A stretch of DNA of 64,000 nucleotides from Escherichia phage EJP2: sequence record OQ411014.1, one strand, 5' to 3'. Position 1 is the first letter of the stretch; the number at the start of each line of letters is the position of its first letter. Below, piece after piece: positions 1 through 64,000 of the stretch. The notes below the pieces were generated by a model. The model worked only from the letters and a program-made list of their open reading frames with translations, made no database searches and was not told where the DNA came from. The translations under genes were made by a program, and so were the position numbers.

Positions 1-379
1 TAGCAATGCACAAAACAGAAATCACCTGAATTCAGGTGAAAGTACTTCAAGCTATGGTTATTGGAAATATAACTTCGCTGGAGTATCATCGGATACTTTA
101 TACATTACGAACTATGTTCCGTCTGGAAATATCAGAATTGTCGATTCAGTACAACATTATGAATATTATGATATTGACACGGAAAAGCCAAGTCTGTATA
201 CTATATCCGATATCGTAATTAGAAATGAAAAGACATTGTTCAACATGGTATTTCCAACGACTACTAAACTGTTTTCGAAGGAATACATGAAGTTCACAAT
301 TCCATTGTCTCTGATTATGAACAACCAATAAGAACGCGGAGTTCTTATATAACATCAACTACCAAAGAGGTAATATAAA

Positions 380-1852
380 ATGCAAAACGTAAATTTCATC
401 CTAAACGCAGATAGTTACAAGCACTCTCATTTACTAATGATGAAAGAAGGTGTTCAAGCTCTTGAATCAAACATCATTGCTCGTAAACCATCTAAATTCA
501 CCAGTCATGTAGTTATGATGGGTCTTCAGATTTTCGTTCAGGAATATCTGGATATCACAATTACTGCGGCTGATATCGATGAAGCAGAGATTGAAACAAA
601 CGAACGTGGTGATGATTTTGACCGCGACTTCTGGGAACACATCGTGAATGTACACAAAGGTAAACTACCTTTACATATCCGTGCTATCCCTGAAGGTACA
701 GTAGTTCCAGTTGGTATGCCGTTGGTTCGCTCCTTCAGTACTGACCCACGTACTATGGTACTCGCTAGTTTCGTCGAAACTCAATTACAACGTGCAATCT
801 GGTTCCAAACTACTGTTGCATCTAATGCTCGCAGTATCAAGGAATTTCTTGCTGATACTATGGAACGTCATGCTGGTCATCGCTTTGTGGATTATCATCT
901 ACATAACTTCGGCTGTCGTGGTGCAAGTTCCTATGAAACAGCAATGCTCGCAGGTGTAGCTCATGCCGCTCTATTCAGTGGCTCTGACTGCCTATTAGCA
1001 AACCGTAGTATCAAATACTACTACAATACTACTAAACCATATGTTAGTAGTGTTATGGCGAGTGAACACAGTGCTACATGTTCTAACTCCGATGCAGACA
1101 AGCGTGATGATTCAGCAATGGCGTTGAAGATGGTTCGCCTATGGGAAAAGAAAGTAGATAAGTTCATTGCTAATGGTTCAGTTGGTGCACCCCCAATTGT
1201 TTCTGTAGTAATCGATACTTATGATGCTTATCGCTTTGTTCGTGAGTTCATCGGTACTCGTCTAAAATCTACAATCGAAGAGATTGCAGCTAAATGTCCA
1301 AGTGCTAAACTAGTAATGCGTCCTGATAGTGGTAATCCACTAACTATGCCAATCGAAATCGTATCTATCCTTATGGAGAAATTCGGTTCAGTACTGAATG
1401 CTAATGGCATGAAAGTACTTCCATCTTTCATTGGTGTTCTTCAGGGCGACGGAGTTTCAGAAAGTTCAATCCGTGAAATCGTCCACAACCTAGAGAAAAA
1501 GAACTACTCTCTAGAGAATCTAATCTTTGGTATGGGTGGTAAAAACTCCCACGTCGAAGGTGGTCGTGATGCATATTCTTTCGCCCAGAAAGGTTGTGCA
1601 CAGCAACTAGCTGATGGTACTTGGGAAGATTTGTTCAAAGATCCTATTACTGACGTTGGGAAAAAATCCCTTCGTGGTCGTGTAACTACTTACTTGTGCA
1701 AAGAAAGTGGGAAGATGATGGCTGAACGAATCGAACTACAAGAAGTAAATCCTTTCTTAGAAGATATGATGGTTGACATTTTTGTAAATGGTGATATCAT
1801 GAATCTAAGCTCTTTTGATGATGTACGTGCTCGTGCGAACAAGGGATTGTAA
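380..1852 (+). CDS. nadV: nicotinamide phosphoribosyltransferase (NadV/NAMPT family)
   Basis: 490 aa; motifs LNADSYKHSH, AIPEGTVVP, FGCRGASS, RPDSGNPL, LQGDGV match the NAMPT family as recalled; RBS aaagagg upstream. Confidence 0.9.
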   Translation: MQNVNFILNADSYKHSHLLMMKEGVQALESNIIARKPSKFTSHVVMMGLQIFVQEYLDITITAADIDEAEIETNERGDDFDRDFWEHIVNVHKGKLPLHIRAIPEGTVVPVGMPLVRSFSTDPRTMVLASFVETQLQRAIWFQTTVASNARSIKEFLADTMERHAGHRFVDYHLHNFGCRGASSYETAMLAGVAHAALFSGSDCLLANRSIKYYYNTTKPYVSSVMASEHSATCSNSDADKRDDSAMALKMVRLWEKKVDKFIANGSVGAPPIVSVVIDTYDAYRFVREFIGTRLKSTIEEIAAKCPSAKLVMRPDSGNPLTMPIEIVSILMEKFGSVLNANGMKVLPSFIGVLQGDGVSESSIREIVHNLEKKNYSLENLIFGMGGKNSHVEGGRDAYSFAQKGCAQQLADGTWEDLFKDPITDVGKKSLRGRVTTYLCKESGKMMAERIELQEVNPFLEDMMVDIFVNGDIMNLSSFDDVRARANKGL

Positions 1853-1857
1853 TATCA

Positions 1858-1885
1858 ATGGGGAGTCTTAGTACTCCCTTTTTTG
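1858..1885 (+). terminator. hairpin gggagt/actccc followed by T6
   Basis: inverted repeat plus T-tract directly after nadV stop. Confidence 0.6.
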
Positions 1886-1895
1886 CGAGGTTTAT

Positions 1896-2534
1896 ATGTG
1901 GTCTAAAGTAAAAGATAATCTAGATGCGTACATTATCCCACTACACGATGTGGTATGGCTACGAGATGAAGTACGTAAGGCAATGACCGAAGGTTATGCG
2001 TTTCCAGCAGAAGAAGATGAAATTCAAAAAGATGCATCAGTAGTTTCTGATGAAATGATTATCGGTTATCCAGATCCAGAAAATGAAAATATGTTCATGT
2101 TTGGATTCAAAGATGATGATTGTCTGGACGACCAAAGTATCATTGACCACATTACACATCGCTGTTGGGAAGATATTAGTGAAGCTGGTATTGTTTCATT
2201 TGGTGAAATGGAAAGTTTTTCAGCAGTTGTGTATAATGAAGATGTTCCAAATTTCCGTAAGCACAAGACAGAAGTGGATAACTTCCTAACTCATTTGATT
2301 GGTCGATCTATTGTTAGTGATGAGCCATCATTCCTCAATAACACTGCGGAATGTAAAGAATTCATCTTAGAACGATATGATTATGAAAATATGAAACGTA
2401 CTGCGACGAATAAGTGGGGCAACTTCAATTATCGTTTATTTGAAAATGATGAAGGAGATGTCGTGACAATCGTTACATACAATGCTAAACTGATCTCCTA
2501 CTATAACTTCAGATACAAAGACGAGGATCTATAA
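1896..2534 (+). CDS. hypothetical protein
   Basis: 212-aa ORF, gagg RBS, tight spacing with neighbours; no motif recognised. Confidence 0.5.
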   Translation: MWSKVKDNLDAYIIPLHDVVWLRDEVRKAMTEGYAFPAEEDEIQKDASVVSDEMIIGYPDPENENMFMFGFKDDDCLDDQSIIDHITHRCWEDISEAGIVSFGEMESFSAVVYNEDVPNFRKHKTEVDNFLTHLIGRSIVSDEPSFLNNTAECKEFILERYDYENMKRTATNKWGNFNYRLFENDEGDVVTIVTYNAKLISYYNFRYKDEDL

Positions 2535-2535
2535 A

Positions 2536-2748
2536 ATGGTTTTGACTTATCTTTTCATGTTCGGTATGTACGCAGTAACCACTGGTTGTGCATGGTTCCT
2601 GACTTCAATTACATTCATTGGTTGGGCCAATCGTGAAGGTAAAATCAAATACGGCTTGTGGTTCCGTGAGTTCAGTCCTTTTGTAGTACCACTATGGATT
2701 ACAACTATTGTAATTTATATTCTCATCCCAGTAGTATTCTTGGGTTGA
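2536..2748 (+). CDS. small hydrophobic (membrane) protein
   Basis: 70-aa ORF starting one nt after the upstream stop; two hydrophobic segments. Confidence 0.35.
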   Translation: MVLTYLFMFGMYAVTTGCAWFLTSITFIGWANREGKIKYGLWFREFSPFVVPLWITTIVIYILIPVVFLG

Positions 2749-2788
2749 CATTACAGTACTGTTCAAGATTTTCTAATAAGGATTATAT

Positions 2789-3391
2789 ATGACTTGTATT
2801 ATCGCTTTTACTGATGGTAAATCATCCTTCATCGCAGGTGACAAACTAGGTTCCAACGGCTTTACTAAATCAGTAATGGTTGAACCAAAAGTCTTTGAGA
2901 AAGAGTTTCATCGTGTTAGTACCAATGATGAAGGTACTGTGCGGACGCGTGAAACGATGGCACTCGGTTATACTACGTCATTTCGTATGGGACAACTTCT
3001 GTCTTACAATCTAGTACTGCCTGACCAAGATGCGAATCAATCCTTCAGTCAGTACCTGGTTCAGAAAGTAATTCCACTTATTCGTCATATGTTCAAAGAT
3101 GAATGGGGTGCACGTGATAGCTCACAAGATATTGGTGGTGGTCAGTTCATTATTCTGCATAACCACACTATCTACGAAGTTCAAGGTGACTTCTCAGTAC
3201 TGCAACCTAAGACACAAATTACTGCTGTAGGTTCAGGTACTTACCATGCAATTGCAGCTATGCAAGCACTACAAAGTGTTTCATCTGATACTAAGAAAGA
3301 TCTACTACATTACGTACCAACGATTTTTGATATTGTCAGTACTAATGTAACTTCAGTATCTGCTGAACATGATGTATTGCATTACAAATAA
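2789..3391 (+). CDS. HslV/proteasome-like Ntn-hydrolase peptidase
   Basis: N-terminus MTCIIAFTDGKSSFIAGD parallels HslV MTTIVSVRRNGHVVIAGD (Thr after Met); AVGSGTYHAIAAMQAL parallels HslV IGSGGPYAQAAARAL. Confidence 0.5.
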   Translation: MTCIIAFTDGKSSFIAGDKLGSNGFTKSVMVEPKVFEKEFHRVSTNDEGTVRTRETMALGYTTSFRMGQLLSYNLVLPDQDANQSFSQYLVQKVIPLIRHMFKDEWGARDSSQDIGGGQFIILHNHTIYEVQGDFSVLQPKTQITAVGSGTYHAIAAMQALQSVSSDTKKDLLHYVPTIFDIVSTNVTSVSAEHDVLHYK

Positions 3392-3582
3392 TGGTTGATA
3401 TATTTTTCATTGTAATGATGATGCTTGGTGTATTCGGGTTGATTGCAATTACCCGAATCACTGATAGACCATACACAGATAACATTGAACGCGTTTGTAT
3501 GTTTCTACTAAGTACTATAATGTTGGTTATCGTTGGTGTAGTAGGTTCTATGTTTGCAGAACTAATTCTAATTGCGTACTGA
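3391..3582 (+). CDS. small membrane protein
   Basis: 63-aa hydrophobic ORF, start overlaps upstream stop. Confidence 0.3.
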   Translation: MVDIFFIVMMMLGVFGLIAITRITDRPYTDNIERVCMFLLSTIMLVIVGVVGSMFAELILIAY

Positions 3583-3605
3583 TGTACGCTTTTTAAGGAG
3601 TACTT

Positions 3606-3839
3606 ATGGACTTAGCAGATTTGGTTTATGTTGTATCGTTAGTACTGTACGGTATTTGTATAGTACTGACTATGTTAGAATGGAGTACTTGGAGTGATGG
3701 TTTCAAAGAACTAAATGGTGAGTTTACCTCTAAATACTATGCAATTAGTTATTTTATCATGAAGTTAGGTATGATTGGAATGTATGGTATTTTGGGATAT
3801 CTATTCTACTTCTTACCTGAACATATGAGATTATTTTAG
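3606..3839 (+). CDS. small membrane protein
   Basis: 77-aa ORF with ggag RBS; hydrophobic segments. Confidence 0.35.
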   Translation: MDLADLVYVVSLVLYGICIVLTMLEWSTWSDGFKELNGEFTSKYYAISYFIMKLGMIGMYGILGYLFYFLPEHMRLF

Positions 3840-3849
3840 GAGATATAAA

Positions 3850-4281
3850 ATGGCAGGAAAAGGATATTGCAGCCTAAAACTTGATAAAGCACAAGCAAAG
3901 GAATTGAAACGGATTTTAAAAATCGGTGGCGTTGAATGCTTAGACCCTTCGGATTTGCATTGTACTTTAATGTACGATGAAAGTAATCCTAACATCAAAA
4001 TGCTCAAGAACACAAAGACTTATAAAGCTAAAGTAACTGGTGTTAGTAAATTGGGTGATGCGATTGTATTGGATTTGGAATCCCCTGGCATCAAGAAACG
4101 TCATCAGGAATTGAAGAATGCTGGTTATAAGCACTCATTCCCTGAATTGAAAATTCATATGAGCATCAACTACGATCCAAAAAGTACTGATAAGGATTTA
4201 CTAGAACTCTTTATCAAATTGAAGGGTATTCCTTCAGTACTGATATTTGGTAATGAAAAATTTGAATCTCTAAAGCCGTAA
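3850..4281 (+). CDS. 2H phosphoesterase-family protein (LigT/Acb1-like fold)
   Basis: two H-x-T/S-x motifs (HCTL near residue 37, HMSI near residue 113) at the spacing typical of 2H phosphoesterases; 143 aa. Confidence 0.5.
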   Translation: MAGKGYCSLKLDKAQAKELKRILKIGGVECLDPSDLHCTLMYDESNPNIKMLKNTKTYKAKVTGVSKLGDAIVLDLESPGIKKRHQELKNAGYKHSFPELKIHMSINYDPKSTDKDLLELFIKLKGIPSVLIFGNEKFESLKP

Positions 4282-4291
4282 GGAGTATATA

Positions 4292-5050
4292 ATGGACGTG
4301 AATAAATTTCTTGACAACAAAGGACAAAAGCGTCTGTTAGTACTAACTGGTGCGGGTTTCAGTGCGGAATCTGGAGTTAGTACATTTCGTGATGCAGAAG
4401 ATGCCCTATGGGAAGGTGTGAAGATTAACGATGTATGTAACATTGCGAGCTTAGGCTTTAAGTACGCACAAGTACATGCATTCTACAACACACTAAGAAC
4501 TATCATCAAGGACAAAGAGCCTAACGAAGCACACTATGAAATTAGCGTTATGGAGTCAATGTACGGGGATAACTTCCTACACATGACTGCTAATATCGAT
4601 GATTTATATGAGCGTGCTGGTGGCACTGCTATGCACCTTCATGGCAACATCAAAGAAGTCATTGAGAACTATTCAATGGCACATAACGACTTTACAGTAC
4701 TGGATGTTGGATATGAAGTTTATATTCCAAAGGAAGGTGTATTTGCTAAACCTAATGTAGTATTCATTGGTGAATCAGAGCGTTATGTGAATAACCAGCG
4801 TATTCCGTTGTATGAAGAACGAAATAAAGTACTGGCATCCTTGACAGACTTAGATACCGTTGTTATCATTGGTTCATCGGATACAATCCTGAAGTGGAGT
4901 TCGTTGGTTGGTTTAGGCACACCAGCTTATACCATCAACATCAACACAAGAAAGAATGACACTGACTGGGCGTTCGATAAGAAGATTTACAAGCCAGTAA
5001 CTAAAGCGTTATTGGAATTGAGGGAGTTAGTTCTTACACGGATGGGATAG
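4292..5050 (+). CDS. Sir2-family protein lacking the zinc ribbon
   Basis: GAGFSAESGVSTFR, TANIDDLYERAGG, HLHG, PNVVFIGES, VVIIGSS match sirtuin core motifs; no CxxC pairs after the HG motif. Confidence 0.7.
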   Translation: MDVNKFLDNKGQKRLLVLTGAGFSAESGVSTFRDAEDALWEGVKINDVCNIASLGFKYAQVHAFYNTLRTIIKDKEPNEAHYEISVMESMYGDNFLHMTANIDDLYERAGGTAMHLHGNIKEVIENYSMAHNDFTVLDVGYEVYIPKEGVFAKPNVVFIGESERYVNNQRIPLYEERNKVLASLTDLDTVVIIGSSDTILKWSSLVGLGTPAYTININTRKNDTDWAFDKKIYKPVTKALLELRELVLTRMG

Positions 5051-5059
5051 GAGTGAGTT

Positions 5060-5614
5060 ATGGATTTTACAGAGATACCATTCGGACAACGCAGTGAAAG
5101 ATTTGACTGTGCGTTCGTTTGGATCTACGCTAAGAATTGCACACCATACAAGGATTATCCATATAATGATATTCCTAACGTATCTTTAGTACTGACAGAG
5201 TTACGCTTTGATGGTCTAATGGGTGCGGTTGGTGGAGCAGTTGAGGATGATGATCCTTCATTGGAAGTGGCAGTGCAACGTGAAGCCTTAGAGGAAATAA
5301 ACTTTTCTCTTGACATTACTAATCTGAAACCGTTATTATCATTACGTTCCCCATACGGAGCACATAACCATAGTTTCTCGTACGAAGTACAGTACGATGA
5401 GCTACTAGAGATTCGGAACAACGCATACAAAGGTGCTCACTTCAGTGCTGAAAATGCGGGTGTAAATCTGATTCACGTATGTCGCTATACGAAGGGAAGA
5501 GGGAACGAATGTGGTTACAATAACATTCTTACACAGAATTTTATTGGCACATCCAAACTGGAACTAGAGCGTTTAGTTCATAATGAAAATTTACTAATAA
5601 ATTACCTTGCATAA
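5060..5614 (+). CDS. Nudix-like hydrolase (imperfect Nudix box)
   Basis: GGAVEDDDPSLEVAVQREALEEINF contains REALEE with altered spacing from the canonical Nudix box. Confidence 0.45.
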   Translation: MDFTEIPFGQRSERFDCAFVWIYAKNCTPYKDYPYNDIPNVSLVLTELRFDGLMGAVGGAVEDDDPSLEVAVQREALEEINFSLDITNLKPLLSLRSPYGAHNHSFSYEVQYDELLEIRNNAYKGAHFSAENAGVNLIHVCRYTKGRGNECGYNNILTQNFIGTSKLELERLVHNENLLINYLA

Positions 5615-5624
5615 AGGATAAAAT

Positions 5625-5957
5625 ATGTATAAGATGTTTATAGACGACCTTCGGGATGCAGAGAAGCATTACCCAAATGAAGGATTCATCGTCACAAGGA
5701 CTTACAATGAAGCTGTACAGTACGTACAAGAACATGGTCTACCTAGTTTTGTTTCATTCGACCATGACTTGGGCGACACTGACAGTACTGATGAGAAGAC
5801 TGGATATTCTTTTGCTAAGTTCCTCATCGAGTACATGATTGATAACGATTTGCGGGAACCGTTTGAGTACTTTATTCACAGTGCTAATCCAGTTGGTGCA
5901 GAGAATATCAAACAGTACTTGCAAAATGGGTTCAACTTTATCCAAGGGCAAGCATGA
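5625..5957 (+). CDS. hypothetical protein
   Basis: 110-aa ORF with aaggat RBS. Confidence 0.45.
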   Translation: MYKMFIDDLRDAEKHYPNEGFIVTRTYNEAVQYVQEHGLPSFVSFDHDLGDTDSTDEKTGYSFAKFLIEYMIDNDLREPFEYFIHSANPVGAENIKQYLQNGFNFIQGQA

Positions 5958-6244
5958 AAGTAATAACATTTATTCTGATTTTGATTGTTGTTGTTGGTAT
6001 TCGCCTTAAAATAGCGGAGAACCAATACAACACTGAAAGACTGAATATTACGAAAGAATCTGGAACAGTAGTTGCAACTGGACAATGCAACAAATACACT
6101 TGTGCTTACTCTGTAAAAACCTCTAGTGGTTCTACAGTGAACAGTACTGGTGACACTCCGGTAAGTCTCGGTCAAATCGTATACCGTGAATGCTGGGAAG
6201 AAAGGGTCAGGGGTCCGCGTTGTTACGTAGACTTTAGACCATAA
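5954..6244 (+). CDS. hypothetical protein with N-terminal signal or anchor
   Basis: 96 aa; hydrophobic N-terminus VITFILILIVVVG; ATGA start/stop overlap with upstream gene. Confidence 0.4.
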   Translation: MKVITFILILIVVVGIRLKIAENQYNTERLNITKESGTVVATGQCNKYTCAYSVKTSSGSTVNSTGDTPVSLGQIVYRECWEERVRGPRCYVDFRP

Positions 6245-6269
6245 AACACTATCATGAAAAGGGAATTTT

Positions 6270-7724
6270 ATGAAAAAATATGCTATTGATACAAACGTAC
6301 TTCTAAGCGATCCAAACGCAGCAACCGCTTTCAAAGGTGCTACAGTGGTTCTACCATTTACAGTACTGGAAGAAATGGACTCCATCAAGAGTCGTGGTGT
6401 TGACGTTAGCCGTGATGCACGTGTAGCAATTCGCAATATCAGTAACATCCTGGAAGACGCGTCTCATGAAGAGATTAGTACTACTGGGGTTGATATGTCC
6501 AAACTACATCCACATTTAGATTCCGACAGTCGTCTAATGATTGTTACATCTGAAGAAGCTGAAGCACTTCTACGTGTTGCAGGTATTGATAAGTCCGATG
6601 CTGAACTTACAAAAGTTGCTACACTAATGAACAGTACTGTACCGGATGACAAGATTATTCTTGTTGCTCTAGCTACAGAATCAGTACTGGTTACTCGTGA
6701 TATCAACATGCGTATCAAAGCTATGGCTTATGGTGTTGAAGTTCAGGACTATCGTAGTGATGTTACTATTTCCGATTCTGACCTACTACATATTGGGAAC
6801 CACAAACTAGAGTTTTCGTTCTGGGATACCATTGCGGATCGTGGTTTAGAAGTTTTCAGTACTAAAGAAGGTCGTAACACTTATCAACTAATTGCTAAAG
6901 ATGCAATTCAGGATCTACTACCAGAAAATCTATGCGTTGGTGACTATCTATATGATGACACTGATTTGCTAATGGTATATGATGGAGAAGGTGATCGTGA
7001 GTTCTCTGATGGTGAAGTTGATGACACAGTGTACTCCGTGTTCATTGATGTTGGTCAACACAGTGCAATGCGTACTAAGATTTGGGATATCAAAGCTAAG
7101 AACGTGAAACAAGCAATGGCAATCAACAGTATTCTTGACCCTAATGTTCACTTGACAGTACTGTTAGGTTCTGCGGGTACAGGTAAGACTTTGATTACTC
7201 TAGCATGTGCACTAGAACTAACATTAGAGAAGCGTCAGTACGATAAAGTTATTTTCTCTAAAACCCAAGACTCACAGTTTGATGAAATTGGTTTCTTACC
7301 AGGAACCGAAATGGAAAAAATGCTTCCGAATTGTGGACCTGCACTGGATGCATTGGAATTCCTTCACAAAGATGATGCTAACCCTCAAGGTTCAATTGAA
7401 GAAATCATCAAACGTAATGTTGTACAATTCAAAGCACTGAACTTTATTCGTGGACGTTCGTTTACCAATACAATTCTAGTTGTTGATGAATTCCAAAACA
7501 TTACTCCGGCTCAAGCTAAAACTATCTTGACACGGGCAGGAATGAACTGTAAAGTTATCATCATGGGTAACTTAGCACAGATTGATAGTAAGTTTATCAG
7601 TTCTGTAAACAGCGGTTTGACCTATGTAGTTGAGAAGTTCAAAGATTGGGAAGGTTGTCGTATCATCGAACTCGAAGGTGTTGTACGTTCTGCACTAGCT
7701 GAATTCGCTGAAGAAAATATGTAA
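6270..7724 (+). CDS. phoH: PIN-domain / PhoH-like ATPase fusion
   Basis: N-terminal YAIDTNVLLSDP (PIN-like); Walker A LLGSAGTGKT; Walker B-like VVDEFQNI. Confidence 0.8.
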   Translation: MKKYAIDTNVLLSDPNAATAFKGATVVLPFTVLEEMDSIKSRGVDVSRDARVAIRNISNILEDASHEEISTTGVDMSKLHPHLDSDSRLMIVTSEEAEALLRVAGIDKSDAELTKVATLMNSTVPDDKIILVALATESVLVTRDINMRIKAMAYGVEVQDYRSDVTISDSDLLHIGNHKLEFSFWDTIADRGLEVFSTKEGRNTYQLIAKDAIQDLLPENLCVGDYLYDDTDLLMVYDGEGDREFSDGEVDDTVYSVFIDVGQHSAMRTKIWDIKAKNVKQAMAINSILDPNVHLTVLLGSAGTGKTLITLACALELTLEKRQYDKVIFSKTQDSQFDEIGFLPGTEMEKMLPNCGPALDALEFLHKDDANPQGSIEEIIKRNVVQFKALNFIRGRSFTNTILVVDEFQNITPAQAKTILTRAGMNCKVIIMGNLAQIDSKFISSVNSGLTYVVEKFKDWEGCRIIELEGVVRSALAEFAEENM

Positions 7725-7731
7725 TATATTG

Positions 7732-7758
7732 GGGGAGTTTCAATACTCCCCATTCATT
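7732..7758 (+). terminator. hairpin ggggagt/actcccc with interrupted T-tract
   Basis: inverted repeat directly after the phoH stop. Confidence 0.45.
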
Positions 7759-7971
7759 TGGACAGTACTATGAGTTTAGATTTGAACTTAGTTCGACACG
7801 CACTGTCACGGTTTGATTGGGCTGATACATTATTTTCGTTAGCTGAACAATCATTATCAACGGTTCCGGCTGATAACACTGACAGGCTTAAGCGTTTGTC
7901 GTTGTTATACAAAACACAAGCCTTAGTGAATCATGACAGAATTTTGAATAGAAGAAAAATGTTATAAATTA

Positions 7972-8001
7972 TTGAGACAAAACTCAATACTATGATATAA
8001 T
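7972..8001 (+). promoter_or_regulatory. sigma70-like promoter TTGAGA-N18-TATAAT with TGA extended -10
   Basis: ttgaga at 7972-7977, tgatataat ending 8001; member of the recurring promoter family. Confidence 0.55.
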
Positions 8002-8031
8002 AGATACATCAACAACAAAGAGGAAATAAAC

Positions 8032-8280
8032 ATGGAACAGAATAAAAAAGAAGCTCAAAACTCCCGTCGCGTAGCAATGGATAAACTATCCGCTCTAACA
8101 GAACTCAAGAAACTACGTCGTGACGGTATCCTAACTCGTCAACAGTTCCGTCGTGAAGTATGGGACAAAGGTCTACAAACTGGCGTGAAAGGTGTTCCAG
8201 AAATCACTGCTTTCGAAGTTGTGAAAGTAGATGGTAAGAAAGCACTAACCGTTCAAGTTCGTCCTTGGGGTCGTATCTGA
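8032..8280 (+). CDS. hypothetical basic protein
   Basis: 82-aa ORF, RBS agagga, downstream of promoter and upstream of strong terminator. Confidence 0.5.
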   Translation: MEQNKKEAQNSRRVAMDKLSALTELKKLRRDGILTRQQFRREVWDKGLQTGVKGVPEITAFEVVKVDGKKALTVQVRPWGRI

Positions 8281-8368
8281 AACGGGCATATTCTAAACAA
8301 TTTTGATAAATAACATTACAAGAATAATAATAAAGTTATTTAACTCCATGTTGTTTAGTTATACTTTC

Positions 8369-8397
8369 CAGCCCACTAATTTAGTGGGCTTTTTTTA
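8369..8397 (+). terminator. hairpin agcccact/agtgggct followed by T7
   Basis: perfect 8-bp stem, 5-nt loop, T-tract. Confidence 0.8.
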
Positions 8398-8409
8398 TGT
8401 GGTGACTAT

Positions 8410-9108
8410 ATGAATTTCGAACAGACAGTACTGAAAGCTGTTAGAGAACACGTAATATACTTCAGTGGTTACAGTACTTTTAGGGGGTATTACATCGTTG
8501 GTTCATTCATGCAATGTAAACGTTGTATCTTCATGGAACCTAAAGATATAGATGTAATTATTGTAACCAATGAGAAAGAAGAAATAGGTGAAAAGGAATA
8601 TAGTTTCTTCATTGAAGAAGCTGATAACATTGAAGTTAATGTTACAGTACTGACACCTGTTGAAAACCTAAATTCTATAATCAGACTCGAACCAAAGTAC
8701 TTTGATTCATTCTGTTCATCTAAGTCTCTTGAATGGGACATTGATGGTATTCGTAATATTTCTAATTCTGAAATCAGGTCTAAGGTCATGAAGTTCTCTG
8801 ACTTAGCTTTCAACAAAGGCAAAAAGAAACTCACCATAGAAAAAGATTACGATGAAGAATTAGGACTCAAGAATATTTGTCATGCTTATCGTTTTCTGAT
8901 TGATGCTATCCGGTTCTATTACCCATCTACACCTATGTTAGAGAAAGAGATGATGGACTTAGGTTATAGCAAGTACCGCAATCGGGTTTATAAAATTTAC
9001 AAAAATACGCAAGGTACACTTGACGATAAGTACCAAGCTATGGTAAAGTACGCTAAACCTGAATACAACAGGATGTGTTCAGAGTTTAGGAAATTGTTCC
9101 CTCGATAA
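8410..9108 (+). CDS. hypothetical protein
   Basis: 232-aa ORF; weak GS...DID nucleotidyltransferase-like pattern only. Confidence 0.45.
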   Translation: MNFEQTVLKAVREHVIYFSGYSTFRGYYIVGSFMQCKRCIFMEPKDIDVIIVTNEKEEIGEKEYSFFIEEADNIEVNVTVLTPVENLNSIIRLEPKYFDSFCSSKSLEWDIDGIRNISNSEIRSKVMKFSDLAFNKGKKKLTIEKDYDEELGLKNICHAYRFLIDAIRFYYPSTPMLEKEMMDLGYSKYRNRVYKIYKNTQGTLDDKYQAMVKYAKPEYNRMCSEFRKLFPR

Positions 9109-9119
9109 AAGGAGTTTAT

Positions 9120-9410
9120 ATGCAATACAGACCACTATACGACCATGTTCTTGCTAAACAGATTGTTCATGAAGCTAAGAGTTCTTTTGGTATCATCCTG
9201 AACAGTACTGGTGTAGAAGAGACAACTACTGCTACTGTTGTTGCAGTTGGTACTGGGTCGAAGAATAGCCTAGGGAAAGTTATTCCAGTTGGTGTAAACG
9301 TAGGTGATGTGGTATCATTCAGTCCTGATGCTGCTGTTCATCGTGTTACACTAGATGGTACTGAATATCTTGTTATGCGTAAAGATTGCATCTTAGGCGT
9401 ACAGGAATAA
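9120..9410 (+). CDS. GroES-like co-chaperonin (Cpn10)
   Basis: RPLYDHVLAK, AVGTG, VNVGDVV, ILGVQE align with E. coli GroES RPLHDRVIVK, AVGNG, VKVGDIV, ILAIVE. Confidence 0.75.
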   Translation: MQYRPLYDHVLAKQIVHEAKSSFGIILNSTGVEETTTATVVAVGTGSKNSLGKVIPVGVNVGDVVSFSPDAAVHRVTLDGTEYLVMRKDCILGVQE

Positions 9411-9411
9411 C

Positions 9412-9445
9412 ATAAAGGGAGCCATTATGGTTCCCTATTTTTATG
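9412..9445 (+). terminator. hairpin gggagccat/atggttccc followed by T-rich tract
   Basis: inverted repeat with one G-U pair after co-chaperonin gene. Confidence 0.55.
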
Positions 9446-9456
9446 AGGTCAATATA

Positions 9457-9798
9457 ATGAACGTGAATACCAGTACTGAACGATTGAAAATTTACGAAAC
9501 ACTAGAACGATATCTTGATATTGATGAAGTTAGTCCACAATATATTATTGACATTTTACAAAAACACGTCGATAATAATCCAGGAAAATGCCTTGTATGT
9601 TATTGCAACGAAGATATGTTAGAAATAACTGCTTCACACTTGGAAACTGATGAAGAATATAACGCCAGACAAAACTTTATCCAACAGCAGCAAGAACGAA
9701 AAGAAACTGAAAAACACATGAAAGCACTGATGAAGAAGTCATCACTCAGTACTGAAGAAAAAGCACTCCTAATCAAATACATTGAGGAAAACAAATGA
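9457..9798 (+). CDS. hypothetical protein
   Basis: start moved to ATG 9457 (gagg RBS, downstream of terminator); coiled-coil-like C-terminus. Confidence 0.45.
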   Translation: MNVNTSTERLKIYETLERYLDIDEVSPQYIIDILQKHVDNNPGKCLVCYCNEDMLEITASHLETDEEYNARQNFIQQQQERKETEKHMKALMKKSSLSTEEKALLIKYIEENK

Positions 9799-10568
9799 AT
9801 CGTGAAAAGATGCTTTATCATGCAAAAGAAAAGGGTTGTTTGAATTTTGATATCTACACAATGAAACGTGAAACACGTGATAACCTGGACTTCCTTTTGG
9901 ATGGTGACTTTTTAGATTTCAAAACAGACAGTGCATTCGGTAATGATCGCAACAGTAAATGGCAGGAATACGTAATCACCAATAGGGGTATTGCATTACT
10001 GGGAGTGTATCGTCTTGAGTATGCACATCTCAATGAACGTGATACTGAAAAACATATCGGTCGCATCGAACAACTTCGTGAATTACTTGATGTTGTTGAT
10101 GTAAAGCTAACTGATATTGAATATGCATTTACGAATAACCAACGTAAATCAGTGAACTACATGAACACCAACTATCCTACTGGTGCAAGTACATTAGTTC
10201 ACAAGATAAAAGAACAAGAAAAAAGTGTTGACACAACTCCCAATGATGAGCTATCATTACTCTCGTTGTTTGAGTTCAGTACTGAATTAGGTAAAAAAGG
10301 TTCCAGTACTAAACGCTCTGACGATTATGTCCTGAAGAAGTGTATGGAAGAACTTGGTGAGTTAGCTCTTGAAGTTACTATCAGTCAAGGTGAATCCTAC
10401 AAAGAACCAGGCAAAGATGGTGTCAAAGGTGAAGCAGTAGATTTAGCGATTTGTGCACTTGACATGTTCGCATTACAATGTAATAATATGAGTCCAGACG
10501 AGATAGAACGTGAGTTCTTGACTTATATGACAACTAAAGTGAATAAGTGGAGAAATACTCTAAAATGA
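9795..10568 (+). CDS. hypothetical protein
   Basis: 257-aa ORF; the C-terminal stretch ELGELALEV...GEAVDLAICALDM is acidic but matches no family motif recognised here. Confidence 0.45.
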   Translation: MNREKMLYHAKEKGCLNFDIYTMKRETRDNLDFLLDGDFLDFKTDSAFGNDRNSKWQEYVITNRGIALLGVYRLEYAHLNERDTEKHIGRIEQLRELLDVVDVKLTDIEYAFTNNQRKSVNYMNTNYPTGASTLVHKIKEQEKSVDTTPNDELSLLSLFEFSTELGKKGSSTKRSDDYVLKKCMEELGELALEVTISQGESYKEPGKDGVKGEAVDLAICALDMFALQCNNMSPDEIEREFLTYMTTKVNKWRNTLK

Positions 10569-10843
10569 GTAACACTAACAGTACTATCAAAGTTGAATGG
10601 TATGATAAAGTTACTGAAGTTCGTGCTCAGTGGGAGAATAATCATTTTATCTCTGACGGCGGGTTAGCTGGGCGAATCTACTTCAGTGATGAGTTCAATC
10701 AAGAATGGAGTGCTGGTGAACCTAAGTATTCAGTACTCCACGATGATGGACAATCTTCAGTAGTAGAGTTCGATGAAGAATGTGAGGAATTTGTTTCTGT
10801 TCAATCACATTTACCAATTATCTATTACAACAAAGAGAAATAA
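10565..10843 (+). CDS. hypothetical protein
   Basis: ATGA overlap with upstream stop; 92 aa. Confidence 0.45.
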   Translation: MSNTNSTIKVEWYDKVTEVRAQWENNHFISDGGLAGRIYFSDEFNQEWSAGEPKYSVLHDDGQSSVVEFDEECEEFVSVQSHLPIIYYNKEK

Positions 10844-11037
10844 TGAAAAAAGTTCTTGCAGTACTGCTATCTACTATGATAGTATCTTGTTCTGCTCCTG
10901 ATGTTAAACCTGGTGAAGCATACCAGGTTTATCCTGGACTGGTACAATTACAAATGCAGGGTGCAACGTACTCTTGTCATGAAATTCACGAAGATAATAC
11001 TCTATCTTTAATGTGTCGCAAAAACCGAATGAGGTAA
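10843..11037 (+). CDS. small putative lipoprotein
   Basis: signal peptide ending in lipobox-like IVSC; 64 aa. Confidence 0.4.
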   Translation: MKKVLAVLLSTMIVSCSAPDVKPGEAYQVYPGLVQLQMQGATYSCHEIHEDNTLSLMCRKNRMR

Positions 11038-11043
11038 TATAAC

Positions 11044-11376
11044 ATGAAAACTTCCGTACTAATTGCAGTTGATACCAGTGGTGAATACAACAACGAACAC
11101 ACCAAGAGTCGAGTACTGGACATTCTTCGTAACCTGTGTCCTCGTTCTAATGTTGATTTGATTACTTTCGATGCTGATGGTATTCTGCAATGGGATATTC
11201 CGGTGTTCCTTGAAAATAACATCGTCGGTTACGAAACCAAATCCGATTTCATGAGCATCCTTGAATATATGGATGAAACTGATTATGACCGTCAATTCAT
11301 TTTAGTTGAAAATTTTGATGGACTTCAAGACACAATTGATGTATATTCTCTGAAAACACACGGCTTTGTAGCCTAA
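11044..11376 (+). CDS. hypothetical protein
   Basis: 110-aa ORF, RBS gagg. Confidence 0.45.
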   Translation: MKTSVLIAVDTSGEYNNEHTKSRVLDILRNLCPRSNVDLITFDADGILQWDIPVFLENNIVGYETKSDFMSILEYMDETDYDRQFILVENFDGLQDTIDVYSLKTHGFVA

Positions 11377-11420
11377 AAAATAAACAACTTAGTAAATAAT
11401 TTCATATAGGAAAACAATAA

Positions 11421-11594
11421 ATGAGCAATACAAATAAACCCCTACTGTGTGGTCACTGTTCCAAAACACTGGGTGAACATAATTCCGTTGACGCAGGGTG
11501 TCCAATTCAAGTAGGGAAACTGGTCGTGGCTTTCAGTAAATCAAAGAAATTCACTGAACATGCTCCTATTGCTAAAATGGAATTCTTTTACTAA
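11421..11594 (+). CDS. small Cys-containing protein (below ORF-track cutoff)
   Basis: 57-aa ORF translated by hand; CGHC and GC cysteine pairs; agga RBS. Confidence 0.3.
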   Translation: MSNTNKPLLCGHCSKTLGEHNSVDAGCPIQVGKLVVAFSKSKKFTEHAPIAKMEFFY

Positions 11595-11741
11595 CTAACA
11601 AATGAAGTACTATAAGCCGTGCCGCTGGGTAATATCAGCATAAGACCGTACGCGACAGAAGCTAATACAGAGAGTCCCTACTCGGTATACCATCCTCTCT
11701 GGGCGATAGTACTTCACCCTTTAATTACAAGGAGTGCAGTG

Positions 11742-12380
11742 ATGAAAGACTTCAAAGATATGACCACATCAGATAAGTACTGGTACATCATCGAACATCC
11801 GGCGTTCATGAATGATGAGTTCGTTTCAGTAAACATCTGTGTTGAACCACAAAACGTATGCCCCATTACTGAACGTATCGAGAATTACAAACCACTGAAT
11901 ACTAAAGTTCAGTACTGGATAGAGTTCTGTCCTCCGTATAAAGATTCGTACACTAATAACAAATTCGTACAATCACACGATACTGATTGTGATTGTGGTG
12001 GTTGGACGTATGAAGAAGCAATCGATAATCTCTTCGATTTGGTTATCGAGAAGTACGGCTCTTACACCGACGAAGACCTAAAAACTAAAATGGGTGAAGT
12101 TTTTGGGACTACCAAACCAGTAATTTGGAAACGCAGCGTTGAGGATCGTGTCCAGGCACTACTCAAACAGCGTACATCAAATAAAGTAGAAGACCCGTTG
12201 GAATTCACTTTCTTAGAAAAAGATATCAAAAATCTAAAAGGTACACTCCATGCCTTGACTGAACATCGAAAGACTGCTAATATAGATTCATACAGTGAAA
12301 TTGACGATTGCATTCAGAATTGTAAAGTAGATATATCTATTCTGGAAGCATCATTAAAAATCGGAATGATGATTGAATGA
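11742..12380 (+). CDS. hypothetical protein
   Basis: ATG at 11742 with aaggag RBS preferred over the GTG at 11619. Confidence 0.5.
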   Translation: MKDFKDMTTSDKYWYIIEHPAFMNDEFVSVNICVEPQNVCPITERIENYKPLNTKVQYWIEFCPPYKDSYTNNKFVQSHDTDCDCGGWTYEEAIDNLFDLVIEKYGSYTDEDLKTKMGEVFGTTKPVIWKRSVEDRVQALLKQRTSNKVEDPLEFTFLEKDIKNLKGTLHALTEHRKTANIDSYSEIDDCIQNCKVDISILEASLKIGMMIE

Positions 12381-12751
12381 ATCCCAAATTAGAACGATTG
12401 GTAAATGAATTACGTACCCTGCCACCTTTGGAGTTAGATGAAGGTGCAGGGCGTAGACGTTATCGTGTTATTGCACGTGCACTTGATAAGCGTGGACGTG
12501 TGATTTGTACCAGAACTAACACGTATAAAACGTCACATCCAGTACAGAAGCATTTCGCGTTAAAGGTTGGTCGTCCTGATGCAATCTTTTTGCACGCTGA
12601 AATTTCAGTACTACTCTCTGCAAAACAGGATGTTCATACACTCCTTATTGCTAGAATCGATAGTAATGGTAATCCCGCTCTCGCTAAACCTTGCGAGATT
12701 TGTTCTATCGCAATTCAGCAATACGGTGTAAAAGAAATTATCCATACATAA
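12377..12751 (+). CDS. CDA-fold zinc-dependent nucleotide deaminase (dCMP deaminase-like)
   Basis: HAE and PCEIC zinc-binding/catalytic motifs at deaminase spacing; 124 aa. Confidence 0.55.
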   Translation: MNPKLERLVNELRTLPPLELDEGAGRRRYRVIARALDKRGRVICTRTNTYKTSHPVQKHFALKVGRPDAIFLHAEISVLLSAKQDVHTLLIARIDSNGNPALAKPCEICSIAIQQYGVKEIIHT

Positions 12752-12760
12752 GGAAGTACA

Positions 12761-13318
12761 ATGACTATTATCGTGAATTTAGTAGGTGGTCCGTGCTGTG
12801 GAAAAAGTACTACTGCTGCTGGACTATTCAGTACTATGAAACTTCAAACAACTAACAAGGTTGAACTTGTTACTGAAGTTATCAAAGACCATGTGTACGA
12901 TGAGAACAAAGGTGCAATGCAAGACCAGGTTCTTCTTACTGCTGAACAGAATCACCGATTCAAACGTTTAGATGGTAAAGTTGATTTTGTAATCTCGGAC
13001 GCTTCCCTTTTGAACGCAATCGTGTATAATCAGTTCTACAATCAAAACAAAGATATCAGTACTGAACTATCTCGTAAACTATTCGAGAAGTACGATAACG
13101 TTGTATTCTTCCTTCCACGTAAGCCTCAATATGATGCATACGGACGTACACAGTCAGAAGAAGATGCACGTTTCATCGATGAACTTTTCGAGAGTGTGTT
13201 CTGGGAATATTCTATTCCTTTCATTGATATGCGTGAATATACTCACGATGTTCTTCCAGAAAAGATTCTTGAGAAACTTCAAGAGAAATTTGGCAATACT
13301 GTAACCCTACGAGGCTAA
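12761..13318 (+). CDS. P-loop NTPase/kinase (AAA_28/NadR-like)
   Basis: Walker A GGPCCGKST at N-terminus; 185 aa. Confidence 0.5.
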   Translation: MTIIVNLVGGPCCGKSTTAAGLFSTMKLQTTNKVELVTEVIKDHVYDENKGAMQDQVLLTAEQNHRFKRLDGKVDFVISDASLLNAIVYNQFYNQNKDISTELSRKLFEKYDNVVFFLPRKPQYDAYGRTQSEEDARFIDELFESVFWEYSIPFIDMREYTHDVLPEKILEKLQEKFGNTVTLRG

Positions 13319-13319
13319 T

Positions 13320-13502
13320 ATGAAAACAATCTTCAGTAAAGAGTACGATGGAGAAGATCTTTACGATCTAAATCGTGATATCAGTGAAGCACTGGATGAA
13401 CGATTCAATACGTTAGTAGGTTCAATCCCTACTGATGAAAATGGTATTCAAGAAGGTAAATTCATTGTAACAGTAAAGTGGACTGCACACGAGGATGACT
13501 AA
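13320..13502 (+). CDS. hypothetical protein
   Basis: 60-aa ORF in tight operon spacing. Confidence 0.4.
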   Translation: MKTIFSKEYDGEDLYDLNRDISEALDERFNTLVGSIPTDENGIQEGKFIVTVKWTAHEDD

Positions 13503-13945
13503 TGCTTCAGTACTGTGATGGTATAGAGGTTAGTCACTATATAGAATCCAGAATACACAAGTATGATTTCTTAGGTTTTCTACCATTGATTGATGTGGAC
13601 GGTCTTGAGTACTATACTGTTGAAAACAAAGGTAGATTGAGTGATATTTTTGCACGTGTTTCTCCTGTTATTGGTGAGGAATCGGACATGATTACTGAAC
13701 TTGAGTATTGGTTCACTCAACCGATTCCCCAAGATGCACGAGAAGAACGAAAGTTATATCATGAATATTATCGTGATGAATTTATAAAACGCTTGCAAGA
13801 ATGGAAATACTGTGTTAGATTCTTAGGGTGCGACGACGCTGATTACTTCATGCGTTTCAAAAACAAGGAACATGCTCTGGAGTTCCTAAATACCGTCAGT
13901 TCGTTTGACGAAATATATAATCATGAACATTCAATGATGTGGTAA
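13502..13945 (+). CDS. hypothetical protein
   Basis: 147-aa ORF, start overlaps upstream stop. Confidence 0.5.
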   Translation: MLQYCDGIEVSHYIESRIHKYDFLGFLPLIDVDGLEYYTVENKGRLSDIFARVSPVIGEESDMITELEYWFTQPIPQDAREERKLYHEYYRDEFIKRLQEWKYCVRFLGCDDADYFMRFKNKEHALEFLNTVSSFDEIYNHEHSMMW

Positions 13946-13955
13946 GGAAAATATA

Positions 13956-14369
13956 ATGGCTAATACTATTGCAATGAAAAACACAACCACTGGTGAAATC
14001 CGTAATGGTTTCACTGGTTTCTCTTGGACAACCCTGTTCTTCTGGGCTTTCCCAGCAATCTTCCGAATGGACTTTGTTACATTCATCGTGGTGTTCCTAG
14101 TAACACTAGTACTGTCAGCTACTACCATGTTCGGTGGTGCTATCCTAGTAATCGTATGGGCGTTCCTGTACAACCGTTACTACACCATTAGTCTTATCCG
14201 AAAGGGTTACAAGTTCAATGGTACTCACGAAGAGAACAAAGCAGCAGCAATGATTCTCAGGATTGAACTAAATGCTAATAACTGTCTAACTACTGAACCA
14301 GTACCACAAACTCCAGCACCTGCACCAGTTGCACAACCTGAAGTTCAGGGAGAACCAGTACAGAAATAA
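13956..14369 (+). CDS. membrane protein with Pro/Ala/Gln-rich C-terminal tail
   Basis: two hydrophobic helices; 137 aa. Confidence 0.5.
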   Translation: MANTIAMKNTTTGEIRNGFTGFSWTTLFFWAFPAIFRMDFVTFIVVFLVTLVLSATTMFGGAILVIVWAFLYNRYYTISLIRKGYKFNGTHEENKAAAMILRIELNANNCLTTEPVPQTPAPAPVAQPEVQGEPVQK

Positions 14370-14380
14370 TCCTCTCTAAG

Positions 14381-14406
14381 AGCGTCCTTTATGGACGCTT
14401 TTTTCG
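14381..14406 (+). terminator. hairpin agcgtcc/ggacgct followed by T7
   Basis: perfect 7-bp stem plus T-tract. Confidence 0.8.
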
Positions 14407-14526
14407 TTTTATGTTAATGAAATATAACAGTACTAATATTGATTTAGGTCAACGTATTTTGGGCTTCATGGACGTATAATTCTTCTCAATGGATGTAAAT
14501 AATTTACTAATAACAAGGAGAAGAAT

Positions 14527-16332
14527 ATGAAACATGATAAACTATACGCAGATGTGAACGATTTCTTGAGTCAGAGTAATCCTGATATTCTACAAGAGAA
14601 TGCTAACAAAGATTCCAAAATGGTGAATACTCACAGGGATTTACTCGCTGGGATACTTTCCAAACACTTCGCAGAGGAAGTTATCTCAGATGATTTGATG
14701 AAGTGGCATACTGAAGGTTATGGTCATATTCATGATTTAGATTACTACATTAGCCCGTTGACTAACTGTTGTTTAGTGAACTATCAAGAGATGCTAGAGA
14801 ATGGTTTCAAATTGGGTAATGCACAAGTTGGTTCCCCTAATAGCATTGGTGTAGCGTGTACAGTACTGACACAGATAGTACTGGCAGTTTCAGCTTCACA
14901 GTACGGTGGACAGTCCTTAGCTCACATTGATGCCGGATTAGCTCCGTATGTTCGGAAATCTCACGAACGTCTATTGAAGGAACAAGAAAAGTATAATCTA
15001 CCAGATGAATACGTTACTTCTGCTCTTGAGAAGGAAGTGTATGATTCTATGCAAGCAGTACTGTACCAAGTGAATACCATCACAAGTTCCAATGGACAAA
15101 CGCCTTTTATATCTATTAGCTTAGGTTTGGACACTTCTGTGTATGGTCGGATGATTACTTCTGCGTACTTGAAAGTTCATGAGAAAGGTCTAGGTAAAGA
15201 TGGTACTACTCCTGTATTCCCTAAAGTTATTTTCTTTTTGGATGAAGGTACTAACTTCAAGCCTAATGACCCAAATTACGATCTAAAGGTACAAGCGATG
15301 CAATGTGCATCAAAACGCATCTATCCTGACTTTGTTTCAGTACCGAAGAATAAAGAAGTAACTGGCAGTACAAGTACAGCAGTAACACCTATGGGTTGTC
15401 GTTCTTTCCTGTCACAATGGAAAAACGATGACGGTACTGAACAATACAACGGTCGCTTCAACTTAGGTGTAGTATCCATCAACTTACCGCTAATTGCTCT
15501 TGAAAGTCCGTCAGAAGAGGATTTCTATAGTAATGTGCGTCATCATATGGATATTGCATTCAGAGCACAGATGAACCGTGTAGAGCGTCTAAAGAGCATG
15601 AAAGCGAAGCAGAACCCTACACTTTTCATGGAAGGGGCAATTGCTCGTCTAAAAGCAGATGACACTATCGAAGAGCTATTTTATGATGGTTATGCGAGTA
15701 TTAGTATTGGATATGTCGGTTTAGCTGAATGTTCAGACATTTTACGTTCAGGACTGGATAAAGATTTTTGTGTAGAAATCCTGACCTTTATGAAAAATAT
15801 TTGTAATTCCTATACTGAAAACTCCAAAATCGCTTTTAGTCTGTACGGTACACCTGCGGAGTCATTATGCTACAAATTTGCGAAATGTATCGAGAAAAAG
15901 CATCCTTCAGTACTGAAACGTGATTTTATCACTAACTCATTCCATCAACCAGTTTGGGTGGATAGTACTCCATTTGAGAAGTTCAAATACGAAGAAGGGT
16001 TCTCTTTGCTCAGTAATGGTGGTAATATCAGTTACGTTGAAACTCCTAACCTTGCACAGAATATGAAGGCTCTAGAAGGTATTATTGACTATGCTTATCA
16101 CAGAATCCATTATTTTGGAATCAACCAGCCTGTTGACAGATGTTATGCTTGTCAGTTCAATGGTGAGTTCAAAGTAGATAAAAATGGGTTTCATTGTCCA
16201 CAATGTAATAACCGAGACGAAACGAAGATGTCTGTCATTAGACGTGTTTCTGGGTACTTGAGTTCTCCTAATAGCCGTCCTTTCAACAAAGGTAAGCAAC
16301 AGGAAGTAATTGTAAGGGTAAAACATAAATGA
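14527..16332 (+). CDS. nrdD: anaerobic ribonucleoside-triphosphate reductase
   Basis: 601 aa; C-terminal RVSGYLSSPNSRPFNKGKQQE glycyl-radical-type tail; immediately followed by radical-SAM activase. Confidence 0.85.
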   Translation: MKHDKLYADVNDFLSQSNPDILQENANKDSKMVNTHRDLLAGILSKHFAEEVISDDLMKWHTEGYGHIHDLDYYISPLTNCCLVNYQEMLENGFKLGNAQVGSPNSIGVACTVLTQIVLAVSASQYGGQSLAHIDAGLAPYVRKSHERLLKEQEKYNLPDEYVTSALEKEVYDSMQAVLYQVNTITSSNGQTPFISISLGLDTSVYGRMITSAYLKVHEKGLGKDGTTPVFPKVIFFLDEGTNFKPNDPNYDLKVQAMQCASKRIYPDFVSVPKNKEVTGSTSTAVTPMGCRSFLSQWKNDDGTEQYNGRFNLGVVSINLPLIALESPSEEDFYSNVRHHMDIAFRAQMNRVERLKSMKAKQNPTLFMEGAIARLKADDTIEELFYDGYASISIGYVGLAECSDILRSGLDKDFCVEILTFMKNICNSYTENSKIAFSLYGTPAESLCYKFAKCIEKKHPSVLKRDFITNSFHQPVWVDSTPFEKFKYEEGFSLLSNGGNISYVETPNLAQNMKALEGIIDYAYHRIHYFGINQPVDRCYACQFNGEFKVDKNGFHCPQCNNRDETKMSVIRRVSGYLSSPNSRPFNKGKQQEVIVRVKHK

Positions 16333-16799
16333 ACTACCAAACTATCGTAATTGATGATATGGTGAACGGTGAGGGCATTCGCTGCTCTCTGTTCGTCAGT
16401 GGGTGCAGTCATGGCTGTGAAGGGTGTTTCAACGAAAAAGCGTGGGATTATCGCTCTGGATTTGAATACACTACCAGTACTGAAGAATGTATCCTAGAAG
16501 AGCTTCAGAAGGATTATGTGAGTGGTTTATCGCTATTAGGTGGTGATCCACTCATGCCGAAGAACATTATTGAGGTAATTGCTCTTTGTAAGAAAGTAAA
16601 GGAACAATTCCCAAATAAGACCATTTGGTGCTGGAGTGGGTACACTTTAGAGGAAATCCAAGAGAATCATGCTAAGGACGTATTACAGTACTTAGATGTT
16701 CTTGTGGATGGAAAGTTCGACTTAGAGAAGTATGACAGTACTGTTCAGTTCAGGGGTTCGAGTAATCAACGAATTCTGTATAAAGGTACTGACTTTTGA
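16329..16799 (+). CDS. nrdG: anaerobic RNR activating protein (radical SAM)
   Basis: CSHGCEGC radical-SAM cysteine cluster; 156 aa; ATGA overlap with nrdD. Confidence 0.8.
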   Translation: MNYQTIVIDDMVNGEGIRCSLFVSGCSHGCEGCFNEKAWDYRSGFEYTTSTEECILEELQKDYVSGLSLLGGDPLMPKNIIEVIALCKKVKEQFPNKTIWCWSGYTLEEIQENHAKDVLQYLDVLVDGKFDLEKYDSTVQFRGSSNQRILYKGTDF

Positions 16800-16803
16800 A
16801 TAT

Positions 16804-16828
16804 AGGCTCCTTTATGGAGCCTTTTCTA
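16804..16828 (+). terminator. hairpin aggctcc/ggagcct followed by T-rich tract
   Basis: perfect 7-bp stem after nrdG. Confidence 0.7.
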
Positions 16829-16881
16829 TTATAAAGGAGGTATAAATAAGTTATCGGATATCTATAACTAAGGGATATGAA

Positions 16882-19581
16882 ATGACTAAAAGAATTTATG
16901 GAGGCTTAGACGTTACTCATAACGTAACAGTTCAGGGCAAAAGGACAGTACAAGGTATCAATAATCAAGTATTCGATGCGAATGGTGATATGAAGATTAA
17001 TACCTATACTCAACAGGAATTACTCGATATTGTTAGCTTAATGCCAATATCACACTACGGTACTCACAACTACTTACCTGCTGGTGTTAGTGGGGACTTT
17101 AATGGTGCAGCGGAGAACCCAGCACAACGTAGAAACAAAATCCTACTGGAGAACGATGGTACACTAGTAATGCTACGTGCTGGTACAAACGGCAGTGTAG
17201 AAGGTTTATTCTATGCTTACCTACCAAATGCACTATCAGTTACTGATTTAGGTAGAGGTGTAAACACTGGTCGTCAGTACAAGCCAGGTTATTTTGGTAG
17301 TACTAAAACTGCTTTCGGTTTGTATAATACAGATGAGAACATTCTTCTAGGAAGATATTCTGATTCGTCAAATGGCAGTACTGGATGGTTTATTTCCATT
17401 ACTAACGGAACACTAGATGACACACAACATAATGGTTTCTTCTTGAATGCTTATACTGATATTGCCCCTCAAGGTGGTGTTGAATATGCAATGATGGCAG
17501 AAGATGGTTCAATTTACGTATTCAGTGTAGATACAAGTAATAACGAATTTAATATTGCAGTTGTTAGAGTTACTTTCAATTTGACGAATAAAACTTACAC
17601 AGCGTCAAGAATCACTGGTTGGACAACCAAGACGTTCTATAATACTACATATTCAGCAGATACTAATATTGTAGTGACGAAGAAAGTAAACTCAACTAAT
17701 ATCGCTGATAAGCCATATATGTACGTTCCGAATGGACTACTTGGTTTAGGTGTATACATGACGTCAATTGACTTGTGTGTAGCACAACAGCCAGGTACAC
17801 AGAACTTCCGCTTTAGAGTTAATGGTGATGCGTGGGCTACTATGGCAACGTATAATACCAGACCACAGCACAGTTATAGTTTCAACTTCAATATGAGTAC
17901 TAAACAATGTACGCTGGATGCAGGGAATGACATTGGTTCAAACGCAGCACCATTTATTGTTACTAATACAGGTTCACAATTAATTGCTTCTGGTAACGTA
18001 ATCAACCAAGATGATTTATATAATCACGGTGGGTGGAGAAACATTTATAGTTCTTACTATTACTTGGATATTGGTACAGTATTCTGTACTACGAGTCCTA
18101 ACTTGTCAGAACCATTGGGGATTGAAAAAGCAACATACCCAGCACAAAGTGTTTACAGTATGCTTAACGTAAGAGCAGTCAATGCATCAGCATTCAATAA
18201 AGGGAATCTTGGTCCTTCGTTCGGTTCAGCAGTTGGTTCTTACATTAACGGCGTAGAATTACTACCAGGTAACAGTACTAAACAATTCTCTCGTTCTTCT
18301 GGTACTGGTGCATTTAGACCATCATATGCAGTACATGCTGCTTCACCTACCTTTACGTTTAAATCTCTTTCAAGAGGTACAATGAAAGGTTATGAGCCTA
18401 CTGCTGAACGTGATTTCATTACAGATAATATAAACAACCGTATTTTCATTAGTACTGTATCTGGTTCGAATGTTACGACAAATGGTGGGATTTTCATGGT
18501 TGGTCAACGTTATTCACAGTCTTTGTCATTTGACAAACATGGTGTTGGTACTGGAACAATCTCGGTCACTGATTCAGTACTGGTAAATTTCAGAAATTCT
18601 GAATATGCAAAAGTACCTGCTTCATGGAATCTTTCTACAGCAGCAACTAAAGATATGACACTATTTGTTCCACAACAAACTGATATTCCTGCTTTTGTAA
18701 TGTTAAGTACTGTTACTACTGGAAATAAAAACTATATTAAGATTGTGGAAGTGAACGTTAATACCAGAAGTGGTAATATTACTTCAATTAGTTTTAAGCG
18801 TAATGTAATTGAAAACGTTTATGGTGATAGTTTTACACCAAATGGTGCTGGTGGTTTTGCTTCATCTTCTGTAGGTTTAACAATATATGATGGCGGTTCG
18901 TTCTACTTTATTGGTGGTTCAGATCCTTTATCTCACCCAACAATTGGCAATACGAATACACATCAATTCAGAGCTATTGTTACTAAAAGTACTGCACAAT
19001 TTGACAGCTTTATTATTTCAGGTTCACATGCTAGTTATGAACAGGGTATTCAACCTGCTGCTCTTCCTGGTATTGGCTTTGGGTATTTCCAAGCAATTGA
19101 CTACTCAAACAAAATGACATTCCAGAAATGTGGTACTACTGTTGCTGAATATAATGCATGGACAGCAATTGGTGATCCAATTAACGTAGTTTCACAAGAC
19201 GTTGCACAAGGATTTGTTGTTTACTTCAACGAAGAAACACCAGTAATGCTCAGTGGTAAGTCATTTACGATGCCAGTTCAAAGTGTTGATTTGAAAACTA
19301 TTAAAGCTAACCCAGCGAATACGACATTCCACATTTATGTGAGAATGAACCAAGGTAATGCAGAATATCATATAACTACTGAAGTTATTTCCGAAACTGG
19401 TAGTACTGCATATAACGTATTCTGGATTGGTACTGTTACTACGGATGCTATCCAAATCTCGACTATTAATGTATTCAAGCGTTCTCGTTTGGATGTATTT
19501 GGTGCATCACTTGAACCAACCGGATCATCATTCCCAGTGAGTTATGGTCTACCATCAGGCAACGGAACAATTAACTGGTAA
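16882..19581 (+). CDS. putative tail fibre / receptor-binding protein (paralog A)
   Basis: 899 aa, S/T/G/N-rich; N-terminal similarity to 20188 ORF; shared C-terminal motif ending GTINW. Confidence 0.5.
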   Translation: MTKRIYGGLDVTHNVTVQGKRTVQGINNQVFDANGDMKINTYTQQELLDIVSLMPISHYGTHNYLPAGVSGDFNGAAENPAQRRNKILLENDGTLVMLRAGTNGSVEGLFYAYLPNALSVTDLGRGVNTGRQYKPGYFGSTKTAFGLYNTDENILLGRYSDSSNGSTGWFISITNGTLDDTQHNGFFLNAYTDIAPQGGVEYAMMAEDGSIYVFSVDTSNNEFNIAVVRVTFNLTNKTYTASRITGWTTKTFYNTTYSADTNIVVTKKVNSTNIADKPYMYVPNGLLGLGVYMTSIDLCVAQQPGTQNFRFRVNGDAWATMATYNTRPQHSYSFNFNMSTKQCTLDAGNDIGSNAAPFIVTNTGSQLIASGNVINQDDLYNHGGWRNIYSSYYYLDIGTVFCTTSPNLSEPLGIEKATYPAQSVYSMLNVRAVNASAFNKGNLGPSFGSAVGSYINGVELLPGNSTKQFSRSSGTGAFRPSYAVHAASPTFTFKSLSRGTMKGYEPTAERDFITDNINNRIFISTVSGSNVTTNGGIFMVGQRYSQSLSFDKHGVGTGTISVTDSVLVNFRNSEYAKVPASWNLSTAATKDMTLFVPQQTDIPAFVMLSTVTTGNKNYIKIVEVNVNTRSGNITSISFKRNVIENVYGDSFTPNGAGGFASSSVGLTIYDGGSFYFIGGSDPLSHPTIGNTNTHQFRAIVTKSTAQFDSFIISGSHASYEQGIQPAALPGIGFGYFQAIDYSNKMTFQKCGTTVAEYNAWTAIGDPINVVSQDVAQGFVVYFNEETPVMLSGKSFTMPVQSVDLKTIKANPANTTFHIYVRMNQGNAEYHITTEVISETGSTAYNVFWIGTVTTDAIQISTINVFKRSRLDVFGASLEPTGSSFPVSYGLPSGNGTINW

Positions 19582-19590
19582 GGAGAAATT

Positions 19591-20178
19591 ATGCCATTAC
19601 AATACAGAACGGACGTGAACGCAGCAGGACAAATTAAAGTACAGAATAAAACAACTGGTGTTTCTATTACATCAGGTAACGGTCAAGTATATTCTACAAC
19701 ATCTGCGGGGGCGATTACGTTCCCAGTACTGACAACTGATGATGTGGATTATATTACACTTGAATTACCACTCTCTCAGTTCGGAGAATTGTATGAGAAT
19801 ACTAGTCTTAATATTACAAGTACTGGTTTAGTACTGAAGTTTAATAGAATAATTCCACTCTTCATGAGTGGGATTTACTACGATGTTCCAGTTCAGAACA
19901 TCACAGCACAAGCTGCAACGTCAGGTACAGCAACATATTATGTGTATGTTAAACTAGAACTTGGTGCACCAAAATATTTCATCTCCAGAACAGAAGGTGT
20001 TGAGAACGAAATAACCATGTTCATAGGTACTATCACAGTAAGTACTACCACAATAACAGCAATCAATATTAACAAAGTTTCCAGATTCGGTACATACAGA
20101 CCGAGTACTACACAGAAAGGTTCTTCTTTCCCTGTCAGTACTGGACACCCTTCACAAACTGGTTCAATTAACTGGTAA
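19591..20178 (+). CDS. fibre-associated protein sharing the C-terminal motif
   Basis: 195 aa ending RPSTTQKGSSFPVSTGHPSQTGSINW, paralogous to C-termini of flanking ORFs. Confidence 0.45.
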   Translation: MPLQYRTDVNAAGQIKVQNKTTGVSITSGNGQVYSTTSAGAITFPVLTTDDVDYITLELPLSQFGELYENTSLNITSTGLVLKFNRIIPLFMSGIYYDVPVQNITAQAATSGTATYYVYVKLELGAPKYFISRTEGVENEITMFIGTITVSTTTITAININKVSRFGTYRPSTTQKGSSFPVSTGHPSQTGSINW

Positions 20179-20187
20179 GGAAATAAC

Positions 20188-22941
20188 ATGTCATCTAAAA
20201 GAGTAATAGGTTCAGTTGAGTTTTTAAGTAACTTAGCTGTAAATGGGAAATACGCAATGCGTTCCTTTAATGGTGTCAATCCAGATGCCAATACTGGTAT
20301 AATCACTTATCCATTTTATACCAGAGAAGAAGTTCAGAAGATTCTCGATATACTCCCTGTTTCACGTATAGGTGAAATGGACTATCTACCACCGAACGTA
20401 AGTGGTTCCTTTAGTGGAGCTACTTCATTCTCGAATGATCGCAGAGTTCAGCCATGTATTATTGAAGATGATGGTACAGCCGTAATTATTCGCCCTGGTA
20501 CGAATGGTAGTCAGTTTGATTTTTATTATGCTTACATCCGTAACGTCAGAAATATCCCAACTCTAACACAAAGTGATATTGTTCAGACGAATACCAGATA
20601 TCACCCATCATATCTTACTAGTACTCAAAAGATTGAACAATTTTACGGTACTGATGGATATGATCTTCTTTGGTACAGAGTTTCTGACTCAGTTAATAGT
20701 TCAAACTATTTTGCAATTACATTAACTAACGGTTCCTTTAACGTAGTAGGTCACCAACATGCTCTTATTCCACAAACATCTATGCCTAATTTCACACCAG
20801 CATATGCTCATATCGTGAATGGTTCAGTATACATGTGGGGCTATGACAGTACTTTAGGTTCAGGTAGAGCATTGAAGTTATACACTATCCCAACTAGTTC
20901 GTTGCGTTCTGGTGTTACTACTGGTTTAACTGCTGTCACTGGATTTAATGGAAAAACTATCAACGGTAATGCTTATACAGCAGCCAGTACTGCTAGGATT
21001 TATGATACATATGCAAGTACTACCAGTACTGCTGATTGCTTAATTCAATACACGTCTAACATGTATTCTCCTGAATATCACGACTACGCCATCTCCAATG
21101 CAATGGCGGCTGGTAATGCTGATAATACACAGATTCGTTTCACTATGTTCCCTACATATCGTTACGGTTCTGCGTATGGTTTTAGTGGTATATTCATGTA
21201 CGCAATTAGTTTAGTCTATAATATCAGTACTAAAACATTTACGTACGATACTACATCTTTAGGTAAAATTGTGGTGAATGCTACACTAAATGGTTCTACA
21301 ATGACCTATACAGAAACTGCTAACCCATATTTGGTTGATGCAACTTCATGGCGTGGTTTTGGTGCAAGTCTAGGTAACTGTGGAACAATCTGTCAAGCAG
21401 GTGATGGTTTCATGGTGAGTACTCGCTCTCGTTGGGCAAGTTCTGCTCCTTACGGTGTCAGTACTTCTAAGATTAATAACTTTACTTCTCAATTCGATTC
21501 TATTAAAATGACTGGTAGAAGTGTTACTGCAAATACTCAACTATTTGCTAACCCAATCTACGGTTCTGCAATTGGTGAGAACTTGATGGGTCCACGTCTG
21601 TTAAGTAAAACTCGTATGATTCTTGCATGTTCAGGTACATACGATGGTGTATCCAACGCAAGCTATGACAATACTGTAGTTGCGGACTTCGGTACTGATT
21701 CGAACTTCTCATACAAGTCAATGACTCAAGGTACACTTACTGGGTATGCACCACAAACGTATCGTAAATTCGCTAATAATGACAACTTCAGACTATCAGA
21801 ATTAGTAACACTAATGGACAGTACTGGTAATGTTCAAGCAAGTAGTACTGCATTCATCGAGAACGTTAAGTACACTGGTGGGATTGGTATTAACCCTGAT
21901 ACACTTGAATACACTGGCAGTACTGTTAATATGTCCAATGCAGTTATCCAATCACTTAAACAAGGTATTGCAACTTCTGCTGGTATTCCATTGAATACAA
22001 GTTTGCTTACAGTGTATTACATTCCTGATACATCATATTGCAATCACCAAGCAGTACTAATGGTTCGTAATCCTGATAACACTGGCGTTGTAGTACTAGC
22101 TGAAATGAATTTAACTACAAGTACTTCTGGAAGTACAATTACTGTTACTGGTGGTTCTGTAATAAGAACTTTCGTTCAGAACAGACCAAATATTACTTCA
22201 GTAAATGGTGGGAACTACGCTCGTAACGTTGGTGTTTGTGCTGGTAAATTCAGTGGTTTTAATTACCTTAGTGTTCACTCAGCGAATAACTTTGGTGTTC
22301 CTGGTGATGCAAGGTCTTATTCGTTCTTTGCAAAAGTTAAGGGTGGTGCTATAGTATCACAGAGAATCGATGAGTCCTATTATTCACAGACATATGGCAG
22401 GACTGGTGGTTTCCTACCAGGGAAAGGTTTCGGTTATTATGATAACTCAGTGAGTGATTACCAGACCAAATCCGTGTTCCAACTCTTCGGTACTACTGAA
22501 GCACAGATGGATGCACTAATTGCTGGTACTGGAACATCAACACCTGTTGTTGTTATGTCTCAAGAAGTTCCTGAAGGTTTTAGTGTTTACTTTACACAAG
22601 AACTACCAGTATTCTTAGGTGGTATGTACGATAAGCTACCAATCCAGACAGTTGATTTGAGAACTATCAAAGCTGATCCATCCAATACTACTTTCTATAT
22701 CTACGTATCAATGGATAGAAGTAAAGGTGAAGCATCATACGTTATCAGTACTGCACTCTTGGATGAAACTCTAACCAGAGCATTCATTGGTACTATTGTG
22801 ACTATTGATGCAGGTATTGACCGGATTGATGCAGAGAAGGTAACACGCTTCTTGACTTACAGACCAAGTACTTACAAGAGGGGTTCTGCAATCCCTGCGA
22901 GTACTGGTGTTCCATCTGGGACTGGTTCACGCTGGCATTAA
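20188..22941 (+). CDS. putative tail fibre / receptor-binding protein (paralog B)
   Basis: 917 aa; N-terminal region YTREEVQKILDILPVSRIGEMDYLPPNVSGSFSGA parallels the 16882 ORF; C-terminus RPSTYKRGSAIPASTGVPSGTGSRWH. Confidence 0.5.
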   Translation: MSSKRVIGSVEFLSNLAVNGKYAMRSFNGVNPDANTGIITYPFYTREEVQKILDILPVSRIGEMDYLPPNVSGSFSGATSFSNDRRVQPCIIEDDGTAVIIRPGTNGSQFDFYYAYIRNVRNIPTLTQSDIVQTNTRYHPSYLTSTQKIEQFYGTDGYDLLWYRVSDSVNSSNYFAITLTNGSFNVVGHQHALIPQTSMPNFTPAYAHIVNGSVYMWGYDSTLGSGRALKLYTIPTSSLRSGVTTGLTAVTGFNGKTINGNAYTAASTARIYDTYASTTSTADCLIQYTSNMYSPEYHDYAISNAMAAGNADNTQIRFTMFPTYRYGSAYGFSGIFMYAISLVYNISTKTFTYDTTSLGKIVVNATLNGSTMTYTETANPYLVDATSWRGFGASLGNCGTICQAGDGFMVSTRSRWASSAPYGVSTSKINNFTSQFDSIKMTGRSVTANTQLFANPIYGSAIGENLMGPRLLSKTRMILACSGTYDGVSNASYDNTVVADFGTDSNFSYKSMTQGTLTGYAPQTYRKFANNDNFRLSELVTLMDSTGNVQASSTAFIENVKYTGGIGINPDTLEYTGSTVNMSNAVIQSLKQGIATSAGIPLNTSLLTVYYIPDTSYCNHQAVLMVRNPDNTGVVVLAEMNLTTSTSGSTITVTGGSVIRTFVQNRPNITSVNGGNYARNVGVCAGKFSGFNYLSVHSANNFGVPGDARSYSFFAKVKGGAIVSQRIDESYYSQTYGRTGGFLPGKGFGYYDNSVSDYQTKSVFQLFGTTEAQMDALIAGTGTSTPVVVMSQEVPEGFSVYFTQELPVFLGGMYDKLPIQTVDLRTIKADPSNTTFYIYVSMDRSKGEASYVISTALLDETLTRAFIGTIVTIDAGIDRIDAEKVTRFLTYRPSTYKRGSAIPASTGVPSGTGSRWH

Positions 22942-22946
22942 TTTAA

Positions 22947-22980
22947 ACTCAATTGAGGTTGTCTATTGACAGCCTCTTTT
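22947..22980 (+). terminator. hairpin aggttgtc/gacagcct followed by T7
   Basis: 8-bp stem with one G-U pair, overlaps -35 of next promoter. Confidence 0.55.
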
Positions 22981-22994
22981 TTTCTTGATATAAT
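22966..22994 (+). promoter_or_regulatory. sigma70-like promoter TTGACA-N17-TATAAT
   Basis: ttgaca 22966-22971, tataat 22989-22994 preceded by tga. Confidence 0.55.
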
Positions 22995-23021
22995 GTTTAG
23001 ACTCATGGAAGGAGGAAAATT

Positions 23022-23333
23022 ATGCAATACAGAACACCAGTACTGATCAATCGATACAAAAGTAAAGACTTTGATGTTTACATTGGTCGTGGGACAAAAT
23101 GGGGAAACCCGTTCCCAATCGATGAAGCATGTGGTCAAACTCGCCTAATCGTTATTGAAATGTACAGACACCAAATGTATGAATGGCTAGAAAATGGAAC
23201 CATCACTGTTCAGGATATTTTGGATTTATCGGGAAAAACCATTGCATGTTCTTGTGCACCAAAGGCATGTCATGGAGATATAATCATAGAGGTATTCAAT
23301 GAAATAGTGAGTATGATGAATGCAGGAACATAA
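23022..23333 (+). CDS. DUF4326-like small protein
   Basis: FDVYIGRGTKWGNPF resembles the YIGR...WGNPF signature recalled for DUF4326. Confidence 0.55.
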   Translation: MQYRTPVLINRYKSKDFDVYIGRGTKWGNPFPIDEACGQTRLIVIEMYRHQMYEWLENGTITVQDILDLSGKTIACSCAPKACHGDIIIEVFNEIVSMMNAGT

Positions 23334-23721
23334 AATATATGACATCATTAAAACTCTTAAAACTTGTAAGAGAGTAACATTATCTGAAAAAGTTTACTGC
23401 GGTTTAAATGATAAAAAGTGTATCATGTTCGATTGTATAGATGATGGTGAATCCAGCATTAGTATTGCTAGTCCTAAGAATCCTAATGGTGATTTTATCT
23501 TCTGTACAGTTACTGATGAACTTGAATTTGTACTCGTCAAGAGTGATGGTGCACAATCTGAAATCTTAGACTTGAGTACTGAAGATAGATTCTTTCAACG
23601 AAGTTTACTCTTTGACTTATCATTAACCTATGATGAGTATCAATCAGTACTTCATAATTTCAACAAATTTTATAACGGACTAATCAGTACTGTTATAATC
23701 TATTCAACCGAGGTCATATAA
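23320..23721 (+). CDS. hypothetical protein
   Basis: 133-aa ORF overlapping neighbours by a few nt. Confidence 0.45.
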   Translation: MQEHKIYDIIKTLKTCKRVTLSEKVYCGLNDKKCIMFDCIDDGESSISIASPKNPNGDFIFCTVTDELEFVLVKSDGAQSEILDLSTEDRFFQRSLLFDLSLTYDEYQSVLHNFNKFYNGLISTVIIYSTEVI

Positions 23722-24968
23722 TGTCAAAAAATATGCTCGAAAATATCATCGTAAAACACTACGCTGGTAGTATCGCTTATGGTACAAATACTCCCTTATC
23801 AGATGTTGATTTCCGTGGAATCTTTATGGCTCCAAAGGAATTCATCTTGTCTCCGTTCGTAAACGTAGGGGAAGCATCTGATTCAAAAGAAGAAGATACT
23901 AAATTCTACGAACTCAATAAGTTCATGAAACTAAATGTCGATGCGAACCCGAATATCCTCGAAACACTATGGGTCGATGATGAACACATCGTTGAAAGTA
24001 CTGAAATGTACCAACATCTTCGCAAGCACAGAAGTGAACTACTAAGTAATAAGATTGCATTTACTTATACTGGATTCGCATATAACCAAGTTCACCGCAT
24101 GAGCAACCATAATGGCTGGATGGATAAAGAGAGAATTGCTGAACGCAGACTCAATGAAATCATCGAAAAACATCCTTGTATTGAAGTGAAAGAGTGGATG
24201 TACGAATATTTCCCTCATTATGTCATTGACCGGATTGACTTCTCTAATGTAAAAGGTTATAGTGATGATGTTGATTTGGACTTGGATAAGTTCTTGCGTG
24301 ATAGTTCTCTGCAACTGATCAGTACTAAATCCTTAGCACAGCATCACTTCGTGCGTTTAGTACATAATTACTTACCACAGAAAGTACTTGACCGTGATTT
24401 CAACTTAGCTCATTTCAATACGAATCATGAACTAATTCACTACGGTGATAATATCTTTGCAGTAGTTCCAACTCAGGGGAAATCGAAAGTACTTTCAGTA
24501 CATAACGATTTAGTTTGGGATTCAAAGAAAGAACGTACTCCTGAAGAACTAAAAGTACTTCCATCTTTGATTGTGAAATTCAATCGCAAAGAATATGAAG
24601 AACTGAATGATAAACGCAAGCACTATCACAAGTGGAAAGAGAACCGTAACAGTATTCGTGCTGAACTGGAGTCAAAGAATGGCTTCGATACTAAGCACGC
24701 AATGCACGTGGTTCGTTTATTACGTACAGCAAAAGAAGCACTGTTGACTGGTGTCATCAACGTCAAACGTCCTGATGCGGAAGAATTACTTGCAATCCGT
24801 AATGGTGCTTGGACATATGAAGAAATGATGAAGTACTTTGAATCTGAATCTAAATTAGTAATGAACTTAGGTAAAACATCAAAAGTACTTCCATCGTCCC
24901 CAAACCGTAAACTAGCAACTCAATTAGTACTAGACTTACGTGAGATGCATTGGAAACAAGGAAAATAA
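23721..24968 (+). CDS. Pol-beta superfamily nucleotidyltransferase (PF10127-like)
   Basis: N-terminal AGSIAYGTNTPLSDVDFRGIF matches the GS...G...SDxDxRG signature; 415 aa. Confidence 0.5.
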   Translation: MSKNMLENIIVKHYAGSIAYGTNTPLSDVDFRGIFMAPKEFILSPFVNVGEASDSKEEDTKFYELNKFMKLNVDANPNILETLWVDDEHIVESTEMYQHLRKHRSELLSNKIAFTYTGFAYNQVHRMSNHNGWMDKERIAERRLNEIIEKHPCIEVKEWMYEYFPHYVIDRIDFSNVKGYSDDVDLDLDKFLRDSSLQLISTKSLAQHHFVRLVHNYLPQKVLDRDFNLAHFNTNHELIHYGDNIFAVVPTQGKSKVLSVHNDLVWDSKKERTPEELKVLPSLIVKFNRKEYEELNDKRKHYHKWKENRNSIRAELESKNGFDTKHAMHVVRLLRTAKEALLTGVINVKRPDAEELLAIRNGAWTYEEMMKYFESESKLVMNLGKTSKVLPSSPNRKLATQLVLDLREMHWKQGK

Positions 24969-24969
24969 T

Positions 24970-25122
24970 ATGCCTGAACTACAGAAACATATTGACGCTA
25001 TCATTGAACTTTACTTCAACGAAAAAGATACAGTAAAGCGTTATGAAATTGCAGCAGAAGTACAACATGCACTAGATGAAGCACGTCAAGCTACTGTTCA
25101 TAAAATCACTAAAGGCAAATAA
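24970..25122 (+). CDS. small hypothetical protein
   Basis: 50-aa ORF from ATG 24970, upstream of a strong terminator. Confidence 0.3.
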   Translation: MPELQKHIDAIIELYFNEKDTVKRYEIAAEVQHALDEARQATVHKITKGK

Positions 25123-25129
25123 CGAAAAA

Positions 25130-25157
25130 GGCCCAGATTATTCTGGGCTTTTTTATG
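25130..25157 (+). terminator. hairpin gcccaga/tctgggc followed by T6
   Basis: perfect 7-bp stem, 4-nt loop, T-tract. Confidence 0.8.
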
Positions 25158-25198
25158 TGCTAAATATTTGTACATTCATCATCAACACGGAGGTACAT

Positions 25199-25555
25199 AT
25201 GGGTGTATTCACGAAGTACTGGAAACTTGCTTCAGTACTTATTCTGTTACTAGGCTCATTCTATTCAGGGTGGTACGTAAAGACTCTAAAGGATGGTTAT
25301 GAACAGAATATTGTTAAAGAAGTAAAACAAGAAGTACAGGGTGCATTAAAGGAAGTAAAAGAACAGAACTACCAAAACTACTTAAACACGAAAGAGTATT
25401 TGGATTCTAAACAAATCAATGTAATCAAAGAAAAGATTCCAGTTATCATTGAGAAAGAAAAAGAGATATACTTCCAGTACTGTTTAGAAGAGGAAGGAGT
25501 AGAGGCTCTACGTATTCTACGTGAGAACTCAAGAATTGCGAGAGGTATGAAATGA
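25199..25555 (+). CDS. putative i-spanin (inner-membrane spanin subunit)
   Basis: ATG 25199 with ggagg RBS; N-terminal TM helix then K/E-rich coiled-coil-like region; directly upstream of lipoprotein gene. Confidence 0.5.
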   Translation: MGVFTKYWKLASVLILLLGSFYSGWYVKTLKDGYEQNIVKEVKQEVQGALKEVKEQNYQNYLNTKEYLDSKQINVIKEKIPVIIEKEKEIYFQYCLEEEGVEALRILRENSRIARGMK

Positions 25556-25875
25556 AAAAGTTAATCCTTAGTATTGTATTCGCTTGTACAGTACTTCTAT
25601 GTGGTTGTGCACCAAAAGCATTAGTAACAATGGAAGCACCTATACTGGAGACTGATTCTAAGTTCCTGGAGCGTTGTACTGCTGATACACCAGTACCGGA
25701 AAATCCTTACATTGATAAAGACGGGAAGAAGCTATACAATGGTATTTCCAGCATGGAAGCCTTTCAAAAATGGCAAACAGTATATGATGATTGTGCACTC
25801 AAACATGATGCACTAATAAATGTTATACTAGAATTGCAAAAAAATCGTACAGTACTATTGAAGAAAGAACATTGA
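25552..25875 (+). CDS. putative o-spanin (outer-membrane lipoprotein)
   Basis: signal peptide with lipobox LLCGC; 107 aa; ATGA overlap with the i-spanin candidate. Confidence 0.55.
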   Translation: MKKLILSIVFACTVLLCGCAPKALVTMEAPILETDSKFLERCTADTPVPENPYIDKDGKKLYNGISSMEAFQKWQTVYDDCALKHDALINVILELQKNRTVLLKKEH

Positions 25876-25927
25876 TGTATTATACTCAGGGGGTCCAATA
25901 TCGGATTCCCTTTTTTATGGAGCAAAT

Positions 25928-26293
25928 ATGACAACTAAAATTTTCCCTCAGAGTCTTATGAAGGATCTATCTTACGGTTACGGTACTACTAAGGTCATGG
26001 GTGATTATAATGAAAAGACTGATTCCTTCGCACCGGATATCGAATATGAAGTCTTACACAATGAACAGTGTAATACTACTCGTTGGAACAGTGTTCATGA
26101 TTTAGTTTTTCTTGACAAGAGTACTGGGAAAACGTATCATACACAGTATGAAGTTGGTCTTACCGAATCGCAGTATTTGAGTGCATTTGACTATGATAAA
26201 GAAGGTGTCGAATGTACTGAAGTACAAACGTGGGAAGAGCAAGTTACCTATACAGTGTTAAAATGGCGGGATAAAAATGATTCAAGATATTGA
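25928..26293 (+). CDS. hypothetical protein
   Basis: 121-aa ORF. Confidence 0.45.
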   Translation: MTTKIFPQSLMKDLSYGYGTTKVMGDYNEKTDSFAPDIEYEVLHNEQCNTTRWNSVHDLVFLDKSTGKTYHTQYEVGLTESQYLSAFDYDKEGVECTEVQTWEEQVTYTVLKWRDKNDSRY

Positions 26294-26666
26294 TTTTTCT
26301 AATTTGGAATACGTCAGTGCAGTCAAAAATATCAGTACTGAAGATGATATCAAATACGTTACTACTACGATTACGTTCTTGCGTAAAGAAGATAGTATTG
26401 CTCATCTAACTGGACTTGAGAAGACTTTCGCTGAACTCAAATTACAAGAAGAATCAAAGTACATCAAACTTGCTTCGGTGTACACTACGGTTGAAGATGT
26501 TATCCAGAAAGATGAGCCAATTAAGGTGATTTTTTCTGGGATAAATAAAAAGTACCGGCAGGTTACTCGTTCTGAAACGGATGAGAACATGCACATTATT
26601 CTGAATGACATTCAGTTCGTAGATATGGTTTTTGACCGTTCTGAAAATAAACATGTTTACATGTAG
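26277..26666 (+). CDS. hypothetical protein
   Basis: 129-aa ORF overlapping upstream gene. Confidence 0.45.
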   Translation: MIQDIDFSNLEYVSAVKNISTEDDIKYVTTTITFLRKEDSIAHLTGLEKTFAELKLQEESKYIKLASVYTTVEDVIQKDEPIKVIFSGINKKYRQVTRSETDENMHIILNDIQFVDMVFDRSENKHVYM

Positions 26667-26671
26667 TATTT

Positions 26672-26701
26672 TTGAGATGAATGAAAATTTTGTGATATAA
26701 T
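26672..26701 (+). promoter_or_regulatory. sigma70-like promoter TTGAGA-N18-TATAAT with TGTGA
   Basis: ttgaga 26672-26677, tgtgatataat 26691-26701; fires into an ORF-free region. Confidence 0.55.
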
Positions 26702-26704
26702 GTA

Positions 26705-27175
26705 TAGTACGGATAACACCTATGTTGAATGTCTTTGATAAACAGAACCTGATCCACTCGAAAATGTAGAGGGCAGATGAGTAGAACATTCACTACGAAG
26801 TGCAAATGAAACCCGTCAGTAATAAAGCGTAAGTGCGGTCATACAAACGAGACGTAAGACACACGCGACACGGCAAAGCGGCACTATAAAAGCGATAAGA
26901 AAACATATTCGCTCTTGATAGACTTATGAGGCATACTCACCCAGTTGAAAGGGAGTCTCTTTACGGAGAGACAGCAGTATTTGTTGCTGAATTAGCAAGT
27001 ACTGTAAGCGTGTGAGGAACACGACCGTTGTATGCAGACTGTAGTAGCTGGAAACAGGACAACCCGCCAGCGTTGCTACTTTTATTTGTACGGGAAAGAT
27101 CCGTCCAAAAAGTAGTGAATCTACAAATTCAGATTGGTAAGACTACCAGCGTCAGGATATTCCTGATTTTTTTTC
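26705..27175 (+). ncRNA. candidate structured non-coding RNA (about 470 nt), identity unknown
   Basis: no ORF of 60 aa or more on the plus strand; locally GC-richer; bounded by promoter 26672-26701 and hairpin plus T8 at 27153-27175; internal perfect hairpin gtctct/agagac. Confidence 0.3.
27153..27175 (+). terminator. hairpin cagga/tcctg followed by T8
   Basis: short stem and long T-tract at the end of the ORF-free region. Confidence 0.5.
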
Positions 27176-27311
27176 GGCCCTCCCTTGTGGGGGGATGGAA
27201 TTGGATCAACAAACCTCGTCAAGTATAATATGAATAGTATTAGTACTTAATAATTCAAATGAATTGAGAGATATGAGATGAGCGATAGCGAAATCGAATA
27301 TGTCTCAATTC

Positions 27312-27332
27312 TTGGCTTACGCAGTAAGCCAA
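27312..27332 (+). promoter_or_regulatory. perfect 9-bp hairpin in the 5' leader of the 27355 gene
   Basis: ttggcttac gca gtaagccaa, 10 nt upstream of RBS aggag. Confidence 0.4.
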
Positions 27333-27354
27333 CGAAACATTACAGGAGCTTATC

Positions 27355-27765
27355 ATGAGTCAGTTAGAACCAATTGTAGGATCTTATAATATTTTCTTCA
27401 AAGATACCAATGTAACACCAAGCAGTTCATATAACCAAAATACACGTGTAAGTACTTACACAATTGAGCATTTAAGTACTGGCAAGAATTTCAGTACTGA
27501 ATACGGGAAGTACGTCCAGAAGAACTCCGATTGTTTTCAGCTATTTCGTAACTCCCCACGTCAAGATATTTTACTAATCACAAACGAAGTGGAGTTCCGT
27601 CAAAGATCTCTTGATTTCCCTAATGCAGTTCATTATACTATTAGTGATATCGACTTCATCAAAGTACTTGTTCATTACGACGAAGTATCAAAGGTAAGTA
27701 CTTTTGAGGATTTGTCTTTTGATGAAGTAATTGCACTCAAGGATAAACTATATGAAAGCAAGTGA
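27355..27765 (+). CDS. hypothetical protein
   Basis: 136-aa ORF with aggag RBS. Confidence 0.5.
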   Translation: MSQLEPIVGSYNIFFKDTNVTPSSSYNQNTRVSTYTIEHLSTGKNFSTEYGKYVQKNSDCFQLFRNSPRQDILLITNEVEFRQRSLDFPNAVHYTISDIDFIKVLVHYDEVSKVSTFEDLSFDEVIALKDKLYESK

Positions 27766-28291
27766 ACTAGCTGCGATTCTACTCAAGAATCCAGATATGG
27801 AAGTATATACGGAGAATCATCATTATGACAGTTATGATAATGACTCTTATTTCACTACAGAAAAAGTAGATTCAGTAGTACTGTCACCTGATGGTCTTTT
27901 CTTGAATTTCAAAACTATTGACACGGATACTGCACTGAAGACTCCAATGAGTAAACCGAAGTTGCATACGTTCCGTATAAAACTAAAAGATGGTGAGTAC
28001 TTTAGGATTCCAGAGAGTTACCACACTCTCAGTACTTTGATTGATTTCGAAGTTGAAGGTCATATGGTATTTTATGTGTCATGGCATGATGACTGGTGGA
28101 TTTTAGCACCTGAAGATACAGAAGATGAGTTCGTAAAAGAAAAAATATCTTATTCTTCATCTACACATTACACTCCAGATGATGTAGAATGTGTTCAGAT
28201 AATTACTGCACTAGATGATAAGTGGGAACCAATCTACACTGACTTCACTTTGCAAGATGCCATTGAATTTGCCAATAGGAATACTAAATGA
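27752..28291 (+). CDS. hypothetical protein (tandem paralog 1 of 2)
   Basis: start set at MKASELAAILLKNPDMEVY, which parallels MKAKDLIDLLKNDPEQELY of the next gene. Confidence 0.45.
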   Translation: MKASELAAILLKNPDMEVYTENHHYDSYDNDSYFTTEKVDSVVLSPDGLFLNFKTIDTDTALKTPMSKPKLHTFRIKLKDGEYFRIPESYHTLSTLIDFEVEGHMVFYVSWHDDWWILAPEDTEDEFVKEKISYSSSTHYTPDDVECVQIITALDDKWEPIYTDFTLQDAIEFANRNTK

Positions 28292-28782
28292 AAGCTAAAG
28301 ACCTAATCGATTTACTAAAAAATGATCCAGAACAAGAACTATACGTGCAGCTTTCCCGAACAACTTCATGGGATGAAGATTACTGTACTGCTCATGTAGT
28401 GACTGATATTGAGATGACTCCATCTGGTATTTTCATTGAGTATGACTATCATAGTGCTAAGTCTGTAAAGATGCCAGCAGATGCACCATATGTCGGAGCT
28501 TTCCGTATCTTCCTGAAAAATGGTGAAGAATTCATTCCTAATGAAGTAGAAGATTTCTGGCCTAGTATTTTTGATTTTGGTTACTACGCATCATACAAAA
28601 CTGACAACGAATGTGTTGTACTGGAGTATAGTGAAGAATGTCAATACAATCCTGATAAAGTTGTCAGTACTGTAGATGATGTAGATCGTGTTGAAGTTGT
28701 AACTAGCGTTCAAGGATGGAAAACAGAATGGACATCTATGACGTTCCAGGAAGCATTCGAGTTTATGACGAATCTAGAGTAA
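28288..28782 (+). CDS. hypothetical protein (tandem paralog 2 of 2)
   Basis: N- and C-terminal similarity to the 27752 ORF; ATGA overlap. Confidence 0.45.
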   Translation: MKAKDLIDLLKNDPEQELYVQLSRTTSWDEDYCTAHVVTDIEMTPSGIFIEYDYHSAKSVKMPADAPYVGAFRIFLKNGEEFIPNEVEDFWPSIFDFGYYASYKTDNECVVLEYSEECQYNPDKVVSTVDDVDRVEVVTSVQGWKTEWTSMTFQEAFEFMTNLE

Positions 28783-29144
28783 ATCCGTTCGTACTAGAAG
28801 ATATGCTGTGTAAGTACTTTGAATTCAACATGTACAATAAAGAAAAATTGGCCCCTTGGGACGAAAGATGTTTGTTCGAAATATTGAGGCATAATTTTGA
28901 AGATGAACGCAGTCTATATGATACAGTACTGAAGTTAGTTGATATACTTAGTTCTACATTTGACGAACAGGTATTTGTGGCTTCATACCCAAGTAATTAT
29001 AGTGCTGTAGTTCATCCAAATGTTGTTTACCTTGATGAATTTGCATTCGGAAGAACATATCCAGAATGCAAAATTATCATTGCGTTCAACTATATGAATG
29101 TTGATGTTTCTTATAATGGTGTCCTTAGATATATAGTAAGATGA
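28728..29144 (+). CDS. hypothetical protein (start uncertain)
   Basis: ORF overlapping upstream gene; candidate starts 28716, 28728 or 28803. Confidence 0.4.
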   Translation: MDIYDVPGSIRVYDESRVNPFVLEDMLCKYFEFNMYNKEKLAPWDERCLFEILRHNFEDERSLYDTVLKLVDILSSTFDEQVFVASYPSNYSAVVHPNVVYLDEFAFGRTYPECKIIIAFNYMNVDVSYNGVLRYIVR

Positions 29145-29178
29145 TAAATATTCTATATCATTATATGAGGATTATTTT

Positions 29179-29625
29179 ATGAGCGATTTTGATGCAGCAG
29201 TAGATATGCGTAACATACTGGATTACATGGATGATACAGTACAAGAGAACGGTTCTTCTGAACTACTTGAGTTCGTTGAGGATTGTATCTTTTTGGAATC
29301 ATTGAGTCACCACTGGCACTTACAGTGTAAGATTTATTCCAAACATATGGAACTCGATGAACTATACAAAGAAATTGGTGAATACGTTGATTCCTTCATT
29401 GAAGGACTAATGAGTACTCGTGGTGTTCTACCTATGGTATCGGAGAAGCAATACTTCTTCGTAGGATTAGATCAATGTATTCCAGTACTGGAACAGTACG
29501 TACAACAAGCTAAAGTCATCCATGAGATGTTAGCTGCTGAAGATGATTTCGGTTCAGTGAATAGTATTGAAGACATTATTAGTTTTCTAGAACGTACTCT
29601 TTACAAACTGAAGTGTCTAGACTAA
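29179..29625 (+). CDS. hypothetical acidic protein
   Basis: 148-aa ORF with gagg RBS. Confidence 0.45.
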   Translation: MSDFDAAVDMRNILDYMDDTVQENGSSELLEFVEDCIFLESLSHHWHLQCKIYSKHMELDELYKEIGEYVDSFIEGLMSTRGVLPMVSEKQYFFVGLDQCIPVLEQYVQQAKVIHEMLAAEDDFGSVNSIEDIISFLERTLYKLKCLD

Positions 29626-29633
29626 AATACAAA

Positions 29634-29656
29634 GGACGCACAATGCGTCCTTTTTC
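29634..29656 (+). terminator. hairpin ggacgca/tgcgtcc followed by T5
   Basis: perfect 7-bp stem, 3-nt loop. Confidence 0.75.
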
Positions 29657-29672
29657 TATATGAGGATTTTAT

Positions 29673-30020
29673 ATGAGTGAAACACGTGTAATCTATGGCT
29701 TGATTGCAGAACTAAATTCACCTGTTGATTACGATGAAGAGATTGACCGCATCTCTGACAGTACTCTAAGTCTGAACTACAATGGTACATTAGTGTATAT
29801 GGTTCAAGAAGAACTAGAGTCATATGAATTTGGTTTGCTAATTTCTACTAAGCAATATGGCGATAAAGACAAGTTCCTTGCACTATGCAAAGAAGCAAAT
29901 CTTGATGTCAATCCTGACAGTACTGACATTTTCTGCGTACAATGGTATGACGGGGTAGATTGTCCTTTGGATTGTACCAGCATTGAAGAATATAGAGCGT
30001 ATCGTACCGGTGCTAAATAG
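29673..30020 (+). CDS. hypothetical protein
   Basis: 115-aa ORF with gagg RBS. Confidence 0.45.
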   Translation: MSETRVIYGLIAELNSPVDYDEEIDRISDSTLSLNYNGTLVYMVQEELESYEFGLLISTKQYGDKDKFLALCKEANLDVNPDSTDIFCVQWYDGVDCPLDCTSIEEYRAYRTGAK

Positions 30021-30056
30021 TATTATATCAATACTACTCTATAAGGAGATAATAAA

Positions 30057-30281
30057 ATGCAAGCTAACGATTTGTCTGGTAAAATTGTCACTGAAGGTGA
30101 CGTAGTAGCTTATGGACATGACAATGGAAGTACTTTAGAACTAGGTAAAGTATATAAGATTACGCCTAAGAAAGTTTGGATGTATCCTATTCAGGATGGT
30201 GTAGTACAGTTCCTGTGCAAACAGTGCCGTGATTGGAGGCGAGTGGTAAAGGTTGAGAATTTCTATAATCGAGATAAATGA
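30057..30281 (+). CDS. hypothetical protein
   Basis: 74-aa ORF with aaggag RBS. Confidence 0.4.
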   Translation: MQANDLSGKIVTEGDVVAYGHDNGSTLELGKVYKITPKKVWMYPIQDGVVQFLCKQCRDWRRVVKVENFYNRDK

Positions 30282-30516
30282 GATTTATGAAGAATACCGA
30301 GACGTGTGGCGTAATGCTGATTACAGTATAGTACGCCGCAAACGTCTACTGGAATTATTTGATAAGGGTCTTGTAATTGTGGTGAACACGAAGCATTGTC
30401 CACAACTAAAACAGGATGCGGATTTGAAAAAGTTGCTCAAGGATGGTAAACTAGAACAGTTCAATATCAGAGAGAGTAAGAATTTCAAGAGGACATATCT
30501 AAGAAGGAAGCCATGA
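30253..30516 (+). CDS. possible gene with non-ATG (TTG) start
   Basis: 87-aa ORF with no in-frame ATG; overlaps upstream gene; would otherwise leave about 235 bp non-coding. Confidence 0.3.
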   Translation: MRISIIEINEIYEEYRDVWRNADYSIVRRKRLLELFDKGLVIVVNTKHCPQLKQDADLKKLLKDGKLEQFNIRESKNFKRTYLRRKP

Positions 30517-30517
30517 T

Positions 30518-31072
30518 ATGGCAAAACTACAATTTACATATGCAGCAATGAATTGCGGTAAAAGTACTGCACTATTACAAACAGCTTATAACCTAAGTAA
30601 TATTGGAAAGAAAGTACAATACTACACATCAGCACTTGATGACCGATATGGTTATGGTAAAATTACTTCCAGAATTGGTCTGTCCGAAGAAGCTATGGTC
30701 ATTCCTAAAGATGACTTTTCAGTACTGAATGATATCATTACTGATTACAATGAAGGTACTGAACCTTTTGCAATTTTCGTTGATGAATGTCAGTTCTTGA
30801 ATACAAATCAGATTGACAAATTGGCGTATATCGCTGATAATTGCAATGTAGCCGTATATTGTTATGGACTCAGGACTGATTACAGTGGTGTACTCTTTGA
30901 GGGTTCTAAACGTCTCTTTGAGTTAGCTGATGACTTACATGAGCTAAGTAACAACTGTCAATGTGGTGCTAAGGCTACGATGACAAAGCGACTAAATGAC
31001 AGTACTGAACAAGTACTGATTGGTGATAATGACATGTATCAATGCGTATGCAGAGCGTGTCACAAGAAATAA
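30518..31072 (+). CDS. tdk: thymidine kinase
   Basis: [25 protein letters not shown] parallels E. coli Tdk [25 protein letters not shown]; C-terminal Cys cluster. Confidence 0.85.
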   Translation: [184 protein letters not shown]

Positions 31073-31081
31073 GGACAACAT

Positions 31082-31330
31082 ATGATTAGTTACAAAGACA
31101 TTATCTTTGCAGTACTGAAGCGTTTCAAAAATGAAGTACTTGATGAGTTTGATGACCGTACTCTGTTCAAACTATTAGCGTACTGTACTGCTGCATTTGT
31201 AGTATTCTCTTTTGTACCAGGGTGGGCTATTGTTGTTGCACTTCTGATTGGTTGGGTTACTTACATCGTTGACCGTTCACAAGACGCAAAGACTTGGGCT
31301 GAACATGAAAAAGATGTTGACGAAGAATAA
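31082..31330 (+). CDS. small membrane protein
   Basis: 82 aa with central TM segment. Confidence 0.4.
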   Translation: MISYKDIIFAVLKRFKNEVLDEFDDRTLFKLLAYCTAAFVVFSFVPGWAIVVALLIGWVTYIVDRSQDAKTWAEHEKDVDEE

Positions 31331-31390
31331 AAAATAACATACACTTAAAAGGTGCTACAGATGTAGTGCCTTTTTTCTTAGGAGAGTACT

Positions 31391-31870
31391 ATGTGGTTAT
31401 TTCTATTTTGTTTGATAATGGCATTTGCAACAGTGCAATTGTTCTTTGAGATGGTACATTCTGGTGTATTCGGAGATAGATTGTACTTCAAGGTGAAGTT
31501 TATTGGATTTGATGTAAACACTGAGCGTTCACAGGTGATCCGTACATTAATAATGATGTATCATTCTGGTAAGTACAAAATTGAACTGAACAAGCAGACA
31601 TTATATTTCATCCAAGAAGGCGAGAACAGTACTGAATACATTGTGGAGTGCTTACATGTAAGTGATGTGAATTCATATAAGTACGGACGTTTTGCTGGTA
31701 TTACTAGTACTACAATGGATAACCGAGGCATAATTGATTTCGACACTCGGATGATGTTGTATGATATTGTTGCTGAAGCAAAAGAGCCTGAACCACCAGC
31801 AGATGTTCCAACTTACCAGTACTCAAACTTGAAAGGTTTCTTTGCCCCTAAACAGGATATCGAATTATGA
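31391..31870 (+). CDS. hypothetical protein with N-terminal TM helix
   Basis: 159-aa ORF. Confidence 0.45.
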   Translation: MWLFLFCLIMAFATVQLFFEMVHSGVFGDRLYFKVKFIGFDVNTERSQVIRTLIMMYHSGKYKIELNKQTLYFIQEGENSTEYIVECLHVSDVNSYKYGRFAGITSTTMDNRGIIDFDTRMMLYDIVAEAKEPEPPADVPTYQYSNLKGFFAPKQDIEL

Positions 31871-32538
31871 TTATTGAATATGTAATTGCAATGTGTACTG
31901 CGAGTGCTGTAGCACCGTTGGGTTCTTATATTCTGTACCAGAATCGTGAAGTTATTTCGCGTAAACTGGGTAAACTCTTCGGTACTAAAAAGCTGATTGA
32001 CTGCTTAGATGAGAATCAAACTCATCTTATTGAACTGGCAGAAGATGGTATCATTCTTGAAAAAGTACCTGATATTTTTTCTTATGATGAAGAGTACAGC
32101 TTGAGTCTACTTGAAAAGATTCACCCTGATGCATCTAAAGAGTACGACCGCCGAGCGAAGATGGCACGTATCAACCATGAAGCAGACTCGGTTGTGTATA
32201 CAACTCTAATGCAGATGCGGGAAGGGAGAGTTGAAGTTGCAGGTAAAGACAAGTACAATATGGTTTTCTCGAATGGATTATCAGTCTGGACTGAAAACCG
32301 ATATTTTGCTTTCGGACACTTGACCAAGAACGACGACAATCCTCGGTTCAATACTGTTAGATTCAACTGGGAATATGAGCGTTACTCTAAATTCACATTC
32401 ATGTGGCTGGTGGATGTTTATCTTGAACATTATGAGAATGAAGTATGGCGTGGTCGCCGTGCCATGTACTCACATGATGATATTCAAGATCAAGAACAAT
32501 CTGAAAAACTAAGATTCAAGAATGCAATCACATGGTAA
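31867..32538 (+). CDS. hypothetical protein
   Basis: 223-aa ORF, ATGA overlap. Confidence 0.45.
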   Translation: MIIEYVIAMCTASAVAPLGSYILYQNREVISRKLGKLFGTKKLIDCLDENQTHLIELAEDGIILEKVPDIFSYDEEYSLSLLEKIHPDASKEYDRRAKMARINHEADSVVYTTLMQMREGRVEVAGKDKYNMVFSNGLSVWTENRYFAFGHLTKNDDNPRFNTVRFNWEYERYSKFTFMWLVDVYLEHYENEVWRGRRAMYSHDDIQDQEQSEKLRFKNAITW

Positions 32539-32783
32539 AAGAATATTATGATGCATGGATAACAGAGATTATGATATTCATGAATATTATAGACTCTGGT
32601 GTATTACAGTATGGTAATCCAAAAGCAACTCTTGAACTCTTACAGTACTGTCAAGAGGTTTGGTATCGCTGAGTTAGATGAAGAATATCATTACTTTCAA
32701 GGTGAATTACTAAAATACTTCAATGATTACAATAACTCTAGGTACGTTCCTAGATTATTTTTCTTTCATTCTGAGGATATGTA

Positions 32784-33233
32784 ATGACGTTAGAAGAATT
32801 ACTAAGTACTCATAAGTACTACATTGATGATGATAATAAAAATATTTCGGCTATCATTTCTATGTTGAATACAAAGTACAACCTACATGGTAAGTCCCCT
32901 AAAGCTGACGAAATTTTGGAATCACCGAAGAAATTTTTGATGTACAATCCAAAAACAAAGTGCATTCGACTTGTTGACAAAAGTTACTTAGCACCAGAAA
33001 CAACATTTACGGATATCGTCCGTGTGTACACTGGATTGCCATTCACTATCAATCATTTATTCGTTGAGGTGTACAGTACTGGAAGTCCTAATTACTGGAA
33101 TTATGCAGTACATAAAGGTGATGTAACACGTTACTTCAAACTGACCAAACTCAATGCTTGGCTTGAAGAAGAATACGTTGATACATCTGAAATGATCAAA
33201 ATTGAAGATTCGTACATACAAAATGTGAGATAA
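32784..33233 (+). CDS. hypothetical protein
   Basis: 149-aa ORF. Confidence 0.45.
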   Translation: MTLEELLSTHKYYIDDDNKNISAIISMLNTKYNLHGKSPKADEILESPKKFLMYNPKTKCIRLVDKSYLAPETTFTDIVRVYTGLPFTINHLFVEVYSTGSPNYWNYAVHKGDVTRYFKLTKLNAWLEEEYVDTSEMIKIEDSYIQNVR

Positions 33234-33254
33234 CGTCACAAAATGTGATATAAT
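33225..33254 (+). promoter_or_regulatory. sigma70-like promoter GTGAGA-N18-TATAAT with TGTGA
   Basis: tgtgatataat 33244-33254; same architecture as the other family members. Confidence 0.5.
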
Positions 33255-33282
33255 GGAATAACACACTAAAGAAGGAAACTAT

Positions 33283-33426
33283 ATGAAACTACTCCGTAAT
33301 AGCTTATTTGCGTTTTACATGGATTATCAAATCTCGCTAAAACTAAATCCAGTACTGACAGTACTAGGAACAGCCACTGTTGCAGCTTTCACTGCATGGT
33401 TAGTTACACTGTTTTGTGCTCTATAA
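33283..33426 (+). CDS. small hydrophobic peptide (47 aa, below ORF-track cutoff)
   Basis: translated by hand: MKLLRNSLFAFYMDYQISLKLNPVLTVLGTATVAAFTAWLVTLFCAL; RBS aaggaa; directly downstream of promoter. Confidence 0.4.
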   Translation: MKLLRNSLFAFYMDYQISLKLNPVLTVLGTATVAAFTAWLVTLFCAL

Positions 33427-33441
33427 TCTTAGGATAACAAA

Positions 33442-34071
33442 ATGACAACTCACGTTAGGTATTATATTGCATATAATGGAAGACCAGTTCGTTCTATTGG
33501 ATTAGATCTTGAGCCAGTAATGTCTGTACAGACTAATCTATACTTCAGTACTGAAGAAGAAGCAGACTCTTTCATTATGACTAGGATTGCAACTGCGTCC
33601 ACTACACTTTATCATATTCATTTTGATTGTATTGATAAGTACTCAATCGTCAAAGAAATTGTTCAGTTGGAACCGTGCAGTACTAAAACTAATTATATGC
33701 GAAACTATACTCTAACTTGGTTGCGATTACTCGACCAGGATATCTGTACTGATTCTATGATTTCCACTACTATACGTGCGTTCGTCATGCGTGGGTTTAG
33801 TACATCAGGATTGGATTTAGAAGAAGTGAAAAACTTGATTTTGGGTAATCCAAAACTTCAAAAAACCATTGACAAACTTATTCCAAAGCATATAATCTCT
33901 AATATTGAAAATTACATGCAAGATGGTTTAGTCAATGCTCCGGTGGAAGAGCTTGAATTCTTGAATCTAACAATTTCAGATGAAATGAAATTTGATCTTG
34001 ACTTCGAAGAACTCTTCCCTTACAATAAGTTCAAACCAACAAAATGGGAAAATCATGGAACTAGTAACTGA
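33442..34071 (+). CDS. hypothetical protein
   Basis: 209-aa ORF. Confidence 0.45.
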   Translation: MTTHVRYYIAYNGRPVRSIGLDLEPVMSVQTNLYFSTEEEADSFIMTRIATASTTLYHIHFDCIDKYSIVKEIVQLEPCSTKTNYMRNYTLTWLRLLDQDICTDSMISTTIRAFVMRGFSTSGLDLEEVKNLILGNPKLQKTIDKLIPKHIISNIENYMQDGLVNAPVEELEFLNLTISDEMKFDLDFEELFPYNKFKPTKWENHGTSN

Positions 34072-35308
34072 AGGTCGCAAACTCGTAACAATTCGTAAAA
34101 TCAATGCAATTGATGCAATTGAAGGTGCAGATCTGATTGTCAAAGCAACTGTTGACGGTTGGGATGTAGTTGTGAAGAAAGATGAATTCAACGTTGGGGA
34201 TTACTGTGTATTCTTCGAAATCGATTCATTCCTTCCAGTACAGACACCACAATTCGCATTCTTGGCGGGTTCAGGCTGTAAACTCGATGAACAGAATGTA
34301 GAACGTTTCCGTCTACGTACTCGTAAACTTCGCGGGGTAGTCTCTCAAGGCTTGGCTCTACCAGTATCTCTATTTGAGGCAGTACTGGAAGCTATTGACG
34401 AAGCTGGTGGTCATCACCCTGACTCGTACACTACAACGGCACGTGAAGAACTCCTAGTGAGTCTAGAGGCGAATCGTGAAGGCATTGAGCAATTCCTCAA
34501 TGTAACCAAATACGAGCGTCCTGATGAGCGTAATGGCGGTACTGGTGCATCTAAGTGCAAAGCTGCTGGTAACTTCCCTATCGTCATTCCTAAGACTGAT
34601 GAAGACCGTATTCAGAACGTAATGGGTAAGTACTCTCAGACTATGAAAGGTGTTGCATTCCGTAAATCACTGAAACTGGATGGTTCTAGCCAGACAATTG
34701 CATTCATTAGCAATCCTGATTTCTTTGTAGATAAAGTTGATGAAGAAGTCCGTGCATGGAATGAAGAGACTCAAGAACTTGAAGTTGTTGAAGTGAAGCC
34801 ATACCCGTTCCAATGGGAAGATGGTCAGGTAGCAGTATGTTCTCGCAATCTTGCGTTGAAATTTGATGCTGAATCTCACTTCTGGAAAGCAGCACTGAAA
34901 GATGATATTCCAGCACGTCTGAAAGAGTACTGTGTTCGTAATGACCGCCAACTAGCACTACAAGGCGAAGTAATGGGTCCTGGTATCCAAGGGAACCGTG
35001 AAGAACTGACCGAACATCAATTCTACGTATTCCGTATTTGGGATATTGATAATAAATGTTTCCTTGATGATGGTGATTTCTTGACACTATCTGCACTACT
35101 GGGATTGACTACAGTACCGCAAGGTGATATCGTGTACTTCTTCGATGAATACACTTCTATCAAAGAAGCATTGGCATCTGCTGACCACGCATCTATCAAG
35201 CATAAGATCGCGGAAGGCGATGTGTTCAAAAGTGTATCTAAAGTGAATGGTGTTACTGTACACTTCAAGGTAATCAACAACAAATTCTTGCTCAAATGTG
35301 AGGACTAA
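34055..35308 (+). CDS. ATP-dependent RNA ligase-like nucleotidyltransferase
   Basis: start set at ATG 34055; candidate motif I lysine in SLKLDGSS (KxDG) about 170 aa from the N-terminus, preceded by an N-terminal domain. Confidence 0.5.
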   Translation: MELVTEGRKLVTIRKINAIDAIEGADLIVKATVDGWDVVVKKDEFNVGDYCVFFEIDSFLPVQTPQFAFLAGSGCKLDEQNVERFRLRTRKLRGVVSQGLALPVSLFEAVLEAIDEAGGHHPDSYTTTAREELLVSLEANREGIEQFLNVTKYERPDERNGGTGASKCKAAGNFPIVIPKTDEDRIQNVMGKYSQTMKGVAFRKSLKLDGSSQTIAFISNPDFFVDKVDEEVRAWNEETQELEVVEVKPYPFQWEDGQVAVCSRNLALKFDAESHFWKAALKDDIPARLKEYCVRNDRQLALQGEVMGPGIQGNREELTEHQFYVFRIWDIDNKCFLDDGDFLTLSALLGLTTVPQGDIVYFFDEYTSIKEALASADHASIKHKIAEGDVFKSVSKVNGVTVHFKVINNKFLLKCED

Positions 35309-35916
35309 TGAAGAAAAAATTCGGCGTGGCGATAAATGACGCCGACTATGCTGTAACATCATATGACGATGCTGGTAAACGCCAGCATTGTCCCTTTTAT
35401 CGAAGATGGGCGAGTATGATAAATCGATGTTATGGTGATGTTGGTGCAACATACACTGAATCCTATGTATGTGATGAATGGTTAACCTTCTCTAACTTTA
35501 AGAGATGGATGGAAACACAAAAATGGGAAGGTATGGAGTTGGACAAAGATTTACTTTATATCAACAATAAGGAATATGGCCCAAATACATGTTTATTTTT
35601 ACCAAAGGTTATTAATTCACTATTCGTTGATAGTAAATCGAGCCGTGGTACTAATCCGATTGGTGTATCTTTTGAAAAACGTCGATTGAAATATGAAGCA
35701 TATATATCAATTGATAATAAGAAAAAACATCTTGGATATTTTGATAACCCAATTGATGCACATGTAAAATGGCAACATGCAAAATTGAAAGTATTGGAAG
35801 ATTTCATGAAAACGTTATCTGACCCTATACATATACAAATTGTAGATTTGCGAATCAACAAGCTAAAGAATGATATACAATCAAATATCATAACCGAATC
35901 TTTACATCATTTCTAA
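35308..35916 (+). CDS. AP2-domain DNA-binding protein, homing-endonuclease-like
   Basis: C-terminal YEAYISIDNKKKHLGYFDNPIDAHVKWQ resembles an AP2 domain; N-terminal W..M..RC pattern. Confidence 0.4.
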   Translation: MKKKFGVAINDADYAVTSYDDAGKRQHCPFYRRWASMINRCYGDVGATYTESYVCDEWLTFSNFKRWMETQKWEGMELDKDLLYINNKEYGPNTCLFLPKVINSLFVDSKSSRGTNPIGVSFEKRRLKYEAYISIDNKKKHLGYFDNPIDAHVKWQHAKLKVLEDFMKTLSDPIHIQIVDLRINKLKNDIQSNIITESLHHF

Positions 35917-35928
35917 AAAGGAAATAAT

Positions 35929-36123
35929 ATGATCAAAAAACGTCTAACTGTATATTGCAGTGGTGCACCTAATTTCTTTATCTATGGTGTAACAAAAGAT
36001 AATGAAACGTACAGCCTTATTGATAACCAGTACTGGATTCGTGCATCAAATGATTTGACACCTGCTGAAATTTCAGTAATGACTGTAGTTGAATCTGACT
36101 GTATGTATAACGTTCAAGAGTAA
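35929..36123 (+). CDS. hypothetical protein
   Basis: 64-aa ORF with aaggaaa RBS. Confidence 0.35.
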   Translation: MIKKRLTVYCSGAPNFFIYGVTKDNETYSLIDNQYWIRASNDLTPAEISVMTVVESDCMYNVQE

Positions 36124-36143
36124 ATAAAGTTGTATTGTTAGTA

Positions 36144-36172
36144 TTGACAATCAAACAGTTTCGAGATAGACT
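36144..36172 (+). promoter_or_regulatory. weak sigma70-like promoter TTGACA-N17-TAGACT
   Basis: consensus -35, poor -10; upstream of the endolysin gene. Confidence 0.3.
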
Positions 36173-36279
36173 AGTGTTTCACTAGAGCTATGTAGAAAGT
36201 CCAAAAGAGGCTTTGTGCAAACGGAGCCTAATAACTCCTGTTGCTGAAGCTACACAATAATTAGCAAATAGGAGGAATT

Positions 36280-37200
36280 GTGCATAAAGCGATACAAGAA
36301 CTCAAAACTCGTACTAAGGTTGTTCTATTAGTAAGTTTTCTGTTGCTTGCCGCTGCTATTGGATTATATGGTTTATATCAAAATGATCGTACTACATCAT
36401 CGGGTTCAGAAGAATCAGTAGTACAAAATCAAATTCAAAAGCAACCAGTTACAACGTTACCAATGCAAAAGGCAACAGTACTGGAAAGCAGGAAGCAATA
36501 CGTAGTGCAAGCAGGTGATAGTTATTGGATCATCACTAATAAGATGAAACCTAATAACGTTGAACCACTTGAGTATATGGCAGTACTGAAGAAAGTGAAT
36601 AACAATGTTCAGTTACACACTGCTGTACCAATCTACGTGCCGAATGACAATGATTTGATGCATGTTACATTACCAGATGTGGTTGTCAAATTTGACGTAT
36701 ACGACGATATTGTCGTAAACCACATCAAGGAAGCAGAAGGTTCGAAGGAAGCACAGTCTAATAACAAGAGACGTCTTCTGGGTGGTAAAGTAGGTCCGTC
36801 ATTTAGTAAAAATCGTTTCTATCCTTACAAGGACACGAAAGGAAATTATACTATTGGGTACGGTCATTATATTGGTCCCAAAGAGTCCGAAGCGAGAAAG
36901 TATCGTTTTGGGTTGACCGAACGTGAAGCACACAAACTGTTGATTCAGGATATGAAAAAGACTCGTGAAGATTTCATATTGTTGCTGAAGCGTAAAAATG
37001 CAGTGAATCTAAGTGTTGAACAGCAACGTGTTTTATACGAAATGGCATTCAACATGGGCGTTGACAAACTGAGTACATTTGGTAAACTATGGAAAAGTGT
37101 AGAACGTCAAAATGAAAAGAAGTTCAAAAAAGAAATTGAGAACTCATTGTGGTACAGACAAGTAGGCAACCGTGCTGAAATGTTACTGAGTTCTCTATAA
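36280..37200 (+). CDS. endolysin: N-terminal TM/signal-anchor, LysM-like segment, T4-lysozyme-like (GH24) domain
   Basis: GTG start with aggagg RBS; YKDTKGNYTIGYGH parallels T4 lysozyme YKDTEGYYTIGIGH; WYRQVGNRAEM parallels WYNQTPNRAKR; YVVQAGDSYWII is LysM-like. Confidence 0.75.
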   Translation: MHKAIQELKTRTKVVLLVSFLLLAAAIGLYGLYQNDRTTSSGSEESVVQNQIQKQPVTTLPMQKATVLESRKQYVVQAGDSYWIITNKMKPNNVEPLEYMAVLKKVNNNVQLHTAVPIYVPNDNDLMHVTLPDVVVKFDVYDDIVVNHIKEAEGSKEAQSNNKRRLLGGKVGPSFSKNRFYPYKDTKGNYTIGYGHYIGPKESEARKYRFGLTEREAHKLLIQDMKKTREDFILLLKRKNAVNLSVEQQRVLYEMAFNMGVDKLSTFGKLWKSVERQNEKKFKKEIENSLWYRQVGNRAEMLLSSL

Positions 37201-37207
37201 CAGAGAG

Positions 37208-37549
37208 GTGTTATATATGCTAAATGTAAACGTTCAAGGTAATGTAGAAATCACTGACGCAATTCATGAACATATTCTGGCTGAAGCGGATCATCTAGAA
37301 AAGTACAGTACTGATAAAGTACTGGAACTTGATGTTCACGTGAAAAAAGAACACAAAACTCAATACACTGTAACAATCGTTGGTAACGGCAAATCCAGTA
37401 CTGCCAACGCTGCTGATTTATACAAAGCAATCACTGACTCCTTTGGTAAAATGGATAAAGTGCTTGGTAAAGATAAGAGTGTAAAAATCAGTCGCCGTAA
37501 CAATCCTGTTCATCCTGTTGAAATTGACTTGACAGAAGACGAAGAGTAA
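37208..37549 (+). CDS. hypothetical protein
   Basis: 113-aa ORF. Confidence 0.45.
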   Translation: MLYMLNVNVQGNVEITDAIHEHILAEADHLEKYSTDKVLELDVHVKKEHKTQYTVTIVGNGKSSTANAADLYKAITDSFGKMDKVLGKDKSVKISRRNNPVHPVEIDLTEDEE

Positions 37550-37560
37550 TACATAATACA

Positions 37561-37586
37561 AGGAAGCCATATGGCTTCCTTTTTTA
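37561..37586 (+). terminator. hairpin aggaagccat/atggcttcct followed by T6
   Basis: perfect 10-bp palindrome plus T-tract. Confidence 0.85.
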
Positions 37587-37590
37587 ATAT

Positions 37591-38139
37591 ATGGAGAACA
37601 CAATGAGTGAATTTACAAAGGTAATCAATAAGGTTCGTAGTTTCACTGCTGAAGATTGGCACAGAACCAAACATGGCTCGTGGGAATCTTTTGACAAATA
37701 TAGTTTTCGTTCAGCAGATTATGAAATTATGTCCGAAGATATGGAAGATTTTGTTCTAGGTGATAGTACTCCATATCGTGAAGTACTCCCACTAATCGGT
37801 CATGTTGTTTGGCACGCTGAAGAGATGTCATATAGTAAAGATCTGCACTCAATTCAAATTATTGTTGGGTCTTCTAAAAGGAAAGGTGATATCACACTAT
37901 ATGTGCGTAAAGATTTGGTGTATCTGGTAAATGACACATTACGATACACGGAAAATCCCGAAGACTGCCCTACAGAATCGCAGTACTTCCAAATCTTACT
38001 TGAACAACCTGAATTTCCTGACATGTCCTACGATGAGTTCAAATCTTTGTTCACACTGTATGATCATTTGAACGAGGTAATCACAAAAGGTAAAACAATG
38101 ACATTTGCTGGGAGTAGATATCATGATTACAATGCTTGA
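37591..38139 (+). CDS. hypothetical protein
   Basis: 182-aa ORF. Confidence 0.45.
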   Translation: MENTMSEFTKVINKVRSFTAEDWHRTKHGSWESFDKYSFRSADYEIMSEDMEDFVLGDSTPYREVLPLIGHVVWHAEEMSYSKDLHSIQIIVGSSKRKGDITLYVRKDLVYLVNDTLRYTENPEDCPTESQYFQILLEQPEFPDMSYDEFKSLFTLYDHLNEVITKGKTMTFAGSRYHDYNA

Positions 38140-38242
38140 AGAAGACTGGGGCGTAGGTGGGGATTACAATCCATTTGAACCTGAAGAAAAAGAAGAGTCC
38201 CCATCGTGGTGGGATTGGGTTCGTGGATTATTCGGGCGATAA
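38123..38242 (+). CDS. tiny Trp-rich ORF (39 aa)
   Basis: hand-translated MITMLEEDWGVGGDYNPFEPEEKEESPSWWDWVRGLFGR; fills the gap before the paralog array. Confidence 0.25.
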   Translation: MITMLEEDWGVGGDYNPFEPEEKEESPSWWDWVRGLFGR

Positions 38243-38243
38243 T

Positions 38244-38657
38244 ATGAAAATAGAACCTGAACGCATTGCTAAACTAAAACAACTCATGGAACATACGTTA
38301 GAACTTCCACGAGAAAATCTAACATCATTCACAACCAAACCTTGGTGTACAGGTTGGTGGGTTAGTGATTATGTTTATGCTGATTATGACCACAACGAGC
38401 TAATGATTTGTGTACTGAAAAGTGACGTGGTGTGGGGACAGACTGGTAAGTTATACATAAGTTCAAATCACGTTCAATTGATAAAAACTGCACCACCGTT
38501 TACACTTAGCGTTCCGAGAATCAGTACTGAAGAAGAGTATTTTCAACAGTCAACACTTCATGATTTGACAAATTTGGACTTGGATTTCTTTTTGACTTGT
38601 AATAAACTCTATTCACTATGTTGCAGTTTACACACGATTGGGGATACAGATGTATAG
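38244..38657 (+). CDS. paralog-array protein 1 (conserved C-terminal STEEE...LDFF motif)
   Basis: start at ATG 38244; C-terminus ISTEEEYFQQSTLHDLTNLDLDFFLTCNKLY. Confidence 0.5.
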   Translation: MKIEPERIAKLKQLMEHTLELPRENLTSFTTKPWCTGWWVSDYVYADYDHNELMICVLKSDVVWGQTGKLYISSNHVQLIKTAPPFTLSVPRISTEEEYFQQSTLHDLTNLDLDFFLTCNKLYSLCCSLHTIGDTDV

Positions 38658-39042
38658 TCGTATGCTAAAAGAACTGAATGAACTTCTGGTGAATGTATTG
38701 GGATGGCCTGCTGATAATTACAGATACATCAGAGAACGTGATTTAGGAACCATCAGAGATTGCTGGGTGAATAAATTCACATTCGCAGAAGATAATTGTG
38801 GTGATGTTTCGGTATCTTTGTCTAAATGTTCGGATATTGATTTTTGTTACATCAAGATATTGGAAGATGCAGTGGAGTTCCGAAAAGGATTGTCTACGAT
38901 TTGGAGTTACCCACGATTGAGTACTGAAGAAGAGTTTTTTCAATTATCAGTACTGCATGATACATCTGGCTTGGATTTGGACTTCTTTTTGAATTGCACT
39001 AAACTATACAACCTGGGCAAAATTGCACTAATAGAGGGATAA
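38650..39042 (+). CDS. paralog-array protein 2
   Basis: C-terminus LSTEEEFFQLSVLHDTSGLDLDFFLNCTKLY; start overlaps upstream stop. Confidence 0.5.
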   Translation: MYSRMLKELNELLVNVLGWPADNYRYIRERDLGTIRDCWVNKFTFAEDNCGDVSVSLSKCSDIDFCYIKILEDAVEFRKGLSTIWSYPRLSTEEEFFQLSVLHDTSGLDLDFFLNCTKLYNLGKIALIEG

Positions 39043-39043
39043 C

Positions 39044-39454
39044 ATGGCTATGAATCCAAATAAAGTAGTACAGCTAAGAGATTTACTACCGTACATTTTA
39101 GAACTTCCTGAGAAAGCACATAAACGATTGTCCTTCCGATATGAAGTTGGTGGTGGGTGGATCAATGACTTTGTGAATGTATTTTTCATCAATGACAAGC
39201 TCACAGTTTCCGTGACTGCTGATGTGGAGTTTAAAACTGGTTACTTCACTATAAGCGAAAATACAGTTGAATATTACACTTCCAATAAAGGTGGTGCGAA
39301 ACCGGAAATAACGTACAAACTTGTCAGTACTGAAGAAGAGCATTTCCAGGAGTCACTAATTCATGATTTAACACTTTTAGATCTGGACTTCTTCCTGAAC
39401 TGTGCTAAAATATACGCACTATGTGATGATTTGATCACGATTGATTATTATTGA
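39044..39454 (+). CDS. paralog-array protein 3
   Basis: C-terminus VSTEEEHFQESLIHDLTLLDLDFFLNCAKIY. Confidence 0.5.
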   Translation: MAMNPNKVVQLRDLLPYILELPEKAHKRLSFRYEVGGGWINDFVNVFFINDKLTVSVTADVEFKTGYFTISENTVEYYTSNKGGAKPEITYKLVSTEEEHFQESLIHDLTLLDLDFFLNCAKIYALCDDLITIDYY

Positions 39455-39462
39455 GGATTATA

Positions 39463-39864
39463 ATGTACAATAGTGTAATGATGCAGCATTTCACTACAAT
39501 GATTGGTGCTGCCATGAATAGTCCTAAACTGAAAACGTTACGCATCATTGATGGTGCGTGCTGGATTACAGAAAATGCTTTTATCTGGATGCATGAGAGT
39601 CGTGATAAATTAACTATCACAATAAAGCCATCATTTAGTTTAGAAGAGATACTACAACATAGTAGTATTGATATCAAACATGATAGTATAGATATTCGTA
39701 ACTCCCATAACCCAAAAGGTATTAATATCCCACGTATTAGTACTGAAGAAGAGTACTTTCAACAAAGTACTATTCATGATTTATCAAATTTCAACCTTGA
39801 TTTTTTCAAACAATGTGCAGTACTGTTCGATAAAACATGGGATCAACTTACATGGTGTAAGTAG
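39463..39864 (+). CDS. paralog-array protein 4
   Basis: C-terminus ISTEEEYFQQSTIHDLSNFNLDFFKQCAVLF; gagga RBS. Confidence 0.5.
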   Translation: MYNSVMMQHFTTMIGAAMNSPKLKTLRIIDGACWITENAFIWMHESRDKLTITIKPSFSLEEILQHSSIDIKHDSIDIRNSHNPKGINIPRISTEEEYFQQSTIHDLSNFNLDFFKQCAVLFDKTWDQLTWCK

Positions 39865-39891
39865 TATTTTACATTATTATGAGGAACTAAA

Positions 39892-41001
39892 ATGAAAAAG
39901 TATTTGGTTGGTGGTTTTGTACGCGATAAGCTACTTGGCTTACGTCCTAAAGACAAAGATTATGTCTTGGTAGGAGCGACCCCGCGTGATATTCAGTACT
40001 TAAAAAGTATTGGATATGAGCAGGTTGGTGCAGACTTCCCTGTGTTCTTGGATAAGGACGGCAATGAGCACGCACTTGCCCGTACTGAACGCAAGGTGTC
40101 TGATGGCTATAATGGCTTTGAAGTGAATACACAAGGTGTAACGCTTCAGGAAGACTTGTATCGTCGTGATTTGACCATCAATGCGATTGCCTTTGACCCA
40201 CAGTTAAAGGTACACGTAGACCCATATGGTGGCAAAGAAGACCTAAAGAACAAAGTACTGCGACATGTATCTGAACATTTTGAAGAAGATCCAGTACGTA
40301 TTCTGCGTATCGCTCGTTTCAGTGCACGTTATTCGGACTTTACAGTACATGAAAGTACTGAATCGTTGATTCGCCGTATGATCAATCGTGGCGATATTTC
40401 TGAATTGACTAAAGAGCGAGTGTACGTAGAATTCGAGAAAGCATTCTCCGAAGAAGAGCCAGTTATCTTCCTGGAGAAGCTATCCAAATGGGGAGCCATG
40501 AGTAAGTTGATTCCTGGTAATCCTGAAAGTACTTACAAGACTATTGAATACATTAGTTCCAATTGTACTTTAGCGTATAAGGATTTTTACTTGTGGGCTG
40601 AACTAATTGGTTCTAATGAAGTACAAAAAGATGGAGTCTTTGGTCAGGTCAAGCTACCATCGCGTTACTCTAAGTTCAGTGCGTATGTATGCAAGCACGC
40701 GGATAGTATCAAGAATTTCCGTAAGAGCACCCCAGAAGAAATGGTAAATATTCTTACTGAGATGAGCGTAAAGAACAACGGTGGTGAAGAGTACTTGTAC
40801 AAAGTACTGGAATACTTTATCCTACGTAAAGAGATTGATTTGGACTTAGAAGATTTGATTATTCGAGTTTATGATCGCTTTGAGAATACGGTCATTGGTA
40901 ATATTGATCAGATGCTTAAAGATGGAACTATCACTTCACGTGAAATTCCTTCTTTTGTGAAAGAGAAGCGAATCGCTGAGGTGGAAAAAATCTTCAAATA
41001 A
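39892..41001 (+). CDS. CCA-adding tRNA nucleotidyltransferase / poly(A) polymerase family
   Basis: GGFVRDKLLG, DKDYV and RRDLTINA head-domain motifs; 369 aa. Confidence 0.8.
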   Translation: MKKYLVGGFVRDKLLGLRPKDKDYVLVGATPRDIQYLKSIGYEQVGADFPVFLDKDGNEHALARTERKVSDGYNGFEVNTQGVTLQEDLYRRDLTINAIAFDPQLKVHVDPYGGKEDLKNKVLRHVSEHFEEDPVRILRIARFSARYSDFTVHESTESLIRRMINRGDISELTKERVYVEFEKAFSEEEPVIFLEKLSKWGAMSKLIPGNPESTYKTIEYISSNCTLAYKDFYLWAELIGSNEVQKDGVFGQVKLPSRYSKFSAYVCKHADSIKNFRKSTPEEMVNILTEMSVKNNGGEEYLYKVLEYFILRKEIDLDLEDLIIRVYDRFENTVIGNIDQMLKDGTITSREIPSFVKEKRIAEVEKIFK

Positions 41002-41002
41002 A

Positions 41003-41032
41003 TTGAGATATTTTCGAAAAAAGTGATATATT
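41003..41032 (+). promoter_or_regulatory. sigma70-like promoter TTGAGA-N18-TATATT with TGA
   Basis: same architecture as the family, weaker -10. Confidence 0.4.
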
Positions 41033-41064
41033 ATAAGTATCTGAGATATGTAAGAGATAAAAAT

Positions 41065-41742
41065 ATGCGATATACATGCGGGATAATATTTTATCGAAAC
41101 GGTCAGATACTTGTAGGTCACACGACTGGTCAGAGTCATTGGGATTTACCGAAAGGTAAGACTGAAGGTTCTGAGACATTCAAGGAAGCGGCAGTTCGTG
41201 AATGCTATGAAGAAACTGGATACAGTATTGATGAACGAGATTTACTGTACTTAGGTGATGTATCATACAGAAAGGGAAAGCGTTTAGTACTGTTCTTTTA
41301 CACAGCCAAGACGAAACCAATTGCTGAAGAGTTGCAATGTATCAGTACTTACACGAATAAGTACGGTATTGTACGTCCAGAGTTGGACAAATTCAAGTAC
41401 ATAGACATTGAGGACTGTGAACTCTACTTGACTGAACGGATGTGTGATAGTATAATCAAAGCTATTACACAATTTGATAAAAAGACAAATAAAAAGGAAG
41501 ATAATATGAAAGTTGTAATTTATGGTCGTAAAGCTGGTTGTAAGTGGTGTACTACTGCTAAAGAAGTTTGTGAAACTAACTCAATTGATTTTGATTTCAT
41601 TGATTTAGATGAAGCTGGTATTGATGGTGCTAAACTCGCTGAAATTTGTGGCACTCCAGTACGTACTGTTCCACAAATTTTCGTTGACGATCAACACATT
41701 GGTGGTTGTACTGAGTTTATTTCGCACCTATCCAAAATGTAA
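41065..41742 (+). CDS. Nudix hydrolase fused in frame to a glutaredoxin/NrdH-like domain
   Basis: perfect Nudix box GKTEGSETFKEAAVRECYEETG; C-terminal MKVVIYGRKAGCKWC (CxxC) preceded by internal RBS aggaag at 41494 and ATG 41506, no stop between the domains. Confidence 0.6.
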   Translation: MRYTCGIIFYRNGQILVGHTTGQSHWDLPKGKTEGSETFKEAAVRECYEETGYSIDERDLLYLGDVSYRKGKRLVLFFYTAKTKPIAEELQCISTYTNKYGIVRPELDKFKYIDIEDCELYLTERMCDSIIKAITQFDKKTNKKEDNMKVVIYGRKAGCKWCTTAKEVCETNSIDFDFIDLDEAGIDGAKLAEICGTPVRTVPQIFVDDQHIGGCTEFISHLSKM

Positions 41743-41750
41743 GGTTTCAA

Positions 41751-42002
41751 ATGTCAAGTCTTCAAGAATTCCATAACAAAAGTTCTGCACAAGCCCAGCG
41801 ACTTGCTAAACATTTTGGTGTAGAACTCAAGATGCCGGATTTAGCAGAAATAGAAGCGAAAGCAAAGCATCGCATCATGTTGATGGAGAAGTATCATGAG
41901 CAGAAAGATATGTACGATGCAGCGATTCATAAACTGCTTGACATTGTACCTGCTGATGTATTACAATCTATCATATCGAAACTGCTAAATTCTTCGAAAT
42001 AA
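41751..42002 (+). CDS. hypothetical protein
   Basis: 83-aa ORF. Confidence 0.4.
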   Translation: MSSLQEFHNKSSAQAQRLAKHFGVELKMPDLAEIEAKAKHRIMLMEKYHEQKDMYDAAIHKLLDIVPADVLQSIISKLLNSSK

Positions 42003-42008
42003 ATAACA

Positions 42009-42299
42009 ATGAAGGGTAACAAATCCTTCGTTATGAAATTTGGGAGAAATACTATGACTAGTTTCCGTGAACAATTGGCTCAAGGTAAATTCGAGAGCAA
42101 AACATCCAGTACTAACATTCCTAAGAAAAGTGCTTTTCTGGGAACAATTACTGAAGATGGTTATTGTGATTACAACGTGCCAGAAGACTCTTGGTATGTT
42201 AGTAAGGACATGAAACGCAGTATTCGCTTACACCAAAGTACGGTTGCGAGAAAACAACGTAAGGAACTTCGTCGTTTATTGACGGGTTCTGAAGACTAA
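42009..42299 (+). CDS. hypothetical basic protein
   Basis: 96-aa ORF, start uncertain (42009/42033/42054). Confidence 0.4.
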   Translation: MKGNKSFVMKFGRNTMTSFREQLAQGKFESKTSSTNIPKKSAFLGTITEDGYCDYNVPEDSWYVSKDMKRSIRLHQSTVARKQRKELRRLLTGSED

Positions 42300-42309
42300 T
42301 AATTTAAAA

Positions 42310-42336
42310 GGACTCCTAAATCAAGAGTCCTTTTTT
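42310..42336 (+). terminator. hairpin ggactc/gagtcc followed by T6
   Basis: 6-bp stem, 9-nt loop, T-tract. Confidence 0.7.
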
Positions 42337-42350
42337 CATCGAGATAAAAT

Positions 42351-42851
42351 ATGAATAACATCACACATCACGTAGGAAATCTTTTCAACTTATATAAAGA
42401 AGTAGGTGAAGAGAATAACAGTACTGATAGTGAAGTAATGAACGTTATTATTCATGGTTGTAACGCACAAGGTCGTATGGGTTCTGGTTTTGCTAAAGAA
42501 TTACGTGCACGTTTTCCTGGTGCTTATAACGAATATAAAAAACAGTACGAAAGTACTGGACTTCAGTTAGGAAAGAACGTATACTACTTACCACATGATG
42601 AAAACACCCTTATCGTAAATGCTATCACTCAAGAGTATTACGGATATGATGGTAAGAAGTACGTTAGTTATGACGCAATTGATGATTGTATGATTGAACT
42701 AAATACTCTACTTTCTGGAATGGATGGAAATATCCAAATTCACTTCCCAAAAATCGGAGCCGATTTAGGTGGTGGTAATTGGGAAGTAATCAAAAGTATC
42801 ATTGAAACACGGGTAATCTTTGGTACTAAGCATCTATATACCCTAGTATAA
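42351..42851 (+). CDS. macro-domain protein (ADP-ribose binding/processing)
   Basis: VIIHGCNAQGRMGSGFA and IHFPKIGADLGGG resemble the two macro-domain glycine-rich motifs; 166 aa. Confidence 0.6.
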   Translation: MNNITHHVGNLFNLYKEVGEENNSTDSEVMNVIIHGCNAQGRMGSGFAKELRARFPGAYNEYKKQYESTGLQLGKNVYYLPHDENTLIVNAITQEYYGYDGKKYVSYDAIDDCMIELNTLLSGMDGNIQIHFPKIGADLGGGNWEVIKSIIETRVIFGTKHLYTLV

Positions 42852-42873
42852 TTTTATCAATAACTTCAAAGGA

Positions 42874-43215
42874 ATGAACAACATGGCTACTGAAAAAGCA
42901 CAAATCGTCGTAAAACTACTACACATTGCAGGTCAAGGTCCAGTACTAGCAGTACTACAAGGTGAAACCAACGATTCCCTAATCACCATGCATCCAGCAC
43001 AACTTGGTCAAGATGAGAATGGCGATATTCAAATCCTATCCTATCTTGGTGGTCTAGTTGCTGAAGATGCACCAGTAGTATTCATGAAGTCTAACATTGT
43101 TGCGGTATGTGAAGTTGAACCGACTCTAGGTAAAGAATACGTTTCTGCTGTAGAAGCATTGACAAAATCCTCTGTTGGTGTTATTATGCCTCCAGAAAAG
43201 AAAATCATTCTATAA
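42874..43215 (+). CDS. hypothetical protein
   Basis: 113-aa ORF. Confidence 0.45.
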   Translation: MNNMATEKAQIVVKLLHIAGQGPVLAVLQGETNDSLITMHPAQLGQDENGDIQILSYLGGLVAEDAPVVFMKSNIVAVCEVEPTLGKEYVSAVEALTKSSVGVIMPPEKKIIL

Positions 43216-43234
43216 GACAAAATAAGGTACTAAT

Positions 43235-43621
43235 ATGATCCGTAAAGAAGACACCAAACCAGTTGTAACTTTCCAAGCAATCGTAGTACTGAAAGGTACT
43301 GCACCAGAAGTCATTGCAGCAGAGTTAGTAATGGCAGGGATGACTACTCTACATCAGTACAATCCAAAGTCCAATTCATTTGTAGGTAATTATGAAGCGG
43401 GTGAATTCACTAAACATTGGGATTCATGGGTAAAAGACAATGACTTGCGTCAAGCTGTGTACTTTGCGGATAATATTGACCAGCTAAACGAAGTATCGTA
43501 TTTGGCAGAACTAGAAAGCGTTCCAATGAACGCATTCGATGAAGATAGTAGTGTTCTAGTACTGGGACCGTTCAGTGGAGAACGTATTGACTATCTGACC
43601 ACGAACTTCACTAAAGCATAA
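43235..43621 (+). CDS. hypothetical protein
   Basis: 128-aa ORF. Confidence 0.45.
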   Translation: MIRKEDTKPVVTFQAIVVLKGTAPEVIAAELVMAGMTTLHQYNPKSNSFVGNYEAGEFTKHWDSWVKDNDLRQAVYFADNIDQLNEVSYLAELESVPMNAFDEDSSVLVLGPFSGERIDYLTTNFTKA

Positions 43622-43682
43622 TAAAATAAAAAAGCATCTCTAAATACAGTAACAGTAAACGTTACTTATGAAGAGGTGCTTT

Positions 43683-44468
43683 ATGGCATATGATTATCAG
43701 GGCAACCCAGAAGCCCCAAATTACGACCACAGAGAAAAATTAAAAGATGTAATTACTACACGTCTAGGAGCTGGGGCAGTAGAAGTAGAAATTACTGATG
43801 ACCAGTTAGAGTTAGCTATTGACATGGCAGTAGAGAACTACAGAGCGTGGTCAGGCAATTCCAAAGAAGAATCATTCTTGCATATGAAACTATTCCCATC
43901 TGAATCAGTCTATGTGTTACCAACAGAAGTTGAAATCGTTCGCAGAATTTACCGCAGGGGTAATGGTGTAGTATCAGGAAACAGTAGTACTGTTGACCCA
44001 TTTAGTCTTGCTTATAGCAATACTTATCTATTATCGGCAGTTCGTGGTAGTACTGGTGGTGGTCTATTAACTTATGACTTGTATCACCAATTTGATGAAA
44101 CTGTAGCACGTCTATTCGGTCGTGAGATTATATTCCAATGGAACCCAGTTAACAAAAAACTAATTATTGATCGTGACATTCGTGGTGAAGAAGATGTACT
44201 ATTACATGTGTACCAAAACGTACCAGAGCCAATGCTATTCAAACAGCAAATGACTTATCCTTGGTTGCGTGATTGGGCTATGTCTGAAGCGATGCTAATG
44301 TTAGGTCGTAACCGTTCTAAATTTGCTACCCTTCCAGGGCCACAAGGTACATTCAGTATGGATGGTAATGAACTTCGCCAGGAAGCAATGGCAATGCAAG
44401 AGAAATTAGAGCAACAAATCCGTAATTACAGAGATGGTTCAATGCCATTATCTTTCATTATTGGATAA
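43683..44468 (+). CDS. putative virion structural protein (neck/tail-completion-like by position)
   Basis: start at ATG 43683 (aagagg RBS); lies two genes upstream of the sheath gene; no motif recognised. Confidence 0.35.
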   Translation: MAYDYQGNPEAPNYDHREKLKDVITTRLGAGAVEVEITDDQLELAIDMAVENYRAWSGNSKEESFLHMKLFPSESVYVLPTEVEIVRRIYRRGNGVVSGNSSTVDPFSLAYSNTYLLSAVRGSTGGGLLTYDLYHQFDETVARLFGREIIFQWNPVNKKLIIDRDIRGEEDVLLHVYQNVPEPMLFKQQMTYPWLRDWAMSEAMLMLGRNRSKFATLPGPQGTFSMDGNELRQEAMAMQEKLEQQIRNYRDGSMPLSFIIG

Positions 44469-44557
44469 AGTACTTTTACAGTACTGAAGTTTCAATACAA
44501 TACTAGAGATGCACTATAATGGTGTCATCTCTTTTCTTTTATATAAAGGAGTTATAT

Positions 44558-45202
44558 ATGGCACGGAAGATTGTAGCTATCAATGGGACAATTGGTTCAG
44601 GTAAGGACACATTTAGTGAAGAGTTTATTCAAGCTGGGTGGCATCGAATGTCATTTGCTTCTACACTAAAGGATGCTGTAGCAGTTATCTTTGGTTGGGA
44701 TCGTGAAATGTTAGAAGGTAATACTAAGGAAGCCCGTGTAATTCGTGAAACACGCGATGAGTACTGGAGTGTAAAACTCGGTCGTGAAGTTACTCCACGC
44801 TGGGTACTTCAAAACTTCGGTACTGATGTTGTTCGTACTCATTTTCATGATAATACGTGGGTATTTTCATTAGAAAACCAGATGCGTAAAATTGAAGGTA
44901 ATATTATTATTACTGACTGTCGTTTCCCGAATGAAATTCAGATGCTTCAAGAGAACGATGCAGTACTAATTGAAGTTCAACGTAACACTCCAGAATGGTA
45001 TGGTAAAGCATATGCATACAATTCAATTATAGATTCTGGTGCTTCTGCTGAAATACCTTCAGTACTGCAAGATATTCATCGTTCTGAATGGGCGTGGATT
45101 GGTCGTAATAAGAACAGAATTTTAGTAGAGAATAGTGGTACAATTGAAGAGCTACATAAGCAAGCTAGTTGGATTCGTCACGGTATAGAGGACTCTAAGT
45201 AG
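44558..45202 (+). CDS. deoxynucleoside monophosphate kinase (T4 gene 1-like)
   Basis: ATG 44558 with aaaggag RBS; GTIGSGKDT and ASTLKDAV parallel T4 dNMP kinase GVKRSGKDT and AGPIKDAL as recalled. Confidence 0.6.
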   Translation: MARKIVAINGTIGSGKDTFSEEFIQAGWHRMSFASTLKDAVAVIFGWDREMLEGNTKEARVIRETRDEYWSVKLGREVTPRWVLQNFGTDVVRTHFHDNTWVFSLENQMRKIEGNIIITDCRFPNEIQMLQENDAVLIEVQRNTPEWYGKAYAYNSIIDSGASAEIPSVLQDIHRSEWAWIGRNKNRILVENSGTIEELHKQASWIRHGIEDSK

Positions 45203-45285
45203 TCCCTTTCAGTACATTAGATTTAATCCTCCAATAAATAACATTATACGAATATTCTATAATACCAATTTTTTGGAGGATTAAA

Positions 45286-47931
45286 ATGGCTGATCTATTA
45301 TCACCAGGTGTAAGTGTAACAGTCACTGATGAGTCAATGAGCGGTGCTTCTGCTCCAGGGACTGTCCCACTTATCATCATTGCAACTGCACAAGACAAAT
45401 TGGTTCCAGGCAGCACATCTGTTGCACCAGGGACTCTCAAAGCGAACGCTGGTAAACTACAGCTACTAACTTCACAAAAAAATGCCCTTGACGTATTCGG
45501 GACACCTATTTTTCAGAAACATTTAGGTTCAGTAGTTCAAGGCGACGAATTAAACGAATACGGCTTACATGCTGCTTATTCATATTTGGGAATTGCAAAC
45601 CGTGCTTATGTAGTACGTGCTGACATCGACCTAGCACAGCTAGCACCAACTGGTACTGCACCAACTGGCCCTGTTACCAACGGTAAACTATGGTTAGATA
45701 CTACTGCAAGTCAAGTTGAAGCATATGTTGCTAAGAAAGATGACCCACAATCATTCTACGACTGGCAACTAAAACCAGTACGCATCGTTAGTGCGGCTGA
45801 TATTGCTGATGTTGATACTATTGGTCTAAACGTTGATGACCTAGTACTACGTTACAACCCAGCGAATGGTCAACTACTAATGTACAAATTTTCTGCTGCT
45901 GGTCTAGTTCAAGTTGAAACTTACCTATCACCAATCAACAAAGTACCATCAGGTATTGAATACAATGAAGGTGATATTTGGATTCGTGATGGTTTCACTA
46001 AATCTGGTTCTAACTACTTCGGTACTCGTTTTGTTATTAAACGTTATGCTTCTCTAACTCGCGTATGGCAGAATGTTGATACCTTTACTGGTACAAGTTT
46101 CTATGAAATTGAATCTAAAACTGGTGTAATGTCGTCTTCTTACATCACTGCACTATTCGATTATGATAGTAATAGTTTCTCCTTCTATATGCAACGTGCT
46201 TCATTACCTACCGTTACCGCTGGTGCAGTTCCAGTTGGTCAATCTTCGGTAAACACTGCTGCTGTTGATGGTTTCTTAACTGTTAATTATCTAAATAAAT
46301 CCGTTAAAGTACTAGCAGTACTACAAGGTCAACTAATTAATGCTGCTGTTATCATTGAAAATTTGAATAAGAGTTCAGTACTAATTAACGCAGGTTTCAC
46401 ATTCACTGGAACACAAGATGTTGTCATTACTAACCGTAATGGATATAGTTTTAAAGTGAGTCAATCAGACGAAGTGATTTTTAGCCAACAAGAACTCAAG
46501 AAACTAACTCAAGATAGCAGTAACTATGCACTAGTTAACGTTAACAACCTAGTAACTTCAGCAACCGAACCACGTGCTGTTGCACCAGAAGGTACTTACT
46601 GGTATGACTTTAGTAACTCTGACAATCTTGAAGTAACTCTTTATACTGCTAATACCAGTACTGAAGATTGGGATCTAGTAATTGCTAGTGACAAGTACAT
46701 CCAAGTTGATGAACCTGCTGCTGACCGTTCTTTCTGGGTTCTACCACTATCTCAAGGTATTGATGGTTATGAGTTCTATCGTAACGTAAATGGTGAGTGG
46801 ATTAAACTAGATCCAGCAGACCAAAGTACTCTAAACGGTATGATTTACGAAGACTTCAATGACGAAGTACCAAGTGCTAACCTATACCAAAACGGTATGC
46901 TTGCAATTGACCTAGGCAATACTGAAGGTGTTGTTAAACAAATGGTTAATGGTAAGTGGGTAGTAGTAAGTGGTGTTGCTATTGATGGTTCTGGTCTATT
47001 TGGTCGTCATGCACAACGTCAAATGATTGTTGAAGCTATGGCATCTGTTATCGTTAGCAACGAAGCGATTCGTTCTGAGACTGTCGATTTCAACCTAGCG
47101 GTTGCTCCTGGTTATGTTGAACTACTAGATGAACTAGTAACTCTAAACACTGACCGTAAAGAAACATCTTTCTTGATTACTGATGTTCCAGCACGTTTGA
47201 AACCTTCCAGTACTGACGTACAAGAATGGGCTACTAACGCTAACAACGCTCCAAGTAACGGTGATATCGGTCGTGTAACTGCATACGATTACGCTGCACA
47301 ATACATGGGTTGGTGCTTAGGTACTAACGTTGATGGTGAAGAAGTTGCTATTCCTGGTTCTTCTGTTGCACTACGTACCTATGCGTACAGTGACAGTGTT
47401 TCTTATGTATGGTATCCACCAGCAGGTACTGCACGTGGTGTTGTTTCCAACGCTGCTTCAGTAGGCTTCATCAATGATGAAGGCGAATATGAGCCAGTAG
47501 TTTACAACCAAGGCCAACGTGATATCATGTATATCAACAAGATTAACCCGATTGCAATGCGTCCAAACCGTGGTCTACTAGTTTATGGTGATAAGACACT
47601 AACTGCGAACGAAACTTCAGCACTAGCGAACGTAAACGTAGCACGTCTAATCGTATACATTCGTCGTCAACTAGACATTCTTGCTGAACCATTCCTATTC
47701 CGTCTAAACACCCCAAGTACTCGTCAGGAGTTCGCTGGTGTAGTGAACAGCTTCCTAGCAGAAATCGTTCAACTAAATGGCCTATACGACTTTACTGTTG
47801 TGTGTGATGAATCAAACAACACCCCAACTCGTATTGACCGTACTGAACTATGGATGGATATTGCGATTCAACCAACTCGTACAATTAACTACATTTATGT
47901 ACCAATTCGTATCGAGAAAACTCAAGCATAA
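45286..47931 (+). CDS. tail sheath protein
   Basis: 881 aa; N-terminus ADLLSPGVSV and C-terminus IDRTELWMDIAIQPTRTINYIYV resemble the T4 gp18 termini as recalled; followed by tube genes. Confidence 0.8.
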   Translation: MADLLSPGVSVTVTDESMSGASAPGTVPLIIIATAQDKLVPGSTSVAPGTLKANAGKLQLLTSQKNALDVFGTPIFQKHLGSVVQGDELNEYGLHAAYSYLGIANRAYVVRADIDLAQLAPTGTAPTGPVTNGKLWLDTTASQVEAYVAKKDDPQSFYDWQLKPVRIVSAADIADVDTIGLNVDDLVLRYNPANGQLLMYKFSAAGLVQVETYLSPINKVPSGIEYNEGDIWIRDGFTKSGSNYFGTRFVIKRYASLTRVWQNVDTFTGTSFYEIESKTGVMSSSYITALFDYDSNSFSFYMQRASLPTVTAGAVPVGQSSVNTAAVDGFLTVNYLNKSVKVLAVLQGQLINAAVIIENLNKSSVLINAGFTFTGTQDVVITNRNGYSFKVSQSDEVIFSQQELKKLTQDSSNYALVNVNNLVTSATEPRAVAPEGTYWYDFSNSDNLEVTLYTANTSTEDWDLVIASDKYIQVDEPAADRSFWVLPLSQGIDGYEFYRNVNGEWIKLDPADQSTLNGMIYEDFNDEVPSANLYQNGMLAIDLGNTEGVVKQMVNGKWVVVSGVAIDGSGLFGRHAQRQMIVEAMASVIVSNEAIRSETVDFNLAVAPGYVELLDELVTLNTDRKETSFLITDVPARLKPSSTDVQEWATNANNAPSNGDIGRVTAYDYAAQYMGWCLGTNVDGEEVAIPGSSVALRTYAYSDSVSYVWYPPAGTARGVVSNAASVGFINDEGEYEPVVYNQGQRDIMYINKINPIAMRPNRGLLVYGDKTLTANETSALANVNVARLIVYIRRQLDILAEPFLFRLNTPSTRQEFAGVVNSFLAEIVQLNGLYDFTVVCDESNNTPTRIDRTELWMDIAIQPTRTINYIYVPIRIEKTQA

Positions 47932-47947
47932 TTTGTGAAATAATAAA

Positions 47948-47975
47948 GGGAACCTTATGGTTCCCTTTTTCTTTT
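47948..47975 (+). terminator. hairpin gggaacc/ggttccc followed by T5
   Basis: perfect 7-bp stem, loop ttat. Confidence 0.8.
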
Positions 47976-48051
47976 CTAGTAACTACATTATGTGATAATT
48001 TTCTGATAAATATATTAAAGATAATTTTCCTTGTGAATTGGAGATCAATAC

Positions 48052-48741
48052 ATGGCAAATATGATAGATAAATATGGAGTCCCACTTCCTGGTGGTGGTC
48101 GCATTTCCATGAAGCAACCTAAAGCGAAATATAAGTTTCGTGTTATCTTCTTTGGCTTTGGTGTCGGGGATGATGGCAACTACATTACTGTAGATACAAA
48201 TACTGTTGGTGCAGTTCATGTGGAACACGAAGATGTAACCGTACATAGCTATAACAGTTCTGCACACTATAAAGGTAAGTACACTTGGAGTCCAATCGAA
48301 GTTGCTTTTCGTGATAGCGTTGGTAACATGAGTGCGAAAGCAGTTTACAACCAAATGCGTAAAGAATTTAACTACTACACCCAAGAATCCCGTATGACTG
48401 ACTCACAGTTCAAGTTCGAAATGTGGATTCAAGAGCTAGACGGTTCTAACAGTGAATCCACTACCAACCTATTCGAAGGTACTCTAAGTACTTGGGTATG
48501 TCAGGGTTGCTTTATTTCTGACTCTAACTTCGGTGAATGGGATTACTCCAGCAGTGATGCACAAGTAATCACCATGACTGTACGACCAGATGGTTGTGCA
48601 AAACTAGGTCCAGAAGGTCAACCATTCGGTGATGAAGTTTCCGGTAACGGTACTCCAGAAAACGCTACTAGTATTAGTGGTGCACAAACTGCAATTTCAA
48701 GTACTTCTATTACTGATAGTAACTTCTACAACGAACAATAA
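48052..48741 (+). CDS. putative tail tube protein (paralog 1)
   Basis: directly downstream of sheath; MANMIDKYGVPLPGGGRISMKQPKAKYKFRVI paralogous to the next ORF. Confidence 0.5.
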   Translation: MANMIDKYGVPLPGGGRISMKQPKAKYKFRVIFFGFGVGDDGNYITVDTNTVGAVHVEHEDVTVHSYNSSAHYKGKYTWSPIEVAFRDSVGNMSAKAVYNQMRKEFNYYTQESRMTDSQFKFEMWIQELDGSNSESTTNLFEGTLSTWVCQGCFISDSNFGEWDYSSSDAQVITMTVRPDGCAKLGPEGQPFGDEVSGNGTPENATSISGAQTAISSTSITDSNFYNEQ

Positions 48742-48768
48742 TAATAAAAGTACTTTTCAGTACTACAA

Positions 48769-48800
48769 AAGCCTTGGAAAAACATTCCGAGGCTTTTTTT
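48769..48800 (+). terminator. hairpin agccttgg/ccgaggct followed by T7
   Basis: 8-bp stem with one G-U pair. Confidence 0.6.
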
Positions 48801-48846
48801 ATGCTAAATAAATGATAATATGTTTTTTACAGATAGAGGTTACTTT

Positions 48847-49620
48847 ATGGCAAATATGTTAGACAAATACGGTGTACCGCTACCTAGTGGAGCTAACCGT
48901 ACAATGCTCCAGCCAAAAGCAAAGTATAAATTCAGAGTAATTGTATACAATTTCGGTACTGAGATTGATGAACGTGATCACATCGCACTGGACGTTGATG
49001 CAGTAGATAGACCAAGCATTACATTCAAAACACATAAGGTGTTTCAGTTCACCACGAACTCATCCTATGTTGGTAGCCACGACTGGAACCCAATTAAATT
49101 AACAATTCGTGATTCTATTGGTAACAAAAGTACTAAAGCGATTTCACGTCAATTACAAAAACAACTTGACTTTCAACGTAGGATTACGGCAAAATCAGAA
49201 CAGGATTATTCAGGCTATAAGTTCGGCATGATTATCCAAATGCTAAATGGTAGAAATAGTGATGATTCTCTTGACAATCTAGGAAGAGACACTATAATTG
49301 ATGCTGCAACTGCTGCAACCAATAATGGTGGTTTAGTTAACGCTGTGGATCAATTCCTAGGTGGAAGCAACTACAACAGTGCTGGAGTTATGGAGTACTT
49401 TGTATGTACTGGTTGTATCATAACTGATACCGACTATGATTCACTGGACTACTCTTCAAGTGCACCATTGAAAATATCCCTTACTATTAAGCCGGATACT
49501 GTACATCAATTTGATTCAATTGAGGAAATGTATAAAACCCGCATATCTTCTTTACTACCAGATGGTGTGAATCAGGGTCTTGATATACTTGATCGCATAA
49601 TCGGTTCAGTAGGTTTATAA
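48847..49620 (+). CDS. putative tail tube protein (paralog 2)
   Basis: start at ATG 48847 (agagg RBS); MANMLDKYGVPLPSGANRTMLQPKAKYKFRVI. Confidence 0.5.
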   Translation: MANMLDKYGVPLPSGANRTMLQPKAKYKFRVIVYNFGTEIDERDHIALDVDAVDRPSITFKTHKVFQFTTNSSYVGSHDWNPIKLTIRDSIGNKSTKAISRQLQKQLDFQRRITAKSEQDYSGYKFGMIIQMLNGRNSDDSLDNLGRDTIIDAATAATNNGGLVNAVDQFLGGSNYNSAGVMEYFVCTGCIITDTDYDSLDYSSSAPLKISLTIKPDTVHQFDSIEEMYKTRISSLLPDGVNQGLDILDRIIGSVGL

Positions 49621-49630
49621 GGAGAATAAT

Positions 49631-51739
<2,109 letters not shown>

Positions 51740-51764
51740 ATGAAACTACTGTTATGGAGTTATT

Positions 51765-52304
51765 ATGAATAATCTACAGAAAATTTTAACAGACAGCTTA
51801 CCAGTACTGGAATACCGCATTAAATTTGCGGTAGAGCCGTCTAAAGAGGATTTGAGTAAAATCCACAATCGCTTGAACGACCGATATGATGCAATTGAGA
51901 TTTCCCCTCTAATGAAATCAATCTTCCAAACACGCCCACTTGAGTTTTATGAACTCGATTGTGGTGAAATTTGGTGGTTAGATTTCAAATGTAATCGTGG
52001 TGTTCAACCTGAAGTACTACTATATGAAATCGGCAATATGCTCAAATGGTCTGAAGCACTATTACGTGTTCGTGGTAAATATGAGCCTATTGAAATCGAA
52101 GATGTACTGGACGATTCTGAAGAATTGGATTTTGATGAAATCGAACCAGTGATTGGTCAGCCATTTGGTGAACCCTTTGAGCCTGAAGCACAGGACATTG
52201 CGGGTCAACAACGTGCTGATGACGCAGTAAAAAATGCAAAAGAACGTTTAGGTAGATCACAGTACAGTAATTATATGTCTGCTGGTTATGGGAAAAAAGG
52301 ATAA
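51765..52304 (+). CDS. hypothetical protein
   Basis: 179-aa ORF. Confidence 0.45.
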   Translation: MNNLQKILTDSLPVLEYRIKFAVEPSKEDLSKIHNRLNDRYDAIEISPLMKSIFQTRPLEFYELDCGEIWWLDFKCNRGVQPEVLLYEIGNMLKWSEALLRVRGKYEPIEIEDVLDDSEELDFDEIEPVIGQPFGEPFEPEAQDIAGQQRADDAVKNAKERLGRSQYSNYMSAGYGKKG

Positions 52305-52307
52305 TAT

Positions 52308-52865
52308 ATGAGTATGTTACACGAACTATTTGAAGATGCCGAACCACTGAATGAGCGTCCTTATTCACGCACTCAATCAGCAATTGACTCCGCTAAGGGT
52401 GGAGTCAAGGGTATGTTCGGCTCCGGTCAAGTTGAGCAAGGAGCACGTGAAGCTGGTGATGTTGCTAACCGTCTATGGGTTGATTTCAAACGTATGATTG
52501 GTCGCAAATACGGAAAAGCTCAATCATCAGTACCTTTTGCTGATGTAGAAGCATTTTTCAAAACTAACCAACTAGATACCAAAGGTCTAGGTTCTAATGC
52601 TAATCGTACATTCACCCCTAAAGATGTAGGTAATGCACTATTAGCAGCAGCACGTGAGCAAGTCACTGCTGAGTATCGTCAATCACCTCCAGAACAAGCC
52701 CCTAACGCACCACAGGCGGCTCCTGCACAGGCACAAAGCGATTCTGAATCAGCACCAGTACCACCACAATCTAACCCCGCAGGACAAGCTGTAGACGGCT
52801 TAGAAGCTAAGATTGCATCACTTTCTAAAGCAGAACGTGACCAATTACTAGCAATGCTAGGGTAA
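52308..52865 (+). CDS. hypothetical protein with Ala/Pro/Gln-rich C-terminus
   Basis: 185-aa ORF. Confidence 0.45.
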   Translation: MSMLHELFEDAEPLNERPYSRTQSAIDSAKGGVKGMFGSGQVEQGAREAGDVANRLWVDFKRMIGRKYGKAQSSVPFADVEAFFKTNQLDTKGLGSNANRTFTPKDVGNALLAAAREQVTAEYRQSPPEQAPNAPQAAPAQAQSDSESAPVPPQSNPAGQAVDGLEAKIASLSKAERDQLLAMLG

Positions 52866-52879
52866 TAGGAGAATAAACC

Positions 52880-54358
52880 ATGATCAATATTTTCGGTACT
52901 AATAATGTAGTACCTAACGGCTACATTTATAAGACACACAAAGGTTCCGAATACATTTTTCTAGAAGGATTCTGGTTCAACCATTCTAATCTAAAGATGG
53001 TTGACCCAGCCAAAACTACTAAAATGAATGAGGCAGCATCCGCACAAATCTTGAAACATAATAGTACTGGGAAGCAAATGATTGGTGAATCTTTTTCCTT
53101 TACTGGTAATGATTATGTATACTTAGGTGAAGGTCGATTCACTGAAAACGGCGTTATAGTCGAATCTTCAGTACTGACTGAACTTATGGCAGATGATGAT
53201 CGCGTATATAAGGTATCCCGTGAAACCCTAAACAAAGAATGGGCTACATTGAACTTCTATATCCTTCCACCACACGCAGAAGATGTTTCTATCCCTGCTG
53301 GTCTTGAAGTTGAAGGGTTCAAATTCGTTCCTAAAGGACAACGTTTCATTGATATGCAAACTGGTCGGCCTGCATCCCCTGAAATGACCCGTAAATTACA
53401 TGCTGCTGGTATGCGTTTAGCGAGACAACAAGCAACATCCAACCAACTAGTTCCAATCAACTCAACTCTAAAGATGGGTAATGCTGTTGCTACTTGGAAT
53501 GGTAAAGATTTTTGTGATAATGATGGCAACGTTGTAGTACCAGCAGCACAAGCATCTAATATTTTCTCCAAATATAAGCAATTTGTACACGCAAACCCTA
53601 ATGATTTCCAGAGTTTAGTACAAGACACTAGCAAAGAACAACGTTTTGGTGTTGGTGAAAAGCCTGTTCAGAAACAACCTGTTACTGAAGCTGATGAAGA
53701 AGGTAAAGGTTTAGTTGTTCCTGACGGATATACTATTGTTTCTAAGTCACAAATCCCGTATTATAAAAAGAATGGTGAGTGGATTTCTACTAAAACTAAG
53801 AAACCAATCAACTCATCTGCTGCTAAGAGTGTTGAACGTGCTGCACAAGTCCGTATTGCTGAATACAACAAGTCCGCACCAGTGAAAATTGGTGAAGAAT
53901 GGACTTCAAGTAAAGGTAAAACTTATACTTATGTAGGTGATGACCGATTTATCAGTACTGATGGAAAGCTAATCCCTAAAGATTCTGCTAAAAAGATTCT
54001 TGCAAAACTCGAAGGTGAGCGTAAAGTAGATACTGATAGTCCTTTGGATACAAAAGACAAAGAGCCTAAAGTTCAAGATGCACCAAAACAAGATGCACCG
54101 AAGAGTGAACCAGAAGTTCAGAGTCAAGAAGAACCAAAACAAGATGCACCGAAGAGTGAACCAACACCTTCCAGTACTGAAAACAGTGAACTGTCATCTT
54201 TAGCTGATGCTATCAAACAACATCCTAAAGCGAGAAAGATCACAGTACTGATGACTCGCGGTGACAAGGTATCATTACTAGCAGCGGATTTGATTCTAGC
54301 TGGTAAGGAACAAGATGCTATCAAGATTTTGAAAGCATTAAATAGTAATGATGAATAA
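52880..54358 (+). CDS. hypothetical protein with C-terminal PKQDAPKSEP repeats
   Basis: 492-aa ORF; internal direct DNA repeat. Confidence 0.5.
   Translation: MINIFGTNNVVPNGYIYKTHKGSEYIFLEGFWFNHSNLKMVDPAKTTKMNEAASAQILKHNSTGKQMIGESFSFTGNDYVYLGEGRFTENGVIVESSVLTELMADDDRVYKVSRETLNKEWATLNFYILPPHAEDVSIPAGLEVEGFKFVPKGQRFIDMQTGRPASPEMTRKLHAAGMRLARQQATSNQLVPINSTLKMGNAVATWNGKDFCDNDGNVVVPAAQASNIFSKYKQFVHANPNDFQSLVQDTSKEQRFGVGEKPVQKQPVTEADEEGKGLVVPDGYTIVSKSQIPYYKKNGEWISTKTKKPINSSAAKSVERAAQVRIAEYNKSAPVKIGEEWTSSKGKTYTYVGDDRFISTDGKLIPKDSAKKILAKLEGERKVDTDSPLDTKDKEPKVQDAPKQDAPKSEPEVQSQEEPKQDAPKSEPTPSSTENSELSSLADAIKQHPKARKITVLMTRGDKVSLLAADLILAGKEQDAIKILKALNSNDE
54082..54163 (+). repeat. perfect about 31-bp direct repeat (accaaaacaagatgcaccgaagagtgaacca) present twice, 51 bp apart
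   Basis: copies at 54082-54112 and 54133-54163 inside the CDS. Confidence 0.8.
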
Positions 54359-54376
54359 TTTATAAGGATTTATGAA

Positions 54377-55351
54377 ATGAAAAACAAAATCAATGAAGCA
54401 TCTATCAAACTTGATGTGAACGGTCTTGAGTCATCTGACTTCGATACCTTATCCCGTATGCTTGCTCTAGCTGGTCAAGCTGAAACACAGGGTGGTAATA
54501 ACCCTGGTATGTCCGAACTACCAAAAATGAAAGCATTCGACTTTGATGCATTTGGTGGTGACGAAGCTGAAGTTGAACCAATTCCTTCTGCTGATCCATT
54601 TGGAGAGCCGGAGGCTGAACTTTCCGTCGAACCAATGGCAGAACCTGAAGTTGGTTCTGAAGAAGAACTTTCTCTTGACTTAGATGGTTCACCGTCACTA
54701 GAATCTGGTGATGAGTTCGAAGAAGATGATTTCGATTTCGGACGTATGTCTGAACTAGCTGGTCTAGGTGAAAGTGTTTCTCTAGCAACTTCAGAAGACG
54801 AAGCTGGTGAAGGTGAAGTAGAAGATGCTGATGAACTTGCCAAAGATGAAGAAGATGCAGCAGCAGAAGAACTTTCTGAAAAACTACTCCCTGACCTATC
54901 TCTAGATGAAGATGCTGAAGCACGATCTGACGATGGTGATCGTCACCACGTTGTGGATTCAAAAGAACATGGTCCATTCAGTACTGAACGTGAAGCTGTT
55001 CATGATGCAATGCGTGTAACCAATGGTACTGAATTCGAACATTTTGCTATCATCCCAGGAAAAGACGGTTATTACTGGAGACGTAACCTACAAGAAGGTT
55101 TCGATAACGAACCAGAACCAGAAGTTGTTGATATGGATGGTATTGAAAATAGTCGTCATGAATTCAAACGTGTTCCAGGAACTGCACTTGGTGATAACCC
55201 ACTAAAAGAATCTGAAGATGAAGACTCAGATAAGTGTGACAAATGCCACGAAGATCCATGTGAGTGTTCGGACGAGAAACTAGATGAAGATGTATCTGAC
55301 ATTCTAGAGAGCATCAATGCTCGCTACAATGAATACATCAAAGGTCTATAA
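54377..55351 (+). CDS. highly acidic low-complexity protein with C-terminal Cys cluster
   Basis: long D/E-rich tracts; CDKCHEDPCEC near the C-terminus; 324 aa. Confidence 0.5.
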   Translation: MKNKINEASIKLDVNGLESSDFDTLSRMLALAGQAETQGGNNPGMSELPKMKAFDFDAFGGDEAEVEPIPSADPFGEPEAELSVEPMAEPEVGSEEELSLDLDGSPSLESGDEFEEDDFDFGRMSELAGLGESVSLATSEDEAGEGEVEDADELAKDEEDAAAEELSEKLLPDLSLDEDAEARSDDGDRHHVVDSKEHGPFSTEREAVHDAMRVTNGTEFEHFAIIPGKDGYYWRRNLQEGFDNEPEPEVVDMDGIENSRHEFKRVPGTALGDNPLKESEDEDSDKCDKCHEDPCECSDEKLDEDVSDILESINARYNEYIKGL

Positions 55352-55352
55352 T

Positions 55353-55748
55353 ATGGATTATCGGTCATTAGTAGAATCTCTTGACAATATAATGCATGGT
55401 GAAGAGGGTTCGGATGAACTCTCTCCACAAGAATTACTAAAAGGGATTGTTCAATCACTACAGGGAATCACAAACTGTATCAGTGCTGAAGAAATCCAAG
55501 ATTATGATGCATTGATAGAAGTTTTGAAAGATGTGAAAAATATGCTTGACGAAGTTCAAGATACCCAATATAATGAACCCCATCAAGACGAGACAGTTGA
55601 AGAAGACCTTCTACCTCTTGATAGTATTGAAGGTAACGAGTTAGGTACTAAAGGTATGGGGCCAACAATCGACAGTGCTGGTAAACAGAACTACGCGAAG
55701 AAAGACGGCAAATCATACGCAGAGCGGAAAGGCTTCGTAGGTCCATAA
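55353..55748 (+). CDS. hypothetical acidic protein
   Basis: start at ATG 55353 immediately after upstream stop. Confidence 0.45.
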   Translation: MDYRSLVESLDNIMHGEEGSDELSPQELLKGIVQSLQGITNCISAEEIQDYDALIEVLKDVKNMLDEVQDTQYNEPHQDETVEEDLLPLDSIEGNELGTKGMGPTIDSAGKQNYAKKDGKSYAERKGFVGP

Positions 55749-55749
55749 T

Positions 55750-56130
55750 ATGATGATGATACCGCCAACTGATCGTACTGACTCCCAGATGGAAGTACTT
55801 TCTAAAATACGGTCAGTACAAGTGGAAAAATCTGACTTAACCGACCGTTTAGTACTGAAGTCTATCTTTGAAAATTACAGATCCGGTTCGGGTATGAGAT
55901 TGAGTAAATTTGGTAAAGAGATGTGCATTGAGCATGAACTCTATGAGTTTGCTAAGTTTAATATCCCTAAAGGAACTAAGAAATCAGTACTGTTTATAAC
56001 GCTTGACAGATTATGCAAAGAGCCGTATTATGTAGAAGGTTTCGATGTGTTTCTGTCGGATGCACAAGTAATAACAGAACTGACATTTTGTTGTGATGAT
56101 TTTGAAAAATTGATTAAACTTTATTTGTGA
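55750..56130 (+). CDS. hypothetical protein
   Basis: 126-aa ORF. Confidence 0.45.
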   Translation: MMMIPPTDRTDSQMEVLSKIRSVQVEKSDLTDRLVLKSIFENYRSGSGMRLSKFGKEMCIEHELYEFAKFNIPKGTKKSVLFITLDRLCKEPYYVEGFDVFLSDAQVITELTFCCDDFEKLIKLYL

Positions 56131-56154
56131 CAAACCAATAAAGTGTGATATAAT
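56125..56154 (+). promoter_or_regulatory. sigma70-like promoter TTGTGA-N18-TATAAT with TGTGA
   Basis: tgtgatataat 56144-56154; family architecture. Confidence 0.5.
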
Positions 56155-56301
56155 AGTTTTACAGTTTACAAGGCACTCTGATTTAAAATAAAATAAAATC
56201 AAAAGTGCCTTCTCTTTTGCCAAAATTTATGATACACTATAAATTCTGACAAAAGCATCTCACTAAAACGAGATGAGTTAAAAAAAGATTTAAAAAAGTG
56301 G

Positions 56302-56330
56302 TTGACAAGGCATTAAGAAGTACGTATAAT
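56302..56330 (+). promoter_or_regulatory. consensus sigma70 promoter TTGACA-N17-TATAAT
   Basis: perfect -35 and -10 hexamers with 17-bp spacer, about 120 bp upstream of the AAA+ gene. Confidence 0.7.
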
Positions 56331-56448
56331 TAATCACATCAAGACGAGAACGTGATTGAACAAATGAGAAAAAGGACTTGACTCTACCAACGGATTTTGG
56401 TAAACTAAACAAACTTTACTTATCATCAATAAATGAGGAATCAATACT

Positions 56449-57780
56449 ATGTCTACTAACAACGACCTGCTGAACATCAAACTGTCCCCAAAACAAGCTA
56501 AAGCTGCTATGGAAGCTGCTGACCTGTGCCGCGATAGTCTGATGATTTGGGGTGCACCTGGTATCGGTAAATCCGCAATTGCACGTCAATACGCTGATGA
56601 GAAATATCCACTGCGTAAAGACAACGTTGGTCGTATCGCATCTCTGAACAATCGTATTGCTCAAGAAACTGATGCTGATGAGAAGAAAGCACTAGAACGT
56701 GAACTGGCTTCACTAGAATCCAAACTGATTGATCAAGATACCAACTTCATTGACTTCCGTCTGTCTCAGATTGAACCAACTGACTTACGTGGTATCCCAG
56801 TTCCAGAAAAACTGTTCCGTTCTACTAACGGTAACCTGTTGAAAGAATCTGAACTGGCTGAAGCGAAAGAGTACGTAGCTGAAACCGCAGTAACTTGGGC
56901 TGCTCCTAAAGTACTGAAACTGGCTGACGATTGGAAAGGTGTGATTCTGTTTGATGAAATCAACTCCGCAATGCCGATTGTACAAGCAGCGTCCTACCAG
57001 CTAATTCTGGACCGTTGTGTTGGTGAAATGAAACTACCATCTACTGCACTGATTCTTGCAGCAGGTAACCGTGACGGTGACGGCGGTGTAACTTTCACCC
57101 TAGCTACTCCACTGCGTGACCGTATGACTCACATTGAAGTCACTCCGAATCACACTGACTGGATTGATGACTATGCAATCAACAAGCGTCTGAACGCAGC
57201 GACTGTAGCATTCATCAACAACACTGGTAGCAAGTACTTCAACACGCTAGACCCGAACAACCCAAGCCATGCTGGTGGTACTTCTCCACGCTCTTGGGAA
57301 AAAGTAGCCGAGTACGAAGATCTGAATCAAAAAGGTCTGTTGACTAAAGAAATCTACCGTGCTATGATTGCTGGACGTGTTACCGATGGTATCGCAGTTG
57401 AGTACATCGAGTTTGTTGAGAACGTTGCATCTCTACCAGATACCATGAAGATTCTGACTGGTGAGATCAAAGAGATTGATAAAGACTTGGATATTTCTTC
57501 CAACTACTTCATCACTCTGAACCTAGTGTACAAGATTATCGCACTCTTCGAAGAGAAGAATGAGAAACGTCTAAGTGCAGAAGAGTGGAACCAAATGGCG
57601 AATAACTTCGTAGTGTTCCTAGACCACAACTTCTCTGCAACACAAGGTGAGTTGGCAGTACTAGCAATTCGTAACATTACTATCGCAGGTGTTACTATGT
57701 CTTACAACGATGTTCCAGCGTTCCAGCCGTTCGTAAAACGCTACATGGGTCTAGTTCGTAAAGCACGTGCACTGAAGTAA
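56449..57780 (+). CDS. MoxR-type AAA+ ATPase (AAA_5-like)
   Basis: Walker A GAPGIGKS; Walker B VILFDEINSA; LILAAGNRDG sensor; LATPLRDRM; CTG-rich codon usage unlike neighbouring genes. Confidence 0.8.
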   Translation: MSTNNDLLNIKLSPKQAKAAMEAADLCRDSLMIWGAPGIGKSAIARQYADEKYPLRKDNVGRIASLNNRIAQETDADEKKALERELASLESKLIDQDTNFIDFRLSQIEPTDLRGIPVPEKLFRSTNGNLLKESELAEAKEYVAETAVTWAAPKVLKLADDWKGVILFDEINSAMPIVQAASYQLILDRCVGEMKLPSTALILAAGNRDGDGGVTFTLATPLRDRMTHIEVTPNHTDWIDDYAINKRLNAATVAFINNTGSKYFNTLDPNNPSHAGGTSPRSWEKVAEYEDLNQKGLLTKEIYRAMIAGRVTDGIAVEYIEFVENVASLPDTMKILTGEIKEIDKDLDISSNYFITLNLVYKIIALFEEKNEKRLSAEEWNQMANNFVVFLDHNFSATQGELAVLAIRNITIAGVTMSYNDVPAFQPFVKRYMGLVRKARALK

Positions 57781-57790
57781 TAACTCAAAA

Positions 57791-57817
57791 GGAGGCTGAA
57801 TAATCAGTCTCCTTTTT
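57791..57817 (+). terminator. hairpin ggaggctga/tcagtctcc followed by T5
   Basis: 9-bp stem with one G-U pair; may attenuate between the two module genes. Confidence 0.6.
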
Positions 57818-57840
57818 AAACAAACCGAGGAAATCATATA

Positions 57841-59253
57841 ATGAGTAAATTCAATAATTTGTCTACTAAACTTCCCGATTCAGTTTTGCAAGAATGTAAT
57901 GAACGTATGGTACTAGCTCGTACTTCACTGATGCTCTCTAAACCATTCTTTGGTGTTTTGGCATCTCGTCTTCGCCCAGTACCGAATGATACTTGGTGTC
58001 GTACGATGGCAGTAGATGGCAAACACTTGTACTATAACGTAGAATTCGTTATGGGTTTACAAGACCAAACTAAACGTGCACAATACGAAGAAGCACTAAA
58101 AGAATCAATCGACGATATCAGTACTGAACAAATCAATGACGTACTGAACGGTCTATCTGACCAGAACCTGATTGCTGTACTGTGTCATGAAATTCTTCAC
58201 TGTGCTTATGACCACTTCTTGCGTCGTGGTATGCGTGACCCACAACTGTTCAACAAAGCTGCTGACTATGCAATCAACCAGATTCTAGTTCGTGAAAACA
58301 TTGGTAAGATTCAGTCTTCTTGGTTGTACGACAAGAAATATGACGGAATGACCGCTGAAGAAATCTATGTTCTTCTTGAAGAAGAGAAGAAGAAAGAAGA
58401 GCAAGAAAACGGTGGTGGTGATGGCGACGGTGATGGTTCCGATGACCAAGATGGCGATGGTGACGGAAACAGCAACGGTGGTGGTAAGAAGAAAGGTAAG
58501 AAAGGTAAAGGCGGCACAATTGACCAGCATGACGTACCACAAGAAGGTGATGGTGAAGTAAGTGATGCCAAGCGTCGTGAATATATGGAAGATTTCAAAA
58601 CTGCAATGATGAACGCAGCACGTGCTGGTGGTACTCCAGCAGAAATCGAACGTATGATTGACTCCTTCACTAAACCAAAAATCGACTGGCGTTCTAAACT
58701 ACAACGTACTATGCGTTCTTGCATGAAGTCCGATGTAATTTTCTCTAACCCAAGTCGTCGTTCTTGGAGTACGGGCTTCGGTCACAGTGGTTCTTTCTTT
58801 GGTTCTCCTATCTTCCCAGGACTGAAACCAGATGAAGATATTGATATTGCAATTGCACTTGATGCGTCAGGTTCTATCAGTAATGATATGTTGCGTGACT
58901 TCATCAGTGAAGTGATGGGAATCACCAAACAGTTCAAACAGTTCAAGATTCGTATTATGACTTTTGATACTAAGGTTTATACTGTTCGTGATTATAAAAC
59001 TGGTGAAGAGAAGAAGATTCTAGAATATCCAGTTCATGGAGGTGGTGGTACTGATTTCCAAGCAGTTTGGGATCATATGCGTGATGACAACTACCGTCCA
59101 AAACAACTCGTAATGTTCACTGATGGTGAGCCGTGGGATTCCTGGGGTGACGAAAACTATTGTAAGACTCTTTTCGTAATCCACTCCAACCCTGAAAAGA
59201 TTGCACCATTCGGTGAAACCGTACACTACGAGTACGAAGCGAAGCAACACTAA
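57841..59253 (+). CDS. HExxH metallopeptidase-like domain plus vWA domain protein (DUF2201-like architecture)
   Basis: HEILH motif; G/D and K/G low-complexity linker; MIDAS-like DASGS in IALDASGSIS; 470 aa. Confidence 0.7.
   Translation: MSKFNNLSTKLPDSVLQECNERMVLARTSLMLSKPFFGVLASRLRPVPNDTWCRTMAVDGKHLYYNVEFVMGLQDQTKRAQYEEALKESIDDISTEQINDVLNGLSDQNLIAVLCHEILHCAYDHFLRRGMRDPQLFNKAADYAINQILVRENIGKIQSSWLYDKKYDGMTAEEIYVLLEEEKKKEEQENGGGDGDGDGSDDQDGDGDGNSNGGGKKKGKKGKGGTIDQHDVPQEGDGEVSDAKRREYMEDFKTAMMNAARAGGTPAEIERMIDSFTKPKIDWRSKLQRTMRSCMKSDVIFSNPSRRSWSTGFGHSGSFFGSPIFPGLKPDEDIDIAIALDASGSISNDMLRDFISEVMGITKQFKQFKIRIMTFDTKVYTVRDYKTGEEKKILEYPVHGGGGTDFQAVWDHMRDDNYRPKQLVMFTDGEPWDSWGDENYCKTLFVIHSNPEKIAPFGETVHYEYEAKQH
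58381..58515 (+). repeat. low-complexity tract within the CDS (E/K-rich, then GDGDGDG, then G/K-rich)
   Basis: encodes EEKKKEEQENGGGDGDGDGSDDQDGDGDGNSNGGGKKKGKKGKGG. Confidence 0.8.
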
Positions 59254-59261
59254 TATAAATA

Positions 59262-59298
59262 ATGCGTAAGTTCAGGATGTTCTTACGCATTTTATTTT
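59262..59298 (+). terminator. hairpin atgcgtaag/cttacgcat followed by T-rich tract
   Basis: perfect 9-bp stem, 11-nt loop. Confidence 0.65.
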
Positions 59299-59316
59299 GA
59301 GATATCATAAGAAATT
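59287..59316 (+). promoter_or_regulatory. sigma70-like promoter TTGAGA-N18-TATAAT with TGTGA
   Basis: ttgaga 59287-59292, tgtgatataat 59306-59316. Confidence 0.55.
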
Positions 59317-59358
59317 GTGATATAATATGAGTACAATAAACAATACATGGAGTGTATT

Positions 59359-59589
59359 ATGAGTGAACAAAACCAAGAACAACTAAGCATTGAAATTGAA
59401 GATATCATCAATGCAACCAAAATCATGGAAGCAGCAATCAAAGCGGGTGCTTTCGGTGTTGAAGACTTAGTAAAAGTTGCACCAATTGTTGACCGTTTCA
59501 TCAAGTTCAGTAATGCAATTATTGAACAACACAACAAAAATGTTGAAGCTCAAGAAGCGGCACAAAATGGAGGTACTGACCATGAGTAA
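59359..59589 (+). CDS. hypothetical protein
   Basis: start at ATG 59359 with ggag RBS downstream of promoter. Confidence 0.45.
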   Translation: MSEQNQEQLSIEIEDIINATKIMEAAIKAGAFGVEDLVKVAPIVDRFIKFSNAIIEQHNKNVEAQEAAQNGGTDHE

Positions 59590-60232
59590 GATTATCCGTC
59601 ACCAAGGTGTAGTTCGTAGTACTGGTTCCCGTGTGTTCGTTCTATGGCGACACATTCCTGATGATATCAACCACTGCCTAGTCATTTATCGTGACTCTAT
59701 TCCTGAAGTTTATATGCATACAGTGAATGAACTTGTAATGAATCAAGGTCAGAAAAGCGTTGAACTATGGGAAGTGATGGATAAAGTTGGTTATCTTGAT
59801 AATCGTAAAATGCTTGATGTTCTACACAATCTAGGTTATATTCGTAAGCAACGTACATGTGACATTGACATGCACGTGGGTGGTGGTGCGAAAGTTGCAC
59901 TCGACGAACTAAATGCTAGTATTCTTGAAGAGCGTATCCATCAAGATGGTAAAGTCAAAGACTTCAACCCATTTGATGCAAATGCACAAGACAGTACTGC
60001 TGAACGTGGTACAATCGTTGATAAACTAATTGCAGATGCAGAACAGTATCTACGTCTTCATGAAGAAAATCTTGAACGTGCTTATAACATCGACCCATCT
60101 CGTCGTCCAGTAGTTGAAGCGGCTGGTGAAGAAGATGATACCACATTCTCTATCGTTCTTGAGAAAGGCGTTTCCCAAGCGAAAGCAATTGAAATCGTCA
60201 AAAAAGCACTAGCAGCACAAAAGGCAAAATAA
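59582..60232 (+). CDS. hypothetical protein
   Basis: start at ATG 59582 (ATGA overlap); 216 aa. Confidence 0.45.
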   Translation: MSKIIRHQGVVRSTGSRVFVLWRHIPDDINHCLVIYRDSIPEVYMHTVNELVMNQGQKSVELWEVMDKVGYLDNRKMLDVLHNLGYIRKQRTCDIDMHVGGGAKVALDELNASILEERIHQDGKVKDFNPFDANAQDSTAERGTIVDKLIADAEQYLRLHEENLERAYNIDPSRRPVVEAAGEEDDTTFSIVLEKGVSQAKAIEIVKKALAAQKAK

Positions 60233-60233
60233 T

Positions 60234-60530
60234 ATGACTCGTGATGAAATCATTCAAATGATTCTCACTGAGCGTAATCGTCAAACAGAGAATCCAAACA
60301 CTGTTTCTGACTTACACAAAACCAAAAATGATTGGGCTGCTTTGGCAGCCTATTATTTGTTTGAAGGTGCAAGTCGTTCCGATAAACATGTATCTTTCGA
60401 AGAGTTTCGTAGTTCTCTAGTTCAAACTGCTGCCGTCATTATTGCAGCACTAGAAACCAGCTATGCTCATGAGAATGAAACGGTTCGAGATTTACTATCT
60501 CAACTGGAAAATAAAGATGACAAGCAATGA
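60234..60530 (+). CDS. hypothetical protein
   Basis: 98-aa ORF. Confidence 0.45.
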   Translation: MTRDEIIQMILTERNRQTENPNTVSDLHKTKNDWAALAAYYLFEGASRSDKHVSFEEFRSSLVQTAAVIIAALETSYAHENETVRDLLSQLENKDDKQ

Positions 60531-61107
60531 GTTACAACTTGCTCTTAGTGATCTAGATAATGTATGTTATAGTGGCGGTGCTAAAGGGGCAGACCGCCTC
60601 TTTGGTATCTGGGCTACTGAAAATGGTTTTCAAGAAGTACATTTCTCTTTCAAGAAACATAATTATGTTGTAGATGAAAGTACTATCATTGAAATTCCAG
60701 ATTCGATTCTACAGGATAGTACTGTAATCGATAAACTCAAGAAAGCGAACTACTCTTTAGGAAGAAGTATTCCAAAGAAAGGTTCTTATGTTTATAATCT
60801 ACTTGCACGTAATACGTTTCAAGTTCTTCTTACTGAACGTGTGTATTGCATCAGTCCTTTAGCATCACCAACAACCGTTTCAGGTGGTACAGCATGGGCT
60901 GTTCAAATGTACATTGACCAGTACGAGAATCCTGTAATTTACGGTTATGACCCACTTCGGAAAGAAGCATATCAGTACTGTAATACTAAGAAAGAATTCA
61001 TTACAGTTGATTCTGTTCCAGCACCTACTGGTAAATGGACAGGTATTGGTTCACGTGAAACTACAGAGAATCACATGCAAGCATTCGTTAGTTACTTCAG
61101 GAGTTGA
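60517..61107 (+). CDS. Rossmann-like nucleotide-processing protein (SLOG/LOG-like, tentative)
   Basis: YSGGAKGADRLFG and SPTTVSGGTAWAVQ resemble the glycine-rich LOG/SLOG motifs; start at ATG 60517. Confidence 0.3.
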   Translation: MTSNELQLALSDLDNVCYSGGAKGADRLFGIWATENGFQEVHFSFKKHNYVVDESTIIEIPDSILQDSTVIDKLKKANYSLGRSIPKKGSYVYNLLARNTFQVLLTERVYCISPLASPTTVSGGTAWAVQMYIDQYENPVIYGYDPLRKEAYQYCNTKKEFITVDSVPAPTGKWTGIGSRETTENHMQAFVSYFRS

Positions 61108-61373
61108 TGATGAGTGATGAGTGTGATAATTGCGATTACCGTTATGAATCAGGCCACAGAGACGGATATGAGCAAGGTTGTAAAGACTCCAGTTCGGAAA
61201 ATTACGAACAAGGTTATAAAGATGCAAAAGACGAAGGTGCTAGAGAATTAGATGATCAATTAGCGAACATGAGTTCGAACTTCTCTAGTGTAATACGAGA
61301 TTTAGTTGCAAGGAATAAGCAACTACAGCAAGAAATTTATGAGATAAGGAAATCCAATGCAACAGCTTCATGA
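61104..61373 (+). CDS. hypothetical protein
   Basis: 89-aa ORF, ATGA overlap. Confidence 0.4.
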   Translation: MMMSDECDNCDYRYESGHRDGYEQGCKDSSSENYEQGYKDAKDEGARELDDQLANMSSNFSSVIRDLVARNKQLQQEIYEIRKSNATAS

Positions 61374-62289
61374 TTTATATTCAAAAGTACTAAACGAAGG
61401 TGTCACATCAGAAGACCGTACTGGTACTGGTACTATCAAACTGATTGGTCAACAAATGCGTTTCGATTTGAAAGAAGGCTTCCCAGCGACAACAACGAAA
61501 CGTCTAGCATGGAAAGCAATGACTTCTGAACTGTTGTGGTTCCTCGAAGGTTCACAAAACGAACGTCGTTTATGTGAAATTCTACATGGTACTACTGACC
61601 CAGAGAAACGTACAATCTGGACTGGTAACTATGAGAATCAAGGACAGAAACTTGGATACGTCAATGGCAATCTCGGCCCTGTTTATGGTAAACAATGGCG
61701 TGAGTGGGAAGATGTAGTTATCCTTCCTGGTGTGTACACTGAAGTAGTAAAACATACTGAAATGGGTTACAATCTAGTTGAACGTACTACTAGTGGTATG
61801 TATGTAATGCAACGTACTATTGACCAGATTGCAGTACTGGTTGATGGTTTGAAGAATGATCCAAACGGTCGCCGCCACATCCTATCTGCATGGAACGTTG
61901 GTGATTTAGATAAGATGGCACTACCACCTTGTCATAGTTTTGTTCAGTTCTTTGTGGTTGATGGTAAGCTAAGTTGCTCACTATATCAACGCAGTGCAGA
62001 TCTCTTTTTAGGTGTACCATTCAATATTTCAAGTTATTCTCTACTAACTCATATGCTTGCACAAGTGTGTGGTTTGGATGTTGGTGAGTTCATTTGGAAT
62101 GGTGGTGACTGTCACATTTATCTAAACCACATCGACCAAGTTCGTGAACAATTGTCACGTGAACCAAAAGAATTACCACAATTGTGGTTGGATGAAAATA
62201 TTACTGATATTGATACATTTACAATGGATTCGTTCAAACTTCTGAACTACAATCCTGATTCAGTAATCAAAGCACCAATGGCAGTTTAA
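61357..62289 (+). CDS. thyA: thymidylate synthase (ThyA family; dUMP hydroxymethylase not excluded)
   Basis: DRTGTGT, GPVYGKQWR, SAWNVGDLDKMALPPCH, LSCSLYQRSADLFLGVPFNI, GGDCHIY closely parallel E. coli ThyA; active-site Cys and Asn conserved. Confidence 0.85.
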   Translation: MQQLHDLYSKVLNEGVTSEDRTGTGTIKLIGQQMRFDLKEGFPATTTKRLAWKAMTSELLWFLEGSQNERRLCEILHGTTDPEKRTIWTGNYENQGQKLGYVNGNLGPVYGKQWREWEDVVILPGVYTEVVKHTEMGYNLVERTTSGMYVMQRTIDQIAVLVDGLKNDPNGRRHILSAWNVGDLDKMALPPCHSFVQFFVVDGKLSCSLYQRSADLFLGVPFNISSYSLLTHMLAQVCGLDVGEFIWNGGDCHIYLNHIDQVREQLSREPKELPQLWLDENITDIDTFTMDSFKLLNYNPDSVIKAPMAV

Positions 62290-62292
62290 TGC

Positions 62293-62326
62293 CAAAATAA
62301 AAGGAGCCTAATGGCTCCTTTTTTAT
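62293..62326. terminator. bidirectional hairpin aggagcc/ggctcct flanked by A-tract and T-tract
   Basis: sits between convergent thyA (+) and the minus-strand fibre gene. Confidence 0.8.
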
Positions 62327-64000
62327 TATCTGTATGTTATGATGACACGACCATTAAAGCGAACATCTGGTGTTGCCGGAATGGACAGTACTGCATTAGT
62401 AGGGGAGATAGATACACTATCAACTTCTACTAGGTTGTAATTAGAACCAACTAGTTCTTGAACTACGATTGACTGAATGTTAGTACCTGTGATAGTATAA
62501 GTGTAATATGAACCACTTAATACCCAAGAACTTGTAGTAAATGATTGTTCAACACCACCACCACTTACAGTAGTCCATTGACCATTTGACTTCTGCATTA
62601 CAGTGTTACGTTGAGTACTGTAAGCAATCATACCATCTTCACCCACAGCGTTGTCTATTGGATTAAGTTTAGGAAGACCAATACCATAACGGTTGAACTT
62701 AGTTCTTACTGCTGCTCCATCATTAATTGTCATATCACCAAAAGCTGTCATGTCTAATTTTAGATTACCAGTAATTTGTGATATTGCTGTTGCAGTTGTT
62801 GCATGTTCAAATGTCAAAATTCCTGCTGGCATCATGTTAAGATTTTTGAATCTATTACTTGAACCATTGAAAGTTGTAGTTGTTTGAAAAGCACTATTCG
62901 CATTAACAACGAGAGTATCAGTATTTGTGTCACCGAGAATTGTATTCCCCTTAACTGTCATATTAGCATCAGTAATAACTGCTCCGTGGAATTCAGTACT
63001 GGCATCTTTGAACTCAACTTGGTTCTTATTTGCAATACTAACGGTCATGATATTATTGATTGCACTTAGACCAACGTTCGCTGTATTACCAGTACCTTGG
63101 AATTGTAATGCAGGAGCAGTTGTTGGGTTAACGTTAGCTGCTTGAATTACAATAATACCAGTTGGGTTGATTCTAAATTTCTCAACTCCTGAAGTACTGA
63201 AACCCATTGTTCCGGTTGCTTGGTGGAATATACCAGTTTTAGTATCAGTCCATTGTGTTGGGTCAATACCAGTATTAGTTACTGGGTCATATAATGCATC
63301 GTTAAATGCAATTGCTGGTTCAGTAGCAGAGCCATATACAACACCTAAACGTCCTTTACCTGCACCACCCTTGTTCATAGAGTCACCTGTGCGACGTAGA
63401 GCACCTAGAGCGGACGCATCGATAATAGACTGTACGGTACTATCATCACCTTCAAAACCGCGTCCTGAGCTATCTAGGAGCGTACTATCATACATTACAG
63501 TACTTGCAAGAATACTTACACGGCTGTTACGTAGGCGTTGTGCACGAGTACCGTTAAGGATTACCCAGTCACCATCGGTTAATGCTCTTTCTGTTGCTGG
63601 AGTTGCAGTGCTGACAAATGCATCAGTTAATTCGGTATCTTCAGCAAGGGAAGTTAAACCACCATGACCTGCTGGAACTGGAGTGATAATACGTCCGAAT
63701 GCGGATGTTACTTGACGAGAACCAGGAACGGTTGGGTTCGAATCTAGGTAGTACTTTATTTGTAACCAGTTACCTTGTCCACTAGGGTTTGTTGGTGTGA
63801 AAATAACCGAAGCTGCTGCTGTTGGGTTTGCATTGAAGTGAGTTTGTGCAGCATTCATAATACCACGAACGATATAGTACTCACCTGAGTTTGCCGTTGT
63901 TGGTGTGGGGAGTGGGGTATACACACCTGGGGTTAATGGTGGATCAATATCATCAGATAATGGGGAATATGTACCCACATAATGTAGCCCTGCTAATATC
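62326..64000 (-). CDS. tail fibre / tail spike-like protein, 3' part (N-terminus lies beyond the window)
   Basis: only minus-strand gene; S/T/G/N-rich with beta-helix-like repeats; ORF open to the window edge. Confidence 0.55.
   Translation of the reverse strand, partial: ILAGLHYVGTYSPLSDDIDPPLTPGVYTPLPTPTTANSGEYYIVRGIMNAAQTHFNANPTAAASVIFTPTNPSGQGNWLQIKYYLDSNPTVPGSRQVTSAFGRIITPVPAGHGGLTSLAEDTELTDAFVSTATPATERALTDGDWVILNGTRAQRLRNSRVSILASTVMYDSTLLDSSGRGFEGDDSTVQSIIDASALGALRRTGDSMNKGGAGKGRLGVVYGSATEPAIAFNDALYDPVTNTGIDPTQWTDTKTGIFHQATGTMGFSTSGVEKFRINPTGIIVIQAANVNPTTAPALQFQGTGNTANVGLSAINNIMTVSIANKNQVEFKDASTEFHGAVITDANMTVKGNTILGDTNTDTLVVNANSAFQTTTTFNGSSNRFKNLNMMPAGILTFEHATTATAISQITGNLKLDMTAFGDMTINDGAAVRTKFNRYGIGLPKLNPIDNAVGEDGMIAYSTQRNTVMQKSNGQWTTVSGGGVEQSFTTSSWVLSGSYYTYTITGTNIQSIVVQELVGSNYNLVEVDSVSISPTNAVLSIPATPDVRFNGRVIITYR

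Follow-up and report, generated by a model that had tools for sequence, protein, structure and literature searches.

What might a phage do with a MoxR-type AAA+ ATPase and, directly downstream of it, a protein that joins an HExxH motif to a vWA domain? The question is raised by two adjacent genes in a stretch of 64,000 nucleotides from Escherichia phage EJP2 (OQ411014.1; this whole stretch is hereafter the window), a relative of the Rak2-like jumbo phages. The features that bear on the identity of the two products are these:

56435–56439, + strand: ribosome-binding site GAGGA of the ATPase gene, read from the sequence, 9 nt 5' of the ATG
56449–57780, + strand: gene for a MoxR-like AAA+ ATPase of 443 aa, orthologue of N4 gp24
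56551–56574 (nt), + strand: Walker A of the ATPase, GAPGIGKS, residues 35–42
56953–56958 (nt), + strand: Walker B residues D169 and E170 of the ATPase, in VILFDE
57827–57831, + strand: ribosome-binding site GAGGA of the vWA gene, read in the same way, 9 nt 5' of the ATG
57841–59253, + strand: gene for the 470-aa partner, a zincin-like DUF2201_N domain fused to a vWA-like DUF2201 domain, orthologue of N4 gp25
58186–58200 (nt), + strand: HEILH motif of the partner, residues 116–120
about 58387–58518, + strand: disordered acidic/basic linker of the partner, about residues 183–226
58861–58875 (nt), + strand: MIDAS motif DASGS of the partner, residues 341–345

The Walker A, Walker B and sensor motifs that the initial annotation had read in the ATPase gene are borne out by an alignment of 30 homologues, in which G35, G38, K41 and S42 of Walker A, N207 of sensor 1 (within AAGNR), R225 of the Arg finger (within PLRDRM) and P280 and R281 of sensor 2 (within SPRSW) are invariant, and D169 and E170 of Walker B are invariant or nearly so. 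The AAA_5 profile proposed at the same time had a divided outcome: the window ATPase itself falls below the Pfam cut-offs (19.2 bits against 21.2 for AAA, 17.2 bits against 22 for AAA_5), but distant sequence homologues bear AAA_3 and AAA_5, homologues at E = 1e-35 to 1e-47 carry PF07726, PF07728 and PF20030, and the orthologues from PA5oct and from plasmids pass the AAA_5 cut-off. The best structural matches of the predicted structure (pLDDT 84) are the NorQ hexamer, NorQ–NorD complexes and CbbQ2; the first 16 Foldseek matches, at E = 2e-7 to 1e-5, are all to NorQ or CbbQ2, and dynein and McrB come next. Solved MoxR proteins are thus the nearest in fold to the model, including the beta-hairpins inserted ahead of sensor 1 and within helix 2; the model has strands at 116–125 and 142–151 and a short hairpin at 189–196. 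By its motifs, its fold and its vWA partnership, the protein is a MoxR-class AAA+ ATPase of the helix-2-insert clade.

The partner is the more readily classified by profile: DUF2201_N (132.9 bits, cut-off 23.2; 2e-38) is followed by the vWA-like DUF2201 (72.3 bits, cut-off 26.4; 5e-20), both above the Pfam gathering score, as the proposed search for DUF2201_N and VWA/DUF2201 had anticipated. Proteins of this architecture fall under COG3864, 'predicted metal-dependent peptidase'. Its predicted HExxH motif, Gly/Asp–Lys/Gly linker and MIDAS-like DASGS are all present. Among 33 aligned homologues, H116, E117 and H120 of HEILH are invariant, as are C121, R128, D142 and N146, and H125 is conserved in at least 90%; the MIDAS is complete, with D341, S343, S345, T404 and D428 all invariant; and a C-terminal motif, APFGxTVHYE, is conserved. 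The linker, Gly/Asp and then Lys/Gly, is poorly conserved and has a pLDDT below 50. All structural matches listed are to vWA domains, with no solved relative of the N-terminal domain among them, and the only hint from sequence is a weak match to the minigluzincin MJ1213 (E = 0.24); this domain is a putative zincin-like HExxH peptidase. Judged from sequence, then, the pair encodes a MoxR-class AAA+ ATPase and a dedicated HExxH-linker-vWA partner with a complete MIDAS.

The window ATPase matches N4 gp24 (E = 9e-27), and its partner matches over its full length N4 gp25 (E = 8e-24), which itself contains DUF2201_N (3e-87) and DUF2201 (1e-46) by Pfam; both proteins are homologous, and in N4 the ATPase gene again lies upstream on the same strand. 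The two genes form a previously known module orthologous to N4 gp24/gp25, which are two of the 14 core genes of the Schitoviridae and are middle transcripts (PMC4193335). The sections of Iyer et al. 2021 that treat 'group 2.2' jumbo phages describe a MoxR ATPase with a metallopeptidase-vWA partner (PMC7824862); the phage group (Rak2-like phages and relatives) and the domain description are the same, and their pair is almost certainly the one in the window. Those sections do not mention N4 gp24/gp25, the Vequintavirinae or plasmids alongside it (PMC7824862). The earlier statement that the function in phages is undefined therefore roughly holds, but the pair itself had already been recognised. 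It is present also in the Vequintavirinae, in PA5oct, in marine phage contigs and on conjugative megaplasmids of the Burkholderiales, where its neighbours are PRTRC and type IV secretion genes. The ATPase gene lies 5' of the vWA gene on the same strand in all 77 testable viral contigs, and this order recurs in N4, Erwinia phage S6, marine contigs and plasmids; DNA-metabolism genes surround the pair in N4, S6 and the marine contigs.

Comparison with known systems brings out what is particular to EJP2. The N4 pair shares with it DUF2201_N and DUF2201, the HExxH and MIDAS motifs, adjacency and gene order, but identity is about 25%, the window ATPase is 90 residues longer, with a helical insertion at 52–95 and an enlarged beta-hairpin at 116–151, while in the window partner residue 70 is followed by an extra segment of about 35 residues, and the Gly/Asp/Lys linker is long. 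Whereas N4 transcribes its pair with its own RNAP II, that of EJP2 has sigma70-type promoters. Bas54 (phage MaxBurger, a Vequintavirus, and so of another phage family than EJP2) has the insertion after residue 70 of the partner, but its ATPase lacks the 52–95 insertion, and in the Vequintavirinae the genes are non-adjacent, about 3.6 kb apart on opposite strands. NorQ–NorD, CbbQ–CbbO and RavA–ViaA share the logic of an AAA+ ring with a vWA-MIDAS adaptor (PMC13036017); unlike the window pair, they serve respiratory or carbon-fixation enzymes, and NorD, CbbO and ViaA have no HExxH domain. Identity of the window ATPase to bacterial MoxR-vWA chaperones is only about 15%, and its C terminus has about 110 additional residues that form a helical domain. 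The p618 (MoxR) and p892 (vWA) proteins of the Acidianus two-tailed virus are also a viral pair, with a proposed role in extracellular tail development, but they come from a virus of archaea, and the vWA protein, as described in the relevant section of Iyer et al. 2021, has no peptidase domain (PMC7824862).

Other identities were rejected. The suggested search for CobS/CobT returned nothing, neither family of this cobaltochelatase being found in the Pfam and NCBIfam scans. A vWA-MoxR ternary conflict system (Kaur et al. 2020) gives no PADLOC match, and the flanking genes are 126-aa and 80-aa ORFs, bounded by terminators. The name HNH endonuclease, which PHROG 1314 uses and which recurs in many GenBank records, looks like an annotation error that has spread, Pfam giving only DUF2201_N, DUF2201 and vWA families.

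The following expression signals surround the two genes:

56127–56154, + strand: upstream family promoter GTGACA-N16-TATAAT with extended -10 TGTGATATAAT, called from sequence and conserved in relatives
56170–56219, + strand: conserved hairpin followed by the T-run CTCTTTTG (-14.2 kcal/mol, z = -3.4)
56302–56330, + strand: perfect sigma70 consensus promoter TTGACA-N17-TATAAT, 3' of the leader hairpin
56378–56406, + strand: weak proximal promoter-like site TTGACT-N17-TAAACT, overlapping the conserved ACGGATTTTGG block
57787–57817, + strand: intrinsic terminator between the ATPase and vWA genes (-18 kcal/mol, z = -7.9)
59261–59298, + strand: terminator closing the unit, hairpin AUGCGUAAG...CUUACGCAU followed by UUUAUUUU (-13.1 kcal/mol, z = -3.6)
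59297–59326, + strand: next promoter of the same family, directly after the closing terminator

The family promoter, first placed at 56125–56154, is real with this slight adjustment. It abuts the stop codon of the last structural-block gene, belongs to a family with six -10 elements in the window, all intergenic, and is kept in Hallingskeid, Munch, PBECO4, RaK2, GAP32 and four metagenomic relatives. It points directly into the hairpin and T-run at 56170–56219, which, by their form, are a predicted intrinsic terminator or attenuator lying 3' of this promoter and 5' of the ATPase gene. Over 10 relatives the hairpin has 92% of its cells paired and compensatory changes at three pairs, and none of 500 shuffles attains its covariation score. 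The perfect sigma70 promoter stands exactly as annotated, with a predicted start near 56337 and hence a 5' UTR of about 110 nt. The window contains four perfect TTGACA-N16-18-TATAAT sites, each on the + strand, where 0.13 would be expected (a count of four is reached in 0 of 100 shuffles). At the place of this sigma70 promoter, no promoter was seen in any of the 10 relatives inspected. The ACGGATTTTGG block is kept in relatives, with a true TATAAT there in Hallingskeid and PBECO4. The conserved promoter–hairpin leader 5' of the ATPase gene is new here, and EJP2 seems to bypass it with its perfect promoter.

Also new is the conserved terminator between the two genes, which consists of an A-tract, the stem GGAGGCUGA-AUAA-UCAGUCUCC and UUUUU. 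In 68 viral-contig relatives the spacer between the ATPase and vWA genes has a median of -25.6 kcal/mol, with z < -2 in 79%, and the annotation of phage Munch has terminators at the same places as both this one and the one that closes the unit. Because a terminator separates them, the two genes are not a simple co-expressed operon: of the strongly promoted two-gene module that had been proposed, both reading frames and both promoters stand, but the transcription unit is interrupted. The ATPase gene does have the CTG-rich, high-expression-like codons, unlike those of its neighbours, that had been noted. CTG makes up 0.57 of its 44 Leu codons, against 0.00 to 0.32 in neighbours with comparable Leu counts, 0.36–0.43 in a few short genes (5–14 Leu) and almost none in the structural genes, to which its codon usage is opposite; its fraction of E. 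coli-optimal codons is 0.728 (z = 2.9), the highest among genes of more than 100 codons.

A possible explanation is that the pair serves as a virion assembly chaperone and maturation protease, building tail or head parts while the HExxH domain processes structural proteins. This is the main rival to a role in counter-defence, and we give it a small though appreciable chance. Virion assembly and proteolytic processing were proposed in the sections of Iyer et al. 2021 on this pair, by analogy with p618/p892 of the Acidianus two-tailed virus (PMC7824862). Moreover, tail-tube, head-closure and virion-protein genes directly precede the pair in Rak2-like phages, and mass spectrometry found the ATPase orthologue in virion preparations of phAPEC6 (gp265c, 6 peptides; PMC7247149) and PA5oct; both observations also count against counter-defence. 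So does core-gene status in the Schitoviridae, which favours assembly in N4-like phages and is unusual for anti-defence genes, normally variable. However, the phAPEC6 virion list includes thymidylate synthase (PMC7247149), indicating that abundant non-structural proteins contaminate it, and the vWA-peptidase was not reported in the phAPEC6 or PA5oct virion proteome. In EJP2 the unit is served by sigma70 promoters and terminators of its own, and its codon preference is the reverse of that in the structural genes. The presence of the module on conjugative plasmids, which make no virions, the timing of N4 gp24/gp25 as middle genes amid replication genes, and the DNA-metabolism neighbours all argue against a virion-specific role.

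The Bas54 orthologues weigh further on the same side. The MoxR protein bas54_0063 matches the window ATPase (E = 5e-33) and the putative metallopeptidase bas54_0055 matches the partner (E = 3e-55). In a 2025 HIDEN-SEQ transposon screen, both genes were dispensable on E. coli K-12, with insertions at 60/64 and 81/86 TA sites, respectively (10.1101/2025.11.20.689424); a tolerance of more than 93% in both counts against virion assembly. On the clinical E. coli isolate CFE311, by contrast, bas54_0063 was depleted with a log2FC of -7.23 (adjusted p shown as 0.00000) and bas54_0055 with a log2FC of -2.20 (adjusted p = 0.009), and from a MoxR knockout bas54_0063 was reported to be necessary against the cloned predicted defence system DS-28 (10.1101/2025.11.20.689424). 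Besides the ATPase, the gene that the preprint text names is not the peptidase but bas54_0140, which is small and unrelated (10.1101/2025.11.20.689424); the window contains no homologue of bas54_0140. This is the only experimental phenotype that we found in the literature for the pair. It fits, and so supports, the early suggestion of a regulated protease or an inhibitor of a host system, but the anti-defence data come from one preprint, on an orthologue about 25–29% identical to the window protein.

The structural matches raise another explanation, namely that the pair would help to mature, or to insert the cofactor into, a metalloenzyme of the phage or its host, for instance one of nucleotide metabolism. 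Such a chaperone would parallel NorQD, CoxDE and CobST, the HExxH motif holding metal with no protein cutting. NorQ and NorQD, the top matches, are a metal-insertion machine, and nucleotide-metabolism genes are often near the pair: dCTP deaminase in N4, thymidylate synthase 2 kb downstream in EJP2, glutaredoxin and GTP cyclohydrolase I in marine contigs. We nevertheless consider this unlikely, since the Pfam scan gave no CobS, CobT or CbbQ_C match, no constant enzyme neighbour accompanies the pair across lineages, the plasmid copies sit beside PRTRC and type IV secretion genes, and a host-specific need in Bas54 is hard to square with housekeeping maturation.

Lytic phages and conjugative plasmids share the task of establishing incoming DNA, and this, with the middle-gene timing in N4 and the Gam-like, 5'-3' exonuclease, DprA-like and helicase genes among the neighbours, would suit a replication-associated protease that clears proteins from DNA, by a logic like that of Wss1/SPRTN with Cdc48/p97, when host factors bind or cross-link the incoming phage or plasmid DNA. 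The HExxH-x4-H spacing, which we take to resemble that of small zincins with a nearby third histidine, would fit as well. This idea is purely analogical, however, and its probability is low: Pfam and NCBIfam scans detected no DNA-binding domain in either protein, and no SprT or Wss1 sequence or fold match was obtained. Still less probable is a conflict module against competing mobile elements, acting by superinfection exclusion or as an abortive effector. Bacterial vWA-MoxR ternary systems are described as conflict systems (PMC7159879), and both plasmids and phages carry the pair, but its surroundings show no VMAP-like third component and no effector, PADLOC finds no match, the genes are a strictly conserved core in strictly lytic phages, and the Bas54 phenotype is a fitness loss on a particular host rather than a loss of exclusion.

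The best explanation, to which we would give an even chance, is that the pair forms a highly expressed early ATP-driven remodelling or protease machine directed against a host protein, in counter-defence or host takeover and not in virion building. By analogy with NorQ–NorD, CbbQ–CbbO and Midasin (template, PMC13036017), the ATPase would assemble into a ring of six subunits, to which the vWA protein would dock, and the MIDAS metal of the vWA protein would capture an acidic side chain of the target; ATP hydrolysis would drive remodelling either of the target or of the linker within the partner itself, after which the HExxH domain would cleave or inactivate the target. To judge from the perfect sigma70 promoter and the host-optimal codons, host RNA polymerase would transcribe the ATPase gene strongly and early, and the inter-gene terminator would hold the vWA-peptidase below the level of the ATPase, as expected if one adaptor served each hexamer (a presumed 6:1 ratio). 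This module, widespread in large virulent phages and carried by some conjugative plasmids, would most likely act on a host protein, such as a component of anti-phage defence, as the Bas54 orthologues suggest.

The MoxR-like AAA+ ATPase gene at 56449-57780 (+) and the metallopeptidase-vWA gene at 57841-59253 (+; hereafter, the partner) are both found as open reading frames in the window, and the initial annotation that singled them out was correct and well observed. The pair is an already known kind of module, i.e., what is new is the member and not the kind. Its proteins match gp24 (E = 9e-27) and gp25 (E = 8e-24) of phage N4, the latter lying near the archetype of both Pfam families concerned (DUF2201_N, 3e-87; DUF2201, 1e-46), and this orthology is secure.

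The domain identities of the two proteins are also secure. In an alignment of 30 homologues, the Lys and Ser of the Walker A and the Asp-Glu of the Walker B motif by which the ATPase had been recognized are invariant or nearly so, as are the sensor 1 Asn of AAGNR, the Arg of PLRDRM and the Pro-Arg of SPRSW. Among 33 homologues of the partner, the residues of the HExxH motif that had been proposed (H116, E117 and H120 of HEILH) are invariant, as are the MIDAS residues D341, S343, S345, T404 and D428. The Gly/Asp/Lys linker, likewise pointed out earlier, is a predicted disordered stretch whose sequence and length vary. The partner also has a conserved C-terminal motif, APFGxTVHYE. The ATPase is divergent, its Pfam AAA and AAA_5 scores falling slightly under the cut-offs; AAA_3 (MoxR family), AAA_5 and bpMoxR domains are present in its more distant homologues, and Midasin is the first solved-protein match of the family profile. 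Its AlphaFold model (pLDDT 84) best matches the MoxR proteins NorQ and CbbQ2, ahead of dynein and McrB, and relative to shorter family members it has an extra helical insertion (52-95), an enlarged beta-hairpin (116-151), and a C-terminal helical domain. When a solved relative was sought for the putative peptidase domain at the N-terminus of the partner, the sequence search returned a weak minigluzincin match only, and two fold searches with the full model listed matches to vWA only.

Other identities were considered and rejected. A CobS/CobT chelatase, for which a profile search had been proposed, has no support in Pfam or NCBIfam scans, and a component of a known defense system was discarded after PADLOC gave no match. 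Because no HNH domain was detected in the partner, its GenBank name, 'HNH endonuclease' (PHROG 1314), is treated as a misannotation. The same label is carried by N4 gp25, PBECO4 gp009, Hallingskeid CDS0447, GAP32, and other GenBank/RefSeq records, and its application to a peptidase-vWA protein appears to be an error spread via annotation pipelines.

The window belongs to a jumbo myovirus that is kin to the Rak2-like group. At the nucleotide level, Erwinia phage Hallingskeid matches positions 56100-59300 best (79%), and Escherichia, Salmonella and Klebsiella phages of 340-385 kb come next (73-77%); in the homologue search, proteins identical to the ATPase and the partner were confined to short contigs assembled from public sequencing runs (P0001 and P0121). 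In Hallingskeid, genes for tail-tube, head-closure and virion proteins precede the pair, and a DprA-like gene and thymidylate synthase follow it, which is also the order in the window.

A possible explanation for the pair is that it acts in virion assembly. The initial annotation had considered its function in phages undefined, and it holds that no mechanism is known; there is, however, a prior proposal. Iyer et al., who described a MoxR ATPase with a peptidase-vWA partner in jumbo phages, took Acidianus two-tailed virus as an analogue and suggested that the pair serves in assembling virions and in proteolytic processing (PMC7824862). In Rak2-like phages the pair adjoins the structural block. 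In N4-like phages it belongs to the core, gp24 and gp25 being among the ~14 core genes that all of them have (PMC4193335, PMC7650795, PMC2784036), and virion preparations of PA5oct and of phAPEC6 (PMC7247149) yielded the ATPase orthologue. The phAPEC6 protein (gp265c; 49.5 kDa, 6 peptides; PMC7247149) was matched to the window ATPase gene by gene order and mass. However, thymidylate synthase is also on the phAPEC6 virion list (PMC7247149), so that detection of the ATPase may reflect abundance, and its true packaging would still be compatible with a counter-defense role. We regard virion assembly as rather improbable.

In N4, gp24 and gp25 are middle transcripts and are listed as 'unknown' or 'vWFA domain' (PMC4193335, PMC7650795, PMC2784036); the main text of the PA5oct paper gives no per-gene timing. 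Of the phage records covered by translated searches, 781 have the ATPase and 322 the partner, among them Rak2-like, PA5oct-like, Vequintavirinae, Schitoviridae and other phages. Linkage of the two genes is strict, and securely so: among 80 viral metagenome contigs that encode a relative of the partner, 77 have the ATPase gene upstream on the same strand, and the remaining three have less than 215 nt of upstream sequence. The pair also occurs on 58 plasmids, mostly Burkholderiales megaplasmids and half of them typed as conjugative, where it adjoins PRTRC-system and type IV secretion genes; the plasmid ATPase and partner show homology along their full length.

Local arrangements vary among the loci compared. 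An uncharacterized 305-aa ORF lies between the two genes in the Cupriavidus plasmid pENH92 and an IS21 insertion in the Burkholderia plasmid pBcp895-1, and both plasmids have an uncharacterized ORF of ~500 aa upstream of the pair. In PA5oct the pair is split by three small genes and a homing endonuclease, and in the Vequintavirinae locus of MaxBurger (Bas54) the two genes are ~3.6 kb apart on opposite strands, either side of an 'anti-sigma factor' gene.

Experimental evidence from orthologues comes from saturated transposon libraries of Bas54, described in the HIDEN-SEQ preprint (10.1101/2025.11.20.689424). The ATPase orthologue is bas54_0063 ('MoxR ATPase'; E = 5e-33) and the partner orthologue is bas54_0055 ('putative metallopeptidase'; E = 3e-55). 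E. coli CFE311 has a predicted two-gene defense system, DS-28, and the preprint names bas54_0063 and bas54_0140, a small unrelated gene, as 'specifically required to overcome' it, which knockout plaque assays support (10.1101/2025.11.20.689424). The supplementary tables add results on which the preprint text is silent: both orthologues are non-essential on K-12, with 60/64 (bas54_0063) and 81/86 (bas54_0055) TA sites hit, and both are significantly depleted in the K-12 vs CFE311 comparison, bas54_0063 strongly (log2FC -7.23, adjusted p shown as 0.00000) and bas54_0055 less so (log2FC -2.20, adjusted p = 0.009) (10.1101/2025.11.20.689424). A sheet named 'K-12 vs CFE303' has a command line and values identical to those of the CFE311 sheet, and we attribute the numbers to CFE311. 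No homologue of bas54_0140 was found in the window or in the relatives' loci compared, the papers examined contain no description of DS-28, and in a further preprint on transposon mutagenesis the family goes unmentioned.

Both promoters that had been described upstream of the ATPase gene are present. The perfect sigma70 promoter at 56302-56330 is one of four exact TTGACA/TATAAT sites in the window, against 0.13 expected from shuffling, an excess that marks them as real promoters and not chance occurrences in AT-rich DNA; the other, placed at 56125-56154, is a member of a (T)TTGAGA-N16-17-TGTGATATAAT family.

Promoter sites in the window
22966, 33869, 49271, 56302 (+): perfect TTGACA/TATAAT sites, all on the coding strand, two within genes
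7993, 22986, 26693, 33246, 56146, 59318 (+): -10 elements of family promoters, all six intergenic

To judge from these sites, the window phage evidently depends on the host sigma70 RNA polymerase. T4-type late control of the pair found no support: the motif TATAAATA occurs only twice on the + strand and is absent upstream of the pair. One copy (59254-59261) begins one base past the vWA gene stop codon and the other (16841-16848) lies 41 nt 5' of an 899-aa gene at 16882. Downstream of the family promoter at 26672-26701 are ~500 nt without an ORF (26708-27228) that are 89% identical to Salmonella phage Munch and relatives, compared with just 73% for the ATPase coding region; this segment has a folding z of -3.5, several matching places per genome in relatives, and no Rfam or tRNA matches; it is a candidate for a non-coding RNA conserved among Rak2-like jumbo phages.

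The ATPase gene was also said to be CTG-rich, and it is a true outlier, CTG making up 57% of its 44 Leu codons; several large structural genes have no CTG among theirs.

Structural-block genes without any CTG Leu codon include
43668-44468
45286-47931 (0/72)
49631-50725
54377-55351

Based on a working list of E. coli-optimal codons, the optimal fraction is 0.728 (z = 2.9) in the ATPase gene and 0.636 (z = 1.6) in the partner gene. The fraction is likewise higher than in neighboring genes for the ATPase orthologues of Hallingskeid, PBECO4 and Munch (0.62-0.67 vs 0.45-0.58), so this bias is inherited and not a sign of recent transfer. The contrast between structural genes without CTG and a CTG-rich ATPase gene points to two codon regimes within one genome, possibly early genes adapted to host tRNAs and late genes. 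The 82-aa gene at 8032-8280, which starts 39 nt 3' of a family-promoter -10 element, is similarly extreme (0.731) and is likely a further highly expressed early gene.

The presence of the pair on plasmids, its middle-gene status in N4, its DNA-metabolism neighbors in most lineages, the dispensability of the Bas54 pair on K-12 coupled with its host-specific requirement, and the sigma70 promoters and host-like codons in the window each argue for a target in the host or associated with incoming DNA rather than for particle building, pointing to action early or midway in infection. That the pair is a counter-defense or host-takeover machine has, in our estimate, about an even chance of being correct; cofactor insertion, a DNA-associated protease, and inter-element conflict share the probability not taken by this reading or by virion assembly.

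The anatomy of the transcription unit is partly new. The pair is flanked by terminators and has one internal terminator.

Features of the transcription unit
56130: stop codon of the last structural-block gene
56127-56154 (+): family promoter
56170-56219 (+): hairpin and T-run, -14.2 kcal/mol
56302-56330 (+): perfect promoter
56378-56406 (+): weak proximal promoter-like block
57787-57817 (+): canonical intrinsic terminator between the ATPase and vWA genes, -18 kcal/mol, z = -7.9
59261-59298 (+): terminator 3' of the vWA gene, with the next family promoter after it

The vWA gene has a ribosome-binding site after the internal terminator, and the sole candidate -10 element in the 60-nt spacer overlaps the ATG and was rejected; since the spacer thus lacks a usable promoter, expression of the vWA gene must be by read-through. 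A terminator is annotated at the matching position in Munch, and across 68 relatives on viral contigs the spacer has a median folding energy of -25.6 kcal/mol, with z < -2 in 79%, making the terminator a family trait. Among the spacers listed, several of marine type have a new TTGACA...TATAAT promoter 3' of the hairpin. We infer that the internal terminator is a device that keeps the ATPase level above that of the adaptor, in agreement with a NorQD-like ratio of a single vWA protein to each hexamer (PMC13036017).

The leader (56127-56219) was compared with those of Rak2-like relatives. In 10 of 10 relatives, an extended -10 promoter lies directly 3' of the upstream stop codon and is followed by a 10-100 nt leader, a hairpin with T-run, and a ACGGATTTGG block. 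Of the hairpin cells, 92% are paired, both partners of three pairs have changed, and none of 500 shuffles reaches the covariation score, such that compensatory changes among ten related sequences lend the putative hairpin moderate support; neither the window nor the leader had a match in Rfam and tRNA scans. A strong promoter firing into a terminator suggests attenuation (i.e., delayed read-through) or a short RNA of 55-100 nt. Compared with the relatives examined, the window phage is alone in having a perfect promoter 3' of this hairpin, which would bypass it.

These features could be joined in a single model, which we offer tentatively as possible but doubtful: the gp24/gp25-type module would be a general ATP-powered counter-defense protease that conjugative plasmids have in common with large lytic phages. 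An immune protein of the host, e.g., DS-28, would be captured by the MIDAS site and passed on by the MoxR ring to the putative HExxH peptidase domain. The two conserved RNA hairpins, leader attenuator and intergenic terminator, would set dosage and timing, and the window phage would have escaped the attenuator by gaining a perfect sigma70 promoter 3' of it.

Genes of the gp24/gp25 type are among the few common to all N4-like phages and are found again in phages of the rV5-like, PA5oct-like and Rak2-like groups and on conjugative plasmids, forming an abundant, widely conserved phage module that still lacks a mechanism. The analysis brings work on N4 core genes, on the comparative genomics of jumbo phages and on the Bas54 screen, so far three literatures apart, into one testable hypothesis with specific residues named. 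Because Vequintavirinae and jumbo coliphages are therapy candidates, such a role would bear on the choice and engineering of therapeutic phages. Most of the anti-defense proteins known are modifying enzymes or small inhibitors that act stoichiometrically; if the model is true, a protease that uses ATP to disable the immunity of the host would be a new class of anti-defense machine.

Follow-up and report, generated by a model that had tools for sequence, protein, structure and literature searches.

A conserved, most likely leaky terminator and an inserted promoter cassette upstream of a MoxR-type ATPase gene in a Rak2-like jumbo phage

Do the hairpins between two tandem promoters upstream of a phage ATPase gene belong to a regulatory RNA, or do they punctuate transcription? 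The segment that raises this question (56155–56300, 146 nt) lies in a stretch of 64,000 nucleotides of Escherichia phage EJP2 (OQ411014.1), which we analyzed as a whole and call the window. An earlier note on this DNA proposed that the upstream promoter makes a short structured transcript that may end before the second promoter, and hence that the segment is a candidate small RNA or an attenuator of the genes downstream. We conclude that it is ordinary transcription punctuation combined with a promoter insertion and not a clear new small RNA.

The locus and its relatives

The window is DNA of a Rak2-like jumbo phage. A megablast search against phages gave no match, and relatives were reached only with distant blastn. 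The closest record is Erwinia phage Hallingskeid (about 76% nucleotide identity), followed by Asteriusvirus, the phages 7t3/Munch/Kae01, RaK2, and Eneladusvirus and Mimasvirus phages. The hosts named among the phage-database matches are all Gram-negative gamma-proteobacteria, mostly Enterobacterales and Xanthomonas. Our literature search turned up neither RNA-seq nor any mapped promoters or terminators for RaK2, phAPEC6 or Asteriusvirus, and no transcript map for any enterobacterial Rak2-like jumbo phage.

Nearly all genes in the window lie on the plus strand, to which all feature coordinates below refer. The intergenic region is 318 nt long. It lies between the last gene of a virion-protein cluster, which codes for 126 aa, and the gene of an N4 gp24-like MoxR ATPase (56449–57780), a protein that has been found in virions of phAPEC6 and Kae01. 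The next gene encodes a DUF2201/VWA protein. Homologues of the intergenic region were gathered from about 30 genomes and contigs.

Both promoter-like sites of the earlier note are present. The upstream one, P1 (56125/56127–56154), is an extended −10 promoter, TTGTGA-18-TATAAT with TGTGATATAAT (alternative −35 reading GTGACA), and overlaps the stop codon of the 126-aa gene. Its TG(T/G)G(A/T)TATAAT element is found at the same position in all relatives. The downstream one, P2 (56302–56330), is a sigma70 promoter, TTGACA-17-TATAAT, that matches the consensus at 12 of 12 positions. The segment between them folds at −30.7 kcal/mol (z = −4.5), a value that none of 200 shuffles equaled, so that the folding check suggested for the segment came out in favor of structure. 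Besides the two hairpins already described there is a third, I1, which fills the gap between them; the individual z-scores are −4.7 for hairpin 1, −4.0 for I1 and −3.8 for hairpin 2.

Other candidates in the intergenic region can be set aside. Small ORFs of 6 and 5 aa have no ribosome-binding sites and were dropped on inspection. For the T4-type late promoter TATAAATA, a motif with few occurrences in the window, a search of the region gave nothing but TATAAATT at 56238.

Hairpin 1 is a conserved, terminator-type structure

Hairpin 1, which we call T1 (56170–56211), has an outer stem of AAGGCACT (56170–56177) and AGTGCCTT (56204–56211). The earlier note had located this stem correctly but counted 7 bp; there are 8, four of them G-C pairs. 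Its A-rich loop of roughly 25 nt is borne out (26 nt, 16 of them A). The loop carries (AAAAT)3 at 56185–56199, and an inner helix can form in the GAUUUA/AAAUC region. The T-rich tract is also where it was said to be (CTCTTTTG, 56212–56219), with T at five of its eight bases. T1 has an energy of −13.2 to −13.8 kcal/mol, and the window's other terminators range from −10 to −15 kcal/mol.

T1 thus has two of the features by which an intrinsic terminator is recognized, a stable stem-loop containing G and C and a U-rich tract. It does not have the third, a short apical loop of about 3–8 nt, for its loop measures 26 nt (11 nt if the predicted inner helix forms), and a strict terminator consensus scan of the window did not call the site. 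The efficiency of T1 could be low because the U-tract is interrupted (CUCUUUUG). T1 is most likely a leaky intrinsic terminator.

Comparison with relatives bears on this reading. T1 lies upstream of the ATPase gene in all of the about 30 Rak2-like genomes and contigs gathered, which come from several genera. In every one of the relatives a perfect stem of 7–12 bp, built on the core (A/G)(G/A)(C/A)ACUG, is followed by a T-run, and the energies (−11.7 to −17.1 kcal/mol) are like those of the window's seven other obvious terminators. Changes in the stem are compensated: GGCAC/GTGCC, GACAC/GTGTC, AGCAC/GTGCT and GGAAC/GTTCC all occur. Among 20 distinct sequences 93% of the cells in the helix are paired, and double changes are seen at 4 of 10 pairs. 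The earlier note had also suggested a covariation analysis in related phages, and here the helix scores 0.197 against 0.082 ± 0.016 after shuffling (reached in 0 of 500 shuffles), while slid controls collapse. The columns of the T-run are invariant in 20–21 relatives. Loop size, by contrast, varies from 4 nt in pEa44- and CBB-like phages to the 26 nt of the window. The pEa44- and CBB-like homologues, with loops of 4–6 nt, have the form of a canonical tetraloop terminator.

A covariance model built from the relatives finds a single significant match in the 64-kb window, at 56165–56242 (40.4 bits, E = 8e-7); its next-best matches are the window's other terminators. An exact 16-mer search of IMG/VR with the 3' arm of T1 returned only known relatives and chance matches. 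Among more distant relatives, T1 is missing from Vibrio phage 2.275.O and from a contig whose ATPase is 46% identical, and a contig at 50% ATPase identity retains a hairpin with GAACUG/CAGUUC and a U-tract.

One homologue of T1 has already been listed as a terminator. In Pectobacterium phage CBB the ARNold-predicted terminator “Torf215” (PMC5259590, Suppl. Table S8) corresponds to T1 in both position and sequence: its stem and tail read AAAAGCACTGA-AAAC-TCAGTGCTTTT + CTTTTT, compared with AAGGCACT...AGTGCCTT + CTCTTTTG in the window. The two share the upstream gene and the downstream ATPase gene, and their energies are similar. They differ in the loop, a tetraloop in CBB and 26 nt with an inner helix and the AAAAT repeat in the window, and in that an inserted promoter cassette stands between T1 and the ATPase gene of the window. 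The promoter upstream of Torf215 was not remarked on in the CBB paper (PMC5259590).

The conserved leader of the ATPase gene

In the relatives the order of elements is constant: the upstream stop codon, P1, a leader, T1, a hairpin with GGA in its loop, and finally the ribosome-binding site and ATG. The −10 element of P1 reads TG(T/G)G(A/T)TATAAT and the −35 element overlaps the stop codon of the upstream gene. In CBB-like phages the −35 is TGAAACG, and “TGAAACG-N16-TATAAT” has been described in CBB as a divergent RpoD-like, putatively middle class of promoters (PMC5259590). P1 matches this class. Between P1 and T1 the relatives have 25–45 nt of leader with a UUAAGA(G)A box (UUAAGAGA) and an A(N)GGA(U/A) motif; A(N)GGA stands 5' of T1 in 16 of 17 leaders. 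After the GGA hairpin there is a −10-like TATAAT/TAAACT in Hallingskeid-, Asteriusvirus- and 7t3-type relatives, though not clearly in CBB and pEa44 types. Since T1 of the relatives sits within the P1 leader, every P1 transcript must cross T1 to reach the ATPase gene.

A second terminator-like hairpin, T2 (GGAGGCTGA/TCAGTCTCC + TTTTT, 57791–57817), lies between the ATPase and DUF2201/VWA genes. Its position is kept in all relatives (in CBB it is “Torf216”), but its sequence is not conserved across genera. It is one of the next-best matches of the T1 covariance model. T2 leaves no space for a promoter 3' of it, so terminators in this module must leak. The stem of T1 barely changes among genera whereas that of T2 turns over, which suggests an extra, sequence-specific constraint on T1. 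Elsewhere in the window the usual order is terminator, then promoter. The reversed order of P1 and T1 hints at more than passive punctuation.

The leader of P1, T1 and hairpin is kept in at least six genus-level lineages, always ahead of a virion-associated MoxR-type ATPase. A terminator and leader with this comparative support are landmarks for future transcript mapping in the clade.

A promoter cassette inserted 3' of T1

The window departs from this arrangement. It carries an insertion of about 165 nt, from about 56224 to about 56390, that is common to two Logan contigs only (L070 and L071, with 99%-identical ATPase). Six Hallingskeid-like contigs (75–80% ATPase identity) have a short intergenic form of 157 nt without it. 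The insertion is recent and specific to the lineage of the window. Relative to the short form, that lineage has lost the leader between P1 and T1, has an expanded AAAAT loop and a remnant of the GGA hairpin and −10 element beside T1, and has gained the roughly 165 nt. Only about 9 nt are left between the P1 start and T1, the leader boxes of the relatives being deleted. The loop of T1 holds three (AAAAT)n copies in the window, two in the 99%-identical L071 and one in Hallingskeid-like relatives; it has grown through AAAAT slippage. The loop measures 21 nt in L071 and 16 nt in Hallingskeid.

I1 (56214–56255) is an imperfect palindrome with a folding energy of −9.4 kcal/mol, present in the window lineage only. 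Its arms, CTTTTGCCAAAATTTAT (56214–56230) and ATAAATTCTGACAAAAG (56239–56255), are complementary at 15 of 17 positions. In the covariance-model alignment, 56217–56242 correspond to the model's GGA hairpin and −10, though the GGA loop is gone. The left arm and loop of I1 are a degenerate remnant of the ancestral “GGA hairpin + TATAAT” element that follows T1, and I1 as a whole is probably a rearrangement scar, made of this remnant and an inverted copy of the T1 tail. A T4 MotA-box reading of the TTTTGC(C/TTA) found 3' of T1 was rejected: in the 64 kb of the window TTTTGCC has just one plus-strand occurrence, and its distance to the −10-like element is inconsistent.

Hairpin 2 (56256–56275, −7.4 kcal/mol) is as the earlier note described it, CATCTC (56256–56261) paired with GAGATG (56270–56275) around an 8-nt loop, ACTAAAAC. 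In the 99%-identical L070 and L071 its stem is unchanged and its loop has three substitutions, which weakly suggests a constraint on the stem. Conservation of the hairpins beyond the immediate lineage is seen for hairpin 1 alone. The homologue of hairpin 2 in Asteriusvirus is a CATC...GATG(T)GAG hairpin region that lies between P1 and P2. Hairpin 2 is part of the inserted cassette, with a role that is probably minor, and it could be the vestigial 5' stem of a decayed P1 copy (P1'). It scores terminator-like on the minus strand; we discarded this reading because there is no minus-strand gene nearby.

The A-tract reported 3' of hairpin 2 exists (AGTTAAAAAAAGATTTAAAAAAG), but there is no T-tract on the plus strand, and the tract matches a proximal UP element of P2 (AAAAAAGTG). 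The A-rich stretch occupies 56276–56300 and ends in ...TTTAAAAAAGTG directly 5' of the P2 −35. Its last nine positions, AAAAAAGTG at 56292–56300, match AAAAAARNR, reportedly the consensus of the proximal UP subsite according to Estrem et al. In CBB, UP-like elements precede RpoD-like promoters (PMC5259590). We therefore read the A-tract as the likely UP element of P2.

P2 is followed by a conserved initial transcribed box, CACATCAAGACGAGA (CAUCAAGAC), the two together spanning 56302–56349. Over its full length the insert aligns with an Asteriusvirus-type leader: a decayed P1, the CATC...GATG hairpin, the A-tract, TTGACA-17-TATAAT and CACATCAAGACGA(C)GAA(C)GTGATTGA. T1 is missing from the insert. 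The core of the insert (the 3' half of hairpin 2, the A-tract, P2 and the initial box) matches two to four other places per Asteriusvirus genome, among them intergenic promoters in the terminal repeats of the form TTTTAAAAAAGTAGTTGACA-N17-TAGAAT-N5-ACATCAAGACG. The arrangement TTTTAAAAAAGT(A/G)GTTGACA is likewise shared with dispersed Asteriusvirus early promoters. By these matches P2 belongs to a dispersed family of early-type sigma70 promoters with an UP element. Within the 64-kb window the cassette does not form a repeat family; only a 25-nt repeat at 55569–55593 recurs. This repeat lies in another sigma70-type promoter, Pint (TTGACG-17-TATAAT with box CATCAAGACGAGA, 55546–55593), inside the 143-aa virion-protein gene. 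The box of Pint, CATCAAGACGA, is the same as that of P2. In Hallingskeid-like relatives the −35, −10 and box of Pint are invariant and the 17-nt spacer varies freely. A weaker promoter-like site, P3 (TTGACT-17-TAAACT with TG, 9/12; 56378–56406), overlaps the GGA hairpin of the window.

The insertion of a cassette 3' of T1 amounts to a recent rewiring and is an example of promoter and terminator shuffling in these genomes. It resembles the PeSL cassettes of T4-type phages, in which a stem-loop acts as terminator or attenuator for upstream transcription and which are dispersed and serve as recombination points, giving rise to mosaic intergenic regions (PMC2839356, PMC4122927). Like them, the cassette is an intergenic module of promoter and stem-loop with an AT-rich tract 5' of a strong sigma70 promoter. 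Similar copies of it number two to four per Asteriusvirus genome, and the intergenic region of the window is a mosaic, but in the window itself there is no such family. The geometry is different. In PeSLs the stem-loop is usually placed in the −35 to −10 interval or covers the −10, and the ribosome-binding site and ATG stand at the 3' end. Here the hairpins come before the UP element, with the end of hairpin 2 lying 26 nt 5' of the P2 −35, and P2 is 119 nt from the ATG. Separately, a closer PeSL look-alike occurs in the window at 22954–22995.

How the ATPase module is probably transcribed

We think it probable that T1 is a leaky terminator that thins transcription from the upstream genes, Pint and P1, and that the inserted P2 mainly drives the ATPase/VWA module and bypasses T1. 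The comparative basis of this proposal is what was observed: conservation, covariation, a terminator-like energy and U-tract, the insertion and the homology of the cassette. Actual termination, its leakiness, the use of the promoters and their timing we infer.

T1 would be an ancestral Rho-independent terminator with partial read-through, at the boundary between the virion cluster and the MoxR-ATPase/VWA module. There it would stop or thin polymerase arriving from the upstream genes, from Pint, whose transcripts would run into T1, and from P1. P1 would start about 10 nt before T1 and produce mainly a dead-end RNA of about 57 nt, essentially the terminator hairpin itself. An insertion or rearrangement has placed an early-type sigma70 cassette (hairpin 2, UP element, P2 and the CAUCAAGAC box) 3' of T1. 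In this phage the ATPase/VWA module would thus be driven mainly by P2, possibly helped by P3, and would be uncoupled from T1.

By analogy the locus may be compared with promoter-proximal terminators that antitermination overcomes, such as lambda pR'-tR' (the “6S” transcript, Q), and with leader attenuators: there too a constitutive-looking promoter has an intrinsic terminator within tens of nucleotides, ahead of the genes, and the predicted product is a short abortive RNA. Here, however, we identified neither an antiterminator protein nor a Q-binding element, nor an alternative RNA fold, and in the window a second promoter bypasses the terminator.

Could T1 be a regulated attenuator?

T1 might instead be conditional, with read-through set by a factor that binds the flanking A(N)GGA(U) motifs, one in the leader and one in the loop of the hairpin that follows T1. 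Possible factors are CsrA/RsmA of the host and an RNA-binding protein of the phage. We consider such an attenuator unlikely, if better placed than the readings that follow.

The case for it is made by the relatives. The order of P1, leader box, first GGA, T1 and GGA hairpin is conserved in them, and the stem sequence of T1 is unusually well kept. Their GGA hairpin comes directly after T1, with the GGA 12–14 nt past the T1 stem. In the window it lies about 165 nt away because of the insertion (UACCAA-CGGAUU-UUGGUA, 56385–56402, −5.1 kcal/mol), outside the segment under study, in the 5' leader and about 45 nt from the ribosome-binding site. The GGA in the A-N-GGA-U loop is invariant in 16 of 16 sequences. 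The stem varies (CCAAA/TTTGG, ACAAA/TTTGT, TCAAA/TTTGA, GCTTA/TAAGC, CTCAA/TTGAG, TCAGA/TCTGA) and covaries, with a score of 0.443 against 0.158 ± 0.05 in shuffles (0 of 500). CsrA/RsmA is carried by gamma-proteobacterial hosts of the kind named for the relatives. The loop of 56385–56402, CGGAUU with an A before it, has the A(N)GGAX form atop a stem, and A-N-GGA-U equals the high-affinity CsrA/RsmE consensus, an ANGGAX hexaloop on a stem, of which ACGGAU in hcnA is an instance (PMC4005645).

Other observations speak against it. Applied to 17 leaders, RNAalifold predicts the T1 helix alone, with no alternative antiterminator fold. In the window, where transcription would start just about 9 nt ahead of T1, we found neither an exclusive antiterminator fold nor a defined effector element; the flanking GGA motifs are candidate protein sites. 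No A(N)GGAX loop motif occurs inside 56155–56300. The 112-nt P2 leader has GGA at 56373, 56392 and 56437 (the last in the ribosome-binding site, GAGGAA), and three is not above chance. Hairpins with GGA in the loop number 24 in the window against 15.9 ± 4.5 after shuffling, which is not a clear enrichment, and most overlap ribosome-binding sites; we therefore also dropped them as a general motif. In several lineages the 3' arm of the GGA hairpin also supplies the TG of an extended −10, and a constraint at the DNA level thereby contributes to its conservation as well.

What the earlier note had suggested, an attenuator controlling the module, therefore has to be divided. Conservation of the order P1, T1, ATPase across the clade fits the position of an attenuator in the relatives, where a terminator stands between every promoter and the ORF. 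In the window this is true of P1 and false for P2 and P3. P2 lies 3' of T1, so T1 cannot attenuate P2-driven expression of the module in this phage. Under the conditional reading only P1 transcripts would be subject to T1 here, and the GGA hairpin would still control translation or stability of the P2 transcript.

A more specific version is that the whole leader (P1, the UUAAGAGA box, A(N)GGA, T1 and the ANGGAU hairpin) is a CsrA/RsmA-responsive control element of the MoxR-ATPase/VWA module, or the source of a CsrA-binding phage sRNA. The likeness to CsrA/RsmE binding hairpins, as far as sequence goes, consists of the invariant GGA in an A-N-GGA-U loop, a short covarying stem and a place in the 5' leader. 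CsrA sites are typically multiple, with one over the Shine-Dalgarno sequence, whereas CBB- and pEa44-type leaders have no GGA there, and the GGA hairpin overlaps a −10-like DNA element. We regard this version as a long shot. If it were true, expression of a virion-associated ATPase would be tied to the physiological state of the host through a global host regulator, and the element of the window, split by a promoter insertion, would be a natural rewiring experiment.

Could P1 and T1 encode a small RNA?

A short structured transcript, as the earlier note expected from the upstream promoter, is indeed predicted: a terminator-type hairpin with its T-tract lies directly 3' of the conserved P1, so P1 should yield a short terminated RNA of about 57 nt. 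The RNA could be a discrete, stable product of a stand-alone gene (about 57 nt here, 70–95 nt in relatives) that base-pairs in trans or serves as a protein decoy. It would have a conserved promoter (P1, 56125–56154) and a predicted terminator (T1, 56170–56219) of its own. In relatives it would also contain the conserved leader boxes, UUAAGAGA and A(N)GGA, and a 5' AAGAG box that can pair with the CUCUU of the 3' tail and would thereby close the RNA; 89% of cells are paired here, and one change, from G-C to A-U, is compensatory. But this is a purine box facing a pyrimidine tract, and slid controls pair at 62–66%.

In the window, moreover, the leader boxes are gone, and the only sizeable unpaired part is the AAAAT microsatellite, whose copy number differs even among 99%-identical relatives. 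With no conserved unpaired body or seed and a variable repeat in its place, a trans-acting sRNA is unlikely. Rfam searches of the window and ten relatives, run at the gathering threshold and with E ≤ 10, brought up no relevant family, and a tRNA/tmRNA search found none. We give the small RNA of the earlier note, as a stand-alone gene, little chance.

Could the hairpins be scars?

Another reading denies the hairpins any role in RNA and takes them for neutral AT-rich palindromes and for leftovers of recombination or template switching. It is plausible for I1, which resembles an inverted duplication of the T1 tail beside a rearrangement junction, and possible for hairpin 2, which like I1 is carried by near-identical relatives only, and (AAAAT)n copy number does vary by slippage; the unchanged stem of hairpin 2 in L070 and L071 beside three loop substitutions speaks against it, and for T1 it is excluded by compensatory substitutions and an invariant T-run over deep divergence, so that as an account of the segment it is improbable.

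A separate RNA candidate in the window

Elsewhere in the window, inside an ORF-poor gap of 688 nt, positions 26746–27228 start after a TTGAGA-N18-TATAAT promoter and end at a strong terminator. The stretch is 89% identical in 7t3/Munch/Kae01, 84% in Hallingskeid and 68–76% in pEa44, Yersinia and Xanthomonas phages, and is more conserved than the adjoining protein genes. It has no Rfam, tRNA or tmRNA match, and the records annotate it with nothing or with inconsistent tiny ORFs. RNAalifold on five sequences predicts 109 pairs, 33 of them with compensatory double changes. It appears that Rak2-like jumbo phages carry here a structured RNA of about 480 nt that is so far undescribed.

The leader of the ATPase gene

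The loop of T1, the conserved terminator-type hairpin upstream of the MoxR ATPase gene, holds three copies of AAAAT in the window (56185-56199), two in L071, a contig whose ATPase is 99% identical to that of the window, and one in the Hallingskeid-like relatives (L072-L077). The variation in copy number is replication slippage inside the terminator loop.

Downstream lies a GGA hairpin (56385-56402), which presents an A-N-GGA-U loop on a small stem. The GGA is invariant and the stem, 4-6 bp long, covaries. In relatives L001-L029 and L072-L077 this hairpin follows T1 by 12-14 nt, adjoining the T1 U-tract. The loop fits the ANGGAX consensus of CsrA/RsmE sites (PMC4005645). Of 17 relatives, 16 carry a further A(N)GGA motif in the leader, ahead of T1.

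The ribosome-binding region (AAATGAGGAAT, 56431-56448) is closer to that of 7t3-like phages (L009/L013-L015) than to that of Hallingskeid-like phages (AAAAGGAAC). Because this region is 7t3-like, and resemblance to 7t3-type records starts at about 56431, the sequence suggests that the intergenic region upstream of the ATPase gene is a recombinational mosaic.

A second terminator-like hairpin, T2 (57791-57817), separates the ATPase gene from the DUF2201/VWA gene. Only about 23 nt, without a promoter, lie between its T-tract and the next ATG, and hence T2, as a predicted terminator, must be leaky. Its position is kept in all relatives, its stem sequence is unrelated between genera, and its counterpart in the terminator list of Pectobacterium phage CBB is "Torf216" (PMC5259590).

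Promoters elsewhere in the window

A near-consensus sigma70 promoter (TTGACG-17-TATAAT), followed by the box CATCAAGACGAGA, is located at 55546-55593, inside the gene for a 143-aa virion protein (55317-55748). In Hallingskeid-like relatives the 17-nt spacer is wholly different while the -35, the -10 and the box are invariant, which suggests that this internal promoter is functional. The same box also occurs 3' of P2, the consensus sigma70 promoter downstream of T1, and 3' of dispersed Asteriusvirus early promoters.

Another promoter class, TTGAGA-N18-TATAAT with TGTGA ahead of the -10, recurs at 7972, 26672 and 59297, as well as at 56125 (P1). It appears to be this lineage's counterpart of the divergent RpoD-like promoters "TGAAACG-N16-TATAAT" of CBB and GAP32 (PMC5259590). 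GGA(U/A)AACAC-type sequences are present 3' of copies of the class at 26691 and 33244.

A candidate structured RNA

An ORF-poor gap extends from 26667 to 27354, with a conserved core at 26746-27228. The sequence held in this gap shares 89% identity with Salmonella phages 7t3/Munch and Klebsiella phage Kae01, 84% with Hallingskeid and 68-76% with pEa44, Yersinia and Xanthomonas jumbo phages; the flanking protein genes are less conserved. A promoter (TTGAGA-N18-TGTGATATAAT, 26672-26701) stands 5' of the conserved sequence and a terminator (GUCAGGAUAUUCCUGAUUUUUUUU, about 27153-27183) at its end. For the 26.7-27.2 kb stretch, RNAalifold on five sequences gave 109 pairs, 33 of them with compensatory changes. 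Rfam, tRNA and tmRNA searches yielded no match, and the 64-kb window contains no paralogue. The stretch 26746-27228, about 480 nt long, is thus a candidate for a new structured ncRNA.

Other promoter and terminator arrangements

At 22954-22995 a terminator and a promoter overlap compactly (GAGGTTGTCtaTTGACAGCCTC + TTTTTTT + cttgaTATAAT; promoter match 12/12): the T-tract is the promoter spacer, and the -35 falls within the 3' arm/loop of the terminator. The geometry resembles that of PeSL, the promoter-early stem-loop cassette of T4-type phages. A second site in the window with promoter-then-terminator order is 37529-37590, where a promoter-like TTGACA-17-CATAAT at a gene's 3' end leads directly into the terminator AAGGAAGCCATATGGCTTCCTTTTTT, itself immediately before the next ATG.
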